Assembly: GCA_039630545.1 (NCBI GenBank)
Contig: JBCNUU010000005.1
Location: 32,001-96,000, forward strand
Reading direction: 5' to 3'
Origin: Endomicrobiia bacterium
GTDB taxonomy: Bacteria; Elusimicrobiota; Endomicrobiia; DTEH01
DNA length: 64,000 nt
The notes under the pieces are model-generated. The model worked only from the letters and a program-made list of their open reading frames with translations. It made no database searches and was not told the DNA's origin. The translations under genes and the position numbers were made by a program. Shown here piece after piece: positions 1-64,000 of the stretch; the first letter of the stretch is position 1, and every line of letters starts with the position of its first letter.

Positions 1-570
1 TATATCTAATGGCGTTTCTGCTATTATTGAGTGTCCACAAGAAAATGCAGATAAAGAAATTGTTTTGTAATTTTCTTTTACAGCCATACCCACAAGTATT
101 TTTTCGTTTTTTGTCAATTCGCATACTAAAGGTAGAATTTCCATGTCTTTTTCTATATGATTACAACCTAAAATTATTAAAGGTAATTGAGTTGTGTTTA
201 AAACTTCTGGAATGAAGTTTATTAAATATTCTCTGGAGTTATTTTTTGTGTCAGGATGGCAAGAAAACAATCTTATGCATATAGCATCTGGTTCGGTTTT
301 TTCTATTTCTTTTATCCATTTTAGAGGGTCTGTGACTATATCTTTAAATTCTTCATAAAATGTAGGCCATAGATCTTCAGGTAAATAATCCAGAACTTCA
401 GCTGCTATTATGGGTTTGTTAGGAATGTTTCCTTCAAATTCTAGAAAAGGTAGAGTTTTTTGTCCTCCAACTTTGATGACTTTGTTGCGACTTCCTCCTT
501 CTTCTTTTGTAGCACCAATTGTAACTGTGAATATTTCTGATGAGTACTTTTCTATCAAGTATTCCACCAT
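1..570 (-). CDS. acsD: Corrinoid Fe-S protein small subunit (AcsD/CdhD), 3' end runs off the window
   Basis: Not in the ORF track. Manual translation from ATG at 570 gives MVEYLIEKYSSEIFTVTIGATKEEGGSRNKVIKVGGQKTLPFLEFEGNIPNKPIIAAEV...GHSIIAETPLDI, the typical AcsD N-terminus, open to the window edge. Confidence 0.9.
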   Translation of the reverse strand, partial: MVEYLIEKYSSEIFTVTIGATKEEGGSRNKVIKVGGQKTLPFLEFEGNIPNKPIIAAEVLDYLPEDLWPTFYEEFKDIVTDPLKWIKEIEKTEPDAICIRLFSCHPDTKNNSREYLINFIPEVLNTTQLPLIILGCNHIEKDMEILPLVCELTKNEKILVGMAVKENYKTISLSAFSCGHSIIAETPLDI

Positions 571-592
571 ACAATTTAAATTCTACTTTTTG

Positions 593-1543
593 TTAACTAA
601 AAATTTTATATCCTTCTATATGAAACCCAAGTTGAATTTTTAATAGATGTAGTAAATTTTTTGCTAAAATGCAAGTTGTTACAGAACCTACTCCCCCCGG
701 AACTGGTGTAATAAAAGATGCTTTCTTAGAAACATTTTCAAAATCAACATCTCCTACAATTTTAGTTTTTGGTTTACCTGATTTTTCATCAATGATTTCT
801 TTACCATTTTCATCTAAAACTTTTATTTTATTTATCCCCACATCTATAACTACAGCTCCATCTTTTACCATATCAGCAGTAATAAAGTTTGGTTTTCCCA
901 CTGCTACAATTAGAATTTCAGCACGTCTTGTGTGTTCTTGTAGATTTTTGGTTGCAATGTGGCATACAGTTGGAGTTGCTGAACTTAAAAGTGAAGACAG
1001 TAACATAAGCAAAATCGGTTTTCCAACTATTTCTGAATGGCCAACAATTACAGTTTCTTTACCTTTAAGTTCGATACCCGTTTCTTTTAAACATTCTATT
1101 ACTGATAGTGCAGTACACGGCGCAACAGTTAATGGTACTTCTGCATAAAAAAGTTTACCTAAGTTTTCTGCTGTAATTCCTTCTATGTCTTTGATTGGAG
1201 ATATTTTGTTTTGAAGATGTCTTTGATTAAGATGTTGTGGTAAAGGTAAATTTAACATTATAGCGTTAGTGGTAGGATCTAAATTGAGATTTGTTATTAA
1301 TTGTTCTATTTCTTGTTGAGTCGCATTTTCTTTAAGTTGGATAATTTCAATTTTTATTCCCAATTCTTCAAATATTTTGCATTGGTTGTTAACATATACT
1401 TTTGTTGCAGGATTTTCTCCTACAATTATAGAAGCTACTTTGGGAGTAAACTTAGATTTGTTTTTTATTTCTTCTATTCCAGATTTTACTTCTAATTTTA
1501 TTTTTTCTGCAATTTTTACTCCGTCTATAATTTTTGCTAGCAT
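593..1543 (-). CDS. folD: Methylene-THF dehydrogenase/methenyl-THF cyclohydrolase
   Basis: IIDG N-terminus, PCT, VGHSEIVGKP, VIDVGIN, VGDVDF and ITPVPGGVG motifs. Confidence 0.95.
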   Translation of the reverse strand: MLAKIIDGVKIAEKIKLEVKSGIEEIKNKSKFTPKVASIIVGENPATKVYVNNQCKIFEELGIKIEIIQLKENATQQEIEQLITNLNLDPTTNAIMLNLPLPQHLNQRHLQNKISPIKDIEGITAENLGKLFYAEVPLTVAPCTALSVIECLKETGIELKGKETVIVGHSEIVGKPILLMLLSSLLSSATPTVCHIATKNLQEHTRRAEILIVAVGKPNFITADMVKDGAVVIDVGINKIKVLDENGKEIIDEKSGKPKTKIVGDVDFENVSKKASFITPVPGGVGSVTTCILAKNLLHLLKIQLGFHIEGYKIFS

Positions 1544-1577
1544 ATTTTTTCCTTAATTATTATTTTATTAAATTACC

Positions 1578-2444
1578 TTATTTTCTAGGCTCAACATGTA
1601 CGGTTATTTCTTTGATCTGTGGGTTAAAACTTTTTAATATCTTTTTTACTTCTTCGGCTATATTATGAGCTTCTTCTAAAGTTAAATCTTTGTCTACTTC
1701 TATTTCTGTTTCAATAAAAAAGTGTCTTCCAACTCGATGAATTCTTGTAGAATAAGAATTTTCTACACCATTTACAGAAGCTATTAGATTATCAATTTCA
1801 GTTTTCATTTTTTCAGATGGTAAAGTATCCATAATTATTAGCATATTTTCTTTCAATATATCTATGCCCATTTTAAAAATAAAAATAGAAATTATAATAC
1901 TTCCTATGGCATCCATTGCTAAAACTCCAGATTTTGTGGCGATTATTGCAAATAAAGCACCTACTGAAGAAAAAGCATCAGACCTGTGATGATATGCATT
2001 TGCTGTTATTACAGGTGAATTTAATTTTTTGCCTACCAGAAATGTGTATCTGAAAAGTAATTCTTTTACGATTATAGAAATGATGGCTGCATATATTGTT
2101 ATAGTTTTAGGAATGCTGTAGTGTTTATGGATTAATATATGTATTGCAGAGTAGCCAAGAAATATTCCTGTAATAAGAATCAAAAAAGAAACAAAAATTG
2201 CGGATATAACTTCTATATTACCATGACCATAAGGATGATTCTTGTCAGCCGGCTTTTGTGAAAGATGAAGTGATAAATATACAATTATCGTTGCTATTTC
2301 ATCAGATAGTGAATGAAGTGCATCGGCGATTAGTGTCTGACTTTTACCTAAAATTCCTACTAAAAACTTTCCAACAGTAAGAAAAAAATTAACTATTAAT
2401 CCTATTGTTGTGCAAGTCTTATCGTTAGAAAAATTTATTTTCAT
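1578..2444 (-). CDS. Cation diffusion facilitator (FieF-like) metal exporter
   Basis: ADALHSLSD, HPYGHG, HHRSD and C-terminal VHVEP motifs; multiple TM segments. Confidence 0.9.
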   Translation of the reverse strand: MKINFSNDKTCTTIGLIVNFFLTVGKFLVGILGKSQTLIADALHSLSDEIATIIVYLSLHLSQKPADKNHPYGHGNIEVISAIFVSFLILITGIFLGYSAIHILIHKHYSIPKTITIYAAIISIIVKELLFRYTFLVGKKLNSPVITANAYHHRSDAFSSVGALFAIIATKSGVLAMDAIGSIIISIFIFKMGIDILKENMLIIMDTLPSEKMKTEIDNLIASVNGVENSYSTRIHRVGRHFFIETEIEVDKDLTLEEAHNIAEEVKKILKSFNPQIKEITVHVEPRK

Positions 2445-2710
2445 CCAAGGTTGTATCTTTTTCTAATTGGTTCTTTTACATCCCATACACATTTAAGTCC
2501 CTTCGGGAAACTTACAAGATCACCTTTTTTAATTTCGTATTTCCCATTTTCCGTTTCAACAATTACTTTTCCCTCTAATATATAACAAGTTTCATCTTCA
2601 TCATATTCCCAATTAAACTTTGATATTTCACATTCCCATATTGGCCAGCTATTGACTTTTAGTTTTTCAAGTTCTTCTTTTGTAGGTTGTTTTATTTTTA
2701 TTTCTTTCAT
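2441..2710 (-). CDS. Small cupin (Cupin_3/DUF861 type)
   Basis: WPIWECE..F.WEY..DETCYILEG.V...GDLVSFPKGLKC.WDV pattern. Confidence 0.8.
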   Translation of the reverse strand: MKEIKIKQPTKEELEKLKVNSWPIWECEISKFNWEYDEDETCYILEGKVIVETENGKYEIKKGDLVSFPKGLKCVWDVKEPIRKRYNLG

Positions 2711-2750
2711 AAAAATAACTCCTTTTAAAATGATTCCCCTATATTTAGAT

Positions 2751-4049
2751 TTATTTTCCTATTAGAAGATAAACAATAAAGATACTACTTAAAATCCACA
2801 TCGTTGGACTTATTTCTTTGAATTTACCGGAAAATATTTTTAATAAGGTGTAGCTTAAAATACCAAATATTAAACCGTTTGCTATACTATAAGTAAATGG
2901 CATTATAATCATGGTTAAAAATGCTGGAAGAACCTCAGTAATATCCTCAAAGTTTATTTTTAAAACAGGTTCAAGCATCATAAGTCCAACAATCACTAAA
3001 GCAGGAGCTGTTGCTTCCTTTGGTATAGCGCTAGCTAATGGCCAGAAAAATAAGGATAACAAAAATAAAATGCCTACAGTAACAGCAGTAACACCTGTTT
3101 TCCCACCTTCTGAGATACCAGCAGCACTTTCTATGTAAGTAGTCACAGTTGAAGTGCCAAATATAGCACCTAACATTGTAGCTATAGAGTCACATATTAA
3201 AACTCGTCCTACTCTTGGGAAACTTCCATCTTTTTGTATTATTCCAAGTTTTGCAGCAAGCCCAACAATTGTTCCTAAAGTATCAAACATATCTACAAAG
3301 GTAAATGTAAAAATTACAGCTATAAGTCCGAGTTTTATTGCTTCCAGAATTTTAAGTTTAAATAAAGTGTAAGAAAATACTTCTAAAGAAGGAAATGCTA
3401 AAAATTTCTCTGGTAATTTCGTAAGTTTACTTCCATCAGGTAGTTTTATAAATATTCCTATAAAAGTAAGAATAAGTATTGTCCATAAAAGTGCTCCTTT
3501 TACTTTCTTTGCTATTAAAAATCCTGCTAAAAGTATACCCAAAGTTGCTAGCATTACTGAACCTAATTTTATATCACCAAAAGTTATCATGGTATCCTTA
3601 GAAGCTACCACAATTCCTGCATGTTGAAGTCCTATTAGTGCTATAAACAGACCAATTCCAGCACTCACAGCATATTTAAGATTTAAAGGAATACCTTTTA
3701 CAATTTCTTGTCTTACAGGAAGAACAGAAAGAATAAAAAACAAAGCTCCGTCTAAAAAAACAGCTCCTAAAGCCACCTCCCATGGTAATTTCATGCCAAT
3801 ACATACACTATATGCAAAATATGCATTTAATCCCATACCTGGTGCTAAAGCAAACGGATGCTTTGCATAAAGTCCCATAAGTATACAGGCTAACCCACTG
3901 GACAACGCAGTTGCCATCATTACGGCGTGTCTGTCCATTCCGCAGTCAAAAAGGATAGCAGAGTTGACAAATAAAATATATGACATGGTCATAAAAGTAG
4001 TTACACCTGCGATTATTTCTGTTTTTAGTTGTTCTGTTATTATTTTCAT
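2751..4049 (-). CDS. NCS2/AzgA-family purine (guanine/hypoxanthine/adenine) permease
   Basis: EIIAGVTTFMTMSYI, APGMGLNAYF, DMFDTLGT, TTYIESAAG and PFTYSIANG motifs. Confidence 0.9.
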   Translation of the reverse strand: MKIITEQLKTEIIAGVTTFMTMSYILFVNSAILFDCGMDRHAVMMATALSSGLACILMGLYAKHPFALAPGMGLNAYFAYSVCIGMKLPWEVALGAVFLDGALFFILSVLPVRQEIVKGIPLNLKYAVSAGIGLFIALIGLQHAGIVVASKDTMITFGDIKLGSVMLATLGILLAGFLIAKKVKGALLWTILILTFIGIFIKLPDGSKLTKLPEKFLAFPSLEVFSYTLFKLKILEAIKLGLIAVIFTFTFVDMFDTLGTIVGLAAKLGIIQKDGSFPRVGRVLICDSIATMLGAIFGTSTVTTYIESAAGISEGGKTGVTAVTVGILFLLSLFFWPLASAIPKEATAPALVIVGLMMLEPVLKINFEDITEVLPAFLTMIIMPFTYSIANGLIFGILSYTLLKIFSGKFKEISPTMWILSSIFIVYLLIGK

Positions 4050-4675
4050 ATCTTTATTTTTTGTAAAACTTTTTTTGTGATTATTTTTGCGTCGGTTATT
4101 ATTCTTTTAATTTGTTTTTTCTTTTCAACTACAAAAGATGTTTTCGGAAGATTTTTTAGGTTAATTACCACATTATACTTTGCAGCCTGTATTCCTGCAA
4201 GTAAAAATATAACTCCACAAGCAATGTCTGTTATTAAATTTTGATTTCCTATTTTTAGTAATCTTTCTGAATAGGAAATACATTTATGTGATAAATCCAT
4301 AACATCAAATGCAACTTTTGCTGCTTCTTCACATGCTAATTTTATTTGTTTGTTTCTTATTTCAATATCCAGTGGTGTATTTTTGGGCAGTTTATATGCT
4401 TTTGAGACTTCTAGGTAAGCTTGTACATCTTTGTCAACATATTGTTGAAGTTCTTTTTTAAGTTGATTTAGTTCTTCAATGATTTTTTTTATTTCCTGTT
4501 GGTGTTGTTCATAACCTTTTTTATTAACAGTAAAATTTGCCACCATTAAAAGACAACTAACTCCTGCAGATGCTACTAAAGCTGCAGCTGAACCACCGCC
4601 AGGTGCCGGAAGGTTGGATGCAAGGTCATTTAAGTAGTTTTCTATTGTATTAAGAATATATTGTGATTTTTCCAT
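4046..4675 (-). CDS. fchA: Cyclodeaminase/methenyl-THF cyclohydrolase (FTCD_C family)
   Basis: LAS..PAPGGGSAAA, GNQNLITD and YNVVINL motifs; WLP context. Confidence 0.85.
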   Translation of the reverse strand: MEKSQYILNTIENYLNDLASNLPAPGGGSAAALVASAGVSCLLMVANFTVNKKGYEQHQQEIKKIIEELNQLKKELQQYVDKDVQAYLEVSKAYKLPKNTPLDIEIRNKQIKLACEEAAKVAFDVMDLSHKCISYSERLLKIGNQNLITDIACGVIFLLAGIQAAKYNVVINLKNLPKTSFVVEKKKQIKRIITDAKIITKKVLQKIKI

Positions 4676-4687
4676 ATAAGTTTTTTT

Positions 4688-5572
4688 CTACAGTCCACAT
4701 AAATTCAGTAAATTAGGAACTTTATCATTCCACCCAAGTGGCATTATATGGATTCCGTTACAATATGATTTTATATCTTTTATTATTTTTGCTGCAATTT
4801 CTATACCTGTTTGTCCTGATTTTGTTTTTTCTTTGTCTTTTTTTAGTTCTTCAATTAGGTATTCTGGAACATTTACCCCTGCAAGATTTTCATTCATAAA
4901 TTTTGCCATGCCAGCAGATTTAAGGATGGTTATTCCAGCCATTATAGGTATTTCCCCAAAATTTTTTCTTACAATTTCCATAAACTTAATAAATTTATCC
5001 GGGTTAAATATAAGCTGAGTTTGAAAAAATTCAGCGCCTGCTTTTATTTTTTTTTCCATCTTAAATAATTGGGGGTCGAGTGGTTCTGCTTCTGGAGAAA
5101 CCACAGCACCTATACAGAAACTCGGAGGATCGCCTTCAAGTTTATTGCCAGCAATATCATATCCTTCCATTAAACGTTTTACTGTGTAAATTAATGATAC
5201 GCTATCTAAATCAAACACAGGTTTGGCATCTTTATGGTCACCTAATACTACATGATCTCCTGTAAGCAACAAAAGATTTTCTATTCCAAAATAGGCAGCG
5301 TTGAGAATATCTGATTGAAGAGCTAGTCTGTTTCTATCACGACAGGTAAGCTGATATATTGGCTCAAAGCCGTGTTGTTTAAGTGTAATACACATACCAA
5401 GAGAACCAAATTTCATAACTGAAGATTGGTTGTCTGTTACATTTATAGCATCAACTTTATCCTTTAGATATTTTTTTATCTCTTCAATTAGGTGCCCAAT
5501 TTGCCATCCTTTAGGGGGACCGATTTCAGAAGTGATTACAAATTTTTTCAAAAATAAATCTTTTAATTTCAT
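4688..5572 (-). CDS. metF: Methylene-THF reductase catalytic subunit
   Basis: EIGPPKG, VTDNQ, TCRDRNR, LTGDH, FFQTQ and GIHIM motifs. Confidence 0.93.
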   Translation of the reverse strand: MKLKDLFLKKFVITSEIGPPKGWQIGHLIEEIKKYLKDKVDAINVTDNQSSVMKFGSLGMCITLKQHGFEPIYQLTCRDRNRLALQSDILNAAYFGIENLLLLTGDHVVLGDHKDAKPVFDLDSVSLIYTVKRLMEGYDIAGNKLEGDPPSFCIGAVVSPEAEPLDPQLFKMEKKIKAGAEFFQTQLIFNPDKFIKFMEIVRKNFGEIPIMAGITILKSAGMAKFMNENLAGVNVPEYLIEELKKDKEKTKSGQTGIEIAAKIIKDIKSYCNGIHIMPLGWNDKVPNLLNLCGL

Positions 5573-5588
5573 TTGTGTTTATATTTTA

Positions 5589-6188
5589 TTATATAAAAAT
5601 TTGTTTATTAAGTAAATCTAATTTATTTAAATTTTTCAATTTTAAAATAATTTTCTCCCAGCCACAATCTTTTGTTTTGTCAACTTCACATTTTCCATTT
5701 TTTGCACCACCACATGGTCCGTTAAGTAAAGATTTAGAACAGCTTGTAATGGGACATATAGTGCCTGTGTAGTTAAGATAACAGCTGCCACACAAAGCAC
5801 AATCAAATTTTCCCTCATATGGAAGATTGTATCCCTTGTATCCTGTAAGATAAAAAGTATTACAAATCCCAAATACTTTCTTTTCAGATACTAAAGAAGA
5901 TAAAGTTGCCACACCTATGCCGCATGAAAATATAATTAAAGCATCCTGGTTTTCTATTTCTTTAGATAGAAAAGATAGGTATTTGTTTACATAATCTATG
6001 TTACATATATAATCTAAAATTTCCACAGTAACTTTATGCTTTTTTTCCAAGATTTTAGAGTAATTCAGAGCATCTTTAATTGAAACATATACCTCATTGC
6101 AACCATTACATATAAGATAAAACAATTTTTCGTAAGGCTGAACAATATCTAAAATTTCTTTTTCCGGTTTAGGTTTTGTTATAAACAT
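5589..6188 (-). CDS. metV: Methylene-THF reductase Fe-S/Zn subunit MetV
   Basis: SCGIGV, CALCGSCYL..TGTICPIT.CSKSLLNGPCGG...GKCE....CGW motifs; directly upstream of metF. Confidence 0.9.
   Translation of the reverse strand: MFITKPKPEKEILDIVQPYEKLFYLICNGCNEVYVSIKDALNYSKILEKKHKVTVEILDYICNIDYVNKYLSFLSKEIENQDALIIFSCGIGVATLSSLVSEKKVFGICNTFYLTGYKGYNLPYEGKFDCALCGSCYLNYTGTICPITSCSKSLLNGPCGGAKNGKCEVDKTKDCGWEKIILKLKNLNKLDLLNKQIFI
5649..5741. repeat. 93-bp exact direct repeat, copy 1 (inside metV)
   Basis: Base-for-base identical to 7616-7708; encodes CSKSLLNGPCGGAKNGKCEVDKTKDCGWEKI. Confidence 0.95.
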
Positions 6189-6196
6189 AGTTAGTT

Positions 6197-8194
6197 TTAT
6201 TCCATAATAGATTTTTCTTTTTTAATGATGTCTACTATTGGAATTTTAGAAGAACATACATATTGACAACATCCACACTCTATGCATGTTTTTATATTGT
6301 ACCTATTAGCTTCTGATAAACTGCCCTTTTGGTAGCACTTTACAAACTCTAAAGGTTCAAGTTCCATAGGACATACATCCACACATCTTCCACATTTAAT
6401 GCATTTGTTTTGGTGGTTTTCTTCTATATATTTTTTTATTATTAAAATACCATTACACCCTTTAATTATAGAAGTAGTAAAGTCTTCTATCTCAGTTCCT
6501 GTCATATACCCTCCATATTTTATTTTAAACTCATCTGTTAAAAATTCTTTATTGTAGCATTTTTGCAAAATGTCTTTAAGCACGGTTCCTATTTTGATTT
6601 TGTAGTTGCCATATTCTTTTTTTATTTTTTCTTCTCCTGAGATGGTGACTATTCTTTCTATAAGTGGCAATCCTTTTACTACAGCATTATATATCGCAAA
6701 TACTGTTGATACATTCTGGACAAGAAATCCAAAATCCAATGGTATTTTATCATACGGTATATAAACATTAAAGAGTTTTTTTATTAAGATTTTCTCAGCG
6801 CCGTGAGGATATTTTGTTTTGAGTACAACTATTTCAACTCCTTCAGGTTTTATCTCGTTTAATTTCTGTATTGCCTGGGGTTTGTTGTCTTCTATAACAA
6901 GCAGAATTTTTTTTGGTTCAATAAGATATTTTATTATTTTAACACCTTCAAAAACTTCTTCTGAGTGTTCTATCATAATTCTATTATCAGCGTTTAAGTA
7001 AGGTTCACATTCACAACCATTTATTATTAGAGTATGTATAGGTTTTGGAGGCTGCAATTTTACATGGGTAGGAAACACGGCTCCACCTAATCCTACAATA
7101 CCTGCTTCTGAAATTGCTTCTATTATTTGTTGTTTTGGAAGTTTTGTCCACTCAGAGCATGGTTTTATTTCATCTGTTATGTTTTCTTTGAAGTCGTTTT
7201 CTATCACTACAGCAGGCAGTTTTTTTTGTAGTTTAGGATGGAGTACTTCTTTAAATCCTAAAACTTTTCCACTTACAGGAGAGTGTAAGTTTGAAGAAAT
7301 AAGTCCATCTTTTTTTGCGATTTTTTGTCCGATTTTTACATAATCGCCTTCTTTGACTAGAGGAATAGATGGTTTTCCTGTGTGTTGTAAAAGAAATAAA
7401 GTTAAAAATTGTGTTTCTGGGAATTTCTTAATTGCGATGTCTTCTGTAATTTCTTTTTTTTCAACAGGGTGAACCCCACCATAAAAATTATTTATTCTTA
7501 TTTCTAAATTGTTATCTACATTTTGTTTATGTTGAGAATAATTCATTATATTATGGTTTCTTATCAGCACACTATTCATAAAAGAAGTTAAATCTTCATT
7601 TTCTAATTTTTTGCAAATTTTCTCCCAGCCACAATCTTTTGTTTTGTCAACTTCACATTTTCCATTTTTTGCACCACCACATGGTCCGTTAAGTAAAGAT
7701 TTAGAACAATAAACTATAGGACAGATACCTTTCGTATAATTAAGATAACATTCACCACAGGTTGCACAAAAGGTTAAATTGTTTAGGTTTATGCCATGCT
7801 GAATTACTCCAGCAGTAGAGTTATAGGAGGGCTGAACTGAATCTGTAAAGGATATGGTTTCTTTTGGAACAATATCAGCTACAAACTGTACACCAATTCC
7901 ACAACTTACTACACCAACAACCTCTACATAAGGATAATCGTTGTAAGCAGTAATGATTTTCTGTTTGTTAAAATAAGAATTGCATAAAAAATTTAGTTTA
8001 AGACAAAACAATAAATTCTTATTACGAGTAGTCAGAAGGTTGATGATTTCTTTACATTGGTAAGAAAAATTTTCTAATGATAACTTCTCATAGCATCCAT
8101 TACAAATAACTATTCCGATATTATTTTTATCTTTTATAAGTTCTAAAATTTCATTTTCTGGTTTAGTTTTAAATTTTATAAAATTTACCCTCAT
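6197..8194 (-). CDS. rnfC2: RnfC2-type protein: N-terminal MetV-like domain fused to an RnfC/RsxC NADH/FMN/Fe-S domain
   Basis: Roughly aa 1-200 are MetV-like (SCGIGVQ, CATCGEC, CSKSLLNGPCGG). The rest is RnfC-like (FYGGVHP, QHTG, HSPVSG, GIVGLGGAVFPT, INGCECEPYL, CIKCGRCVDVCP, CIECGCCQYVC). Confidence 0.88.
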   Translation of the reverse strand: MRVNFIKFKTKPENEILELIKDKNNIGIVICNGCYEKLSLENFSYQCKEIINLLTTRNKNLLFCLKLNFLCNSYFNKQKIITAYNDYPYVEVVGVVSCGIGVQFVADIVPKETISFTDSVQPSYNSTAGVIQHGINLNNLTFCATCGECYLNYTKGICPIVYCSKSLLNGPCGGAKNGKCEVDKTKDCGWEKICKKLENEDLTSFMNSVLIRNHNIMNYSQHKQNVDNNLEIRINNFYGGVHPVEKKEITEDIAIKKFPETQFLTLFLLQHTGKPSIPLVKEGDYVKIGQKIAKKDGLISSNLHSPVSGKVLGFKEVLHPKLQKKLPAVVIENDFKENITDEIKPCSEWTKLPKQQIIEAISEAGIVGLGGAVFPTHVKLQPPKPIHTLIINGCECEPYLNADNRIMIEHSEEVFEGVKIIKYLIEPKKILLVIEDNKPQAIQKLNEIKPEGVEIVVLKTKYPHGAEKILIKKLFNVYIPYDKIPLDFGFLVQNVSTVFAIYNAVVKGLPLIERIVTISGEEKIKKEYGNYKIKIGTVLKDILQKCYNKEFLTDEFKIKYGGYMTGTEIEDFTTSIIKGCNGILIIKKYIEENHQNKCIKCGRCVDVCPMELEPLEFVKCYQKGSLSEANRYNIKTCIECGCCQYVCSSKIPIVDIIKKEKSIME
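7616..7708. repeat. 93-bp exact direct repeat, copy 2 (inside the rnfC2 MetV-like domain)
   Basis: Identical to 5649-5741. Confidence 0.95.
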
Positions 8195-8242
8195 TTCAGT
8201 TATTCAAAATTTATGCGAACCAATATCCAGCTTTAAGATAAA

Positions 8243-10459
8243 TCACATCAAAGGTGGTAAAGATAAGGCTGGATGATTGACTTTTGTTAAGTGTTCAAGC
8301 AACTGCTGTGGATCTGTAGTTATTGTTTCATCTGCTATTTTTTCTAACAAATCTGGTTCTCCTATTTCTTCACAGCGTTTTTTGAGTTTTTCATATAACA
8401 TATCTTTTAATTCTTTAGTCATCCAGACAATTCGTTTAAGTCCACCTTCTGGAAGTAAAAACTTTTTGCTTACTAAATATAATCTTCCCACACCTAAAAA
8501 CCCTGGAATCTGATTTCCGCCACCTACAGAACCTGCTAAAGTTGAAAATGTCATTCCACAGGGCGTCATACCAGTATATCCTCGGTTTACTACCATAAAA
8601 CCATTACATTCTGGAAGAATAGCTATGATACACTCAAAGCATCCACAGGATGTAGTTGGATATTCCATGATAGAATAATTCAAAAACCTTTCAACTGCAC
8701 CATGTGATGCTTCGTGGACAAATTTATTAACCCCTTCCCATTCTCCTTTTAAAGGATCAATACATCTTCCTTTTATAATAGGTTGGTTCATCCCTTTAGG
8801 ATTAATTTCATAAGCTGCTTTTCCATCAATCCAGTTATATGCTCCACAAAGACCAATCTTTTCTGGAGTAATTACACAAACATGGTTTGGCGCATAACTC
8901 TGACATAAGGTGCATGAATAAAAAGTATCCACAGCTTCATCAGTTAATCCAGCAAGACGAGTATCACGTTCATCATAAATTTTTAATATCTGTGGCAACA
9001 ATTCCTTAATTTTTGTTTCGTCAGTATAAATTTTAACCTGAACTTTATCTACCAGTGCAGGAAAATCTTCTAAAAATTTTGCAACTAAAATTTTACCAAA
9101 ATGTTTTAGTCTAAATCCTGAATTATATGCTTCTTTTGAAATTCTTATCCAGTTTTGATTTCTTTGTCCCATATGAAATATACCTTTTGCAAAGCTTATA
9201 TAGTGGTGGATTTGTCTTTCTAAAATAGATTCAAAGTCTTTTTGCATTTTTCTTCCTGCTACTTCTACAACTATACCTAGAGGCATTGCAAAAGGTAACT
9301 TGTCGGATTCAACTTTTACTTCGTCTATATCATGACCAACAACTTCTATTTTTCCATTTTCAATTTCCTCAAAGGATCTCATTAAAACTACTTCAAAAGA
9401 TGTGGAGTATTTGCCTCCAAATTCTACATAAGTTTCTTCTTTTCTTACTCGTTCTCCTTCAAAAGCAGCCCCAAATGCTACCGGGATATCTATTTTTGAA
9501 ATTTTAATTTTAAGACCGCGAATTTCTATAGCTTTGTTTACAATTTCTTCTTGAGGTACAGGAGAAACTACATATTCATAAGTACCAACTCCACTTGAAA
9601 GTATCTGACCAATATCTGTATCTGCAACTACAGGAAAACCAAAGTTTATAGCACCCGCAGCTGTTGCAAATTTTTCTTCATCTACTTCTCCTAAGGCAAT
9701 AATAAACGCAAATACTCGTTCTTTGTTGTATAAAAGTATATCTTTTGCTTTGCCAGGTTGAATTCCTCCAAAAGACATTGCTGCTCTTGTTGCAAAATTT
9801 AAAGCATAAACTGTGGATGTTATATCGGTCCCGTGAGGAACCAAAAATACATCCCAGCCCATCTGAATTCCTTCCTGAGCAAGTTGTTGTGCTATACAGA
9901 TCTTTTTTCCGTTTACAAGAGAAGTGGCTGACATAAATACGAGTATATTTCTTTCTTGCAACTGAGTTATTATTTTTTTTGCAGTGTCAACATCAGAAGG
10001 AGCACCTACTATTGTTGCAAAACCAGGCATTCTTCCATCTACAAGTTTAATGCCCTGTTCTCTTAAAATCATATCATTTGTAAAACCTACCCAGAAATCA
10101 TGGTTAGGTTTGGGATGATAGTCTGGTAATGAATATTTAAGTGCTTCAATAATTTCTTCAGCAAATAAAGTAGCTATACCAGCGTCAAGGGTATCACCTA
10201 AATAGGTTAACCAAAGTTCTTCCGAAGGAAGCACTGGCAGCAATTTTTTTGTATATTCAATCATAGGGAACAAATCACCCAATTTTTGAATTTTTTCTGC
10301 AGTCATAGCATATATAAAAGGTAAATAATAAGCAGTGTCTGGAAAACCAACCGGCAGTTCTTTGCCATATTTTTCAATTGCTTTATTTAGCATCTCTTCT
10401 GCACGAGCTACAATTTTGTGTGCTCCCAAAATTGCTTTTGTAGCAATCATCTTTGACAT
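8243..10459 (-). CDS. acsB: Acetyl-CoA synthase (ACS) catalytic subunit, intact
   Basis: GFPDTAYYLP N-terminal domain; A-cluster ligands CTLCQSYAPNHVC..PE..GLCG and TSCGCFE all present; 738 aa. Confidence 0.96.
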   Translation of the reverse strand: MSKMIATKAILGAHKIVARAEEMLNKAIEKYGKELPVGFPDTAYYLPFIYAMTAEKIQKLGDLFPMIEYTKKLLPVLPSEELWLTYLGDTLDAGIATLFAEEIIEALKYSLPDYHPKPNHDFWVGFTNDMILREQGIKLVDGRMPGFATIVGAPSDVDTAKKIITQLQERNILVFMSATSLVNGKKICIAQQLAQEGIQMGWDVFLVPHGTDITSTVYALNFATRAAMSFGGIQPGKAKDILLYNKERVFAFIIALGEVDEEKFATAAGAINFGFPVVADTDIGQILSSGVGTYEYVVSPVPQEEIVNKAIEIRGLKIKISKIDIPVAFGAAFEGERVRKEETYVEFGGKYSTSFEVVLMRSFEEIENGKIEVVGHDIDEVKVESDKLPFAMPLGIVVEVAGRKMQKDFESILERQIHHYISFAKGIFHMGQRNQNWIRISKEAYNSGFRLKHFGKILVAKFLEDFPALVDKVQVKIYTDETKIKELLPQILKIYDERDTRLAGLTDEAVDTFYSCTLCQSYAPNHVCVITPEKIGLCGAYNWIDGKAAYEINPKGMNQPIIKGRCIDPLKGEWEGVNKFVHEASHGAVERFLNYSIMEYPTTSCGCFECIIAILPECNGFMVVNRGYTGMTPCGMTFSTLAGSVGGGNQIPGFLGVGRLYLVSKKFLLPEGGLKRIVWMTKELKDMLYEKLKKRCEEIGEPDLLEKIADETITTDPQQLLEHLTKVNHPALSLPPLM

Positions 10460-10477
10460 AGTTTTTTTCTCCTTTTT

Positions 10478-11351
10478 TAATTTCAGTGCTTCTCGTTTTT
10501 TATTTTAAAGGATCTGGTTTAAATACATATTTTCTTCTAATAATTTTTTCAACTTCTTGAGTGCAAAATTTTACAACATTTTATGCTTCTGTTACATGAT
10601 ATGGAGTTCCAAAAAATACAAGTACTCAAGAAGCTACAAAGTAGCATCCTATTGTTATTGCCTTATTGTTATTGCCTTTTCTGAATACCATTAAAACACA
10701 GCACCTGCTATTGGCATTCGTCTAACGAGTTACAAATGTCTTCTTCTTTCAACATAGCATAACATGCAATAAGAATTCTTGAGTTGTCAACACAAGAATC
10801 AAAATGTAACACAGGTGGCATCCCTACTGCTTTGCAGATCTCCTGCAGCCCTTTACCTGCGTATTCAAAAGCAACTTCTGATTTCATCAAACCTTCTTTT
10901 GGGCACTCAATAGCAACACAGTCTGTTTCTACAACTAACACATCATGTTTTAAAAGTTCATTGGGCGTTATTACATGCTAATGTCCACTTAATAATTTTG
11001 GATTGCTATACCTTACAAGTCCTACAACACCGCAAATTCTTCCATCGCAAATAGCATCATTTTTTATGCTATATTTAGCCATAGGTTATTTTCATAGCAA
11101 ATCTTTTTTATTTTTCAGGGAATTTTGTGGGAATAGAAAAAATCACCTTTTTATTTCTCAAATTCTTTAGGTATTTTGTGAACAAACTTTTTTGCTATTA
11201 AATTTTTTAGATTTGGTGTCTGTTTGAAAATCAAATTCTTTGGTTATAATTTTGAGTTTTTTATAGTTCTACTAGTTTCAAGATTTAATTCTTCTATGAT
11301 TTGTTTTACTTTTAGTGTGGTTTGATTCTGTGTTTTAACTTCTGATGAAAT
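10478..11351 (-). pseudogene. cooS: Anaerobic Ni-CO dehydrogenase catalytic subunit pseudogene with large internal deletions, stops and frameshifts
   Basis: Manual translation: DAICDGRICGVVGLVRYSNPK...H*HVITPNELLKHDVLVVETDCVAIEC.KEGL...GMPPVLHFDSCVDNSR / PIAGAVF*WYSEKAITI / GCYFVAS*VLVFFG.P...KPDP / KKREALKL. AGGAG plus 7 nt then ATT at 11351 is a probable mutated start. About 0.87 kb remains of a gene normally about 1.9 kb. The 5' boundary is inferred. Confidence 0.9.
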
Positions 11352-11369
11352 AGAATAACTCCTTTTTAT

Positions 11370-12030
11370 ATGTTAATGAAAATTGACTTTACTTTTTGGA
11401 AAAAACTGAAGAAGATAATTTTATTTTGCTTTCTTCAAATTTTTGCAAAGGTTTATTAAAATTTATATAATTTTATATTTTTTTTCAACTGTTGTTAAAT
11501 GAAAATTAGATCAGGTTGTGTAGTGATTTTTTTTGCAATAATGTTTACTTTTTTAATTTTTAATTCTTCTGCTAGATTTAAAATTCTTTGTGTAGTTTGT
11601 ATACTTTTTAATGTAGGTTCTGTCAAAATAAAAAGTGTATAATATATTTCTTGTTGTTTTTCGTGTTAGTACTTCTATTTCCTGCAAGGAGGTTTATAAT
11701 TATGACTTCATCTGTGTTTAAAATTAAATGTGTAAGTAAACTTTTAAGAAAAGCATTTTCAGGGCAATAACAGCCACTATCTGCTTTCTTTATTATAAGT
11801 AAGTATAAATTTTCTCTTTTAAAAGAATACTTTTCAGAAACATCGCTTACTTTCGTATTAAGTATATAGAACCCAGTTTTAAGTTTTAAGGTTTAAGTTT
11901 TAAGGTTTGACTTGGTTCTTTCTTCTATTAAATGCTTAAGTTCAGATATAAGGGTAATATTTTTAAGCTCTTTAGGAAATTCTAATGTAAAACCTAAATT
12001 TCCATTAGGGTTTGCATCTGTAGCATTATA
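11370..12030 (-). pseudogene. cooC: CODH nickel-insertion ATPase CooC pseudogene
   Basis: Fragments DANPNGNLGFTLEFP...ISELKHLIEERT / SGCYCPENAFLKSLLTHLIL..DEVII / EPTLKSIQTTQRILNLAEELKIK...*. The P-loop is missing and there are frameshifts. Boundaries are approximate. Confidence 0.85.
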
Positions 12031-12380
12031 TATTCTATTATCCAATGGACATACATTTACATAAATTCCACAGCGACTAGATATTAAAATTTCTTTTTCT
12101 TTGTTTTAAAAATCTCCACGGTTAAAAAAGCAAAAATCCTGAAGTACAGACAAATTATCATTAATCGGTATAAAAAAACTCATGATAACTAAAAATATGA
12201 AAGATGAACTAATTGTTGTAAAGATGCTATAATCTATCTAAAGGAATAAATTTATATAACTATCAATTATCCTTTCGAATATAAGAAAAAGTATATCGTG
12301 ATAGACACATCTTGCATATGGATTTCACACCACATTCTTTCAAACAGTTAAAATTAAAAATAAAAAAATACGAGGAAACA
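12031..12380 (-). pseudogene. Possible remnant of a membrane 4Fe-4S (NapH/polyferredoxin-like) gene
   Basis: Fragments ERMWCE (resembles GRxWCG), a hydrophobic stretch, and RCGIYVNVCPL (degenerate CxxCxxxCP); interrupted frames. Confidence 0.35.
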
Positions 12381-12410
12381 AAACTTTATTGTTTGTAAAC
12401 TTTATTGACT

Positions 12411-12710
12411 CTAAAAGAAAATGCATAAAACATATTCTAAATTGCCTTCAGGTATTTCAGTATAAAATTTTTTATTAAAACCTTTTAAATCCACAGTAAC
12501 TGCGTCTGCATATTTTATTAACTCTTTTAAAGGAATAGGATTAACAGAACCATTTGTATGAAACAGCACTTTTAATCCTTTTTGTTTTGCTAATTTAGCA
12601 ATATCATATATATATTCATAAAAAATTGTTGGTTCATTTATATTGTGAGAAATTGATTTGCAGTTATTTCTTATTGCTTCTTTAATTACTTGTTGTGGTG
12701 TATAATTATT
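12411..12710 (-). pseudogene. Internal fragment of an AmmeMemoRadiSam (AmrS-type) radical SAM gene
   Basis: TPQQVIKEAIRNNCKSISHNINEPTIFYEYIYDIAKLAKQKGLKVLFHTNGS..P.PLKEL..Y.DAVTVDLKGF...FY; no start codon, no CxxxCxxC, truncated at both ends. Confidence 0.75.
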
Positions 12711-12834
12711 ATATGGAAAAATTGCTATGTATGAATGTAGTTATTCATTAAAATAATATGTAATGTTATAGCGAAATAATTGCCACTTTTTTGAAAAGAA
12801 ACTGTAACTTTATTGCTATTTTTTAATCGTTATT

Positions 12835-14544
12835 TTAAAATAATCCTATAACTTTTCCATTTTCATCAATATCAACTTTTGTACCAGCAGGAACCGAAGG
12901 AAGGCCTGGCATAGTTCTTATTTCTCCACACAATGGAGACAAAAATCCAGCACCAATAGATGCTCTAATATCTTTTATTGGCAACACAAAATCTTTTGGT
13001 CTTCCTTTCCAGGAAGGTTCATGAGAAATTGAAAGATGTGTTTTAGCCATACAAATAGGAAGTTTATCCCAACCAAGTTCTGTATATAATTTTATTTTTT
13101 CCTCTGCAACAGAAGAATATTGAACCTCTTTTGCACCGTAAATTTTTGTAGCTATAATGTGAATTTTATCTTTAATAGGGATATCTAATGGATAAAGAAA
13201 TTTAAAATTATTAGGTTTATTAGCTGTTTTAATTACTGCAAAAGCAAGATCTTTGCCTCCCTCTCCACCTTTTGCCCATACTTCAGAGACTACTGCTTCT
13301 TCTGCACCAAAATCTTTTGCACGCTTTTGTATTAAAGAAATTTCTTTGTCTGTGTCGGTTGTAAATCTATTTATTGCTACCACTACTGGAACTCCGTGAA
13401 TTAGAACATTTTCTATTTGTTTTTCTAAATTACATAACCCTTCTTCTAATAGTTGTAAATTTTCTTTTGTTAACTCTTCAGGTAAAGGTTTTCCTGGAAG
13501 AACATTGATTTTTCCAGAATGCATCTTCAAAGCTCTCACTGTAGCTACCATTACTACACAGTGTGGTGTAAGTCCTGAATAACGGCATTTTATATTCATA
13601 AATTTTTCCATACCACAGTCTGCACCAAATCCGCTTTCTGTAACGACATATTCTGCAAGTTTGGTAGCAATAAGATCAGCAAGTATTGAACTATTTCCAT
13701 GAGCAATGTTAGCAAAAGGTCCTGTATGAACAAACACTGGGGTGTATTCTGTTGTTTGTAGAAGGTTTGGTTTTATAGCATCCTTAAGTAATACAGTCAT
13801 TGCTCCAGCAACTTTAATATCTTCTGCTGTTACGGGTTTATTATCGTAAGTAAATGCTACTACTACTTTAGAAAGACGTTTCCTGAGATCTTGTAAGGAA
13901 TTAGTTAACGCAAGAATCGCCATAAGTTCTGATGTACCAGAAATATCAAAACCACTACTCAAAGGCATTCCGTCATCACTTACAGGACCTAATCCAATTA
14001 TAATATTTCTTAAAAAACGTTCTGAAACATCCATTACATACCGCCATAAGATTTTTTTGGGGTCAATTGGAATTTGTCGTCTATAGAGTGCATTATTTAA
14101 AAATGCCATACATAAATTATGGGCTATAGAAACCGCATGTGTATCACCTGTAAGATGGAGATTGAAATCCTCCATGGGAAGAACTTGTGAATAGCCACCT
14201 CCTGCAGCTCCACCTTTTATACCAAACACTGGTCCCAAAGATGGTTGTCTTATACAGGTAAAAACTTTTTTTCCTAACTTTGCCAGTCCTAAAGAAAGTC
14301 CAATTGTAGTAATGGTTTTCCCTTCTCCAAGAGGAGTAGGTGTTATCGCCGTTACATCAATATATTTTGCTTGAGGGTTATTTTTAATTCTTTCTAAAAT
14401 TTCAAGTTTCACTTTAGCTTTATAGTCTCCATAGAGCTCCAATTCAGAAGGTAGTATTCCCGCCAGTTTAGCAATTTCAGTTATAGGTTTTAGTTTTATA
14501 CTCTGTGCTATTTCTATATCTGATGGAACTTCATAGTATGCCAT
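12835..14544 (-). CDS. fhs: Formate-tetrahydrofolate ligase
   Basis: SDIEIAQ, TAITPTPLGEGKT, GIKGGAAGGGYSQ, GPFANIAHG and TMPGLP motifs. Confidence 0.97.
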   Translation of the reverse strand: MAYYEVPSDIEIAQSIKLKPITEIAKLAGILPSELELYGDYKAKVKLEILERIKNNPQAKYIDVTAITPTPLGEGKTITTIGLSLGLAKLGKKVFTCIRQPSLGPVFGIKGGAAGGGYSQVLPMEDFNLHLTGDTHAVSIAHNLCMAFLNNALYRRQIPIDPKKILWRYVMDVSERFLRNIIIGLGPVSDDGMPLSSGFDISGTSELMAILALTNSLQDLRKRLSKVVVAFTYDNKPVTAEDIKVAGAMTVLLKDAIKPNLLQTTEYTPVFVHTGPFANIAHGNSSILADLIATKLAEYVVTESGFGADCGMEKFMNIKCRYSGLTPHCVVMVATVRALKMHSGKINVLPGKPLPEELTKENLQLLEEGLCNLEKQIENVLIHGVPVVVAINRFTTDTDKEISLIQKRAKDFGAEEAVVSEVWAKGGEGGKDLAFAVIKTANKPNNFKFLYPLDIPIKDKIHIIATKIYGAKEVQYSSVAEEKIKLYTELGWDKLPICMAKTHLSISHEPSWKGRPKDFVLPIKDIRASIGAGFLSPLCGEIRTMPGLPSVPAGTKVDIDENGKVIGLF

Positions 14545-14560
14545 AAGTTTTCACCTCCTT

Positions 14561-15355
14561 TTATTTTTTACGATAAGCCTCTAAGAACGACTCACAATAT
14601 AATTGTTTACCCAAAAGGAGTTCCGCAGTGATTATTGCATCCATAAGTTCTTTATCTAACGGATTTAAAATTGCACTATCTAAACCAGAAGCCAATGCTA
14701 ACACTACATAAGTTCGGTCAATTAAATTTCTATATTTTGTTCCTTGAGAAACATTAGATAATCCTAATAGAGTTTTAGGAGGTGGATCTGATACAAGTTT
14801 TATTTGCTGGATTACTTCTAATACGGCAGTAGCATTCTGTTGTGATACATTAATTGGTAGGATTACAGGATCTATAAATAAATTTTCTACATCATATTCG
14901 TACTCAACACATTTTTGAATAATGTTTGTTACTAACTCCATTTTACCTTGAACATCCTGTGGAACACCTGACTTTGAAATAGTTAGTGCTATAAGTTTCG
15001 CATTATATTTTTTTGCCATTGGGATGTAGATATCTAACTTTTCAAAGTCAGCATGTGTAGAATTTATGAAACATCCTTCTCCTTTGCTTGCTGTTTTGAG
15101 ACCTTCTTGCATTATTTCAGGTTTAGTAGTATCAATTGCTAAAGGTGCATCAGTTATTTCTCTAATAGTATTAATAAGCCACAACATATCTTCTAACGGA
15201 TTTATAGATTCAGGTCCTACATTTACATCCAGCGCATTAGCTCCTGCCTCAAGCTGTTGTTTAGCAAGCTCTTTAATAAACTCCGAGTTACGTTCTTTTA
15301 TTGCCTGGTTTACTTTTTTAAACATTCCGTTTATTTTTTCTCCTATGATATACAT
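14561..15355 (-). CDS. acsE: Methyl-THF:corrinoid Fe-S protein methyltransferase
   Basis: IIGEKINGMF, LDVNVGP, LAIDTT, IDP, GLSNVSQ and GLDSAI motifs; C-terminal YCESFL. Confidence 0.92.
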   Translation of the reverse strand: MYIIGEKINGMFKKVNQAIKERNSEFIKELAKQQLEAGANALDVNVGPESINPLEDMLWLINTIREITDAPLAIDTTKPEIMQEGLKTASKGEGCFINSTHADFEKLDIYIPMAKKYNAKLIALTISKSGVPQDVQGKMELVTNIIQKCVEYEYDVENLFIDPVILPINVSQQNATAVLEVIQQIKLVSDPPPKTLLGLSNVSQGTKYRNLIDRTYVVLALASGLDSAILNPLDKELMDAIITAELLLGKQLYCESFLEAYRKK

Positions 15356-15394
15356 TTTGATTGTTCCTCCGTAGTCCGTGAGGATATTATAATA

Positions 15395-15925
15395 TTATAA
15401 TGAATCTAAAAACTTACAATAAATTTGATAATCTTTGTAATCAAACAAAACAAATCTAACAATTTTAATGCTATTTAATTCTTTTGAAATAGATTTTATA
15501 GTGTCAAATACAACTTTTGTTGCTTCCTCTATAGGATATCCAAATGCTCCTGTGGAGATAGCAGGAAATGCAATAGAGGTTATTTTATTTTTTTCAGCAA
15601 CTTTTAAGACATTAATGTAACATTTTGCTAAAAGTTTATCCTCCGGTTTATCAATACCATATCTAGGACCTAGACAATGGATAATATATTTATTTGGTAA
15701 GTTATAAGCTTTGGTAATAACTGCTTCAGTGGGTTTTATTGGAGCATATTTTTTAGTTTCTTTTTCAAGTTCACTTCCAGCAGCTCGATGTATTGCACCA
15801 GCTACTCCTCCACCGGGTTTAAGCCATGCGTTTGCAGCATTTACAATTGCTTCAATATCAGGTTGTTTTGTAATGTCACCTTGGACACATTGGATTTTTA
15901 TTTTTTCTATTTGTTTTTCTTTCAT
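15395..15925 (-). CDS. Macro-domain protein (O-acetyl-ADP-ribose deacetylase, YmdB-like)
   Basis: GDIT, IVNAAN, GGGVAGAIHRAAG and FPAISTGAFGYP motifs. Confidence 0.9.
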   Translation of the reverse strand: MKEKQIEKIKIQCVQGDITKQPDIEAIVNAANAWLKPGGGVAGAIHRAAGSELEKETKKYAPIKPTEAVITKAYNLPNKYIIHCLGPRYGIDKPEDKLLAKCYINVLKVAEKNKITSIAFPAISTGAFGYPIEEATKVVFDTIKSISKELNSIKIVRFVLFDYKDYQIYCKFLDSL

Positions 15926-15939
15926 TGTTTTTTGTTGCT

Positions 15940-16484
15940 AAAATATTTTTGTAAATATTGATAGTATTAAGGTCTTAAAAAATTTAAAATTATTAACATT
16001 ACTCTTTTTAAAATTACAAGTGAATGATAAAATTAGAATAACTCCTATGTCAAAGATAATCCAATCAAAATTATCTTGATTTTTGGTGGCAATCTGTAAT
16101 TAACAACACATATGAGAGGTGTTAACACAAGACTACCCATATTGTGGGTAAAATAAACAGTACATCCCAACTTTACAAATTTTCAGGCCAGTTAATAAAG
16201 AATTTTAATCCTATGTAATAAATTATATCCCATGTCCCAAAGCTAAACAGAAAGTAACAAAATCTTTCAATAAAAGTTTTTCCATATAGTAAACTGATGG
16301 ATATTAAAATTATGATTGTAGAGACTTCTTTTAAAATTTCGATTCTAAATAATTTTGGTAAAATGTTCAAATTTAACGGAAAAAATCCAAAAGGGTAATA
16401 AATTTCTCTTACATAAACTTCAACGGCTGCTTCTAATACTCCCATTGTGACAGCAAATATAAATAGTACAATAAGTTTTTTCAT
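15940..16484 (-). pseudogene. Conserved-looking membrane protein, probably pseudogenised
   Basis: ORF 16173-16484 ends ...WDIIYY...WPENL*. The same frame continues SWDVLFILPTIW, and hydrophobic segments follow in shifted frames. The 3' boundary is approximate. Confidence 0.6.
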
Positions 16485-17851
16485 TGTTGTTTATTAATTG
16501 GAAATTTTTTGATTTCTTCTAAGGACTTTTTAATTTCGTCTTCAGGATAAGCATAGTCTTCAAGTTTTCCTTCGAAAAATTGATCATATGCAGCAAGATC
16601 AAAATGTCCATGACCACTAAAATTAAACACTATGCATTTTTCTTGTTTTGTTTCTTTACATTTTAAAGCTTCATCAATTGTTGCTTTTATAGCATGTGCG
16701 GTTTCAGGTGCAGGTAAAAATCCTTCTGTTTTTGCGAAAGTTACTGCAGCTTCAAATACTGCTTTTTGAGGATAAGCTACAGCATCGATGAGTTTTTTAT
16801 TTACAAGATAACATAAAATCGGCGCGTCTCCATGATATCTTAATCCTCCTGCATGAATTTTAGGAGGTACAAATTTATGTCCTAAAGTGTACATTTTAAG
16901 AAGTGGAGTAAGTCCTACAGTGTCTCCATAGTCATAAAGATATAACCCTTTTGTAAGTGAAGGACAAGCTGTGGGTTCCACTGCTAAGAATTTAGTGTTA
17001 GTTTTTCCTTTAATTTTATCAGCCACAAAAGGTAAAACAAATCCAGCAAAATTACTTCCACCACCTACACATCCTATCATAATATCTGGCTTTTCGTTAA
17101 TCATCTCAAGTTGTTTTTTTGTTTCGAGTCCTATTATTGTCTGATGAAGTAACACATGGTTTAATACACTTCCTAAGGAATACTTTGTATCTTCATGAGT
17201 AACAGCATCTTCTACGGCCTCTGAAATAGCTATTCCTAAAGAGCCAGGAGAATTCGGGTTCTCAGATAAGACTTTTTTTCCAGAACTAGTAAAGTTTGTA
17301 GGTGAAGAATAAACATCAGCACCCCATGCATGCATTAATGATTTTCTGAATGGTTTTTGTTCATAACTAATTTTTACCATATAGATTGTACATTTTAGAC
17401 CAAAAATATTACAGGCAAATGCTAAAGCAGACCCCCACTGTCCAGCTCCAGTTTCTGTGGTAAGCCTTTTTACTCCTTCTATTTTATTATAGTAGGCTTG
17501 TGCTACTGCTGTGTTAGGTTTATGACTTCCTGCAGGTGATACGCTTTCATTTTTATAATAGATCCTAGCAGGTGTTTTAAGATATTTTTCCAGTTCGTAA
17601 GCACGAACTAAAGGTGTTGGTCTCCACATTTTATATACATTGATGACTTCATCAGGAATTGGGATCCATCTTTCCTGTGAAACTTCTTGCTGAATTAATC
17701 CCATAGGGAAAATAGGAATAAGCTCTTCTAAACTTACAGGTTTTCCTGTTTTGGGATTTATAGGCGGAGGAAGTGGTTCAGGAAGATCAGGTAGTATGTT
17801 ATACCATTCTTTGGGTATGTCTTTTTCTTGTAGGATTATTTTTTTGTCCAT
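16481..17851 (-). CDS. trpB2: Tryptophan synthase beta-2 type (TrpB2) PLP enzyme
   Basis: [27 protein letters not shown] and [10 protein letters not shown] motifs; start moved to MDKKI, which has a GAAGGAG RBS. Confidence 0.92.
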
Positions 17852-17879
17852 AATTATAACTCCTTCTACATAAGTTTTT

Positions 17880-18602
17880 TTAAACAATTTTTTCTAAAAA
17901 TTTTTTTAAATCCGAATAAAAATTTGTGTTGTGTAAATTGTTTAACAAATGAATTCCACTTTCTGAATAATTATATATTATTTCATCTTTGTTAATTATC
18001 CCGTCAACTTTTATGTCAAATTCATTTTTGTTGTTATCAAAGAAGTTTAATAATACTTTAGTCGTAGCAATTTTAAGTTTCAATTTTGGTATCATTTCTA
18101 AAATTTTTTTGGCAGTTTGTATTGAGACTTTCGCAGGATTAATTACAATAATTAATATATCAATATTATCTGTAGTTCTTCTGGAAAAATGTTCCATTCC
18201 AGCTTCCGTATCAATTAATATGTATTTGTAGTTTTTACTTATATTAGAAAGAAAAGTTCTTAATAATTCATTTACGAAACAATAACATTCTTTACCTTCT
18301 GGTCTTCCCATGACAATTAAATCAAACCCTTTTTTTTCTACTATAGCTTCTTGAAGACGCATAGTTATATAATCTGCTTTTGAGATATGTTGAGGAATTT
18401 CTAAACTTCTTAATTCTTCCCTTATGTCAGCAATTGTTAGGTTATACTCTATGCCTAAATTCTCGGCAAGATTGGAGTTTGGGTCAGCATCTACTACTAA
18501 AACAGGTGTAAGGTTTAAATCCAGTAAGTAATTTAAAATTCCACAAGTAATAGTAGTTTTACCTACTCCTCCTTTACCACACACAGCAATTTTTTTATTC
18601 AT
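17880..18602 (-). CDS. acsF: CooC/AcsF-family nickel-insertion ATPase, intact
   Basis: [31 protein letters not shown] and [14 protein letters not shown] motifs. The RPEG..CYC/SRRTT signature resembles the CooC2/AcsF subtype. Confidence 0.8.
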
Positions 18603-19839
18603 TTATTTTTTTATTCTTTATTAAAGAAAAGACTTTATATTGCAATCCAAAAAGATTTATAAAACCCTCTGCATCTTTTTGATCGTAGGCCAAGATGCCT
18701 TTAGAGGATTCATCAAAAGAAGCTAAGTCTAAATTGTATAAAGAATATTTGGATTCTCTAAAACTTACAAAAATGTTACCTTTGTACAGTTTCAAACCAA
18801 TTTTGCCTGTGACATATTTCTGGGTTTCATCTATAAATTTATCCATTGCTTCTCGTTTTGGTGTAAACCATTCTCCATTATATATTAGCCTTGAATATTC
18901 TAAAGCAATATGCTCTTTAAAATGAAAAGTTTCTTTATCCAATACTAAAGATTCTAATTCCCTGTGTGCAAAGTATAGAATTGTTGCTGCAGGTGCTTCA
19001 TATACGCCTCTGGATTTTATACCTACAAGCCTGTTTTCTACTATATCTGTTCTTCCTATTGCATTTCTTCCTCCTATTTTATTTAAAATTTGGATAAGTG
19101 ATACCGCTCCGTCACGTTTCAATGTGAATATTTCTTTATTTTGTGTAATAATTTTTGTAGGAATTCCTTGATTAAATTCTATTTCTAATGATTCTGTTTT
19201 ATCAGGAGCTGAAAAGGCAGAGGTGGTTAACTGGAAGATATTTTCATCTGGTTCATTTTTTAGGTTTTCTAATTTCCCGCCTTCATAGCTTATATGCCAA
19301 AGGTTAGCATCAGAAGAATAAGGTTTTTCTTCTGAAACTTCTATTGGGATGTTATATTTTTTAGCATATTCTATTTCTTCTTTGCGAGAAGAAATTTTCC
19401 ATATTCTCCATGGAGCTATGATTTTTGCTTCTGGATATAAAAACTTAAAAGCCAGTTCAAATCTTACTTGATCATTTCCTTTACCTGTTGCTCCATGTGC
19501 TAAAATTTTAGCATTTTCCTTTTTAGCAACCTCTACTATTTTTTTAGCAATTAAAGGTCTTGCAATAGAAGTACCAAGCAAATATTTACCTTCATATATA
19601 GCATTAGCCTTTAATGCTTTAAATATATAATCTTCTACGAATTCTTTTTTGGCATCAATTATGTATACTTTTTTTGCTCCAATTTTTATAGCTCTTTTTT
19701 TAATTACTTCAAAATTCTCCTGTTGACCTACATCTACCACGCATGCTAAAACATCAGCTTTATACTGGTTTTTTAACCAGTGTAGTATAACAGAAGTATC
19801 CAAACCTCCAGAATATGCGAGTACAATTTTTTGTTTCAT
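18595..19839 (-). CDS. argG: Argininosuccinate synthase
   Basis: LAYSGGLDTS, HGATGKGNDQVRFE and ENRLVGIKSRGVYE motifs. Confidence 0.97.
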   Translation of the reverse strand: MKQKIVLAYSGGLDTSVILHWLKNQYKADVLACVVDVGQQENFEVIKKRAIKIGAKKVYIIDAKKEFVEDYIFKALKANAIYEGKYLLGTSIARPLIAKKIVEVAKKENAKILAHGATGKGNDQVRFELAFKFLYPEAKIIAPWRIWKISSRKEEIEYAKKYNIPIEVSEEKPYSSDANLWHISYEGGKLENLKNEPDENIFQLTTSAFSAPDKTESLEIEFNQGIPTKIITQNKEIFTLKRDGAVSLIQILNKIGGRNAIGRTDIVENRLVGIKSRGVYEAPAATILYFAHRELESLVLDKETFHFKEHIALEYSRLIYNGEWFTPKREAMDKFIDETQKYVTGKIGLKLYKGNIFVSFRESKYSLYNLDLASFDESSKGILAYDQKDAEGFINLFGLQYKVFSLIKNKKINE

Positions 19840-19875
19840 AGAATTTCTCCATATTAAATTTTATAAATTAACTAA

Positions 19876-20709
19876 CTATCTGTTTTTATTTTTATAACAT
19901 CTTAACCTATTATTTAAACATAATTTTAACAAGTTAGAAATAACACTTTTTAAATCTTTCCTTTGAACTACAATATCCACAAATCCATGCTCTAATAAAA
20001 ATTCCGCTGATTGGAACCCTTCAGGAAGTTTTTGTTTAATAGTTTGTTCTATTACTCTAGGACCAGCAAAACCTATAAGAGCTTTAGTTTCTGCAATTAT
20101 TATATCTCCCAGCATTGCGAATGAAGCTGTTACTCCGCCTGTTGTGGGATCTGTTAATACAGATATATATGGTAGATTCGTTTTTTTAAACTCTGCACAT
20201 GCTGCAGATGTTTTAGCCATTTGCATTAAAGAAATTACCCCTTCTTGCATTCTAGCGCCTCCGCTGGCTGATACAATTACTATAGGTATCTTAAGTGACT
20301 TTGCTTTTTCAAAACTTAAAGCAATTTTTTCTCCAACTACACTTCCCATGCTTCCTCCAAGAAAATTAAAATCTAACACACTAAGTACAGTTTTAATTCC
20401 ACCAATTTTACAGATTCCACTTATACAAGCTTCCTGCAACTTAGTTTTATTTTTAGATTCTTCTAGTTTTGAGTCGTATTCTGGAAAGTTTAAAATATTT
20501 TCCGAAGAATAATTTTTAAAAAGTTCTTTAAAAGAACCTTTATCAGCTAACATCTCAATTCTTTCATGAGTTGTCATTCTAAAAATATAACCACATTTTT
20601 TGCATATTTTAAAATTTTCATAAAGTTCTTTTTTTATCAAAATAGCATTACACCCTGGACAATTTTCAAAAATTTCTTTTGGTACTTGTAACTGAGGTTT
20701 ATTTTTCAT
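19876..20709 (-). CDS. accD: Acetyl-CoA carboxylase carboxyltransferase beta subunit
   Basis: C4 zinc finger, GGSMGSVVGEK, SGGARMQEG and GFAGPRVIEQT motifs. Confidence 0.95.
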   Translation of the reverse strand: MKNKPQLQVPKEIFENCPGCNAILIKKELYENFKICKKCGYIFRMTTHERIEMLADKGSFKELFKNYSSENILNFPEYDSKLEESKNKTKLQEACISGICKIGGIKTVLSVLDFNFLGGSMGSVVGEKIALSFEKAKSLKIPIVIVSASGGARMQEGVISLMQMAKTSAACAEFKKTNLPYISVLTDPTTGGVTASFAMLGDIIIAETKALIGFAGPRVIEQTIKQKLPEGFQSAEFLLEHGFVDIVVQRKDLKSVISNLLKLCLNNRLRCYKNKNR

Positions 20710-21463
20710 AGTTTCTCTCTTTTTTTAAGATTAAAGTTTTAAGTTGCAAAATTTGAAATTTTGCTCTTTCTACATATTCTGGGTCACCGCTTTTTAGTAG
20801 TTCTTTCCAGATGAATAAAGCTTCTTTATAAAAACCATACTTTTTATATAAATTTGCTAAAATCGCTTTAACCATATGAGGTGCTTTACCTTTTTCTATA
20901 ATTGATTTTAATTCGTCAAGCATTTCTTTATATTTTCCACCTAGTTTATAATAGATTGCCTGTTGATATTTGACTAGCTGCCAGTAGTCACTTTCTGGAT
21001 TATTTTTTTGGAATTCAAGATTTTTTAAACCTTCATTAAGATATTCTAAAGCTTCATCGGGACGTTCTAGATTCCATGCCAACACTCCTGTGCCATAAAA
21101 ATATGCAAAGCTATACAGTGGGTCTAATATGGTTACTCTTCTTACATATTTTAGAAAATCTAAATATTTACCAGGTTGGATTTTAGTAATATGTTCTAAA
21201 AAAGTTTCTTCTTCTGATTCAGGTGGTTTTCCCCCGTAATATTGAAGTAGTTGAATCCATGCTATGTCACTTACAACTTTTCTTAAACCAATTATTATTC
21301 CAACGCTGTCCAATATAAAAAATTTTTCTAAAGGAAGTTTTATTTGAAACATTTTTGGGATATAAGAATAAAAGCTTTTTTTGTAAATCTCATTTAATAA
21401 AAAAGTTGTAAAAATTAAATGAGTTATAAGAACAAACAATATAAATACTTTAGACATTTTCAT
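20699..21463 (-). CDS. Hypothetical membrane-anchored helical/TPR-like protein
   Basis: N-terminal TM segment, SDIAWIQLLQYYG, LDP..FAY; coupled to the ABC permease gene. Confidence 0.6.
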   Translation of the reverse strand: MKMSKVFILFVLITHLIFTTFLLNEIYKKSFYSYIPKMFQIKLPLEKFFILDSVGIIIGLRKVVSDIAWIQLLQYYGGKPPESEEETFLEHITKIQPGKYLDFLKYVRRVTILDPLYSFAYFYGTGVLAWNLERPDEALEYLNEGLKNLEFQKNNPESDYWQLVKYQQAIYYKLGGKYKEMLDELKSIIEKGKAPHMVKAILANLYKKYGFYKEALFIWKELLKSGDPEYVERAKFQILQLKTLILKKERNYEK

Positions 21464-22233
21464 AGATCTTTCTTCTTAAATAAGATACAACTTAACGATA
21501 AACATATGAGTGTATAACTCAGACAGTACAAAATTCCTTTTATTAAATTAAACTTCGATACAAAATCTGGGCTATCAAAGAAATCTTTAATATTAAAATA
21601 TTGAAAATTTGGGATTAAATAATAGGTTATTTTTAAAAATACCTGTAAAAATTTAATTTTAATTTTTCCAACTATAAACATAAACTCAGAAGTAAAATGT
21701 CCTGCAATCCATAAAAGCAAAGATATAATCGCAGCAGATAAGTGAGAAGTTGTAAGTAAAGTAGCCAATAACGCAACAGAAGTTATAAGTGTACTTTTAA
21801 AGAAAATTGTAAAAAGAGTAAGAAAATATTCCTTGTTTATGTTCCATTTTACTATTTTAAGAAATACTATATGGACACAGCACATTATAAAGATGCTTAA
21901 TATTATTACTACTAAAAATCCAATATATCTTCCTAAGATATATTTGTTTCTTGAAATAGGTTTAGAAAGCAAAATATATATATTTTTAGTATCTACTTCT
22001 TGCAAAAATAATCCAACAGAATTTAAAAGTATTAAAATCAAACAAAAAATTTCTATCATAGCAATTCCTGTATTTACAAGAACTCTTTGAGGCTGTTCAA
22101 ATCCGCTTAGTCCTGTAAGAAGAAAACCTATAAAGATAAGAACCATAGAAAACAACACTACTGTTACGTATATTTTTGTTTTAAAATTTTCTTTTACTGA
22201 ATAAAAAATTATATTAAATAAAGAATTCATCAT
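21460..22233 (-). CDS. ABC-2-type transporter permease
   Basis: About 6 TM segments; E...KNIY.LLSKPISR..YILGRYIG and YYLIPNF motifs. Confidence 0.8.
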   Translation of the reverse strand: MMNSLFNIIFYSVKENFKTKIYVTVVLFSMVLIFIGFLLTGLSGFEQPQRVLVNTGIAMIEIFCLILILLNSVGLFLQEVDTKNIYILLSKPISRNKYILGRYIGFLVVIILSIFIMCCVHIVFLKIVKWNINKEYFLTLFTIFFKSTLITSVALLATLLTTSHLSAAIISLLLWIAGHFTSEFMFIVGKIKIKFLQVFLKITYYLIPNFQYFNIKDFFDSPDFVSKFNLIKGILYCLSYTLICLSLSCILFKKKDL

Positions 22234-22919
22234 TAGTTATTAATTATATATATAATAAATCCTAAAAAATAGGGCATTATTAAATTAATCCAGAAACTTA
22301 CCAAAGAAAGTTTTTTTAACCTTCTGTAAATAAAAAAATTCACAGGAATAAACAAAAAAGATATAAAGATCAAATAATTTGGTAATAAAAATGTTAATAT
22401 AATTAAAAGCCGTAAAAATATATAAATATACTTATTTTGGAAATTTTTGTAAGCAATCTCTTCTTTACAAAATAAAGTATCAAAATAAAAAAGTATTACA
22501 CTTAACACATGAGTACCAACTATTAAAATACATAAAATTATCACCCATTTTTCAAAGCTAAGTTCTCTATAAGGTGAAAAGATATATAAAAATGTTATAT
22601 GGATAAATTGGTCCCAGATAAAAAATAAAAGATTATCCTGTATATGATAATTTCTTACAGTGTATGCGCGATATTCATCTTCTATAATATGTAAAATAAA
22701 TAAAATTATTAAACATACAAAACCACTAAGTTGAAAAGGATAATCAAACCAGATTTTATTAATGTCTTCCCATGTAAGAATTAATCCCAGAATAAAAAAT
22801 ATAAAAGAATGTACTATTACTCCTGTAAAGTTTTTCCTTTTCCACTTTGCTATAAAATTTGTTTGTAATGTAAAATCTGTCAGCAGATGTGCTAATAATA
22901 ATCTGAAGAATATTTTCAT
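22233..22919 (-). CDS. DUF3307-like membrane protein
   Basis: LLAHLLTDFTLQT, a second conserved His, and WDQFIH motifs. Confidence 0.7.
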   Translation of the reverse strand: MKIFFRLLLAHLLTDFTLQTNFIAKWKRKNFTGVIVHSFIFFILGLILTWEDINKIWFDYPFQLSGFVCLIILFILHIIEDEYRAYTVRNYHIQDNLLFFIWDQFIHITFLYIFSPYRELSFEKWVIILCILIVGTHVLSVILFYFDTLFCKEEIAYKNFQNKYIYIFLRLLIILTFLLPNYLIFISFLFIPVNFFIYRRLKKLSLVSFWINLIMPYFLGFIIYIINN

Positions 22920-22965
22920 AAATTAAAATAGTATAAAATTATTTATGTCAAATCAACGATTTTTG

Positions 22966-24786
22966 TTAATAATAAGTAAAATCTCCAACTTTATATATTC
23001 CTATTTCCTGTTGTTTACCGCGAAGGAGTATCTTGCCTAAAAATTTTGTAGGTATTCTATTGTTTAGTTTTCTGTTTACACTTTCAGAAATTATTATAGG
23101 AGAATTAAATTCTTTTGTTAAACTTTGTAGTCTAGAGGCTGTGTTTACTGTATCTCCTACAGCAGTATAATTCATAAGGTGTATTGAACCGATATTTCCT
23201 ACTATAGCTTCTCCTGTATTTATTCCTGCTCCTATTTTTATTTTGAAACCTTTTAAAATAGTTTCCGATTCATTAAGTCTCTCCAATTCATAAATCATTT
23301 CCATTACACATTTTACTGCTAAATATGCATGATCTGGTTGATTAAGAGGAGCATTCCAGAAACACATTATGCAGTCACCTATATATTTATCTATAGTACC
23401 ATTGTATTTAAAGATAATGTTATTCATTACCTGAAAATATCTATTTAAAAAAGTAACTATTTCTTCCGCTGGTAGTTTTTCTGAGATACTGGTGAATGCC
23501 CTAATGTCAGTAAAAACAACTGTAATTTCTTTTTTTTCTCCACCCAATCCACTTAAACTTCCTGTGGGATTTTTTAGTAGTTCCTCCATTACATATGGAT
23601 TAATATATTTTGAAAATGTCTTCTTTATTATTTTTTTTTCTTTTTGCTCAAAAATTAATTTATGTAAGATACAACTAAAACCAGCTAATATAGCGGAAGC
23701 GCTATAAGGTACAAATTCTAAAATATAGAAATGTTTTATAAAGAGATAATAGGTAATCAAATAATATCCTGAAGTATATAGAAAAATAAAAAGTACTATC
23801 AAGACTGGACTGATATTATAAAAAAATATACTTAAAAGAATAGTTGTAAATGTAATAAACAATATGTTATGTATCTTATCAAATTTCTTTCTAAGATATG
23901 TTTTAAAAAGTAAATTTTCTATTACTGTAGCGTTTAACTCAACACCTGGATAAGTTTTAATAAATGGTGTTGGGTAATGATCATAACTACCAGTAGCTGT
24001 TGCTCCTATAAGAACTATTTTGTCTTTTATCCATATAGGTGGTATAAGGTTATTATAAATATCTATAAAGGAATAACCTATAAAAGTTGTTTCAATTTTA
24101 TTTTCTTTTTTATTAAAGTATTCGGATGGCCCATAAAAATTTATAAAAATTTTTGAAGGTAAATTACTCAGTAATTTTTCTGAAACTTTTCCTAAAAATT
24201 CCTTAGCTATTATGTAATTAAAAGAGTAGTATGTTTTTTGGTTAAATTGTTTAGTTAAAAATACACTTCTTACAACACCATCTTCATCTGGTTCTATATT
24301 AGTAAAACCAACTTTGCAGACACGGTTAAATAATTCAATAGGTTCAATTATTTTTTCTATCAGTACTTTTTGAATGGTGTTATCCTTTAGTACATTTTCA
24401 TAGAAACTCTCAAAATGTGAAGCAATAACTGAATTTCCTTTTTTTAAAGCATTGTGTAGAGCTAAATCTGAAGATTCATTACTTTTTTCAGGGTATAATA
24501 TATCTAAAGCGACTATCTTCGCTCCACAATTAAATAAATTTTCAACTGCTTTAGCTACAATTTTTCTGTCCCATGGCCATCTGCCTAAATAAGAAAGAGA
24601 ATTTTCATCTATTTTAACAATTATTATATTGTTGGATGGACTTATAGGTCCACGGAGTTTAAATCTTAAATCATAAAATATATTTTCTACAGGTACAAAC
24701 AAATCAAACCAATATAATAAAATTACTAAAAAATTAATAAAAAAGCTCCACGATAACCATCCTATAGTTTTTTTTAAAACAGTCAT
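22966..24786 (-). CDS. CHASE2-domain class III adenylate cyclase
   Basis: GRWPWDR, DEDGVVR and PGVE (CHASE2), 3 TM segments, then FTDIRAFT, DKYIGD, GINTGE and YTAVGDTVNTASRL. Confidence 0.9.
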   Translation of the reverse strand: MTVLKKTIGWLSWSFFINFLVILLYWFDLFVPVENIFYDLRFKLRGPISPSNNIIIVKIDENSLSYLGRWPWDRKIVAKAVENLFNCGAKIVALDILYPEKSNESSDLALHNALKKGNSVIASHFESFYENVLKDNTIQKVLIEKIIEPIELFNRVCKVGFTNIEPDEDGVVRSVFLTKQFNQKTYYSFNYIIAKEFLGKVSEKLLSNLPSKIFINFYGPSEYFNKKENKIETTFIGYSFIDIYNNLIPPIWIKDKIVLIGATATGSYDHYPTPFIKTYPGVELNATVIENLLFKTYLRKKFDKIHNILFITFTTILLSIFFYNISPVLIVLFIFLYTSGYYLITYYLFIKHFYILEFVPYSASAILAGFSCILHKLIFEQKEKKIIKKTFSKYINPYVMEELLKNPTGSLSGLGGEKKEITVVFTDIRAFTSISEKLPAEEIVTFLNRYFQVMNNIIFKYNGTIDKYIGDCIMCFWNAPLNQPDHAYLAVKCVMEMIYELERLNESETILKGFKIKIGAGINTGEAIVGNIGSIHLMNYTAVGDTVNTASRLQSLTKEFNSPIIISESVNRKLNNRIPTKFLGKILLRGKQQEIGIYKVGDFTYY

Positions 24787-25937
24787 TTTACAATCTTTGT
24801 TTTGAATACTTCTGTAGTTGTGATATTTCCAGCTATATCTGAAACTTGTATATAGAAGCTGTAATAATCTTTTTTAGTTATCTTTGAAGTAGTAAAACTG
24901 TACAGTCCAAGTAATTTGTTGCCTGCTATAAGTGCCATATAATTTTCTTTTTTAGTTTTCCTTTTATCATCTACTTCTATAAATTTTACTTCATTTATTC
25001 CTCTGTCATCTTCGACCTCTATAAGAATGGTGTTAGTAGAATTATACTTTATAATCGGTTGTTCCTGAAAGATAATTTTTGGTGGGATATCTTTTATTAA
25101 AAATTTTTCAGTTGTTGTTTTTATTTTTTTCTTCAAGTATAAGAAAATTATTTCTATAAAATACTTCCCCGGGGTTATTGAAGGTATTATGTCAAAATTT
25201 ATAGAAATTGCTTGAGTGGTTTGTGGAGATATTTTTAAAGATAAAGTTCTTGATGATACAATAATTTCTTCTTCATTTTTAAAATTCGCTTCTATATTTA
25301 AAGGTAAAGTTTGTAGAGATTTATTTGTTAGTTTTAAAGGAATACTTAGTGTAGAGTTATAATAGTATTGAGGTTTTATCATATGAGAATCTATATGTAT
25401 TTCAAAATTTTGTTCTATTTCTTTTGCAATTTCAGATTTAGTTTTTACATCAATTTTAGGTTCTGGTTTAGGTGATAATTGAGGTTGTATGGTTTCTTTT
25501 TTAGATATAAAAGTTAAAGATGCAGTAGAAATTGAAACTTTAGTTTTTTCCTCAGAAGGGATTTTTATTAATAGTTTCTTATACAATATATTTTTTTTAG
25601 TTATGAGATCTTTGCTTACAAGATATAAATATGTGGATGTTTCATTAAAGAAATTTTTATCTAACTTATATTCAAAAAAATATCTTTGACCTTTTCTTAA
25701 CAGAATTGTATAACTTTCTGGGTAAAAAATTTTTTTATTTTTTTCCTTCCTGAAAGAAAATATTTCATATACTCCATCTTTATAAGAAATAACTTCAATT
25801 GGAATCTTTATGGTTTCTTTTTGAAAAAATTCTAACTTATTAATTTTTATTTTGGCTTTTGGTAGAAGGTAAAATTGGACTAAAAAATAAATTGTTATGC
25901 AAAATATAACTATATATTCAATCTTTAAATATTTCAT
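24783..25937 (-). CDS. Hypothetical membrane-anchored protein with probable Ig-like beta domains
   Basis: N-terminal TM segment, Pro/Lys linker, D.PPKI...EDDRGI and SDIAGN motifs. Confidence 0.55.
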   Translation of the reverse strand: MKYLKIEYIVIFCITIYFLVQFYLLPKAKIKINKLEFFQKETIKIPIEVISYKDGVYEIFSFRKEKNKKIFYPESYTILLRKGQRYFFEYKLDKNFFNETSTYLYLVSKDLITKKNILYKKLLIKIPSEEKTKVSISTASLTFISKKETIQPQLSPKPEPKIDVKTKSEIAKEIEQNFEIHIDSHMIKPQYYYNSTLSIPLKLTNKSLQTLPLNIEANFKNEEEIIVSSRTLSLKISPQTTQAISINFDIIPSITPGKYFIEIIFLYLKKKIKTTTEKFLIKDIPPKIIFQEQPIIKYNSTNTILIEVEDDRGINEVKFIEVDDKRKTKKENYMALIAGNKLLGLYSFTTSKITKKDYYSFYIQVSDIAGNITTTEVFKTKIVK

Positions 25938-27216
25938 CGAATTTGTTTTCTAAATGTTTCAGTAAGAATTTTGTATTACAAATTTTTTTAATATATTTTG
26001 GCTTTATGATTTTTGTTAAGTTTTTATTTTTACAACAAATTTCTATAAAATCTTTCTTTTTCAAAAATGCCTCCTGGGCAAGGGGTTGTATAATGTTGTA
26101 TGCATGTTGTCTACTTAATCCTTTTTTTATTAGCTCAGTTAATAATGTTTGTGAATAGAAAGAGTTATGAGAAATTTGGATATTTTTGAGCATATTTTCT
26201 GGATAAACTATAATATTTTTTATAAGGTTTGTGAATCTATAAAGTATAAAATCCAACGCTATAGAAGCATCTGGTAAAATTATTCTTTCTGCCGAAGAAT
26301 GAGATATGTCTCTTTCATGCCATAACGCTACATTTTCATATCCAGCAACAACATAAGATCTTATTAATCTAGCTAATCCACATATGTTTTCAGATAACAC
26401 CGGATTTCTTTTATGCGGCATAGCAGAGGAACCTTTCTGTCCCTTGGAAAACGATTCTTCTACCTCTAGTACCTCTGTCCTTTGTAGATGTCTTATTTCG
26501 GTAGCGAATTTTTCTAATGAAGCAGCAATATTTGCTAATGTAGTGAGATAATAAGAATATCTATATCTAGGAATTACTTGTGTAGAAATTGGTTCTGGTT
26601 TTAAACCTAATTTTTTTAATACCTTTTTTTCTATTTCTGGAGAAAGCTGAGAGTAAGTTCCAACTACTCCTGAAATTTTTCCAACTGCTACAATTTCTTT
26701 TATATAATTTAATACTTCATAATGTTGTTTAACTTCACAATACCAACCAGCAAGTTTATATCCAAAGGTTATTGGTTCAGCATGTACTCCATGTGTTCTT
26801 CCCATCATTAAAGTGGATTTGTAGTTTAAAGCTTGAATTTTAAGTACCTCTAACAGTTCGTTTAATCTTTTTGAAATTTGTTGACAGCTTTGTTTTAACT
26901 GCAAAGCTGAAGCAGTATCTAAAACATCAGAAGAAGTAAGACCAAAGTGTATCCATTTTGCTGCTTCTGTATTTACTGATTCACTTAGTTGATCTACAAA
27001 TGCAGCTACATCGTGTTTTGTGATTTTTTCAATTTCTTTTATTCTTTCTATGTTTAATTTTACTTTGTTTTTAATTTCTTCATAGTGGTTTTTAGGAATG
27101 ATTTTTTCTTCTGCTAATGTTTCTAATACCTTAAGTTCTACTTCTAACATTAGTTTGAATCTATTTTCTTCCGACCAAATACTTGACATTTCAGGTAAAG
27201 AATATCTGTCAATCAT
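25918..27216 (-). CDS. purB: Adenylosuccinate lyase
   Basis: MIDRY, HDV, GRTHG and GSSAMPHKRNP motifs. Confidence 0.96.
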   Translation of the reverse strand: MIDRYSLPEMSSIWSEENRFKLMLEVELKVLETLAEEKIIPKNHYEEIKNKVKLNIERIKEIEKITKHDVAAFVDQLSESVNTEAAKWIHFGLTSSDVLDTASALQLKQSCQQISKRLNELLEVLKIQALNYKSTLMMGRTHGVHAEPITFGYKLAGWYCEVKQHYEVLNYIKEIVAVGKISGVVGTYSQLSPEIEKKVLKKLGLKPEPISTQVIPRYRYSYYLTTLANIAASLEKFATEIRHLQRTEVLEVEESFSKGQKGSSAMPHKRNPVLSENICGLARLIRSYVVAGYENVALWHERDISHSSAERIILPDASIALDFILYRFTNLIKNIIVYPENMLKNIQISHNSFYSQTLLTELIKKGLSRQHAYNIIQPLAQEAFLKKKDFIEICCKNKNLTKIIKPKYIKKICNTKFLLKHLENKFDEIFKD

Positions 27217-27257
27217 AATAAAAATTTCCTCCTTTTAAAAAAATTTCTAAAATTTGA

Positions 27258-27539
27258 TTATTTTTTCCTTTTTAGTTGAAGATTTTCACCAGTTTTTTGA
27301 TTGTATGCCTCTAATACTTTTTGTTCAATTTTTTGCCTTAACTCATTTGAAATTGGATGAGCCACATCTTTATGAGAACCATTACTTGTTTTTCTAGATG
27401 GCATGAAAATTTTAACTCCATCATCAAACGCAACAATCCTCAAGTTATGAACAACAAAAACATCATCCAGAGTAATTGTAGCGTATGCTTTTAATTTTTT
27501 TTCTTTTTGGGGGTATATTCTTACTTCTGTTATTTCCAT
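27258..27539 (-). CDS. spoVG: SpoVG-family nucleic-acid-binding protein
   Basis: MEITEVRI, LKAYATIT.DD.FVV, MPSRK and DVAHPI motifs. Confidence 0.9.
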   Translation of the reverse strand: MEITEVRIYPQKEKKLKAYATITLDDVFVVHNLRIVAFDDGVKIFMPSRKTSNGSHKDVAHPISNELRQKIEQKVLEAYNQKTGENLQLKRKK

Positions 27540-27560
27540 AAAATAAATAAAACCTCCTTT

Positions 27561-28436
27561 TTATTTAGTTATACTTTTTAAAATATAAATTTTACAATTT
27601 TTGAGCTTTTTTTCAACAATTTTTTTAAAAAACTCTGCTTCTTTTTTGTTTTTAAATACAGAAAAAAAACAAGATCCTGAGCCGCTCATAGAGACATTTT
27701 CAGAAAATCTATTCATGATTTGTTTTATTTTTTTTAATTCAGGAAAAACTTTAAAAGCAGCTTTTTCAAGGTCATTTATGAGTAAAGTTTTTAGATTTAT
27801 TTTCTTTATTGAGTCTAAAATTTTGTTTTCATCAAATTTATAGAAAGAATTTTTGGTTATTTTATCATAAGTTTCGTATACTTTTTTTGTGGAAAGAATT
27901 ACATTTGGATAAACTAATACGAACCAAAGAGGTTTCTGTGTCCATGGAGGAATAATTTTTTTAATTTTTTCACCTGCAGATTTTACTATACAACAACCTT
28001 GAAACAAAAAAAAGGGGATATCTTTACCTAACTTTGCAAGGATCTTTATAAGTTTTTCCTTTGTTATTTTAATTTTAAATAACTTAACTAAAGCCAGTGC
28101 TACACAAGCAGCATCTGAAGAGGCTCCCCCTAATCCTCCACCAATTGGGATATTTTTTTCTATATCTATCTTTATAAAATAATTTTCAATCTTAAACTTT
28201 TTTAAAATGGTTTCAGCTACTTTATAGCACAAATTATTTTCATTTTTTAATTCAGGAATATTGCAGTTGATGATTAATTTGTTTTCTGAGACATTTTTTT
28301 TCAACTTTATACTAATTTTTATTTTGTCAAACAAAGAAACTGTCTGGATAATAGAAAATATATTATGATATCCATCTTTTCTTTTGTTTAATATTTTTAA
28401 AGTCAAATTTACCTTTGCAGGCGCAAGGATTTGCAT
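27561..28436 (-). CDS. ispE: 4-diphosphocytidyl-2-C-methyl-D-erythritol kinase
   Basis: APAKVNL, DGYH, KNIPIGGGLGGASSDAA and MSGSGS motifs. Confidence 0.93.
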   Translation of the reverse strand: MQILAPAKVNLTLKILNKRKDGYHNIFSIIQTVSLFDKIKISIKLKKNVSENKLIINCNIPELKNENNLCYKVAETILKKFKIENYFIKIDIEKNIPIGGGLGGASSDAACVALALVKLFKIKITKEKLIKILAKLGKDIPFFLFQGCCIVKSAGEKIKKIIPPWTQKPLWFVLVYPNVILSTKKVYETYDKITKNSFYKFDENKILDSIKKINLKTLLINDLEKAAFKVFPELKKIKQIMNRFSENVSMSGSGSCFFSVFKNKKEAEFFKKIVEKKLKNCKIYILKSITK

Positions 28437-29971
28437 TTAGATTTAATTTTTAAAATTTTATTCTTTAAATCTTTGTTTTTATTGTTAAGTTTTAAAGATT
28501 TCTTGTAAAAAATCAATGCTTCTTCAAATTTATTAAGAGAAGCTTTAACATCCCCTATATGTTCATAAATAATAGGATCTGAATAATTTTTAATTTGTTC
28601 AAATAATTCTTCTGCTTTTTTGTAATCTTCTTTCTTATAATAAACCCAAGCAAGAGAATCTATATAGGCATAATTAGTGGGTTCTACTTCTAAAGCCTTT
28701 TTTATTAGCTGTTCTGCTTCATTTAGGTTGATTCCTCTGTCTGCATAAAGATATCCTAAATAATTTAGTGCTTCATGGTCCTCAGGATTTTTGGCTATTG
28801 CTTCTTTTAGATATTTTATAGAATTTTCAATATCACCTAGTTGCTCATAACACATCCCTATATAGAAATCGATTCTTTCAAATGAAGAAGATGATGATTT
28901 TAATTCAAATAATATCTCTAATGCTTTGTTATAGTTCTTTTTTTCTATATATGCATATAAAAGCATGATTTTGATTTCTTCTTCATTAAATTTTTGTTTA
29001 GCAGTTTCTAACAAACTAAAAGTTTTTTTATAATTCTTTATTGAATAGTAATAATATATCAATTTTAAATAAGGTAAAGAATCAGAGACTTCTGTTTTTT
29101 TGATATATTTTTCCATATATTTGATTGCTTTTTTAAATTCCTTTTTATATTCATAAAAAATTGCAATAAGGAAATTATGTACTGGTAAAAATTCTTTTTT
29201 AGGTATTGAAAGTATTTTCGGAAAATACTGTTCTGCCTTTCCTATATCTTGCTGAGAAAGTAACAAAAAAAATAAATTAGTTAAGATTTTGTAATCATTA
29301 GGTTTTTGTTTAAGATAATTTTCATATTGTAAAATTAAAGATGTGTAATCAGTGGTTTTCTCAATAAAGTTATCTGAAAATAAAATAGAAGAAATAATAT
29401 CTTTTTCTTCATTTAAGTTTTTTAAATATTCTTTTGCTTTTTCCGGATTTCCTCTTTTATACTCTAACAGTGCCAACTGAAAATATGCATTAGTATCGTT
29501 AGGGTTTAGTTCAAGGTATTTTTTGTAGTAGTATATAGATTTTTCTTCATCCAGATAAAAATATATCTGTGCTAAAGCAAAAATTACATCTAGATTGTTA
29601 GGAGTTATTGAGAGAATTTTTTCAAATATCTTTGCAGCTTCTTTTGTATATCCCCCAATCCATAGTATATTACCTATATTAGATAGTGTCGCTGTATCTA
29701 CTTCTATTTTTTCTATTTCTTTGATTAAGTAGGTAAGTTTATTTTCTTGTTTTTCTAATACATATAAGTATATAAGCTGAGGATAAACATCTAAAGCTTC
29801 TGGATCTAGCTTTATGACTTTTTCAAGTTTTTCTATAGCTGAACTATAATTTTTTTGATGAATGTCTAATAATGCTTGAGAATAATAATAGTAAGAATAT
29901 TTAAAACTAAATAAATATGTTCTAAAAATTAAAGTAGTTATTATCAAATACCAAAAATTTTTATTCCACAT
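28409..29971 (-). CDS. Tetratricopeptide repeat protein, probably exported
   Basis: Multiple TPRs; ALNYLGY.YAD and DSLAWVYY motifs; next to ispE. Confidence 0.8.
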   Translation of the reverse strand: MWNKNFWYLIITTLIFRTYLFSFKYSYYYYSQALLDIHQKNYSSAIEKLEKVIKLDPEALDVYPQLIYLYVLEKQENKLTYLIKEIEKIEVDTATLSNIGNILWIGGYTKEAAKIFEKILSITPNNLDVIFALAQIYFYLDEEKSIYYYKKYLELNPNDTNAYFQLALLEYKRGNPEKAKEYLKNLNEEKDIISSILFSDNFIEKTTDYTSLILQYENYLKQKPNDYKILTNLFFLLLSQQDIGKAEQYFPKILSIPKKEFLPVHNFLIAIFYEYKKEFKKAIKYMEKYIKKTEVSDSLPYLKLIYYYYSIKNYKKTFSLLETAKQKFNEEEIKIMLLYAYIEKKNYNKALEILFELKSSSSSFERIDFYIGMCYEQLGDIENSIKYLKEAIAKNPEDHEALNYLGYLYADRGINLNEAEQLIKKALEVEPTNYAYIDSLAWVYYKKEDYKKAEELFEQIKNYSDPIIYEHIGDVKASLNKFEEALIFYKKSLKLNNKNKDLKNKILKIKSKCKSLRLQR

Positions 29972-30743
29972 AATTAGTTAGTTCTCCTATGTTTTCTATT
30001 CTTATCGTAATACAATCACCTCTCTTCATTTCCCCTACACCTGCTGGTGTTCCTAAAGTTATAATATCCTGTGGATAAAGAGTCATTATTTTTGATATAA
30101 AACTTACTACATATTCCATTTTGAAAATTAAATTTTTAGTAGATGAGTTTTGCATGATTTTCCCATTTAAAATAGATTGAATTTTTAAATTAGTTATATC
30201 TAATTCCTTTGAAACTATCCATGGACCTACTGGTGCAAAAGTATCAAAAGATTTTGCTCTTGTCCACTGGCCATCTTTTTTTTGGATATCTCTGGCAGTT
30301 ACATCATTAAAGCAACTAAAACCTAATATATAATCTTTCACTTGAGAAGGTTTAATATTCTTAGCTTTTCTTTTAATAATAACAGCTAACTCAGCTTCAT
30401 AGTGAAGCTGTTTTGTAGTTTTTGGATATATTATTTTATCTTTATGTCCGATAATTGCTGAAGGTGGTTTAAGAAAAATAATAGGGTATTTAGGCAATGG
30501 CATATTGAGCTCTTTTGCGTGGTCTGTAAAGTTTAAACCAACGCATACTATTTTTGTCGGACAGCACGGAGGAAGAAATTTTATTGTTTTGTTTTTTTCT
30601 AGTTTTATTACAGTATCGGTAAGTTTCCAGTTAGATTCAAAATAAGAAGAGCTTATCACATAAAACAGTTTTTTTTGTTTATCAACAATTCCAAAAAATT
30701 GTTTTCCATTGATAGCAATTTTTGCATAAATTCTTAAATTCAT
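29961..30743 (-). CDS. Fumarylacetoacetate hydrolase family protein
   Basis: KIVCVGLNF, HYEAELAV, NDVTARD, AKSFDTF and GTPAGVG motifs. Confidence 0.9.
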   Translation of the reverse strand: MNLRIYAKIAINGKQFFGIVDKQKKLFYVISSSYFESNWKLTDTVIKLEKNKTIKFLPPCCPTKIVCVGLNFTDHAKELNMPLPKYPIIFLKPPSAIIGHKDKIIYPKTTKQLHYEAELAVIIKRKAKNIKPSQVKDYILGFSCFNDVTARDIQKKDGQWTRAKSFDTFAPVGPWIVSKELDITNLKIQSILNGKIMQNSSTKNLIFKMEYVVSFISKIMTLYPQDIITLGTPAGVGEMKRGDCITIRIENIGELTNYVE

Positions 30744-30762
30744 TTATAAAAAGCACCAAAAC

Positions 30763-31536
30763 CTATATATTTAGCACATCATACATAGTATATAATCCTG
30801 CTTTTTGATTTTTAACAAGCCACTTGGCAGCAAGTAGAGCACCTTTAGCAAATGTTTGTCTTGAGGTTGCTGTGTGTTTTATTTCTAATCTTTCTCCATA
30901 GGTAGAATAAAGCACAAGATGTTCTCCTACAATATCGCCTGCTCTAATAACACTTATACCAACCTCGTTAGGTTTCCTTTCGCCAATAATTCCGTTTCTT
31001 CCAAACACAAAGTTAGTTTCAGGTTGTATTTGTTTTATTATTTCCATTATTTTTTTAGCAGTGCCAGATGGTGCATCTTTTTTCTTGTTATGGTGTGCTT
31101 CTACAATTTCAATATCATAATTTTCATTTTTTAAGGTTTTAGTAGTAAGTTCTATTAATTTAAACATTAAATTTACTCCCAGACTCATATTAGGAGAAAG
31201 TAAAACTGGAATCTCTTGAGAAGCTTCTTTAATTTTTTTTACTTGATCTTCAGAGTGTCCAGTTGTTCCTATTACTATTGGTTTTTTGTAAGTTTTACAT
31301 AAAATAAGAACTTGCTGTGTCCCTTCTGGTGAAGAGAAGTCCACAACTACGTCTGTATTTTCTATGTATTTTTCTAAAGTTTTTTCTACAGCTGGTAAAT
31401 CATGGTTATCATAAATTTTTTTAACAGGTGAGATATCTGCTAATCCCACTATTTTTATTTCTTTATCCAGAAGACATAGTTCTAATATAGTTGTTCCCAT
31501 TCTTCCCAGTGCGCCATTTAATGATAATTTTATCAT
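30763..31536 (-). CDS. dapB: 4-hydroxy-tetrahydrodipicolinate reductase
   Basis: GALGRMG, GTTG and EAHHNKKKDAPSGTA motifs; start moved to MIKLSL. Confidence 0.95.
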   Translation of the reverse strand: MIKLSLNGALGRMGTTILELCLLDKEIKIVGLADISPVKKIYDNHDLPAVEKTLEKYIENTDVVVDFSSPEGTQQVLILCKTYKKPIVIGTTGHSEDQVKKIKEASQEIPVLLSPNMSLGVNLMFKLIELTTKTLKNENYDIEIVEAHHNKKKDAPSGTAKKIMEIIKQIQPETNFVFGRNGIIGERKPNEVGISVIRAGDIVGEHLVLYSTYGERLEIKHTATSRQTFAKGALLAAKWLVKNQKAGLYTMYDVLNI

Positions 31537-31540
31537 TTTT

Positions 31541-31861
31541 TTATTTGGTTTCTTCAATTGGTTTTGTTTCAATTGGAATTATAATTCTTATAGCATTTTT
31601 GTTTACTACAAGTCTTTTAACCTGAGTTCTTATTATTTCTTTTGTTTCCAAATCTTGAATGTCTGCATTTATTACTTCCAAAAACTGTTTTTCACCTACT
31701 TTTTCCATTCTTTCACCAGCTACATCTATAATTTCAGAAATTCGTTGTGTGAGATATTTTTTAAAGATATATTTAAGCTTTGGCCTAATTTTTACAAACC
31801 CTGTAATTAAAAATTTGTCTGTATAAATAGTTAAAGGAACATTTATAGTTTTTTTAGCCAA
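31541..31861 (-). CDS. Small hypothetical protein (TTG start)
   Basis: 106-aa ORF with an AAGGAG RBS upstream; beta-rich, with R.SE and VNK..I..IIP motifs. Confidence 0.6.
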   Translation of the reverse strand: MAKKTINVPLTIYTDKFLITGFVKIRPKLKYIFKKYLTQRISEIIDVAGERMEKVGEKQFLEVINADIQDLETKEIIRTQVKRLVVNKNAIRIIIPIETKPIEETK

Positions 31862-32021
31862 TTTTTTTACTCCTTAAAAAGTTGTTAAAGTATAATTTAA
31901 AATACTAAATTTGGATTGAAAACTCAAGATGTTAAAAGATTCTAAGAATTTAATGAACAGAATAGGAAAGATTTATTTTTTATTATTAAATTATTATTAA
32001 TTTATTATTATTCATCGTTAA

Positions 32022-33911
32022 TTATTTATCCTCTTTATATTCAGCATCTATTACCTCACCTTTATCCCTTTTTTGAGCATCCTGTTGCGAAGTACCTTGT
32101 TGTTGAGAGAAGTCTTGCTGAGTTTTTGTCTGAGCATTTTTATATATAGTTTCACTTAGCTTATAAGAAGCTTTAAGTAGTTCATCTTTAGCTTTTCTTA
32201 CTTCATTTATATTTTCAGATGTAAGTTTGCTTTTTGCATCATTTATTACTCTTTCTATTTCAAGACGTTCTTCTTGGGTGAGTTTATCTCCATATTCTCT
32301 TAATGATTTTTCTGTTGAGTAAATAATACTATCTAAGTTGTTTCTTTCTTCTATAAGTTCTTTTCTTTTTCTATCTTCTTCTGCATACTTTTCTGCTTCT
32401 TTAATCATCCTCTCAATTTCTTCTTTTGATAATTTATGAGGAGCTGTAATTCTAATAGATTGTTCCTTACCTGTTCCTAAATCTTTTGCTGAAACATGAA
32501 GAATTCCATTTTCATCTATGTCAAAAGTAACTTCTATCCTAGGTACTCCTCTGGGTGCAGGAGGAATACCCTCAAGGTAAAATCTTCCTAAAGAAGTGTT
32601 GTCTTTTGCTAAAGGACGTTCTCCCTGTAATATATGAATTTCTACTGATGTTTGGTTATCCATAGCGGTGGTAAATATTTCTGATCTTCTTGTAGGAATT
32701 GTAGTGTTTCTTTCTATGAGTTTTGTAAATACACCTCCAAGAGTTTCTACACCTAAAGATAGAGGAGTTACATCTAGATGAACAATATCTTTTACTTCTC
32801 CAGCAATAATTCCAGCTTCTATTGCAGCACCTAATGCTACACACTCCATTGGATCTATTCCTCTTTCTACTTTTCTTCCAACATAGTCTTCAAGGAATTT
32901 AATTACAATTGGCATTCTTGTCGGACCGCCTACAGGAATTATTCTTGTGATATCTTTTATTGAATTAATTCCACTGTTTGGCTTATTTTTTGCATCAAGG
33001 ATTGCTTGATCAATAGACTTAGCGCATCTTTCTACTATAGGCCTTACAAGCTGTTCAAGGGTAGAGCGAGTAATTTTCATAGTTAAATGCTTTGGACCAG
33101 ATGCGTCTGCAGTAATAAACGGAAGATTAATTTCTGTTTCTAAAACACTTGAAAGCTCAATTTTAGCTTTTTCTGCAGCTTCACGAATTCTTTGCATTGC
33201 CATTTTATCATTTCTTAAATCAATTCCTGTTTCCTTTCTAAACTGTTCAACAATATATTCTATTAAAACATTATCCATATCAGTTCCACCAAGTTGGGTA
33301 TCACCAGCAGTAGATATTACATCAAAACTTTTTGCTCCTCCTGCTTCCCAAAATCTCATTATTGTGACATCTAAAGTCCCTCCACCCAAATCAAAAACTA
33401 AAATTTTTTCCTCGTGGCCTGCTTTGTCAATACCATATGCTAAACAAGCTGCGGTAGGTTCGTTTATTATTCTTACAACTTCAAGTCCAGCTATAGCACC
33501 AGCATCTTTTGTAGCTTGTCTTTGGTTGTCATTAAAATACGCAGGAACCGTTATTACAGCTTTATCTACTTTGGTACCTAAAAAAGATTCAGCATCTCTT
33601 TTTATTTTTTGAAGCAAAAACGCAGAAAGTTGTTGAGGTGTGAATTCTTTATCAAAAATTTTGTATTTATAATCGGTCCCCATTTTTCTTTTAAATGCAT
33701 ATACTGTACCTTCAGGATTAGAAACTGCTTGTCTTCTTGCTGGTTCTCCTACAAGAAGTTGACCGTCTTTGGTGAAAGCTACATATGAAGGGAATGCTTT
33801 TCCTCCTATTGTTGTTCCTTCTGCTGCTGGTATAATTGTTGGTTTTCCTCCTTCAAGAACTGCCGCTGCAGAGTTAGATGTACCTAAATCTATACCTATA
33901 ATTTTGGTCAT
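32022..33911 (-). CDS. dnaK: Hsp70 chaperone DnaK
   Basis: [23 protein letters not shown] and DVTPLSLG motifs. Confidence 0.97.
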
Positions 33912-33926
33912 ATGCTTAACCCTCCT

Positions 33927-34598
33927 TTATTCATTTTGTTCTTTATCCTCTTTATTAGATGAAATTTCGTTATTTTTAGTTTCAAAGTTTTCTTTTTCAG
34001 ATTGAGGTTTATACTTAGCAATTTTTACTTTCGCTGGTTTGAGTGTATATTCTATTTCTTTATCTATAAAAATATATCCGTCAGAAACCACCTCTATAAT
34101 TTTATCATCTTCATTCTCATCTAACACTTCCACGGTTTCAACTGCTTCATGATAAGATGGATTAAATTTTTGATTTAAGCATTCGATTTTTTTTATCCCC
34201 TCTTTAGATAAAAAATTTTCAAATTCTTTATATAATAGTCTAATTCCTTCAAAGATATTCAAAAATTTAGGATCCTCTTCAATTTTTTCCTTGTCATTAA
34301 TGTTATTTAAAGCATATGAAAACATTTCATATAGATTTATTATGTGTTCAATTACATTTATTTTTCCTAATATAAATTTTTGCTGTTTTTCTTTTTCTGC
34401 TCTTTTTCTATAATTTTCAAATTCTGCTTTCAAATATAAAATTTGTTTATTGAGTTCTTTATTTGCTTCTTTGAGTTCTTCTATTAATTTATTTTTTTCT
34501 TCAAAAGATTGCTTTATTATTTCTTCTTCAGCTATCTTCTCTTCTCGAGCCAATTTAATTATTTCTTCAATTTCTTTTTTTTCCTCTTTTTTGCTCAT
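33927..34598 (-). CDS. grpE: Nucleotide exchange factor GrpE
   Basis: AEFENYRKR, FNP.YHEA, GY and LKPAKV motifs; upstream of dnaK. Confidence 0.92.
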   Translation of the reverse strand: MSKKEEKKEIEEIIKLAREEKIAEEEIIKQSFEEKNKLIEELKEANKELNKQILYLKAEFENYRKRAEKEKQQKFILGKINVIEHIINLYEMFSYALNNINDKEKIEEDPKFLNIFEGIRLLYKEFENFLSKEGIKKIECLNQKFNPSYHEAVETVEVLDENEDDKIIEVVSDGYIFIDKEIEYTLKPAKVKIAKYKPQSEKENFETKNNEISSNKEDKEQNE

Positions 34599-34648
34599 AA
34601 TTTTTATCCTTTTTAGGAAAGCTATATTATAATTTAGATGCTACATTT

Positions 34649-35413
34649 TTAGCCAATTTTCAATTTATTTTCTAATATTTTTATAGCTTCAAGTGAAATT
34701 TTGATTGCGTTATCTAACGATATTTTTTTATAAATTAATTTTTTTAAGTGAGTTTCTCCTACTATTGTCAAAATTTCACCCACAATTATTTTCCTTATAC
34801 TTCCAATTACAAACAATGCTGATGATTCCATTGATGTGGCTAACACATTGCTTCGCTGCCATACTTTCCATAAAATATGATATTTTTCTTTTAAAGGAAG
34901 ATATTCCGGTATTTCTGAATAAAAAGCATCTTTGCAATGGGTAATTCCTAAATGATATTTAATATTTAAATTATTTGCTGCTTCTATAAGTGCAGATACT
35001 GCTTCAAAACTAGCACATGCTGGATATGATAAAGGTACATATTGTAATGAAGTTCCATCCTCTCTTACAGAAGCTAAAGTAATTACCACATCTTGTAGCT
35101 TAACTTTATTTTGTATAGAACCAGCAGTACCTATTCTTATAAATACCTTAGCACCAACATTTATTAGTTCTTCTATACATATAGCAGCAGAAGGGCATCC
35201 TATACCCGTAGATGCTGTTGAAATTTTTATTTTCTGATTTTTATTTCCAGAAATATATCCAGTAATTATTCTAAATTCCCTATTGCTGCTTACTTCTTTT
35301 GCAGAATCAAAAAATTTTGCAATTAAATCTGTTCTGTTAGGATCCCCTACTAGAAGTATATAATTTCCTATATCTTCCTTGTTTACCTCTATATGATAGT
35401 TTTTGCGTATCAT
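34649..35413 (-). CDS. udp: Uridine/nucleoside phosphorylase
   Basis: GDPNR, NREF, STGIGCPS, RIGTAG and SMES motifs. Confidence 0.85.
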   Translation of the reverse strand: MIRKNYHIEVNKEDIGNYILLVGDPNRTDLIAKFFDSAKEVSSNREFRIITGYISGNKNQKIKISTASTGIGCPSAAICIEELINVGAKVFIRIGTAGSIQNKVKLQDVVITLASVREDGTSLQYVPLSYPACASFEAVSALIEAANNLNIKYHLGITHCKDAFYSEIPEYLPLKEKYHILWKVWQRSNVLATSMESSALFVIGSIRKIIVGEILTIVGETHLKKLIYKKISLDNAIKISLEAIKILENKLKIG

Positions 35414-35434
35414 TTAATAAACTAATAAACTCTG

Positions 35435-35572
35435 TTATGTTTGTTCAGTTTGATTTTGTTGTTGAAGAGTCTGTTGTTTAAGAAGCATTTTCTTTCTTTT
35501 TAATCTTTTTTTCCACTTTCTTCTTATTTCAAGTTTTCTTCTTTTTTGTTTACTTTTGCATCTATGTGTCAC
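35435..35572 (-). CDS. Unannotated 45-aa Lys/Arg-rich small protein
   Basis: GTG start overlaps the HIT stop (GTGA), with AGGAGG 10 nt upstream; MTHRCKSKQKRRKLEIRRKWKKRLKRKKMLLKQQTLQQQNQTEQT*; fills the HIT-udp gap. Confidence 0.7.
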   Translation of the reverse strand: MTHRCKSKQKRRKLEIRRKWKKRLKRKKMLLKQQTLQQQNQTEQT

Positions 35573-36051
35573 AGATTTTTAGCCTCCTTTTTTAAAAGTT
35601 TGTAGGTGTTGTTTAGACTTTCTGAGATTACTTTTGTATCTGAAAATACTGGCATAAAATTTACATCTCCTATCCACCTTGGAACTATATGTAGATGTAG
35701 ATGCTTATCAATTCCTGCTCCTGCAGGTTTTCCTATGTTTATACCTATATTACAGCCTTGAATTTTATAAACCTTTTTTAAAATTTTAATCATATTTTTA
35801 GTTAGTTCAAAAATTTCTAATCCTTCTTGCTGGGAAAGTTTTTCTAATGTAGATATATGTCTATATGGCACAATCATTAAATGTCCATTGTTGTAAGGAT
35901 ATGTGTTAAGAATTACGAAACAATACTTACCTCTATATACTATTAAATTTTTAGAGTCATTCTTCTGTTTTATTTTTTTACAAAAAATACATCCTTTTTG
36001 TTTTTTTCTTTTTATAAACTTTACTCTCCATGGAGCCCAAAGTATATTCAT
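35569..36051 (-). CDS. HIT-family nucleotide hydrolase/phosphorylase
   Basis: LWAPWR, CIFC, N.YPYNNGH and HLHLHIVPRW motifs. Confidence 0.92.
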   Translation of the reverse strand: MNILWAPWRVKFIKRKKQKGCIFCKKIKQKNDSKNLIVYRGKYCFVILNTYPYNNGHLMIVPYRHISTLEKLSQQEGLEIFELTKNMIKILKKVYKIQGCNIGINIGKPAGAGIDKHLHLHIVPRWIGDVNFMPVFSDTKVISESLNNTYKLLKKEAKNL

Positions 36052-36812
36052 GATTTTATTATTCCTACTTTATCTTTTTTTATCCAGCCATGAATTTTAT
36101 CTTGTAAAACAAAAACAGCATAATATTCATCCTTTTCAGACAAGACTATTACTTTTTTTGCTTCATTTATTTGTACAGATTTTGTTTGTGGAATAATAGC
36201 AGGTGCCGATAATAAATCTGTTGTTTCAACTACGATTCCAGTTTTTCTGTTATCGTGTATGTATTTGAATATTGCTAATGTTAAAAATATTAAAAATAAA
36301 ACAAAAGTAAATCTTTTAACCCATTTAATTATCCTTGAAGTGGAAAACATTCCTGAAACCAAAGAAGCAAAAAATACTAAATTTAATATAAAAAGTAAAA
36401 TAAAAGTCTCATTGAAAGATAACAAATTTATAAATTGATCTATAAAACTGTCTTCCTGATTGTTATTTGTCAATTTTTTAACTAAATTTAAATTATAATT
36501 AATATTCTTGTCATGATATTTATAAAATTTAGCTAATTCATAATAAAATCTAGCATATCCTGGTTTGTTTATTTTAAAATAACAATTTCCTATATTATAA
36601 AGTATTTCTGCTGAAATAATTTTGTTTTTTTCTAGTTCCTTTTGAATATGTAAAAATTTTTCTAATGAAACTGAAAAATTTCCATTTTTGTATTCAGTTA
36701 CAGCCTCTTTAAATAATGAATTTATAGATTCTTCTAAAGCAAATCCTGAAGAAAAAAATAAAAATATTAAAAAAACTTTTATAATTCTATATTTTTTTTG
36801 TTTCATCTTCAA
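36048..36812 (-). CDS. batE: BatE-like TPR/SH3-like membrane protein
   Basis: YNIGNCYFK TPR, TM pair, C-terminal GWI; last gene of the Bat operon. Confidence 0.7.
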   Translation of the reverse strand: MKMKQKKYRIIKVFLIFLFFSSGFALEESINSLFKEAVTEYKNGNFSVSLEKFLHIQKELEKNKIISAEILYNIGNCYFKINKPGYARFYYELAKFYKYHDKNINYNLNLVKKLTNNNQEDSFIDQFINLLSFNETFILLFILNLVFFASLVSGMFSTSRIIKWVKRFTFVLFLIFLTLAIFKYIHDNRKTGIVVETTDLLSAPAIIPQTKSVQINEAKKVIVLSEKDEYYAVFVLQDKIHGWIKKDKVGIIKS

Positions 36813-38565
36813 GTGTTTTAAGCAAAGATGATACTTTTTGGATATACTCTTTTAAATTTTGAACTTCAATCTTAGAAGGAGAAAATCTATAAAAATTTAT
36901 TTCTTCCCAGAAAGAAGTTATATTTTTATAAAGATTTTCTGGAATTTTATTCTTGTAGAACTTGTTTATCTCATCTATACTTATCGCTTCTTTTGTTAAG
37001 TTCATTTTGTCTGCTAAGTAATCTGAAAAGATTTCATAGATTTTTTCCCAGAATATCTTTTTATCTTTTATGTCTATACTTTTTAGTTTAAGCAAAGCTA
37101 TTTTGTAAGCTCTGGAAGCTCTATATTTTTTTATGTCTTTTAATAACCTTTTTTTATATTCATTATAAGTCACAATTCCTAACCAAAACATAAAAGGAAA
37201 AATTTGTATTATAACAAGAAAATTTTTGGGATAAGGTTTTTTAGTTCTAAAGTTTTCAAAAATATACCGTATGTCTTCTAGTTCAATTTTCTGATATTGC
37301 TGTTTTAAGTAAGAAGGAGATCTTATAGCTAAAGAAGGTTGTGTAGAAGCAGGTGCTACTTTTAAATTAAGTGGTTTTGATATTGATATTTCATACTGAG
37401 AAGTATCTGGATTAAAATATATAAATTTAATTTCTGGAATAATTAATGTACCTGCAGATAAAGGAGTAATAGGTACCTTAAATGTTTTGTTTCCAGAAAC
37501 TTTGTAGTTTTCTTTTTTGAGATCTAAGGAAATAATGGGATCATAAACTAAAAAATTTCTTCCTAAAATTTCCTCAATAAATGATTTAGGAATAGAAACT
37601 GACTTTATGTTTCCTGTGCCTGTTATTTTTATATTTAAAAATATTGTTTCGTTTTGAGAAATTTCAGATTTATCTAAATAAGCAACTATTGAATATTTAC
37701 CTATACTTCCATGAAAGTTTTGAGGTTGAGGTTCTGGCAGTGGTAGAACAGTAATTTCTATAGGTTCTGATTTTAAAACTATTTCTTTACCAGTAGAAAA
37801 AAACCTTCTGAAGAAGTCGTCTGAAAAAAAATCGTCTATATCAAAGTCTTCAATCAGGCATTTTATTGTTGCTTCTCCTATAGTAAATTTTCCTGCAGAT
37901 GTCGGAAAAAGTGCAGTTTTTATCTCATTTACATAATATCTTTCGCCGTTGATTATTGTATAATAGTTTCTCTGAGGTGGTAAATCCTCTGTTATAAATC
38001 CTGTGGTAGAGGGTGGTGTATATTGTGGTTGAGAAAGCAAAGGTATTTTTGTGTAAAATCTAAAGGTGAGTGTTATCTGTTCATTGATATAGGCTTTTCT
38101 TTTATCTACAAATGTTTCTATGAATATATCTTTTTTTTGCCCTCTATACACGTTTTTTTCTAATGGCAGTTTTTGCGAAGAAGTAGTTTGTTTTTCTACC
38201 TTTATTTTTATTGGTTGAGTTTCATAAATTTTCCCTTGATATTCAACTGTTATAGGGGGTATTTCAAATTCACCTATCCTTTTTGGAACAAGTATATATG
38301 AAAAAGTTATAGATGAATTTATCCGTCCGTTTACAATTGAAATATTTTGTGACCTGCCTGAAGAATAAATTTGAAAATCAGACAAAGCCGGAATTTTAGG
38401 GTAGGGTATATTTGTAGAGTCGCCGGATACTGTTACATGAAGAGTTATTTGGTCATTTAACGCAGCTATATTTTTATCTACGGAAGCAGAAATGTTAATT
38501 TCACTAAATAGTTTTACACTGAGACACCAAATAATTAAATTTATAGTTATTATAAATTTTCTCAT
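36787..38565 (-). CDS. batD: BatD family protein
   Basis: Signal peptide, SQNISIVNG, repeated Ig-like modules, GSIGKY and G.GNI motifs. Confidence 0.85.
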   Translation of the reverse strand: MRKFIITINLIIWCLSVKLFSEINISASVDKNIAALNDQITLHVTVSGDSTNIPYPKIPALSDFQIYSSGRSQNISIVNGRINSSITFSYILVPKRIGEFEIPPITVEYQGKIYETQPIKIKVEKQTTSSQKLPLEKNVYRGQKKDIFIETFVDKRKAYINEQITLTFRFYTKIPLLSQPQYTPPSTTGFITEDLPPQRNYYTIINGERYYVNEIKTALFPTSAGKFTIGEATIKCLIEDFDIDDFFSDDFFRRFFSTGKEIVLKSEPIEITVLPLPEPQPQNFHGSIGKYSIVAYLDKSEISQNETIFLNIKITGTGNIKSVSIPKSFIEEILGRNFLVYDPIISLDLKKENYKVSGNKTFKVPITPLSAGTLIIPEIKFIYFNPDTSQYEISISKPLNLKVAPASTQPSLAIRSPSYLKQQYQKIELEDIRYIFENFRTKKPYPKNFLVIIQIFPFMFWLGIVTYNEYKKRLLKDIKKYRASRAYKIALLKLKSIDIKDKKIFWEKIYEIFSDYLADKMNLTKEAISIDEINKFYKNKIPENLYKNITSFWEEINFYRFSPSKIEVQNLKEYIQKVSSLLKTLEDETKKI

Positions 38566-38569
38566 AGGA

Positions 38570-39208
38570 TTACCAATCTTTATCTACTTCTGGAAGTTGT
38601 GGTTTTTGTGGTTTTAGAGTTTCTTTTAGTTTGTCTTTTTGTTGCTGCGTAACTGTTTCTATAAGTCTTTGCACATCCTGTTGTGACATATACTTTTGTT
38701 GATTTTGTTTATTTTGTTGATTTTCTTGTTTGTCTTCTTTTGAATCGTCTTTCTTACTTTTTTCTTGTTGAGGTTGATGAATGTTCATCAAAGCATACTG
38801 GAGATTATATTTTATTTCTTCATCTTTAGGGTTTAAAAGTAGCCCTTGAATGTATGATTCTTTGGCTTTTTTTGTATCTCCTAGTTTCAAAAAAGTGTTT
38901 CCTAAATTATAAAAGATTTTTGACTTTAAGTTTTTATCTTTAGTAAGACCTAAAGATTTTTGATATTCTTGAATTGCTTCATTATAAAGTTGTTGTTTGT
39001 AAAATGTATTTGCTCTGTTATAATAAATTACAGGTGAGTTTGGTTTTTTTAATTCTGCAGAATTGTATTTTTCTAAAGCCTCATCATACTTTTTTTGTTC
39101 AAAAAATTTGTTACCAGTATTAATATCCCTTCTAAAGTTTGAGTAAAGGTTAACATTTAAGAATATAAATAAAACTAAAATGATTTTCTTTATAACTTTA
39201 TCAGCCAT
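38570..39208 (-). CDS. batC: BatC-like TPR protein
   Basis: TPRs (YNRAN, YNLGN), Q/K-rich tail, C-terminal DKDW. Confidence 0.8.
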   Translation of the reverse strand: MADKVIKKIILVLFIFLNVNLYSNFRRDINTGNKFFEQKKYDEALEKYNSAELKKPNSPVIYYNRANTFYKQQLYNEAIQEYQKSLGLTKDKNLKSKIFYNLGNTFLKLGDTKKAKESYIQGLLLNPKDEEIKYNLQYALMNIHQPQQEKSKKDDSKEDKQENQQNKQNQQKYMSQQDVQRLIETVTQQQKDKLKETLKPQKPQLPEVDKDW

Positions 39209-40215
39209 CTTTTTGGTATAAAAATTTCAATTAAAATTAGTATTATTATTAAGTATACAAAATAGTGATACCTATTAATATACACTCTAAAAATTTTTGA
39301 TTTTAACTCTGATTTCTTTAGGTTAGAGATTTCAGATGAAATTTCAGATGCTATCCCCATCTCTCCATAATTTGATGAAAAATATCTTCCAGAAGTTTCT
39401 TCAGCTATTTCATAAAGAAGAGATTCATTTAATTTGCTTGTTACAATGTTGCCTTTTTTATCTTTTTTGTAATCAATAATTTTACCATATTTATCTCTAA
39501 TTGGGATAGGTTTTCCTTCCGGAGTTCCTGCTCCTACTGTATAAACTATAATATTGTTTTCTTTTAACTCTTTAATTAATTCCTTAGAATAAGAGTCATG
39601 ATCTTCTCCATCAGTAAACATAACTAGTACTTTGGTTGATTTAGAAATTTCTTTTAATACTCTTAAAGCTTCCTGTAAAGCTAACCCTATTTTGGTGCCA
39701 GGATAAGGTACAATATCGGTGTCGATGATTTCTAAAAGGTCCTTGGCTGCTTGTAGGTCATTTGTTATAGGGCAGTGATAGAACGCAGTACCTGCAAAAG
39801 TTATGATGCCTACTCTATTTGTTTCTATTTTTTCTAAAAGCAACCTTGCTGTTCTTTTAACAAACTCAAGACGGTTAGGAGACACATCTTCCGTAAGCAT
39901 ACTCTTTGAGACGTCTATTATAAAAATAATATCTACACCGTAAGTTTTAATTTCTTGAGGTTTCACTCCCCATTGGGGTCCACTTAATGAAATGAAGAAT
40001 AAAACAAAGATTAAAAATACAATAAAAAGATTTATTTTTTGAACTTTGAATGTCCCTTCAAAAATAATTTTATTAATAAGATTTAAAGAAATTATGCTGT
40101 TTAATGTTTTGTAATATCTTCTATAAATTAAAATTAAAAAAATAAACAGCAAAGGCAGACATATAATTCCGGTATATAACCAAAAATTATTTTGAAAATT
40201 CATATATGAAATCAA
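39190..40215 (-). CDS. batB: VWA-domain protein BatB
   Basis: GPQWG, MIDAS DVSKSM, TDGEDH and SKLNE..L motifs. Confidence 0.85.
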   Translation of the reverse strand: MISYMNFQNNFWLYTGIICLPLLFIFLILIYRRYYKTLNSIISLNLINKIIFEGTFKVQKINLFIVFLIFVLFFISLSGPQWGVKPQEIKTYGVDIIFIIDVSKSMLTEDVSPNRLEFVKRTARLLLEKIETNRVGIITFAGTAFYHCPITNDLQAAKDLLEIIDTDIVPYPGTKIGLALQEALRVLKEISKSTKVLVMFTDGEDHDSYSKELIKELKENNIIVYTVGAGTPEGKPIPIRDKYGKIIDYKKDKKGNIVTSKLNESLLYEIAEETSGRYFSSNYGEMGIASEISSEISNLKKSELKSKIFRVYINRYHYFVYLIIILILIEIFIPKRWLIKL

Positions 40216-41204
40216 GGAATTCTAAGAAATACTACCTTTTCTAAAACAAATTTTAATACAAAACACAAAAAAGCACAAAATAAGAAAAACTGATGAAGGT
40301 ACTTATATTCTTTATACTCTAGAGTTTTTATTTCTGTTTTTTCTAACTTATCAATTTCTCTAAAAGCTTGAAACATTTTTTCTTTAGATGTGACATGAAA
40401 ATATTTGCCACCTGTAATTTCTGCAATTTGGATTAAAGTTGGTTCATCTAAGTCCTGAGGATAGTAAACTTCTCTTTTTCCCCAAAAAGGATCTTCTACA
40501 ATATATAGGGACTTACCAGTTGCTTTACCGCATCCTATTGTGTAGATCTTTATATCCATGGATTGAGCAGCTTTTGCTGCTGTTATTGGGTCTACTTGTC
40601 CGATGTTGTGTCTTCCATCAGTTAAAAGGATCACAAGCTTTGATTTACTTTCATGTTTCATTCTACTTATAGCTGTAATTATAGCATCACCTATGGCAGT
40701 ACCATCCAGCTTTATCATTCCAATTTTTGAATTGTCTAATACTCTTAAAACAGCGTCCATATCCGTGGTTAAAGGACAGGTTAAAATAGGAATTCCACTA
40801 AAAACCACAACTCCTATTCTATCTTTGTTTCTTAGTTTTACAAATTCCTTTGCTGCTAAAACAGCTACTTCAAACCTATTTTTGGGATAGAAATCTAAAG
40901 CTAACATACTGGTTGAGGTATCTAAACATAGCATGATGTCAACTACTTGTTTCGTTTCTTCTTTTGAAATTATTCCCTTTTTAGGACCACTTGCAGCAAA
41001 AATTAGCATACTTAAACATACTACATAAAGTATGTTTAAAATTCGTGTTAGATTAATTTTTGTTTTATTATTTGATAAAACTTTATTTAATATATCAACA
41101 TTTGTAAATTTTATTCTTAAGACATTTTTCTTGTTTTCCAGAAACCACCATACAAACGGCAAACCAGCCAGTAAAATTAATAGAAACGGTCTTTCAAAAT
41201 TCAT
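40212..41204 (-). CDS. batA: VWA-domain protein BatA
   Basis: MIDAS DTSTSM, DGTAIGDA, LLTDG and IDKLEKT motifs. Confidence 0.87.
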   Translation of the reverse strand: MNFERPFLLILLAGLPFVWWFLENKKNVLRIKFTNVDILNKVLSNNKTKINLTRILNILYVVCLSMLIFAASGPKKGIISKEETKQVVDIMLCLDTSTSMLALDFYPKNRFEVAVLAAKEFVKLRNKDRIGVVVFSGIPILTCPLTTDMDAVLRVLDNSKIGMIKLDGTAIGDAIITAISRMKHESKSKLVILLTDGRHNIGQVDPITAAKAAQSMDIKIYTIGCGKATGKSLYIVEDPFWGKREVYYPQDLDEPTLIQIAEITGGKYFHVTSKEKMFQAFREIDKLEKTEIKTLEYKEYKYLHQFFLFCAFLCFVLKFVLEKVVFLRIP

Positions 41205-41207
41205 AAA

Positions 41208-42116
41208 TTAAACTATAAGCTCCTTCGACATTTCAAAATCTTTTAAAATCTGTTCCTTTTCAGGAACATGTTTTGCGAATTTTGCAAGATCAGCATTTTC
41301 TAAGAAAGATTTTAATTTTACATTATAGTTTTTTTCAGCTTTCTTTTTTAAAACTAAAAAGAGCTCTTCTGTAGTAAGTTCCAGCGCATTTACTTTGTAC
41401 TTTTCTCCAACATACCATCTTACTATTTCTGTTAGTTCAAAATAAAACTCCTTTATAAGATTTTGATTTATGTAATTTTTATTCCATAACTCATCTAATT
41501 TTTTTAACGCCTGTTCTTTAATATCTACAAAATAATTGGTAGTTTGCATGTTAACAACTTGTTTTTTGTTATATCTATAAAGAAAATATAAGGTTGCCAA
41601 AACTATTGATATGAGTACTAAAATTGCCCATAGATAATTTCTTATCCAGATTTGTTTCTTAATATCTATTATTTCACCATCAAATTTTTTGTTTTTGGGT
41701 TTAGGATAAGGTAAAACTTCTATTTCCAAAGATGGCAGAGTTATTATTTTTTCTTCGTTATTGGATGTCTCTACACAGCTTATTTCTAACTCATTAAGCT
41801 TTAATTTACCAAGTTCTACAGGTATAAGATAAAATACAAATTTATGCTTAATTTTGTTACTTAAAAATTTTTTTGTTTTTTTACTTTCCTTTTTATAAAG
41901 TATAAAATTTTCTTTACCAGTGGTGTCTTTTATAACTTCATAAATATCAAAACTCTTAATTTGAAAATTTTCTGGATAAAGCAAGACTATGTTGTACTCA
42001 AAAAAATCTCCTAAAAAAACTTTCTTCTTGTTTAAAAATGTTTGAGATTTAATTTGAGTAAATCCACAAGGTACCAATAATAAAAAGAGTAAACTCAAAC
42101 ACACTATATTTTTCAT
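41208..42116 (-). CDS. Bat-operon membrane protein (Ig-like domain, TM, helical C-domain)
   Basis: DIK then TM segment; ALELTTEE and ADLAKFAK motifs typical of the gene between DUF58 and batA. Confidence 0.7.
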   Translation of the reverse strand: MKNIVCLSLLFLLLVPCGFTQIKSQTFLNKKKVFLGDFFEYNIVLLYPENFQIKSFDIYEVIKDTTGKENFILYKKESKKTKKFLSNKIKHKFVFYLIPVELGKLKLNELEISCVETSNNEEKIITLPSLEIEVLPYPKPKNKKFDGEIIDIKKQIWIRNYLWAILVLISIVLATLYFLYRYNKKQVVNMQTTNYFVDIKEQALKKLDELWNKNYINQNLIKEFYFELTEIVRWYVGEKYKVNALELTTEELFLVLKKKAEKNYNVKLKSFLENADLAKFAKHVPEKEQILKDFEMSKELIV

Positions 42117-42152
42117 CTTATGGCAAAAGAAAGGAAAAAAATCGAAAGGTTC

Positions 42153-43028
42153 CTATTTTATTCTTTTTTCTCTAATATAAAAAAATTTTAACAAAGAATC
42201 AATATATGAAGTATCAGTGGATATTTCTATTAGATCAACTTTATATTTTTTAGCTATATCTCTCAAGTAAACATCTGAGTTTTCTATTTCCCGTTGATAT
42301 AGTTTTAATAAATCCTTCGTGAGATAAAAGGAATAACTCTCACCGGCTTCTATATCTTCCATATCAAAAATTCCTGCAACAGGTATTTTTTTTTCTAAGG
42401 GATCTGCTATTTTTATCAATATAAGATCGTGTTTTTTAGAAATCACTTTTATTGATTGTTCATATCCTTTATCTTTAAAGTCAGAAAACAAAAATGCTAT
42501 ACATTTTTTCTTTTGTGCTCTGTAAAAGAATTGTAAAGCAGAGTTTAGGTTTGTTTGTCTATTTTGGGGTTTATAATAAAGAATTTCTCTTATAATTCTT
42601 AGGATATGAGATAAAGATTTTTTAGCAGGGATATAAAGTTCTGGTTTATTTGTAAAAATAATTGCACCTACTTTGTCATTATTTTTCAAAGCAGATAAAG
42701 CAAATATACATGCAATCTCAGCTACTATTTCTGCTTTTGTTTTGAGGTAGGAGCCAAATTGTTGAGATGCGCTCATATCTATAAGTAACATAATAGTTAA
42801 TTCTCTTTCTTCTATAAATTTTTTAATAAAAAGACGACCATACCTTGCTGTTACATTCCAGTCAATGCTTCTTATGTCGTCTCCAGGAACATATTCTCTT
42901 ACTTCTTCAAACTCCATTCCACGACCTTTGAATACACTTGAATATTGGCCTGCAAACAGTTCATTTACTATTTTGTTTGTTTTAAACTCAATTTTTCGTA
43001 TTTGTTTTAAAATTTCTACAGGAATCAT
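42153..43028 (-). CDS. DUF58 (VWA-like) protein
   Basis: GQYSSVFKGRGMEFEEVREY.PGDDIR.IDWNVTAR, EEREL and SDF motifs. Confidence 0.92.
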   Translation of the reverse strand: MIPVEILKQIRKIEFKTNKIVNELFAGQYSSVFKGRGMEFEEVREYVPGDDIRSIDWNVTARYGRLFIKKFIEERELTIMLLIDMSASQQFGSYLKTKAEIVAEIACIFALSALKNNDKVGAIIFTNKPELYIPAKKSLSHILRIIREILYYKPQNRQTNLNSALQFFYRAQKKKCIAFLFSDFKDKGYEQSIKVISKKHDLILIKIADPLEKKIPVAGIFDMEDIEAGESYSFYLTKDLLKLYQREIENSDVYLRDIAKKYKVDLIEISTDTSYIDSLLKFFYIREKRIK

Positions 43029-43033
43029 ATTTT

Positions 43034-43510
43034 TTAAGATTTTAGCTTTTTTACTAAACTAGCAATCATTTTTCCGTAGGCTTTGCATTGTTTTTCAACT
43101 CTCAAATCGGGTTTGCCAATGCTTACAGGTCCGTAGTGGTCACCTTTTGATGTCCCTTTTACTATCATTCCGTGAATTAACATTGCTTGTATTATTGACA
43201 TAATAGTAGTTTCGTTTCCCCCTCCAACATTAGCAGAAGAAGAAAATGCACCACCCACTTTGCCTTCAAGCGAACCATGAAAAGCTACAGAATCATCCAA
43301 TAGCTTTTTGATTTGATATGCAGGTAGTCCATAATAAGTTGGAGAACCAATAATTATCCCATCATATTCAAGTAGTTCTTTTGCATCTGTATCTTCAACA
43401 TTTTTTACTACAACATCAATTTTTTCTTCTTTTACACCCTCTGCTATAAGTTCTGCCATTTTTTTAGTATTGCCTGTTTCAGAATAATAGATAATCAAAA
43501 TTTTAGCCAT
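43034..43510 (-). CDS. Flavodoxin/WrbA-like NAD(P)H-dependent flavoprotein
   Basis: YYSETGNT, IGSPTYYG and GKVGGAFSSS..GGGNET motifs. Confidence 0.85.
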   Translation of the reverse strand: MAKILIIYYSETGNTKKMAELIAEGVKEEKIDVVVKNVEDTDAKELLEYDGIIIGSPTYYGLPAYQIKKLLDDSVAFHGSLEGKVGGAFSSSANVGGGNETTIMSIIQAMLIHGMIVKGTSKGDHYGPVSIGKPDLRVEKQCKAYGKMIASLVKKLKS

Positions 43511-43542
43511 ATATTTTTTACCCCCTGATGAAATTTACCAAA

Positions 43543-43571
43543 AGAATATAATTTTTAGAAAAGTTTATCAA
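43543..43571 (-). promoter_or_regulatory. Putative sigma70 promoter for the flavodoxin-Bat operon
   Basis: TTGATA-17 nt-TATTCT on the minus strand; AT-rich background lowers specificity. Confidence 0.4.
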
Positions 43572-43601
43572 TATTTAGTGGTAGTTATTGTAAGGATCTT
43601 T

Positions 43602-45197
43602 TTACCACACTTTAGTTAGATAATAAATTTCAGATTTTCCACTATATAAAATTTGTTCAGTTTCTTTTGGAATTATTTTAAGTAAAACTTTTACACCTTC
43701 ATTGTGTAAATCATAAGCATAAACAGTTATGCTACCATCTACCTCAGATGAAAAGCCTTGCCAATAGTTTGCTTGTATAGCATATCTTGTGGTTTCATAC
43801 AAAAGTTCATATTTTTGTTCAATGGGATAAATCACATATAATGAATATTTATATCCAAGATTTTGTGGTGTTTTAAATAAAACATAAATAGTTGTTGAGT
43901 TTACTATTTGATATGATAAAAGATTATCTTGCTGTGTAGCATTAAAACTACTGAAAGGAACTTCATAACAATAATTTGTGGTTCCATTTGAAAGATTTAG
44001 TTCTGTAAATCTGAATTTTCTTTGATAATTATTTAGGTCATAACCCATTGACATAAAAGATACGGTTCTGTCACCGGTTGAAATAATATGAAGTTTTTCT
44101 CCACCATAAAGAAATGGCTGTGCTTCTGCACTTAAAAAAGACGATATTTGAATTTCATAATTAGTTTCCTGGTTGCATTTTATTGAAGTTATTTTTATGC
44201 CTGAAAAATTATAAGCGAGCTCTTCAAATTTCTTTATCATAAATATAACATCTCGGTTACTATCGAGTAATACATAGCCATCTACAAAAGATTGGGGTAT
44301 CTCTGTGACCACAGGACTTAATTCTCCTGGAGAAGATATCTTTCTATATTTCCAGCCTGAGTTTCCCATAGTAGAATAGTTATAAAGAATATTCCCGAAT
44401 TTATCTACCCAGAAAGCTTTGCCTTCTTCAGTGTTAATAACATGTTCACTTTCTGCAGTAATTACTCGCCAGCTCATGTCAGAAGTTTTGAGTTTAATTA
44501 ATCTTTCAGAAGTGTCTACAAAATAATAATTGCCGTAATCATCGTATCTTATTGGTTGTGGTGAGTAGTCGGTGGGAAGAATTTTTCCTGTCCATGCAGC
44601 TCCATCTTTAATCCTTACTAGATACTTAGGAATAAAACCAGGATATGTTGGAAGTTTTTGATATTCGGTGGTTGTTACAGTTTGGGTGCTACCATTAACT
44701 ATTTGGGTTGATTTTTTTATTATCCATATGCCATTTATTTCTAAACCAACAGATAGATACTCTGTTCCCATTTTTACAATATAGTTGACATTTACATCAA
44801 AAATATTTCCATTTTCATCAGTGATGTTTACTTCTTCTATCTCTCCATTTTCTTTTATTTTAAAAATAACTTTTTGTTCTGTATTTTGTGGCTGGTAATA
44901 AATTGATTTTGCTTTTTTAAGTACAGGGTTAATTGTGGAGTTAGATCTTGCTGATACAAATATATACCTTGCTTGAGATAGGTCAAATTTACTTATTTTG
45001 CCTGAGTAATACACTTGTGGTTTTTCATCTTTTGTTTTTGAGATTTTGCCTTCTTCCTGTCCTTTCTCCAATGTTTTTCTTATAAATCCTTTTGTTCCAA
45101 AGCCAAACTGGAAACTATAGTTTTTTGAAATAAAAAATAAATTTAATAATATTGTTAAACAAAAAAATTTTACAAAAAAAATGTTAGATTTTTTCAT
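43602..45197 (-). CDS. Hypothetical secreted beta-rich protein (531 aa)
   Basis: Signal-peptide-like N-terminus; Tyr/Ser/Thr-rich beta-strand pattern; AGGAGG RBS. Confidence 0.65.
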   Translation of the reverse strand: MKKSNIFFVKFFCLTILLNLFFISKNYSFQFGFGTKGFIRKTLEKGQEEGKISKTKDEKPQVYYSGKISKFDLSQARYIFVSARSNSTINPVLKKAKSIYYQPQNTEQKVIFKIKENGEIEEVNITDENGNIFDVNVNYIVKMGTEYLSVGLEINGIWIIKKSTQIVNGSTQTVTTTEYQKLPTYPGFIPKYLVRIKDGAAWTGKILPTDYSPQPIRYDDYGNYYFVDTSERLIKLKTSDMSWRVITAESEHVINTEEGKAFWVDKFGNILYNYSTMGNSGWKYRKISSPGELSPVVTEIPQSFVDGYVLLDSNRDVIFMIKKFEELAYNFSGIKITSIKCNQETNYEIQISSFLSAEAQPFLYGGEKLHIISTGDRTVSFMSMGYDLNNYQRKFRFTELNLSNGTTNYCYEVPFSSFNATQQDNLLSYQIVNSTTIYVLFKTPQNLGYKYSLYVIYPIEQKYELLYETTRYAIQANYWQGFSSEVDGSITVYAYDLHNEGVKVLLKIIPKETEQILYSGKSEIYYLTKVW

Positions 45198-45221
45198 AAA
45201 ATCCTCCTTTTTACATCCTTT

Positions 45222-45650
45222 TTACAGTTTAAAAATCCATGTTAATTTTGTGTTTAGAACCAGACCCCAATCAGTAAATACCTCATTGCCTTTAAGAGAA
45301 CACATAAAAATACCCATATCTATTCCTAAATGTAAACCTTTAAATAATTTTTTATCTAAACCACTAAAAATCCCGGCTGCGTATCCCCATTCAAGTAAAT
45401 TTGAGTTAATATAATTAGATTCTAATCCCAGATATAGTCCAAAATCCTGTTTTATTATTTTTAGTTGTTTTATAAATGGATAAAATCTTATTCCAAATGT
45501 CGTAAAATCTTTATCAAATAAGGATTGTATTTCAAACCTGCTAACTCTTATATGCACACCTGTATCTGCAGTATATCCTATTCCTAAATCTATTGCCTGA
45601 AGAGTAGCCGTGAAACAGATAATAAATATAAAAGATAGAGATTTTTTCAT
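45222..45650 (-). CDS. Small secreted protein, possible outer-membrane beta-barrel
   Basis: Signal peptide (LQA), alternating amphipathic strands, aromatic C-terminus TKLTWIFKL; AGGAGG RBS. Confidence 0.55.
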   Translation of the reverse strand: MKKSLSFIFIICFTATLQAIDLGIGYTADTGVHIRVSRFEIQSLFDKDFTTFGIRFYPFIKQLKIIKQDFGLYLGLESNYINSNLLEWGYAAGIFSGLDKKLFKGLHLGIDMGIFMCSLKGNEVFTDWGLVLNTKLTWIFKL

Positions 45651-45700
45651 AAACTCCTCCTTAGGTTTTAAACTTTTCCTTTAGTCTTCCTTTAATTAAA

Positions 45701-45727
45701 TACGAAAAAATTATTAATTAGGTTACA
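45701..45727 (-). promoter_or_regulatory. Putative ECF sigma promoter
   Basis: TGTAAC-N17-CGTA on the minus strand, 50 nt upstream of the 45650 start. Confidence 0.4.
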
Positions 45728-45743
45728 AAAAGCATACAAATTG

Positions 45744-46961
45744 TTAAGATTTTTTGTAAATTAAATTTTTATTTTTAAGGTGGTTTATCAGATTAAGATA
45801 TTTTATGTTAATTGAAATTTCTAAATTTTGAAATTTTGTAGATGGAAGCGGAGTAAATATATGAGGATGAATATAAACTTTATATCTGTTTGTAAGTTCC
45901 TCTATTACTTTAATTGTTTGTTGTATGTCTGTATCTTCCTCGTAAGGCAAACCAAATATGAAGTCAAGATTTACTTTGAAATTTGCTTTTGTTAAAAGTT
46001 CAACGGCTTTGTATACATCAGAAATAGTGTGTTGCCTGTTAGTTAAATTTAGAATTCTATCAGAGCCAGACTGGACACCAACTATTACATTGTCGTTGTC
46101 CGCATATTTTTTGAGAAGCTCCACAGTATCTTGTGTAATGTGCTCTGGTCTTAGTTCTGATGGAAAAGTACCTAAAAATAGTTTTCCTTTTGGTTTTATT
46201 ATCTTTGAAACATTCTTGAAAAGTTCTTCAAGTTTGGTTAAGTTTAAGTTTTTGCCGTTTTGTGAACCGTATAAGAATAAGCTTGGTGTAATAAATCTTG
46301 TGTCATAGAGTCCTTTTGATGCCATTATTTCTACTGACTCACAGATATTTTGTATATCTCTGTGTCTAAGTTTTGTACCAAAAATTTGGGATGTCTGACA
46401 AAATGCGCAGTTGTAAGGACATCCGCGGGTTATTTCAATCGGACCGTAGCGGTTAAAATAATAAGGTACTGCAGGATATTTGTTTAAGTCAACATCGTAA
46501 AGTTTAATTTGTGTTTTTATAAATTCTTTATCTCTTATGTATGCAAGATTGTTTATGTTAAAGTACTCTTCTGATCGTATTATTTTTTTAACCAGTTCTG
46601 GAAAAACATTTTCAGCCTCATGTAATACAGCAATGTCAAATCCTAAATTAATAGCTGTTTCAAAACTACCAGTTGGATGAGGTCCTCCACAGATCAAAGT
46701 TATTTTTTTATCTTTTTTAATTTTTTCTACTAAAGATTTTATACTTAAAAACTGAATTGTTGTAAAGGAGATTCCTATTATGAGTTTGTTATAGATTTTT
46801 GATTTCTCTTCAACTGTAGAAAAGATTTCTTCTTCTGTGTAAGCAAGTTTTATATCTACTAAATCTAATAATTCCTGTGATGATTGTAAACTGCAAAGAA
46901 GAGAGTTTATACTGTATCTATTTTGTTTATTGTAAAAAAATATAAGCAAGTTTTCTTTCAT
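45744..46961 (-). CDS. B12-binding-domain radical SAM protein (TIGR04013-like)
   Basis: N.YS..SL, GGPHPTG, EITRGCPYNCAFCQT, FLGTFPSE.RPE and QSGSD motifs. Confidence 0.82.
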   Translation of the reverse strand: MKENLLIFFYNKQNRYSINSLLCSLQSSQELLDLVDIKLAYTEEEIFSTVEEKSKIYNKLIIGISFTTIQFLSIKSLVEKIKKDKKITLICGGPHPTGSFETAINLGFDIAVLHEAENVFPELVKKIIRSEEYFNINNLAYIRDKEFIKTQIKLYDVDLNKYPAVPYYFNRYGPIEITRGCPYNCAFCQTSQIFGTKLRHRDIQNICESVEIMASKGLYDTRFITPSLFLYGSQNGKNLNLTKLEELFKNVSKIIKPKGKLFLGTFPSELRPEHITQDTVELLKKYADNDNVIVGVQSGSDRILNLTNRQHTISDVYKAVELLTKANFKVNLDFIFGLPYEEDTDIQQTIKVIEELTNRYKVYIHPHIFTPLPSTKFQNLEISINIKYLNLINHLKNKNLIYKKS

Positions 46962-47959
46962 ATGTAAGTATAGTACTGAGTAGGTGTAAGTTCTTTGAAT
47001 TGGTGTGTTTTAGCTACTATGTGTTTTCTTATATCTAAACACATATGACATTTGGAAATGTAACCCTCAGATAAAGGTTGATAGTGGTATTGTTTTGCAA
47101 TATAATAGAGTTCTTCTAAACTCTTTGTTAATGCCTGGATTATTGGTTTCTCTTTTAGGTTAACATTCAGTGGGTCATGAGTTTCAAATAAGTTGTTTAA
47201 AGAAATTCCTGCACAGAAACTTGGAATATAGTTGCCATAGTTGTCTATGTGTACATGATATGGATTAATGAATTCTTCAGCACAGTTCGTATTAAAAAAA
47301 TACTCTTTAGGATATTTTTTAAATAAATTAGTAAGTTTATATGTTGCTCTTCCCATAGGTAGAAGTTCCATATATGTTAACATTTTATATCCAAATTTTT
47401 TGATAAATTCTTCAAATTTTAGAGTTGCAAATATATTAGATTTTGCTATTGCGTCATAAAAAATTTCTTGATATAGTATAACGCCGCTATGACCAAAAAT
47501 TTCTAAGGCAGATTCCAGAGCAACTTTTATATTTCTGAATTTTACAAACTCTAAAACAAATGGGTTTATACTTAAAAGAATCCCATCTAATCCATAGGAT
47601 CTAAGCTTAGAAAGTTTTTCAATTGAAGTTTTTTTATCTTTTGCCCAAAAGCAATTGGTTTCAACTAACACAGGAGAGATTTTGTGCTCTTTTGCAATTT
47701 TAACTAAATCAACTAAGAGCTCAAAGTTTAAAAAAGGTTCTCCTCCTGAGAAGTGAATTCCTGCGTTGAATGTAATATAGGAGGATTTTGGAAGCCACTT
47801 TGAAAGTTGTTCTATAATAAATATAGCTTTTTTCTTATCTAAAAAATCTGCCGACCATTTAGCAGAAGAGGCATAAACGCAATGTCTACAATTAGCACAG
47901 CAACGATAAGTAAGAAATATTCCGCAGGATACAGGTTTTGGTAAAGTAAGTTTTTCCAT
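46958..47959 (-). CDS. Radical SAM protein
   Basis: TYRCCANCRHC (CxxxCxxC), FSGGEPF, ETN and C-terminal KCHMC motifs. Confidence 0.85.
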   Translation of the reverse strand: MEKLTLPKPVSCGIFLTYRCCANCRHCVYASSAKWSADFLDKKKAIFIIEQLSKWLPKSSYITFNAGIHFSGGEPFLNFELLVDLVKIAKEHKISPVLVETNCFWAKDKKTSIEKLSKLRSYGLDGILLSINPFVLEFVKFRNIKVALESALEIFGHSGVILYQEIFYDAIAKSNIFATLKFEEFIKKFGYKMLTYMELLPMGRATYKLTNLFKKYPKEYFFNTNCAEEFINPYHVHIDNYGNYIPSFCAGISLNNLFETHDPLNVNLKEKPIIQALTKSLEELYYIAKQYHYQPLSEGYISKCHMCLDIRKHIVAKTHQFKELTPTQYYTYI

Positions 47960-47968
47960 TCTAACAAA

Positions 47969-47997
47969 ATTATATAATTTAATCTTTTAAAAGTCAA
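47969..47997 (-). promoter_or_regulatory. Near-consensus sigma70 promoter, probably giving a leaderless transcript
   Basis: TTGACT-17 nt-TATAAT, with the -10 ending 9 nt before the ATG at 47959. Confidence 0.6.
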
Positions 47998-48049
47998 TCC
48001 AGATAATCCAGATATTGAATTTAATGAGGTATTTTTATAAGTTTTTGTT

Positions 48050-48934
48050 ATGAAGTATGATTGTTGTTGTATAGGTAGAACCTGTGTTGACTATATAGCA
48101 TTGGTTGAAAAATATCCTGAAAAAGATACGAAAATTCCTCTTTTAAACTACAAAATCTGCATAGGTGGTCAGGCCGCTAATGCATCTTTAGTTTTAGCTA
48201 AACTTGGACTTAAAACCCTTCTTGTTAGTCCATTAGGAAAGGATAGTTTAGGAGAGTTTGTTAAAAAGTCGTTGAAGAACATTAAAAATTTACATACTGT
48301 ATTTATCCCATCCAACAACACACCATGTGCCTTTATCTGGACAGAAAAGAAAACATCTAAAAGAACAATTGTTTATGAAAAAATAGAAAGAGGCATGGTC
48401 TACATGTTAAATATTATTGAAAAATCAATTAAAAACTCAAAATATCTTCTTTTTGATCATCAAAGCTGTAAGGATTTGTATCAAAATTCTAATTTATTTT
48501 ATAAATATAGAGTTAAAATTATGATGGATGCAGAAAGAAAAGATAAGTATATGTTTAAAATGTTGCCGTATATAAATTACTTTGTATGTAGCAAAGAACT
48601 CGCGGATTCGTTGGGTTTAGAAGTAAAGCAACTATTAAAAGAGTTTATCAAAAAAGGGCCAGAAATAGTTTGTTGCACTTTAGGTAAAGATGGCGCAGTA
48701 GCTATGGTAAAAGGAGAAAATAAAATTTATTATGAAAAAGGATATAAGGTTAATTCTATAGATACTACAGGAGCTGGTGATGTTTTTCATGCAGGGTTTC
48801 TTTATGGAGTTGCAAAAGGTTGGAAAATTTCACAAATTCTTAAATTTTCTAATAAGCTTGCCGCCTTTTCTACAAAAACTATTGGAGGAAGTAGTTTTTT
48901 GGAGATTTATGGAAATTCACTGGTTAACTTTTAA
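48050..48934 (+). CDS. PfkB/ribokinase-family carbohydrate kinase
   Basis: GGQAANA, TLGKDG and IDTTGAGDVF motifs. Confidence 0.9.
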   Translation: MKYDCCCIGRTCVDYIALVEKYPEKDTKIPLLNYKICIGGQAANASLVLAKLGLKTLLVSPLGKDSLGEFVKKSLKNIKNLHTVFIPSNNTPCAFIWTEKKTSKRTIVYEKIERGMVYMLNIIEKSIKNSKYLLFDHQSCKDLYQNSNLFYKYRVKIMMDAERKDKYMFKMLPYINYFVCSKELADSLGLEVKQLLKEFIKKGPEIVCCTLGKDGAVAMVKGENKIYYEKGYKVNSIDTTGAGDVFHAGFLYGVAKGWKISQILKFSNKLAAFSTKTIGGSSFLEIYGNSLVNF

Positions 48935-49032
48935 AAAAATACAACCCAGAATCCAAAATTAAAGTATTACTTTTAATTTATTTTTCAAAAATACTTTACT
49001 TTAATTTTATTTCTAAAATATACGAAAAATCG

Positions 49033-50322
49033 TTATTTTCTGATTATTGGCAATAATGTTGAACCATCGGGAATTATATAGCAGAGGTTTATAGTGTCTT
49101 TAAGGTATTTTTTAGCTTTTTGTATTGCTAAATTGATATTTTTTGCATAAATAAATTTTAATTTTTCTACTATTTTTTTATTTAACGAAGATATAAGGAT
49201 ACATTTATAATTATTAAGAATTTTTGCTGTAAGATAGGCTCTATGAACTTCTACTTCTATTTCGTTTTGCTTTAAAGATAGAATTTCATCTATGTCTTTT
49301 GTTAAAAGTGTATCAGCAAATATTTTTTGACCAATTCCTTCCTGACAGTTTGCTACTAATATAATTACTCCTTCCGGTTTTGTCACGATAGAGGCACAAG
49401 TTAAGCTTTTTTGTGCTTGGTAGAGGTTTATGTCTCGTGGATAACCTCCACAACTTACTATGGTTAGATCTGAAAGTTTTTTTATTTTTACTGCTGAAGT
49501 TGCTTCAAGTATTTCTATACCTTTCTTGAATACCTTTTCTAAGTTTCCACTTAATATTTTAATTAAATTTTTTTCTGAATCTTTTATGAAATTAATACAA
49601 AATATTTTGGTTTTTTGTTTTAAAAGTTGATAAGTCTCCATTATATCTTGATAAATTTTATTATTTTTTAAGTTCCCCATATATGAGGCACTATCCACGA
49701 CGAAGGAGTGGTTATATGTAATAGAATCTCTTCCAGCAACTCCAGGAAGTAAACTTTTAGCACCTCCAGAAAACCCGGCAAAAGCATGAGTATCTATTGT
49801 TCCTGTAAGAATCACTAATTGTGCGTTAATTACATATTTGTTAAGATAAATTTTATTTCCCAGAGAAGTTTCTCCTAAAAATGTAAGAAATTTTTTGTTG
49901 TCACAGTCGTGGTTTATAAATTCAAATTTTTTTACTAACTCTTCTCCATACAGTCGTATATTTTCTTCAGTAGTGTGTGGTCTATGAGTACCTGTGGCTA
50001 TGAGGAATTTTATATTTTTATGATATTTGTGAGGAATGTAGTTAATGAGTGCTTTTAAGACTTCTTTATAATAGGGCATTACTCTTGTGATGTCTGGAAT
50101 CACTATAGTTATAAGTTCAGGCTTAAGTTTGTTTAAGATGCTAATTAAAGGAGGAGTTTCTATTGGAGCATTGAGTGAGTTTTTTATAGCTGTAGAGATA
50201 TCTCTGATGATTCTACTTTTATTTTTTCTTTCTTGTTGTAAAATTTTTATATTTTTTGTGGGAATCTCAGATAACCTTAAGTCTATATTTTCAAAACCAT
50301 ATTTTAATAGAATATTCTTCAT
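49033..50322 (-). CDS. larA: Nickel-pincer lactate racemase family protein
   Basis: PDITR, ATGTHR, NHD, H.FAGFSGGAKSLLPGVA and GGYPRDINLYQAQK motifs. Confidence 0.88.
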   Translation of the reverse strand: MKNILLKYGFENIDLRLSEIPTKNIKILQQERKNKSRIIRDISTAIKNSLNAPIETPPLISILNKLKPELITIVIPDITRVMPYYKEVLKALINYIPHKYHKNIKFLIATGTHRPHTTEENIRLYGEELVKKFEFINHDCDNKKFLTFLGETSLGNKIYLNKYVINAQLVILTGTIDTHAFAGFSGGAKSLLPGVAGRDSITYNHSFVVDSASYMGNLKNNKIYQDIMETYQLLKQKTKIFCINFIKDSEKNLIKILSGNLEKVFKKGIEILEATSAVKIKKLSDLTIVSCGGYPRDINLYQAQKSLTCASIVTKPEGVIILVANCQEGIGQKIFADTLLTKDIDEILSLKQNEIEVEVHRAYLTAKILNNYKCILISSLNKKIVEKLKFIYAKNINLAIQKAKKYLKDTINLCYIIPDGSTLLPIIRK

Positions 50323-50335
50323 TTTCCATACAAAC

Positions 50336-50407
50336 TGCCCCTAGGAGGAATTGAACCTCCATACTCCCGTCCGGAGCGGGATGCTTTATCCGTTAAGCTA
50401 TAGGGGC
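50336..50407 (-). tRNA. tRNA-Arg (anticodon CCG), CCA not encoded
   Basis: Cloverleaf: acceptor GCCCCTA/TAGGGGC, D stem GCTT/AAGC with A20, anticodon arm TCCCG-CTCCGGA-CGGGA, T arm GGAGG-TTCAATT-CCTCC. Confidence 0.95.
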
Positions 50408-50411
50408 TTTT

Positions 50412-53030
50412 TTATTGTGTAAGAATGTTTAAAATTGTGTGGATAGATATAGGTTTTTCTTCTATAATACTTCCTCCCCCTTGCACAAAATCATCTCTAC
50501 CGGCTAGTCTAATGTTTAGATTCTTAGATATCTTTTCGGCAAACTTTTGTGAGGTTAGTCCTTGTTGGATTAGTGTTGGAGTTGTTCTTATTACTATTGA
50601 AATTTTTTCTTTTTGTGTTGAATACAAAACTACTAAGTAAGGTTCTTTTTCATATTTTCTAATTATTTCGTCTGAAAGTGTCCTTAATTGTCTAAGTTCT
50701 ATATCTGGTATGTGTTTTATGTAAAATTTTATTCCATTCAGTTCCTGTGAAATTTCCTGTGAGTGTTGAGATGTTAAGTTTAATTTTATGTTTTCAATTT
50801 CTTTTTGCAACTTTTTATTTTCCTGAATTAATTTTTCAATTTTAAATTTTATTTCTTCCAGATTTGTAGTGCCTAACATATATCCTATCTCAGATAAGAT
50901 TTTTGAAAGATTGTCAATATAATAAGAAACTTTTTCTCCACAAATAGCTTCAATTCTTCTTATGTTAGTCCCTACGGAGGTTTCAGACAGTATTTTAAAA
51001 ATTCCTATCTCTCCTGTGTTAGAACAATGTGTTCCACCACAAAGTTCTATACTATAGGGAGGTTTTATAATTCTATCATTTTCTATTTTACCTCCTATTG
51101 CTATTACACGAACTTGCTGTTGATATTTTTCTTCAAAAAGAGCAGTTGCTCCTAATTTTTTTGCTTTTTCAAGGTCAGTATGAATTACCTCTACCGGAAG
51201 ACATTCAAGTATTTTTTGGTTTACAATTTTTTCAATCTGAGAAATTTCATCGCTGGACAATGCTTTCCAGTGAATAAAATCAAACCTGAAGTAATTATCT
51301 GCTACTAAAGATCCGGATTGTGTTGCATGTTCTCCTAGTATTTCCTTTAGCGCTTTATGTAATAGGTGAGTAGCTGTGTGATGCCTCATTATATTTTTTC
51401 TTTTTTGTATGTTTACTTTAAGTATAAAATCAGAGTTAGTTTCTATTTCCTGGTAAAGATAAGCAATATGGACCGTTCTGTTTTCTATTTTTTTTGTATC
51501 TTTTACTTCTGCTACAATTTTATTATCTAAAGTTTCTATAGTTCCACTATCACCTATTTGACCTCCCGACTCACCATAAAATGTTGTAATATCAAAGATT
51601 AATTCTACCTCTTCATTTTTTGATGCTTTATTTATAACTTTTGTGTCTTTAATTATACCTAAAAGTTTAGCCTTAGTTGAGAATTCTTCATATCCTATGA
51701 ATTTTGTCTGCGGGAATAAGAGATATATATCTTTATTTACTACTTTTACTCCTTTCCAGCTTGCTTTTGAAATATCCTTTGATTTTTTTTGAATTTCTAA
51801 AAATTCTTTTTCATTATAAGAAAGATTTTTTTCTTTTAATATCTCATCAATCAATTCTTTTGGAAAACCATATGTATCGTATAATTTAAACACTACATCT
51901 GCAGGGATTATATCTTTATATTTTTTTGTTAATTCATCTATGAGCTTTATCCCTTCGTCTAGTGTTTCTAAAAATTTTTCTTCTTCAGATTTGATAATAA
52001 CAGATACTTTCTCTCTATGTAATTCTATTTCAGGATATACACTCCTCATTATCTCTACGACTTTTGGGACAAGTTTGTATAAAATTGGTTTATTATAGTT
52101 TAACAATTTTACATACCTTAAAGCACGGCGAATTATTTTCCTTATCACATATCCTCTGGATTCATTAGAGGGTAAAATTCCTTCGGATATAGCAAATGTT
52201 GCTGCTCTTATGTGGTCAGATATAGCATTAATGTAAATGTCAAAATTCTCTGAATTTGAAGATATGTATTTTTTAAATTCTTCTTTTATTGGCATGAAAA
52301 GATCGGTCTCAAATACACTTTTTAAGTTATTTACTACCATGCATAATCGTTCAAGTCCCATGCCTGTATCAATATTTTTTTGTTTTAAAGGAACAAGTTT
52401 GCCGTCTTTTTGTAGATCAAATTGAGTAAACACTAGATTCCAGACCTCTAAAAATCTATCACAGCCACACTGTGGTCCACAATCAGGTTTTTTACATCCA
52501 AATTCATCTCCCAAATCATAAAGAATCTCAGAACATGGACCACAGGGACCACTGTCTCCCATTTTCCAGAAGTTAGTTTCTTCTGAAAGTTTATATATTT
52601 TACTTGTAGGTAAAATTTTTGACCAAATTTCATATGCTTCATCATCATCTTTATATACAGTAATATATAAGCGAGTTCTATCTAAATTTACAACATTGCA
52701 TATAAACTCCCATGCCCAATGAATTGCTTCTTTTTTAAAATAATCACCAAAAGAAAAATTCCCGAGCATTTCAAAAAATGTAAGATGTCTTATTGTATGT
52801 CCAACTTTTTCTATGTCAGATGTTCTTAGACATTTCTGTATAGAGCAAGCACGTTTTAGCCCTGTCTTTTTAGCCAGAAAATAATCTTTAAACTGGACCA
52901 TCCCTGCAGAAGTAAAAAGAAGAGTTGGATCTGAAGAAGGGATAAGGGAATCGGAGTTAAAAACTATATGATTTAAAGATCCAAAGTATTCAATAAATTT
53001 TTTTCTTATTTCTGTTGAAGTTATCTTCAT
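50412..53030 (-). CDS. alaS: Alanine-tRNA ligase
   Basis: LLFTSAGM, H.TFFEMLGNFSFGDYFK, IDTGMGLER, HTATHLL and ELCGGTH motifs; start moved to MKITSTEIR. Confidence 0.97.
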   Translation of the reverse strand: MKITSTEIRKKFIEYFGSLNHIVFNSDSLIPSSDPTLLFTSAGMVQFKDYFLAKKTGLKRACSIQKCLRTSDIEKVGHTIRHLTFFEMLGNFSFGDYFKKEAIHWAWEFICNVVNLDRTRLYITVYKDDDEAYEIWSKILPTSKIYKLSEETNFWKMGDSGPCGPCSEILYDLGDEFGCKKPDCGPQCGCDRFLEVWNLVFTQFDLQKDGKLVPLKQKNIDTGMGLERLCMVVNNLKSVFETDLFMPIKEEFKKYISSNSENFDIYINAISDHIRAATFAISEGILPSNESRGYVIRKIIRRALRYVKLLNYNKPILYKLVPKVVEIMRSVYPEIELHREKVSVIIKSEEEKFLETLDEGIKLIDELTKKYKDIIPADVVFKLYDTYGFPKELIDEILKEKNLSYNEKEFLEIQKKSKDISKASWKGVKVVNKDIYLLFPQTKFIGYEEFSTKAKLLGIIKDTKVINKASKNEEVELIFDITTFYGESGGQIGDSGTIETLDNKIVAEVKDTKKIENRTVHIAYLYQEIETNSDFILKVNIQKRKNIMRHHTATHLLHKALKEILGEHATQSGSLVADNYFRFDFIHWKALSSDEISQIEKIVNQKILECLPVEVIHTDLEKAKKLGATALFEEKYQQQVRVIAIGGKIENDRIIKPPYSIELCGGTHCSNTGEIGIFKILSETSVGTNIRRIEAICGEKVSYYIDNLSKILSEIGYMLGTTNLEEIKFKIEKLIQENKKLQKEIENIKLNLTSQHSQEISQELNGIKFYIKHIPDIELRQLRTLSDEIIRKYEKEPYLVVLYSTQKEKISIVIRTTPTLIQQGLTSQKFAEKISKNLNIRLAGRDDFVQGGGSIIEEKPISIHTILNILTQ

Positions 53031-54220
53031 TTTAAATAAGTTATAATTATAAATATAGATATTATTAAACTGGCCCATGGAAGCAAAGTATTTACTAGCC
53101 ACTGACCAGTAACTAAAGGTTTTTTAGGCACATAAATTACATCTCCAGGTTGTAATTTTTTGTTATACTTTAATTCCCCTTTAAATAGTTTTTTTCCATT
53201 TATGTCAATCACTTCTCTGGAACCATCAGGGTTTTCTCTAAAAATTCTTATGGTTGTCAGATTTGCGATATCTGTTGGACCACCAGCTAAACTCAGAGCT
53301 TTTAATAAATCTAAATCATCCTGCCATTCAAAATTTCTAGGATTTATCACAGAGCCTATTACTGAGATGGATTTTAGTTGTTTTGGAACCTCTATTATAT
53401 CTGCTGGTTCTAACAATACATCTTTTGATGTATCCATCATAATTTCTTCAAAATTTACCAGTATAGTTTTTTGTTTTCCTTTCTTTATTCTATGAATTCT
53501 TATATTTTTTGTTCCAGCATCAGGAGTAAATCCACCTGCACAAGAAATTATTTCCAGTAATTTTAATCCATCATAATATTGATAACCTCCGGGATTTCTT
53601 ACTTCTCCTATAATAAAAACTTGCTTTTTAGCAAAATATCTTATTGCAATACTTACTTTTGGTTTTGAAATATATACCGAAAGGTTTTTTTCTAAAAGGT
53701 TCTGTAATTCTTTTATAGTTAAACCTTCAACTTTTAGTTTTCCAATTAAAGGAAAAGATATTTTACCATCTGGTAATACAATTACTTCAGTAGATAACTC
53801 CTCTGTTGGAAATACACTAATATATAAAATATCGCCAGTAGAAATTCTATATTTCTCATCTTCAATAATCTTTTTGAATTCTTTTTTTTCTTCATCGATG
53901 TTAGGATTTTTTAACAAAGCTTCTGCTGTTGAGGTGGATAATGAAGTTGTCGTTTTTGAAGATTTCTCTTTTTCCAGTTGAAGTTTTAAAGTTTCAATTT
54001 CCTTTGTTAATTTTGAAAGATCTAAATTTGTAGTTTTATACTTTTGATATATTCTGTCCAGAATATATAATTTGTCATTTGTGGTAAGATCTTTTCTTTG
54101 AGATGCTATTTTATAATAATAGTTTAAATCAGATTCTAAATCTTTTTGAGTATAATTTTTAGAATAGGAGATGCTTGCTATTATTACACTGAATATTAAT
54201 ATTATAAACAAATCTTTCAT
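53027..54220 (-). CDS. Polysaccharide export (Wza-like Poly_export plus SLBB) protein
   Basis: YRISTGD.L.I.V, PDGKISFPLIG, GEVRNPG, L.PGDVIYVP motifs and a C-terminal helix. Confidence 0.8.
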   Translation of the reverse strand: MKDLFIILIFSVIIASISYSKNYTQKDLESDLNYYYKIASQRKDLTTNDKLYILDRIYQKYKTTNLDLSKLTKEIETLKLQLEKEKSSKTTTSLSTSTAEALLKNPNIDEEKKEFKKIIEDEKYRISTGDILYISVFPTEELSTEVIVLPDGKISFPLIGKLKVEGLTIKELQNLLEKNLSVYISKPKVSIAIRYFAKKQVFIIGEVRNPGGYQYYDGLKLLEIISCAGGFTPDAGTKNIRIHRIKKGKQKTILVNFEEIMMDTSKDVLLEPADIIEVPKQLKSISVIGSVINPRNFEWQDDLDLLKALSLAGGPTDIANLTTIRIFRENPDGSREVIDINGKKLFKGELKYNKKLQPGDVIYVPKKPLVTGQWLVNTLLPWASLIISIFIIITYLK

Positions 54221-54243
54221 ATATTTCTATTTATATAATTAAA

Positions 54244-55014
54244 TTAAAATTTTTCAACTTTGTTTTTAAAAGTTCTATAGATTTCATATAAAATAATTCC
54301 ACAACTAACACTTACATTTAATGACTGCATTTTTGAAGAATGTTCAATAGTTATTATTCCATCACACTCGTTTAAGATGTTTTTTCTTATACCTTTTTCT
54401 TCGTTACCAAAAACTATACCTATATTATTTAACTTTGATATTTCTGATATTTCTGTGAGATTTGTCTGTGAAAAACTACTTTCTTTAGGTACGGTTGCAT
54501 ATATCCAGAAATTTATTTTTTTTAGTTCTACTATAGCGTGATGGATATTTTTTACTTTTACTATATCTAAGTTATATATCCCTCCTTTAGATACTTCAAT
54601 TACTGATTGTGTGATTGGCACTTGATTCCATTGTTGAATAAAAATACCATCCACATCAAATGCAGAAGATGTTCTAATTATTGCTCCAAAATTTTGTGGG
54701 TCTTTTATTTCGTCAAGTAATACCACGAGATTTTTTTCTTTTTTCTTTGTTTTGTTTATAAATTCATCTATAGTTAAATACTTCACAGGTGAGGTAATTA
54801 AAAGAACTCCACTGTATCCTTGATTAAAAATGTCTAGGATTTTTTGTTTTGGAACAGACAAAAAAGATACTTTTTTATTTTTAGCAATTTCAATTATTTC
54901 TTTTATATCCGAACCACTAGCATTATTTGCTATATAAAGTTTAGAAACATATTGAGGTGAATTTTTTATTATTTCTTTTATTAGTTTTTTTGATGTTAAA
55001 AAATTTTCTGCCAT
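54244..55014 (-). CDS. rlmB: TrmH/SpoU-family RNA methyltransferase (RlmB-like)
   Basis: DPQNFGAIIRT, GNEEKG and SLNVSV motifs; follows cysS. Confidence 0.8.
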   Translation of the reverse strand: MAENFLTSKKLIKEIIKNSPQYVSKLYIANNASGSDIKEIIEIAKNKKVSFLSVPKQKILDIFNQGYSGVLLITSPVKYLTIDEFINKTKKKEKNLVVLLDEIKDPQNFGAIIRTSSAFDVDGIFIQQWNQVPITQSVIEVSKGGIYNLDIVKVKNIHHAIVELKKINFWIYATVPKESSFSQTNLTEISEISKLNNIGIVFGNEEKGIRKNILNECDGIITIEHSSKMQSLNVSVSCGIILYEIYRTFKNKVEKF

Positions 55015-55016
55015 AT

Positions 55017-56408
55017 TTATTGCTTAGGCCTAACCTTAGGGCCATAATGAGTGTCTTCAACTATATACCCTAAAGATAGAATTTTTTGTCTTATCTGATC
55101 TGCTTTTTGGTACTCTTTGTGTTTTCTTGCAATTTCTCTTTCTAAAAGTAACTCTTTTATCTGCTGAGGTATTTCTATTTGTGTTGGAATTTCTATTCCT
55201 AGGATGTTCAACATACCTAAAAATTTTTCATATAAGTATTGAAAATCTGTTTTATTTTTAGAGTCTAAACTAAATATTAGTGATACCAACTTGTGAACTG
55301 CAGCTAAAGCTGCCGGTGTGTTGAGATTTTCTTCCATAGCCTTTTCAAATTCTTTTATGATTTCTTCTGTCTGTGATTTAACTAAATTGTTAACTGAATC
55401 TGTCTCATAAGATAAGTTTTTTATTTTTAGTTCTAATTCTTCAGAGGCATTAGTAAATTTTTGAATAACACTTTTATATTGTGGAAGCTCATTTAATGAA
55501 AAATCAACAGGTTTTTGATAATGTTGAGAAATTAAAAATAATCTTATTACATTAGGAGGAAAAAGTAAAAATAGATCTTTGAGTGCGAATATATTTTTTA
55601 ATGATTTAGACATCTTCTGTTTATTTACTGTGACAAAACCATTGTGTAACCAATAGTTTACAAAAGTTTTTCCAGTAAGAGTTTCAGACTGAGCAATTTC
55701 ATTTTCATGATGTGGAAAAATAAGATCCTGTCCTCCTCCATGAATGTCTAAAGTTTCACCCAGATATTTCATACTCATTACAGAACATTCTATATGCCAT
55801 CCAGGTCTTCCCTTCCCCCAAGGCGAGTCCCATGATGGTTCATTTTTGTCTTTTTGAAACTTCCACAATACAAAATCTAAAGGAGAAAGTTTTGTTTCAT
55901 CTATTTCTATTCTCATACCAGCTACAAGTTCGTTTAGGTTTCTTTTTGAGAGTTTTCCATAATCTTTAAATTTTTGTACATTGAAGTAAACTCCAGTGGT
56001 GGTTATATAGGCTACATCTTTTTTTATAAGTTTATCTATAGCTAAAATAATATCCTCTATATGTTCAGAAACTTTTGGATAAAAATCGGCTGGAATTATG
56101 TTTAGTTTTTTTTCTACTTCAAAATATGAAGAAATATAATATTCTGTTAAATCTTTAATTGATTGATTTGTTTGCTTTGATTTTTCTATTATTTTGTCAT
56201 CAATGTCAGTAAAATTCTGAATAGATTTTATGCTATAACCTTTGTATTTTAAATATCTTTTCACTACATCAAAAAATACATAGCATCTGGCATGACCAAG
56301 GTGTGTATCGTCATATGGAGTTATTCCGCACACATATATCTTTACTATTTTATCTTGTTGTGGTTTAAATAATTCTAATTGTTGAGAGAGAGTATTGTAT
56401 ATTTTCAT
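55017..56408 (-). CDS. cysS: Cysteine-tRNA ligase
   Basis: [21 protein letters not shown] and KMSKS motifs. Confidence 0.97.
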
Positions 56409-56866
56409 TTTTTAACAAGAACTACACTATAACATTGTATATAATTTTTAAAACATTTAATTTCTTCTGTTGTTTTTGCCTTTATATTTATTTTTTCTGC
56501 CAGAAAAATTTTTTTTAAAGAAGATAAAATTTTTTCTTTATGTTTTGAGATATTTGGTTTGTCACATATTAAGACTATATCTATGTTTGATATTTTCATC
56601 TTTTTTGCCTTTAGAAATCTTAACACTTTTTTTGCAATTTCTATGCTAGAAATATTTTTATATCGAGGTATATTTGGAAAAATTTCTCCTATATCTTTTT
56701 CTCCTGCTGCAGAAAGTAAAGCATCACATATAGAATGAAGTACTACATCACCATCTGAATGGCCCTCAAGCCCAAAGTTTTCTTCTATTTGTATACCTCC
56801 TAAAAAAAGTTTCCTTTTTTTAACTATTTTGTGAGAATCGTACCCTAATCCCACTATATAGTTCAT
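56405..56866 (-). CDS. ispF: 2-C-methyl-D-erythritol 2,4-cyclodiphosphate synthase
   Basis: GLGYDSH, GHSDGDV..H, DIG..F and KAKTTE motifs. Confidence 0.92.
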   Translation of the reverse strand: MNYIVGLGYDSHKIVKKRKLFLGGIQIEENFGLEGHSDGDVVLHSICDALLSAAGEKDIGEIFPNIPRYKNISSIEIAKKVLRFLKAKKMKISNIDIVLICDKPNISKHKEKILSSLKKIFLAEKINIKAKTTEEIKCFKNYIQCYSVVLVKK

Positions 56867-57558
56867 CTTTTTAAATAAGATAAAAGTTTAGTTAATTCTA
56901 TATCTTGCTTAGTAGTTATTTTTATATTCGTTTTTTCTCCAGGTATTACTTTAATTTTATATCCCTCCAGTTCTGCTAGTTGTGAGTCATCTGTAATTTT
57001 TACTTTTTTTGTCCACTTGTATAAGATTTTTTTTGAATAAATATGATCAAACACTTCTTTTCTAAATACTTGAGGCGTCTGAACTAATACCAAATGTTCT
57101 CTTTTTAAAGTTTTAATAACAAATTTTGAATTTATAGATTTAATAGTATCCACAACAGGTACAACAGGAACTACACAATCATAAAATTTTATTTCTTTTA
57201 AACATTTGTTAATTAAATCAGTACTTACAAAAGGTCTGGCAACATCGTGTATCAAAACAAATTTTACATCTTTGTCAATATATTTTGTAGCATTAAATAC
57301 TGAGTCATATCTTTCTTTCCCACCAAAGACAATTTTTATGTCTTCTGTTTTCTTTAGAGAGACTATGTTATTTACTTTTTTAAGATCATTTTTGTCTATT
57401 ACCAGTATAATTTGAGAAAAACATTTTAACTTATAAAATTTCTCTAACACATATTCTAATAATGGCTTATTTTCAATTTTTAAAAATTGTTTTTTTGTTG
57501 AAAATTGAAATCTTTTGCTTTTTCCTGCAGCAAGTAAAATAGCTGAAATTTTCTCCAT
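56863..57558 (-). CDS. ispD: 2-C-methyl-D-erythritol 4-phosphate cytidylyltransferase
   Basis: LAAG.S.R, GG.ER..SV, IHDVARP, QTPQ, TDD and NIKIT motifs. Confidence 0.93.
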   Translation of the reverse strand: MEKISAILLAAGKSKRFQFSTKKQFLKIENKPLLEYVLEKFYKLKCFSQIILVIDKNDLKKVNNIVSLKKTEDIKIVFGGKERYDSVFNATKYIDKDVKFVLIHDVARPFVSTDLINKCLKEIKFYDCVVPVVPVVDTIKSINSKFVIKTLKREHLVLVQTPQVFRKEVFDHIYSKKILYKWTKKVKITDDSQLAELEGYKIKVIPGEKTNIKITTKQDIELTKLLSYLKR

Positions 57559-57563
57559 AAAAA

Positions 57564-58532
57564 TTATAATGGTTTAGTAAAAATAATTCTGCCCGAAGGA
57601 GTTTGAAGTGTTGAGGTTACAATCACATCTATTTTTTTGTTTATAAATTTTCTTCCATCTTCTATTACTACCATTGTCCCATCATCTAAATATCCCACTC
57701 CTTGATTATAATCTTTGCCTTCTTTGATTACATGTATTGAAAAACTTTCTCCTGGCAGAAATACAGGTTTAAGAGCGTTTGATAGTTCATTTATATTCAA
57801 TACAGTTATGTTTTCTAACGAAGCGATTCTGTTAAGGTTATAATCAACGGTTAAAATTTTAGCTCCAATCTCCTTTGCTAATTTTATAAGTTTAGCATCA
57901 GTTTCTTTTATATTTGGATAATCAATTTCTATTATGCTTATAGCATTTTCTTCTTTGAGTTTATTTAACATTTCCAGGCCTCTTTTTGCTCTTATACGTT
58001 TGTTGTGTTCTTGTGAATCAGCTAAAAGATGAAGTTCATGAAGGACAAATCTTGGAATTAAAAGTGGCGTATCTAAAAATTTAGTAGCTACTATATCTAC
58101 TATTCTGCCATCAATAATCATAGATGTGTCTAATAAAACGAGGTTGTGTCTTGTTGATTTTGACTTTTTTATTATATCTTTATCTAATAAATCAATTTCA
58201 GATTTTTTCTGTATTGCTATCATTAAGCCTAAATATGCAAAGCCAATTCTTATAAGCCATAAAAATTTTCTAAAAATATCCGACACAGCAGGTTCTTCTA
58301 AAAGAAATACTAAATAATCTATCAACTGTGCTGTTATAAGACCTAAAACTATTCCTATTATGGCAATTATTAAAGTGTCTAGTTTTATTTTAGAAATAAT
58401 GAATTCTAATATAAAAACAACAACTCCAAATATAACTCCCACCAGTATACCGTATATATTTTTTTGTATCAAAAATCCTATAATACCGCTTAAAAATACA
58501 ACTACTGCTCTTAAAATCCAAAACAATTTCAT
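57564..58532 (-). CDS. yacL: PIN/TRAM-domain membrane protein (YacL-like)
   Basis: DTS.IIDGRI, GK..QGVGYLDDGTMVV and LQT..GRIIF motifs; upstream of ispD. Confidence 0.88.
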   Translation of the reverse strand: MKLFWILRAVVVFLSGIIGFLIQKNIYGILVGVIFGVVVFILEFIISKIKLDTLIIAIIGIVLGLITAQLIDYLVFLLEEPAVSDIFRKFLWLIRIGFAYLGLMIAIQKKSEIDLLDKDIIKKSKSTRHNLVLLDTSMIIDGRIVDIVATKFLDTPLLIPRFVLHELHLLADSQEHNKRIRAKRGLEMLNKLKEENAISIIEIDYPNIKETDAKLIKLAKEIGAKILTVDYNLNRIASLENITVLNINELSNALKPVFLPGESFSIHVIKEGKDYNQGVGYLDDGTMVVIEDGRKFINKKIDVIVTSTLQTPSGRIIFTKPL

Positions 58533-58542
58533 AAATTCCTCC

Positions 58543-59244
58543 TCAGTTATGTGTTAATTTTATATCTGCTAAATTTTTAACTAGAAAATCTGGATGGACA
58601 GTTTTTAGCTTTTTAAGTGAATAGGTATGAGCCACACCTATTGTTATAAATCCAGCAGCTTTTGCTGCATTTATTCCATTTATTGAGTCTTCTATTACAT
58701 ATATTTGTTCATTTTTTATTTTTTTATTTAATTTTTTTTCCAGTTTATTTTTTGCTACTATATACGGTTCTGGCGAAGGTTTTCCATTTTTAACATCTTC
58801 TGCAGAGACTATTATACTGAACATTTTTTGAATTTTAAGTTTTTTTAAGATGTACAAAATTTCTTGCTTTAAAGCTCCAGATACAATACAAAGTTGTATG
58901 TTATAGAGTTTTTTGATATTATTTATAAACTTTAGTGTGTCCGGGAAGAATTCAAAACCATTAGTTTTAAGTTGTTTCATTAAGATTCTGTTTTTTTGTT
59001 TTATTAGCTTTTTTATCTGTGCTTTAGAAATTTCTTTATTTTGTTTTATTAAAAAAACTTTTTTAAAACAGCCTTTATCGTCATATGCTAAGTACTCTTT
59101 TAGGTATTCTTTTTTTGAAACATTTATATTAAAATTTTTTAATACTTGGTTAAAAGCTCTGAAATGCAACCATTCTGTATTAGCTATTACACCATCAAAA
59201 TCGAAAAATATTGCTTTACAATTTTCAAAAGGTATTCTTTTCAT
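58543..59244 (-). CDS. HAD-family phosphatase (beta-PGM/CbbY-like)
   Basis: FDFDGV, GKPSPEPY and IEDS..GI.AA..AG motifs. Confidence 0.88.
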   Translation of the reverse strand: MKRIPFENCKAIFFDFDGVIANTEWLHFRAFNQVLKNFNINVSKKEYLKEYLAYDDKGCFKKVFLIKQNKEISKAQIKKLIKQKNRILMKQLKTNGFEFFPDTLKFINNIKKLYNIQLCIVSGALKQEILYILKKLKIQKMFSIIVSAEDVKNGKPSPEPYIVAKNKLEKKLNKKIKNEQIYVIEDSINGINAAKAAGFITIGVAHTYSLKKLKTVHPDFLVKNLADIKLTHN

Positions 59245-59334
59245 AAATTATTTATTTACAAGATGTTGAGAATTAATTCAATATTTTATAAAAAACAACC
59301 TTGTTAGATTTTAAAAAATAGGAGGAAAAAATTA

Positions 59335-60651
59335 ATGGATAAAAAAGAAATTTTAGAAATAGTAAAGGCAAAAAATATAAAATTTATAGAGATGTGGTTT
59401 ACTGATATTTTAGGAAGAATAAAGACTTTTACAATTACAGTAAATGAACTTCCAGAAGCCCTGGATACAGGGATGGGTTTTGATGGGTCTTCTGTTGAGG
59501 GGTTTGCTAGAATATATGAGTCAGATCTAGTTGCGAAACCAGACCCTGACAGCTTCAAAATTTTGCCATATAAAGAACACACAGCTAAAATGGTGTGTGA
59601 TATATATACTCCGGAAGGAATTCCTTATGAGGGAGATCCCAGATATTGTCTTAAAAAAAATTTAGAGGAACTTAAAAATTTTGGTTTTGATGAGTATTTT
59701 GTTGGTCCGGAGTTAGAATATTTTTATTTTAAATCAAATAAATACCCTGAATTAATAGATACAGCTGGTTATTTTGATTCTATGCCAGGTGAAGATGCTG
59801 GAGATGTTTTAAGAACAAAAACTATAGAATATTTAGAGGCAATGGGTATTCAAGCTGAATATGCTCACCATGAGGTTGCTCCAAGTCAACATGAGATAGA
59901 TCTCAGATATGATTCAGCTTTAAAAATGGCAGATAAGGTTATAGCTTATAAAGTAGTAGTAAAAGAAGTAGCTAGACAAAATGGTCTGTATGCTACTTTT
60001 ATGCCTAAACCAATTACTGGAGTAAATGGTTCTGGGATGCATGTTCATCAAAGTCTTTTTAAAAATGGTAAAAATATGTTTTTTTCTGAAAAAGATAAGT
60101 ATCATTTATCAGATATTGCTAAATACTTTATTGCTGGAATTCTTAAGCATTGTAGAGAAATTTGTATAGTTACAAATCAATGGGTGAATTCATATAAGAG
60201 GTTAGTTCCAGGATATGAAGCACCTGTTTATATATGTTGGGCTAACAAAAACAGGTCTGCTCTTATAAGAGTTCCAGAATATAAACCTGGAAAAGAAAAG
60301 GCAACTAGAATAGAAGTAAGATTTCCAGATCCAGCTTGTAATCCTTATTTAGCATTTGCTGTAATGTTAAGGGCTGGACTTGAAGGAATAAAAAATAAAT
60401 ATCCTTTGCAGGAGCCACTTGAAGTTTCTGCTTATGAAATGGAAGAAATAGAAAGAAAAGCAAGGAAAATTGAAGAATTACCCGGTTCGTTGATAGAGGC
60501 AATAGAAATTGCAGAAGATTCAAAGCTATTAAAAGATACACTTGGGGATCATATATTTTATAAGTTCTTAGAAAACAAAAAAATTGAATGGGATAATTAT
60601 AGAACTAAAGTCACGGATTATGAAATTACACGGTATTTTCATCTTTTATAA
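59335..60651 (+). CDS. glnA: Glutamine synthetase type I
   Basis: FDGSS, GPELE, HHEVAPSQHE, NGSGMH and RIEVRFPD motifs; AGGAGG RBS. Confidence 0.96.
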   Translation: MDKKEILEIVKAKNIKFIEMWFTDILGRIKTFTITVNELPEALDTGMGFDGSSVEGFARIYESDLVAKPDPDSFKILPYKEHTAKMVCDIYTPEGIPYEGDPRYCLKKNLEELKNFGFDEYFVGPELEYFYFKSNKYPELIDTAGYFDSMPGEDAGDVLRTKTIEYLEAMGIQAEYAHHEVAPSQHEIDLRYDSALKMADKVIAYKVVVKEVARQNGLYATFMPKPITGVNGSGMHVHQSLFKNGKNMFFSEKDKYHLSDIAKYFIAGILKHCREICIVTNQWVNSYKRLVPGYEAPVYICWANKNRSALIRVPEYKPGKEKATRIEVRFPDPACNPYLAFAVMLRAGLEGIKNKYPLQEPLEVSAYEMEEIERKARKIEELPGSLIEAIEIAEDSKLLKDTLGDHIFYKFLENKKIEWDNYRTKVTDYEITRYFHLL

Positions 60652-60654
60652 TTT

Positions 60655-61494
60655 ATGAACGATTATTCTCCAAAAATTCTTTCCAATAAACTTATATGCA
60701 GGTACGATAGTATTGAGATTTATGAAATTACTATATTTGCTCCTCTTATTGCAAGACACTACAAACCAGGTCAGTTTGTAATTTTAATGATAAATGAAAA
60801 ATCAGAAAGAATTCCTCTTACAATAGTTAAGATAAAAGATGATTTTATAACTCTTATATATCAAGTTATAGGCTATACCACAAAACTTTTAAGTCAACTT
60901 AAAGAAGGAGATACACTTTATCATATCGTAGGACCTTTGGGAACACCTACAGAGATAAAGCTATACGGTAAAGTAATAATTGTAGCTGGAGGTGTAGGTG
61001 CTGCAGAGGCTTATCCTGTTACTTTAGCTTTTAAAAAAGAAAAAAATTTTGTTAGTGTAATTGTTGGAGCTAAAAATAAATCTCTTATTATTTTAGAAGA
61101 TGATTTTAAAAAAATAGCTGACGAATTTTATGTTACCACTGATGACGGAAGTTATGGAGAAAAAGGGTTTGTAACTGATGTTTTAATAAAAGTTTTAGAA
61201 AGTAAAAAAGATATAAATTTAGTCTACGCTGTAGGCCCTGTAATAATGATGCAGAAAGTATCTGAGATTACAAAGAAATACAATGTAAAGACCTTAGTAT
61301 CTCTTAATACTATAATGGTAGACGGAACAGGAATGTGTGGTTCATGCAGGATTACTTGTGAAAATAAAATAAAATATGTGTGTTTTGATGGACCAGAATT
61401 TGATGCGCACAGCATAGACTGGGATGAGATTTTGTCAAGAAATAATGCTTATTTAGAAAAAGAAAAAGAAATTTTAAGACTACAGTCACTATAA
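60655..61494 (+). CDS. NfnA/SudB-like FAD/[2Fe-2S] electron-transfer subunit
   Basis: PGQFV, ERIPLT, GPLG, GGVG, TDDGSYG and DGTGMCGSCR..C.DGPEFD motifs. Confidence 0.88.
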   Translation: MNDYSPKILSNKLICRYDSIEIYEITIFAPLIARHYKPGQFVILMINEKSERIPLTIVKIKDDFITLIYQVIGYTTKLLSQLKEGDTLYHIVGPLGTPTEIKLYGKVIIVAGGVGAAEAYPVTLAFKKEKNFVSVIVGAKNKSLIILEDDFKKIADEFYVTTDDGSYGEKGFVTDVLIKVLESKKDINLVYAVGPVIMMQKVSEITKKYNVKTLVSLNTIMVDGTGMCGSCRITCENKIKYVCFDGPEFDAHSIDWDEILSRNNAYLEKEKEILRLQSL

Positions 61495-62211
61495 GTTTTC
61501 AAGTTCTTCTGTTTTAATTTCTAATCCTTCTTTTAGAATTCTTCCTTCAAAGATAGGTATTCTATTGTGGATAGATAGTTTTTTTTCTCCGAATAAATAA
61601 AGAGTTTTTTTTACTAATGGTAATTCATATTTTATACCCTGCTGTCTTATTTTGTTAAAGTCATATTCTTCAATTTTAAATCTACAGTAAGTCAACACAG
61701 GACCCCTGTCTAAATCTTCTGTGACTATATGAATCATTACTCCGTGTTCTTTATGTTGTTCTTTGATTATTTTTTCTATAACTTCCTGCCAGGTTCCTTT
61801 TGGTCCCCATGGTAATGCTGGGTGTAAGTTGATAAAATTAAATTTCTTACATAAAAATTCACTTAGAATTAACATATAACCGGCAAGTAATATTATTTCT
61901 ACATTAAAATCTTTTATTAATTCATACACCTTATAGTCGAATTCTTCCCTCCATTTTTCAATGTTATTAAGTTTTAGCTCTGGTTTAAATTTTAAAGAAG
62001 ATAAAGAAAATAAGGGTATATTGTAAGAATTAATAGTAGTAATAAATCTATCTGAATTTTCAGCTTCTCCTGGTTCGCGGTTAATAAATACAAATTTTAT
62101 TTCTAAAGGAAGTTTATTAGATTTTATATCTTCATAAATATAATTGAAAATTTTAAGAGAAGTCGTTCCTCTAGAAGTTGCAAACCATCCGATAGGTAGT
62201 TTTGTGTTCAT
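61489..62211 (-). CDS. purN: Phosphoribosylglycinamide formyltransferase (divergent)
   Basis: LAGYM, INLHPALP and H.VT..LD.GP motifs; follows purM. Confidence 0.8.
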   Translation of the reverse strand: MNTKLPIGWFATSRGTTSLKIFNYIYEDIKSNKLPLEIKFVFINREPGEAENSDRFITTINSYNIPLFSLSSLKFKPELKLNNIEKWREEFDYKVYELIKDFNVEIILLAGYMLILSEFLCKKFNFINLHPALPWGPKGTWQEVIEKIIKEQHKEHGVMIHIVTEDLDRGPVLTYCRFKIEEYDFNKIRQQGIKYELPLVKKTLYLFGEKKLSIHNRIPIFEGRILKEGLEIKTEELENL

Positions 62212-62227
62212 AGATGTTAAAATTTTG

Positions 62228-63196
62228 CTAATCTATTCCTATTATTTTTACAGCAGAAATTTTTGATTCAACTATTTCTCCTATTACCACAGCATCTTTT
62301 GAAAAAAAGTCTAAAACTTTTTTGCATATTTTATTGTCTACTATTATAGCCATTCCTATCCCCATATTAAAAGTCCTGTACATTTCTTTGTCTTGAATAT
62401 TTCCTTTTTGTTGTATTAAATTGAAAATTTTGTATGGTTGCCAGCTTTGTTTAAATATAACAGCTTTACAATTTTTAGGTAAAACCCTTCTTATATTGTC
62501 ATAAAAGCCTCCTCCAGTGATATTTACTATAGCTTTTATTTCTTTGTTTGGGTTAAATTTTTTTAAAAGCTTTTCTATATATTCTACATAAATTTTTGTT
62601 GGAATAAGTAGCTCATTTGCAAGCTTTATTAGTTCCTTTTCTGTGAATATTTTTCTTATCAGAGAATATCCATTCGAATGAATCCCAGAGGAATATAAAC
62701 CAATTATTTTATCTTTTGGTTTTATAAATTTTCCAGTTATTATTTTATCATTTTCAACTATACCACAAGCAAATCCTGCTAAGTCATATTCATGAGGTTT
62801 GTATATTCCGGGCATTTCCGCCGTTTCTCCTCCAAGAAGTTCACAGTTTCCAAGTTTGCATCCTTTTATAATACCGGATACTATTTCTTTTAGAGTTTTA
62901 ATATCTATTTTGCCACAGGCTATATAGTCTAAAAAAAACAAAGGTTTGGCTCCTGATGTGATAATATCGTTCACATTCATGGCTACAAGGTCAATTCCGA
63001 CAGTATCATGTTTTTGTATAAGCTGGGCTATTTTTATTTTTGTCCCTACACCGTCAGTTGTAGCAACAAGACTTCTGTTTTTATCTATCTTATAAAAACC
63101 ACTAAAAAAACCAATTTTAGGATATTTTGTTTTTAACCATTCTACAAATCTATTAGCTTTATCTATATCTACTCCTGCTTTTCTATATGTGATCAT
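62228..63196 (-). CDS. purM: AIR synthetase
   Basis: TY..AGVDI, DGVGTK, GGETAEMP, SSGIHSNGYS and TFNMGIG motifs. Confidence 0.95.
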   Translation of the reverse strand: MITYRKAGVDIDKANRFVEWLKTKYPKIGFFSGFYKIDKNRSLVATTDGVGTKIKIAQLIQKHDTVGIDLVAMNVNDIITSGAKPLFFLDYIACGKIDIKTLKEIVSGIIKGCKLGNCELLGGETAEMPGIYKPHEYDLAGFACGIVENDKIITGKFIKPKDKIIGLYSSGIHSNGYSLIRKIFTEKELIKLANELLIPTKIYVEYIEKLLKKFNPNKEIKAIVNITGGGFYDNIRRVLPKNCKAVIFKQSWQPYKIFNLIQQKGNIQDKEMYRTFNMGIGMAIIVDNKICKKVLDFFSKDAVVIGEIVESKISAVKIIGID

Positions 63197-64000
63197 AAAT
63201 TAGTCCTTTTTTACCTATGTCTGTTCTGTAATATTTATTTTCAAAATAAATTTTTTCTGTAGCTTTATATGAAAGATCTATAGCTTCTTTTAAAGAGTTA
63301 CCAATCCCCACAACATTTAAAACTCTGCCTCCTGAAGTGATAAATTTGTTATCTACCTTTTTAGTGCCTGCATGAAAAATTATTACATTGGGTAATTTCT
63401 CTGCTTCCTCCAGTCCTGAAATTTCTTTTGAGGTTTCATATTCTGCTGGATATCCTTTAGATGCTAAAACTACACAACAAGCATATTTTTTTTCAAATTC
63501 TAAGTTTACTTTTGACAGTTTTTTTTCGATCGTAAAAATTATTATCTCTAGAAGATCATTTTTTAGAAGAGGTAAAATTACCTGTGTTTCGGGATCACCA
63601 AACCGGCAGTTGAATTCTAATACATATGGTTGAGGTTCTTTAGAATTAACATTTTCTATCATTAGTCCAAAATATATCACTCCACAGTATCCTAAATTTG
63701 AGTCTTTTATTCCGTAAAGAAAATTTTTCATTATTTGGTTATAAATTTTTTCCTCTAATTGTTTAGAGACAAAAGGCACAGGTGAATAAGCTCCCATTCC
63801 TCCTGTATTAGGTCCTTTATCACCATCATAGATTTGTTTGTGATCTTGAGAGTGTGTAAGTGGTAGTATCGTTTCTCCATCACAAAAAGCTATTACAGAG
63901 ATTTCAATTCCTTTTAACTTTTTTTCTATTACTACTTTTTCTCCTGCAGCATCAAAAATTTTTTTAACCATCATTTGATATACTGCATTTTCTGCTTCTT
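63183..64000 (-). CDS. purD: Phosphoribosylamine-glycine ligase, 5' end outside the window
   Basis: QDHK..DGDKGPNTGGMG, EFNCRFGDPE, FHAGT and GGRVL motifs. Confidence 0.95.
   Translation of the reverse strand, partial: EAENAVYQMMVKKIFDAAGEKVVIEKKLKGIEISVIAFCDGETILPLTHSQDHKQIYDGDKGPNTGGMGAYSPVPFVSKQLEEKIYNQIMKNFLYGIKDSNLGYCGVIYFGLMIENVNSKEPQPYVLEFNCRFGDPETQVILPLLKNDLLEIIIFTIEKKLSKVNLEFEKKYACCVVLASKGYPAEYETSKEISGLEEAEKLPNVIIFHAGTKKVDNKFITSGGRVLNVVGIGNSLKEAIDLSYKATEKIYFENKYYRTDIGKKGLIYDHI

Follow-up and report, generated by a model that had tools for sequence, protein, structure and literature searches.

How can an acetyl-CoA synthase (ACS) serve a bacterium in which the gene for its partner, CO dehydrogenase (CODH), is a fossil lying directly beside it? 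The window analysed here, the whole stretch of 64,000 nt at positions 32,001-96,000 (forward strand) of contig JBCNUU010000005.1, comes from assembly GCA_039630545.1 of the class Endomicrobiia (Elusimicrobiota), which is 95.5% complete in 82 contigs. This host genome is designated G000 and its relatives G0xx. The host is a bacterium of a hot spring. The best reading of its gene content, to which a probability of about one half is given, is that free ACS would join external CO with a formate- or serine-derived methyl group to form acetyl-CoA.

Gene content of the locus

All features given here lie on the negative strand. The named pathway genes are open frames that pass or best match their family models; the initial annotation had listed acsB, acsE, fhs, folD, fchA, metF and metV as full frames, and each was found in its place. 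The window begins with the 5' part of acsD (CFeSP small subunit, 1..570; whole gene 316 aa). Downstream of acsD, where acsC had been expected, stands scpB, and acsC is intact together with RACo on contig C5. Then follow folD (methylene-THF dehydrogenase/cyclohydrolase, 593..1543), a CDF-family cation transporter kept in the same cluster among kin (1578..2444), a small EutQ-like cupin (2441..2710), an NCS2 permease of xanthine/uracil type (2751..4049), fchA (methenyl-THF cyclohydrolase-like, 4046..4675) and metF (methylene-THF reductase, 4688..5572; 88-92% to close kin), with folD, fchA and metF intact. The frame previously called rnfC2 (6197..8194, 665 aa) is indeed intact but encodes MetV fused to RnfC2, and a separate metV (DUF5981, 5589..6188), also intact, stands next to it; the fusion is likely the NADH-binding part of methylene-THF reductase. 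Beyond acsB (738 aa, 8243..10459) and the wrecked stretch, fhs (formate-THF ligase, 12835..14544; 86-90% to ACS-bearing kin), acsE (methyl-THF:CFeSP methyltransferase, 14561..15355) and cooC2/acsF, a likely ACS nickel insertase (17880..18602), are intact. In the ACS-less G007, cooC2 is absent from the corresponding slot.

The wreckage of cooS and cooC upstream of acsB, already recognized in the initial annotation, can be mapped in detail. The cooS pseudogene (10475..11350) retains ~870 of ~1,900 bp, with two large internal deletions (codons ~26-114 and ~181-422), four stops (10980, 10693, 10628 and 10583) and three frameshifting indels. Codons ~3-25, ~115-180 and 424-630 survive, two short pieces matching weakly (E 8e-5 to 2e-3); the C-terminal piece carries the 4 stops, a 1-bp deletion, a 29-bp deletion, a 14-bp duplication and Cys447>Tyr. 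The cooC1 pseudogene (CODH nickel insertase, 11375..12040) has lost its first ~27 codons, including the P-loop, and the remainder holds frameshifts and stops. Between fhs and cooC, an AmmeMemoRadiSam radical-SAM gene remnant (12410..12760) forms a third wreck; in G003 and G006 the assembled part of this gene is open. Also gone are cooF and FNOR, found 3' of cooS in kin, and ackA, which precedes acsE in several kin; these three, MOSC and the radical-SAM gene are all lost or broken at this locus. A promoter/terminator scan of the wrecked stretch gave 20 matches against 14.8 +/- 4.2, i.e. chance level.

Sequencing or assembly error, doubted as a cause from the start, is excluded by contigs that repeat the same wreck in three runs (in run X1 as one piece at 125x), the runs representing at most two samples of one study and one of them possibly being the source of the assembly. 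Over the 6.6 kb compared among run contigs, 9/9 differences fall inside the wrecked 2.4 kb. Placed on the G009 cluster (80% likeness), the run contigs left the deleted cooS parts without a contig of host depth, a gap in cover that carries no weight. Two profile searches of the G000 assembly for a second CooS returned the fossil as their sole match. The age of the fossil, 0.03-0.11 excess substitutions per site, compares with a terminal branch of 0.57-1.5 (four-fold sites). The loss of cooS is real, recent and lineage-specific, as the visible fossil had first suggested.

Selection on AcsB after the loss

The AcsB equivalents of C506, C509, C518, C528, C595 and C597, as well as H516, are all retained, which bears out the earlier reading of a complete set of A-cluster cysteines. 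Omega is 0.088 for acsB (vs G003) and 0.149 for cooC2, within a housekeeping range of 0.02-0.20. Second-position changes unique to G000 number 11/738 in acsB vs 21/184 in the cooS fossil (Fisher p 1e-8), and disabling lesions in acsB number 0 against ~25 expected at the fossil rate. AcsB has thus been held by purifying selection since the death of cooS, and the relaxed selection envisaged as a counter-indication is not seen in acsB.

Two patches in the N-terminal part of AcsB deviate in 6/6 CODH-less and 0/7 CODH-linked sequences, the G000 changes being P85T, D284G, P288S, C292G and H296Y. The patches are a putative CODH contact. Counting against this role, the loop is present in all 22 of the 80 loci that show no cooS in the flank examined (a search of flanks only), and the short AcsB loop of G011 and G017 is similar to that of C. 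autoethanogenum AcsB, a CODH binder. When metagenomes were scanned with the N-terminal domain of AcsB, one of seven loci was a true relative (L186), with the order cooF-FNOR-acsB and the end of cooS.

Recurrence among relatives

G000 lacks the two Wood-Ljungdahl enzymes that reduce CO2: CODH, with its fossil visible, and FDH, for which the 95.5% complete genome gave no PF00384 match. Of the components of a complete pathway, AcsB, AcsC, AcsD and AcsE are present. Five further acsB-bearing relatives have neither CODH nor FDH as far as found; an FDH match is obtained in 0/6 acsB genomes without CODH and in 7/7 of the acsB genomes searched that either have cooS or are unassembled at that place. 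Within the family the pathway is complete in G005 and G009, CODH/FDH-less in G000 and G003, and broken at acsB in G008, while acsB was not found in G004, G007 and G002. The CODH-less state is also present in G010, G013 and the pair G011/G017, with A-cluster ligands intact. G006 was left out of the count, as the stretch from the radical-SAM gene to mid-acsB is unassembled and FDH is present.

A kept methyl branch and CFeSP are no sign of a working ACS pathway, as G004 and G007 retain both and acsB was not found in either. An apparent anti-correlation between [FeFe] hydrogenase and cooS in the family is set aside, being broken by G003 and G008, with G006 ambiguous.

Proposed CO fixation by free ACS

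From the gene states, the selection on ACS and the co-loss pattern, all of which are observed, we infer the following steps. One-carbon units would enter as formate via Fhs or as serine-derived methylene-THF via GlyA, and FolD/FchA with the NADH-type MetF-MetV-RnfC2 would carry them to methyl-THF, from which AcsE would load CFeSP with methyl. AcsB would bind dissolved CO without a CODH tunnel. The acetyl-CoA could pass to biomass via PFOR, or to acetate and ATP via the ADP-forming ligase. HydABC and Rnf, present in G000 along with PFOR and the ADP-forming acetate-CoA ligase (ACD), would provide NADH and energy conservation, and ferredoxin would be spared by the skipped CO2 reduction. The cell may gain additional carbon and an electron sink, and may rid itself of CO that would inhibit its [FeFe] hydrogenase, probably as a supplement to fermentation and not as autotrophy. 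Calculated from formation energies, CO + formate + 2 H2 -> acetate yields -118 kJ/mol under standard conditions; with low levels assumed, the yield is -16 to -74 kJ/mol.

Hot springs usually contain less dissolved CO than the Kd reported for ACS, and the CO flux may therefore be small. Searches of G000 for a formate source or channel gave no match to FDH, PFL or FNT, and AckA likewise had no match; these absences count against CO fixation. ACD, accompanied by a Pta N-terminal-like protein, could stand in for the missing ackA. A glycine cleavage system was not found in G000, so that apart from acetyl-CoA cleavage no C1 donor but serine was identified. The idea of a methylotrophic methyl source gained no support: the two B12-binding matches in G000 lie in frames of 421-479 aa, and not in small corrinoid proteins.

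Fixation of 13CO was direct and ascribed to free ACS in 10.1101/2025.10.29.685450, and a Kd for CO of 0.74 uM, with CO arriving from solution, is given in PMC12289521. The organisms of the former study, from hot anoxic habitats, bring CO into the acetyl-CoA carbonyl without CO2 reduction, as is proposed for G000; they retain CODH and free ACS is optional in them, whereas in G000 ACS would have no CODH and could fix CO2 in neither branch.

The closest precedent lies in the Omnitrophota, where use of CO and formate by a CODH/FDH-less pathway was put forward for 24 species (PMC10066038). The Velamenicoccus archaeovorus-type pathway of that study shares with G000 ACS, CFeSP, AcsE, the methyl branch, PFOR and Rnf as well as the lack of FDH and AcsA/CooS/CooF, with formate and CO as proposed substrates. 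Both have group 4-type [NiFe] and trimeric [FeFe] hydrogenases, of groups 4g and A3 in the Velamenicoccus type (PMC10066038). The evidence in G000, at the level of group, is a [NiFe] large subunit of group 4 type that keeps its two CxxC motifs, and a HydABC-like trimer whose HydA bears the NCBIfam label 'group A6'. Acetate formation is assigned there to Pta and AckA, whereas G000 has the ADP-forming ligase instead of acetate kinase. Up to now such a shortcut has been put forward mainly on the ground of genes absent from incomplete genomes. The absence in G000 rests on a visible cooS/cooC fossil and measured acsB selection, neither of which is part of the PMC10066038 section on the pathway. New here are the other phylum, a fossil proving true CODH loss, an ACS selected after that loss, and repeated losses. 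A literature search that reached few subscription papers turned up no account of an Elusimicrobiota ACS without CODH, nor any in which a cooS fossil was paired with a measurement of acsB selection. FDH co-loss, recurrence across the class and the Omnitrophota precedent had been overlooked in the initial annotation.

Alternative readings

Both directions of ACS, synthesis and cleavage, had been offered at the outset and both are compatible with the data; the Dehalococcoides analogy is the weaker, and cleavage of that type appears unlikely from the gene set. ACS would then run in reverse as in Dehalococcoides mccartyi (PMC7005905), acetyl-CoA giving methyl-CFeSP to supply a MesB-like methionine synthase and the remaining C1 demand, with CO as waste. 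MesB is predicted to draw methyl from CFeSP (PMC7857596). A MesB-like core methionine synthase is called in 18/22 genomes searched, G000 included; in G000 the assignment draws on a PF01717 match that is weak (E 3e-4) together with homologues adjoining ACS genes in kin. G000 shares with D. mccartyi this enzyme and AcsB + CFeSP without CODH (PMC7005905, PMC7857596). The lack of a glycine cleavage system or formate channel also fits, as does, for their own lineage, the lack of a metF match in the CODH-less G011 and G017. However, the need in D. mccartyi stems from lacking MetF, AcsE and MetE/MetH; G000, although metH had no match, has MetF-MetV-RnfC2, AcsE, MetE, SerA and GlyA (compare PMC7005905, PMC7857596) and thus is without the gap that cleavage fills there. 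With Fhs and the MesB-like protein also present, ACS is unnecessary for methyl supply in G000. Moreover, G004 (96% complete), in which acsB was not found, retains the CFeSP/MesB route (fhs, metV-rnfC2, metV, metF, folD, acsE, acsC/D and a MesB-like gene). Acetate synthesis from CO, formate and H2 being exergonic, splitting acetyl-CoA to CO and formate is endergonic and cannot serve as an energy route, and the freed CO would threaten [FeFe] hydrogenase, which CO is known to endanger.

Less probable still is that G000 stands halfway through decay of the pathway: CODH and FDH would have been lost first, and acsB, now of marginal value, would follow as in kin. The family ladder from complete to acsB not found, the youth of the fossil relative to the terminal branch and the further losses at the same locus agree with such a course, and the CODH-less ACS state may be transient, judging by further loss in kin. 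Against decay stand the housekeeping-level omega of acsB and cooC2, the lack of lesions after cooS death, and the intact A-cluster ligands of the CODH-less G010, G013 and G011/G017. It is very improbable that the fossil is a redundant copy and that an intact CODH partnering ACS (with FDH) lies in sequence missing from the G000 assembly: the genome is incomplete, contig breaks end the locus in G001, G006 and G021 (cutting cooS itself in G001 and G021) and acsA lies distant from acsB in other phyla (PMC13737181), but the profile searches gave the fossil alone, cooC1, cooF, FNOR, FDH and MOSC are gone as well, the double absence recurs in G010, G011 and G013 (96-98% complete, acsB flanks assembled on both sides), and AcsB shows erosion of patches that enzymes next to CODH conserve.

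Implications

ACS gene sets lacking CODH often turn up in metagenome bins, where it is easy to write them off as gaps in the assembly or to count them as complete autotrophic pathways. Groundwater Elusimicrobia of the same phylum, with Rnf, a group 4 [NiFe] hydrogenase and the ACS gene set as in G000, were predicted by Meheust et al. to hold a complete Rnf-type Wood-Ljungdahl pathway (10.1101/765248), whereas G000 cannot reduce CO2 by that pathway. The carbonyl branch was counted complete there at 4/5 subunits, a threshold at which a G000-like genome would pass.

More tentatively, it is possible that free-living Endomicrobiia have shifted repeatedly to CO2-blind CO scavenging, dropping CODH and FDH together, releasing the CODH-docking surface from selection, and drawing energy from CO + formate + H2 -> acetate via HydABC/Rnf with a stand-alone ACS. 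If so, eroded AcsB loops would mark CODH-free ACS at the sequence level, even in fragmented metagenomes. The locus catches CODH loss in the act, with ACS selected afterwards, which argues that stand-alone ACS is a real and useful state. The close kin, complete, CODH-less and ACS-less, form a matched series for asking whether ACS alone fixes environmental CO, and this question matters for the CO cycle of hot springs, for deciding which microbes count as autotrophs and for proposals of direct CO fixation in the early Wood-Ljungdahl pathway.

The acetyl-CoA synthase locus and its CODH remnant

The window lies within contig C45 of the source genome (G000; 1.60 Mb, 29% GC, 82 contigs, 95.5% complete, 0.17% contaminated). 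The minus-strand order is acsE, fhs, a 2.4 kb wrecked stretch, acsB, a MetV-RnfC2 fusion, metV, metF, fchA, a permease, a cupin, a CDF transporter, folD and acsD. The genes around the wreck are all open frames with family matches as expected, which confirms the initial annotation of intact ACS and methyl-branch genes. AcsB (738 aa) can be aligned over its full length with the Carboxydothermus and Moorella enzymes of known structure, and all six A-cluster cysteines and His516 are retained; its nearest named relative among the matches listed is from an uncultured Endomicrobia bacterium (L066, 83% identity). Complete acsD is followed by scpB, not by acsC as had been anticipated; contig C5 carries intact copies of both acsC (442 aa) and RACo (653 aa). 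A second cooC, cooC2, is intact at 17880-18602. It is likely, judging by gene neighborhood, an ACS insertase, since homologues occupy the position between RACo and acsD in those class members that have no CODH, and its slot is empty of cooC2 in the ACS-less relative G007. The MetV-RnfC2 fusion (6197-8194, 665 aa), next to a second, stand-alone metV, is also kept in G004, G005, G006, G007, G010 and G021. Several kin also retain the CDF metal transporter and NCS2 permease (1578-4049) within this methyl-branch cluster; a role in metal homeostasis or in solute uptake for the pathway is conceivable.

Set against the intact CooS proteins of G005, a member of the same genus, and of G009, from the same family, the cooS remnant retains codons ~3-25, ~115-180 and 424-630, two short pieces being weak matches, and lacks codons ~26-114 and ~181-422. 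The deletions take out the cysteines of the B and D clusters along with three ligands of the C-cluster, a fourth of which is changed (Cys447 to Tyr). The final 0.6 kb carries 4 stops and 3 frameshifting indels. The CODH nickel insertase remnant, cooC1, is missing the P-loop end and contains frameshifts and stops. The cooF and FAD-NAD oxidoreductase genes, located between cooS and acsB in G005, G009 and locus L186, are missing at this place in G000. The same wreck is present in contigs from all three public hot-spring metagenome runs carrying the stretch (one study, at most two samples), including a single 18 kb piece at 125x in run X1, possibly the window's own source. These contigs differ from the window at 9 positions (6 substitutions, 3 indels), all inside the wrecked 2,375 of 6,601 bases compared (naive p 1e-4). 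The earlier call of a wrecked cooS and cooC is thus upheld by both comparisons, and the feature itself is well supported as real. At L045:6397-7748, low-depth contigs (4-5x) of runs X1 and X3 match acsB, fhs and also cooS, some of them over stretches that G000 has deleted; the same spring thus houses a rare relative with cooS retained.

Selection on ACS and timing of the loss

Pairwise omega between G000 and its sister G003 (100% support) is 0.088 for acsB, 0.077 for acsE, 0.104 for acsD, 0.138 for acsC, 0.071 for fhs, 0.149 for cooC2 and 0.216 for RACo, compared with 0.02-0.20 for housekeeping genes, synonymous sites being near saturation for this pair. The acsB value, for which the initial annotation had envisaged cooS-keeping relatives rather than G003, lies within the housekeeping range. 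A sharper test is the branch-specific count of second-codon-position changes unique to one genome. G000 has 21/184 such changes in the cooS remnant (G009 3, G005 6) vs 11/738 in acsB (G003 24, G009 29; Fisher p 1e-8 for remnant vs acsB); the signal from the cooC remnant is weaker (20/206 vs 13 and 14). It is well supported that ACS in G000 has been kept by selection since the death of cooS.

The excess divergence of the fossil, 0.03-0.11 per site, is much smaller than the G000 terminal branch (0.57 to 1.5 at four-fold sites; model-dependent), so the death of cooS came after the G000-G003 split. Given that timing, the clean absence of cooC-cooS between a radical-SAM gene and acsB in G003 is probably a separate deletion. 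The AcsB changes D284G and H296Y, common to both genomes, count against full independence; CODH coupling may have loosened already in their ancestor.

CODH, FDH and AcsB across related genomes

Among 61 genomes searched, 15 had an AcsB match and 6 a full CooS. acsB is unbroken in 14: six with full cooS, G001 with cooS cut by a contig end, G006 with an assembly gap at the locus, and six without cooS, namely G000, G003 (88% complete), G010 (97%), G011 (96%), G013 (98%) and G017 (89%). The last six, spread over three families, represent about three to five loss events, kin being statistically dependent. Molybdopterin oxidoreductase matches occur in none of these six vs 7/7 acsB genomes with cooS or a gap (22 genomes searched, G056 left out).

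acsB is broken in G008 and was not found in G004 (96%), G007 or G002. The G008 remnant (L052:11166-11720; residues 558-743, 2 stops), beside intact acsD, is a fossil of the next loss stage. G004 retains fhs, metV-rnfC2, metV, metF, fchA, folD, acsE, acsC/D and a MesB-like gene with no acsB found; therefore the methyl branch and CFeSP (AcsC/AcsD) are kept for biosynthesis regardless of ACS, and only acsB and cooC2 call for their own explanation. Loci L202, L203 and L198 of G004 and G007 hold a full methyl branch with MetV-RnfC2, AcsE, CFeSP, RACo and the MesB-like gene; ACS, CODH and intact FDH were not found in these two genomes, where an acetogen-type module is apparently retained for methyl biosynthesis alone. 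AcsB of G000, G003, G006 and G009 (L045, L043, L058, L026) falls into a different group from the AcsB of G001 and G005 (68%), although the latter two are closer kin than is G009; AcsB gene replacement within the family is likely.

A reference of 309 conserved AcsB columns was built from the 50 of 80 fetched loci with near-complete cooS in the flank. The six CODH-less AcsBs depart from it at 10-25 N-terminal columns, compared with 0-5 in seven CODH-linked sequences; the middle and catalytic domains differ little. Two patches picked post hoc, 284-297 and 78-92, both deviate in 6/6 CODH-less and 0/7 CODH-linked sequences. These patches may dock CODH, and are a candidate sequence marker of CODH-free ACS. 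The loop is kept in 22/22 AcsB loci without cooS in the fetched flank, a count of flanks rather than whole genomes, and its deletion in G011 and G017 gives a form similar to the short loop seen in AcsB of C. autoethanogenum.

Metabolic context and possible function

G000 carries SerA, GlyA, MetE and a MesB-like protein, PFOR adjoining a full rnf operon, an ADP-forming acetate-CoA ligase, and two hydrogenases, HydABC (together with maturases) and a group 4-type [NiFe] enzyme; GcvP, FDH, AckA, MetH, PFL and an FNT channel were not found in this 95.5% complete assembly. By gene content, the remaining pathway would connect acetyl-CoA with CO and either formate or methylene-THF, while CO2 has no entry point. 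From standard formation energies, CO + formate + 2 H2 -> acetate yields -118 kJ/mol under standard conditions and -16 to -74 kJ/mol if concentrations are assumed to be low; therefore solely the synthesis direction could yield energy.

HydABC is encoded with hydE/F/G and a Rex-like regulator (L196, contig C23:24000-35000); within the family HydA matches occur in G000, G002, G004, G006 and G007 and none in G001, G003, G005, G008 or G009. The [NiFe] hydrogenase operon is Mrp-linked, with AsrA/AsrB-like (sulfhydrogenase beta/gamma) subunits at its head (L194, C34:45747-57216). The MesB-like gene (L193:1418-3796, C45:129417-131795) is coupled to a gene for a 438-aa protein, apparently a fusion of hexulose-phosphate synthase with an RraA-like domain; the same pair also neighbours the ACS cluster of G010, G013 and G016.

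The favored reading, at a probability of roughly 0.5, is that free ACS in G000 makes acetyl-CoA while consuming CO. The enzyme would take CO directly, with methyl groups from the cell's other routes. This is favored because those routes supply every methyl group, kin drop ACS yet keep them, and ACS here is conserved. ACS takes CO from solution with a Kd of 0.74 uM (PMC12289521), and two thermophiles were reported to incorporate 13CO directly into acetyl-CoA, which was credited to free ACS (10.1101/2025.10.29.685450). The reading is weakened by the low level of ambient CO and by the absence of an evident formate source.

Cleavage of acetyl-CoA by ACS, the Dehalococcoides mccartyi option of the initial annotation, is kept as a weaker and rather unlikely alternative. 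In D. mccartyi (PMC7005905, PMC7857596), cleavage compensates for absent MetF, AcsE and MetE/MetH, a gap G000 does not share. Cleavage may better fit G011 and G017 (L049, L051), in which no metF match was found and the CODH-less ACS has a deleted loop (290-296). That acsB is a transient relic is more doubtful still: at the fossil's density ~25 disabling lesions would be expected in it, and 0 were seen. A CODH in the unassembled part of the genome is very improbable; the genome-wide CooS search, run as two profile searches of the 95.5% complete assembly, matched only the fossil.

Precedent and significance

Seymour et al. describe a partial pathway without FDH and AcsA/CooS/F in 24 Omnitrophota species, with formate and CO as suggested substrates (PMC10066038); the G000 gene set is alike except for AckA, not found here. 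The cluster is a variant of this already proposed pathway, not a complete Wood-Ljungdahl pathway. Meheust et al., who scored the carbonyl branch complete at 4/5 subunits, predicted free-living members of the Elusimicrobia to be acetogenic (10.1101/765248); the passages available of Mies et al. (PMC11257099) hold no discussion of the pathway. No report of a CODH-less, FDH-less ACS state in Elusimicrobiota was found in the literature searched. The concept thus has precedent; new are the fossil proof of loss with selection on ACS afterwards, the repeated loss of CODH plus FDH within one class, and the candidate marker.
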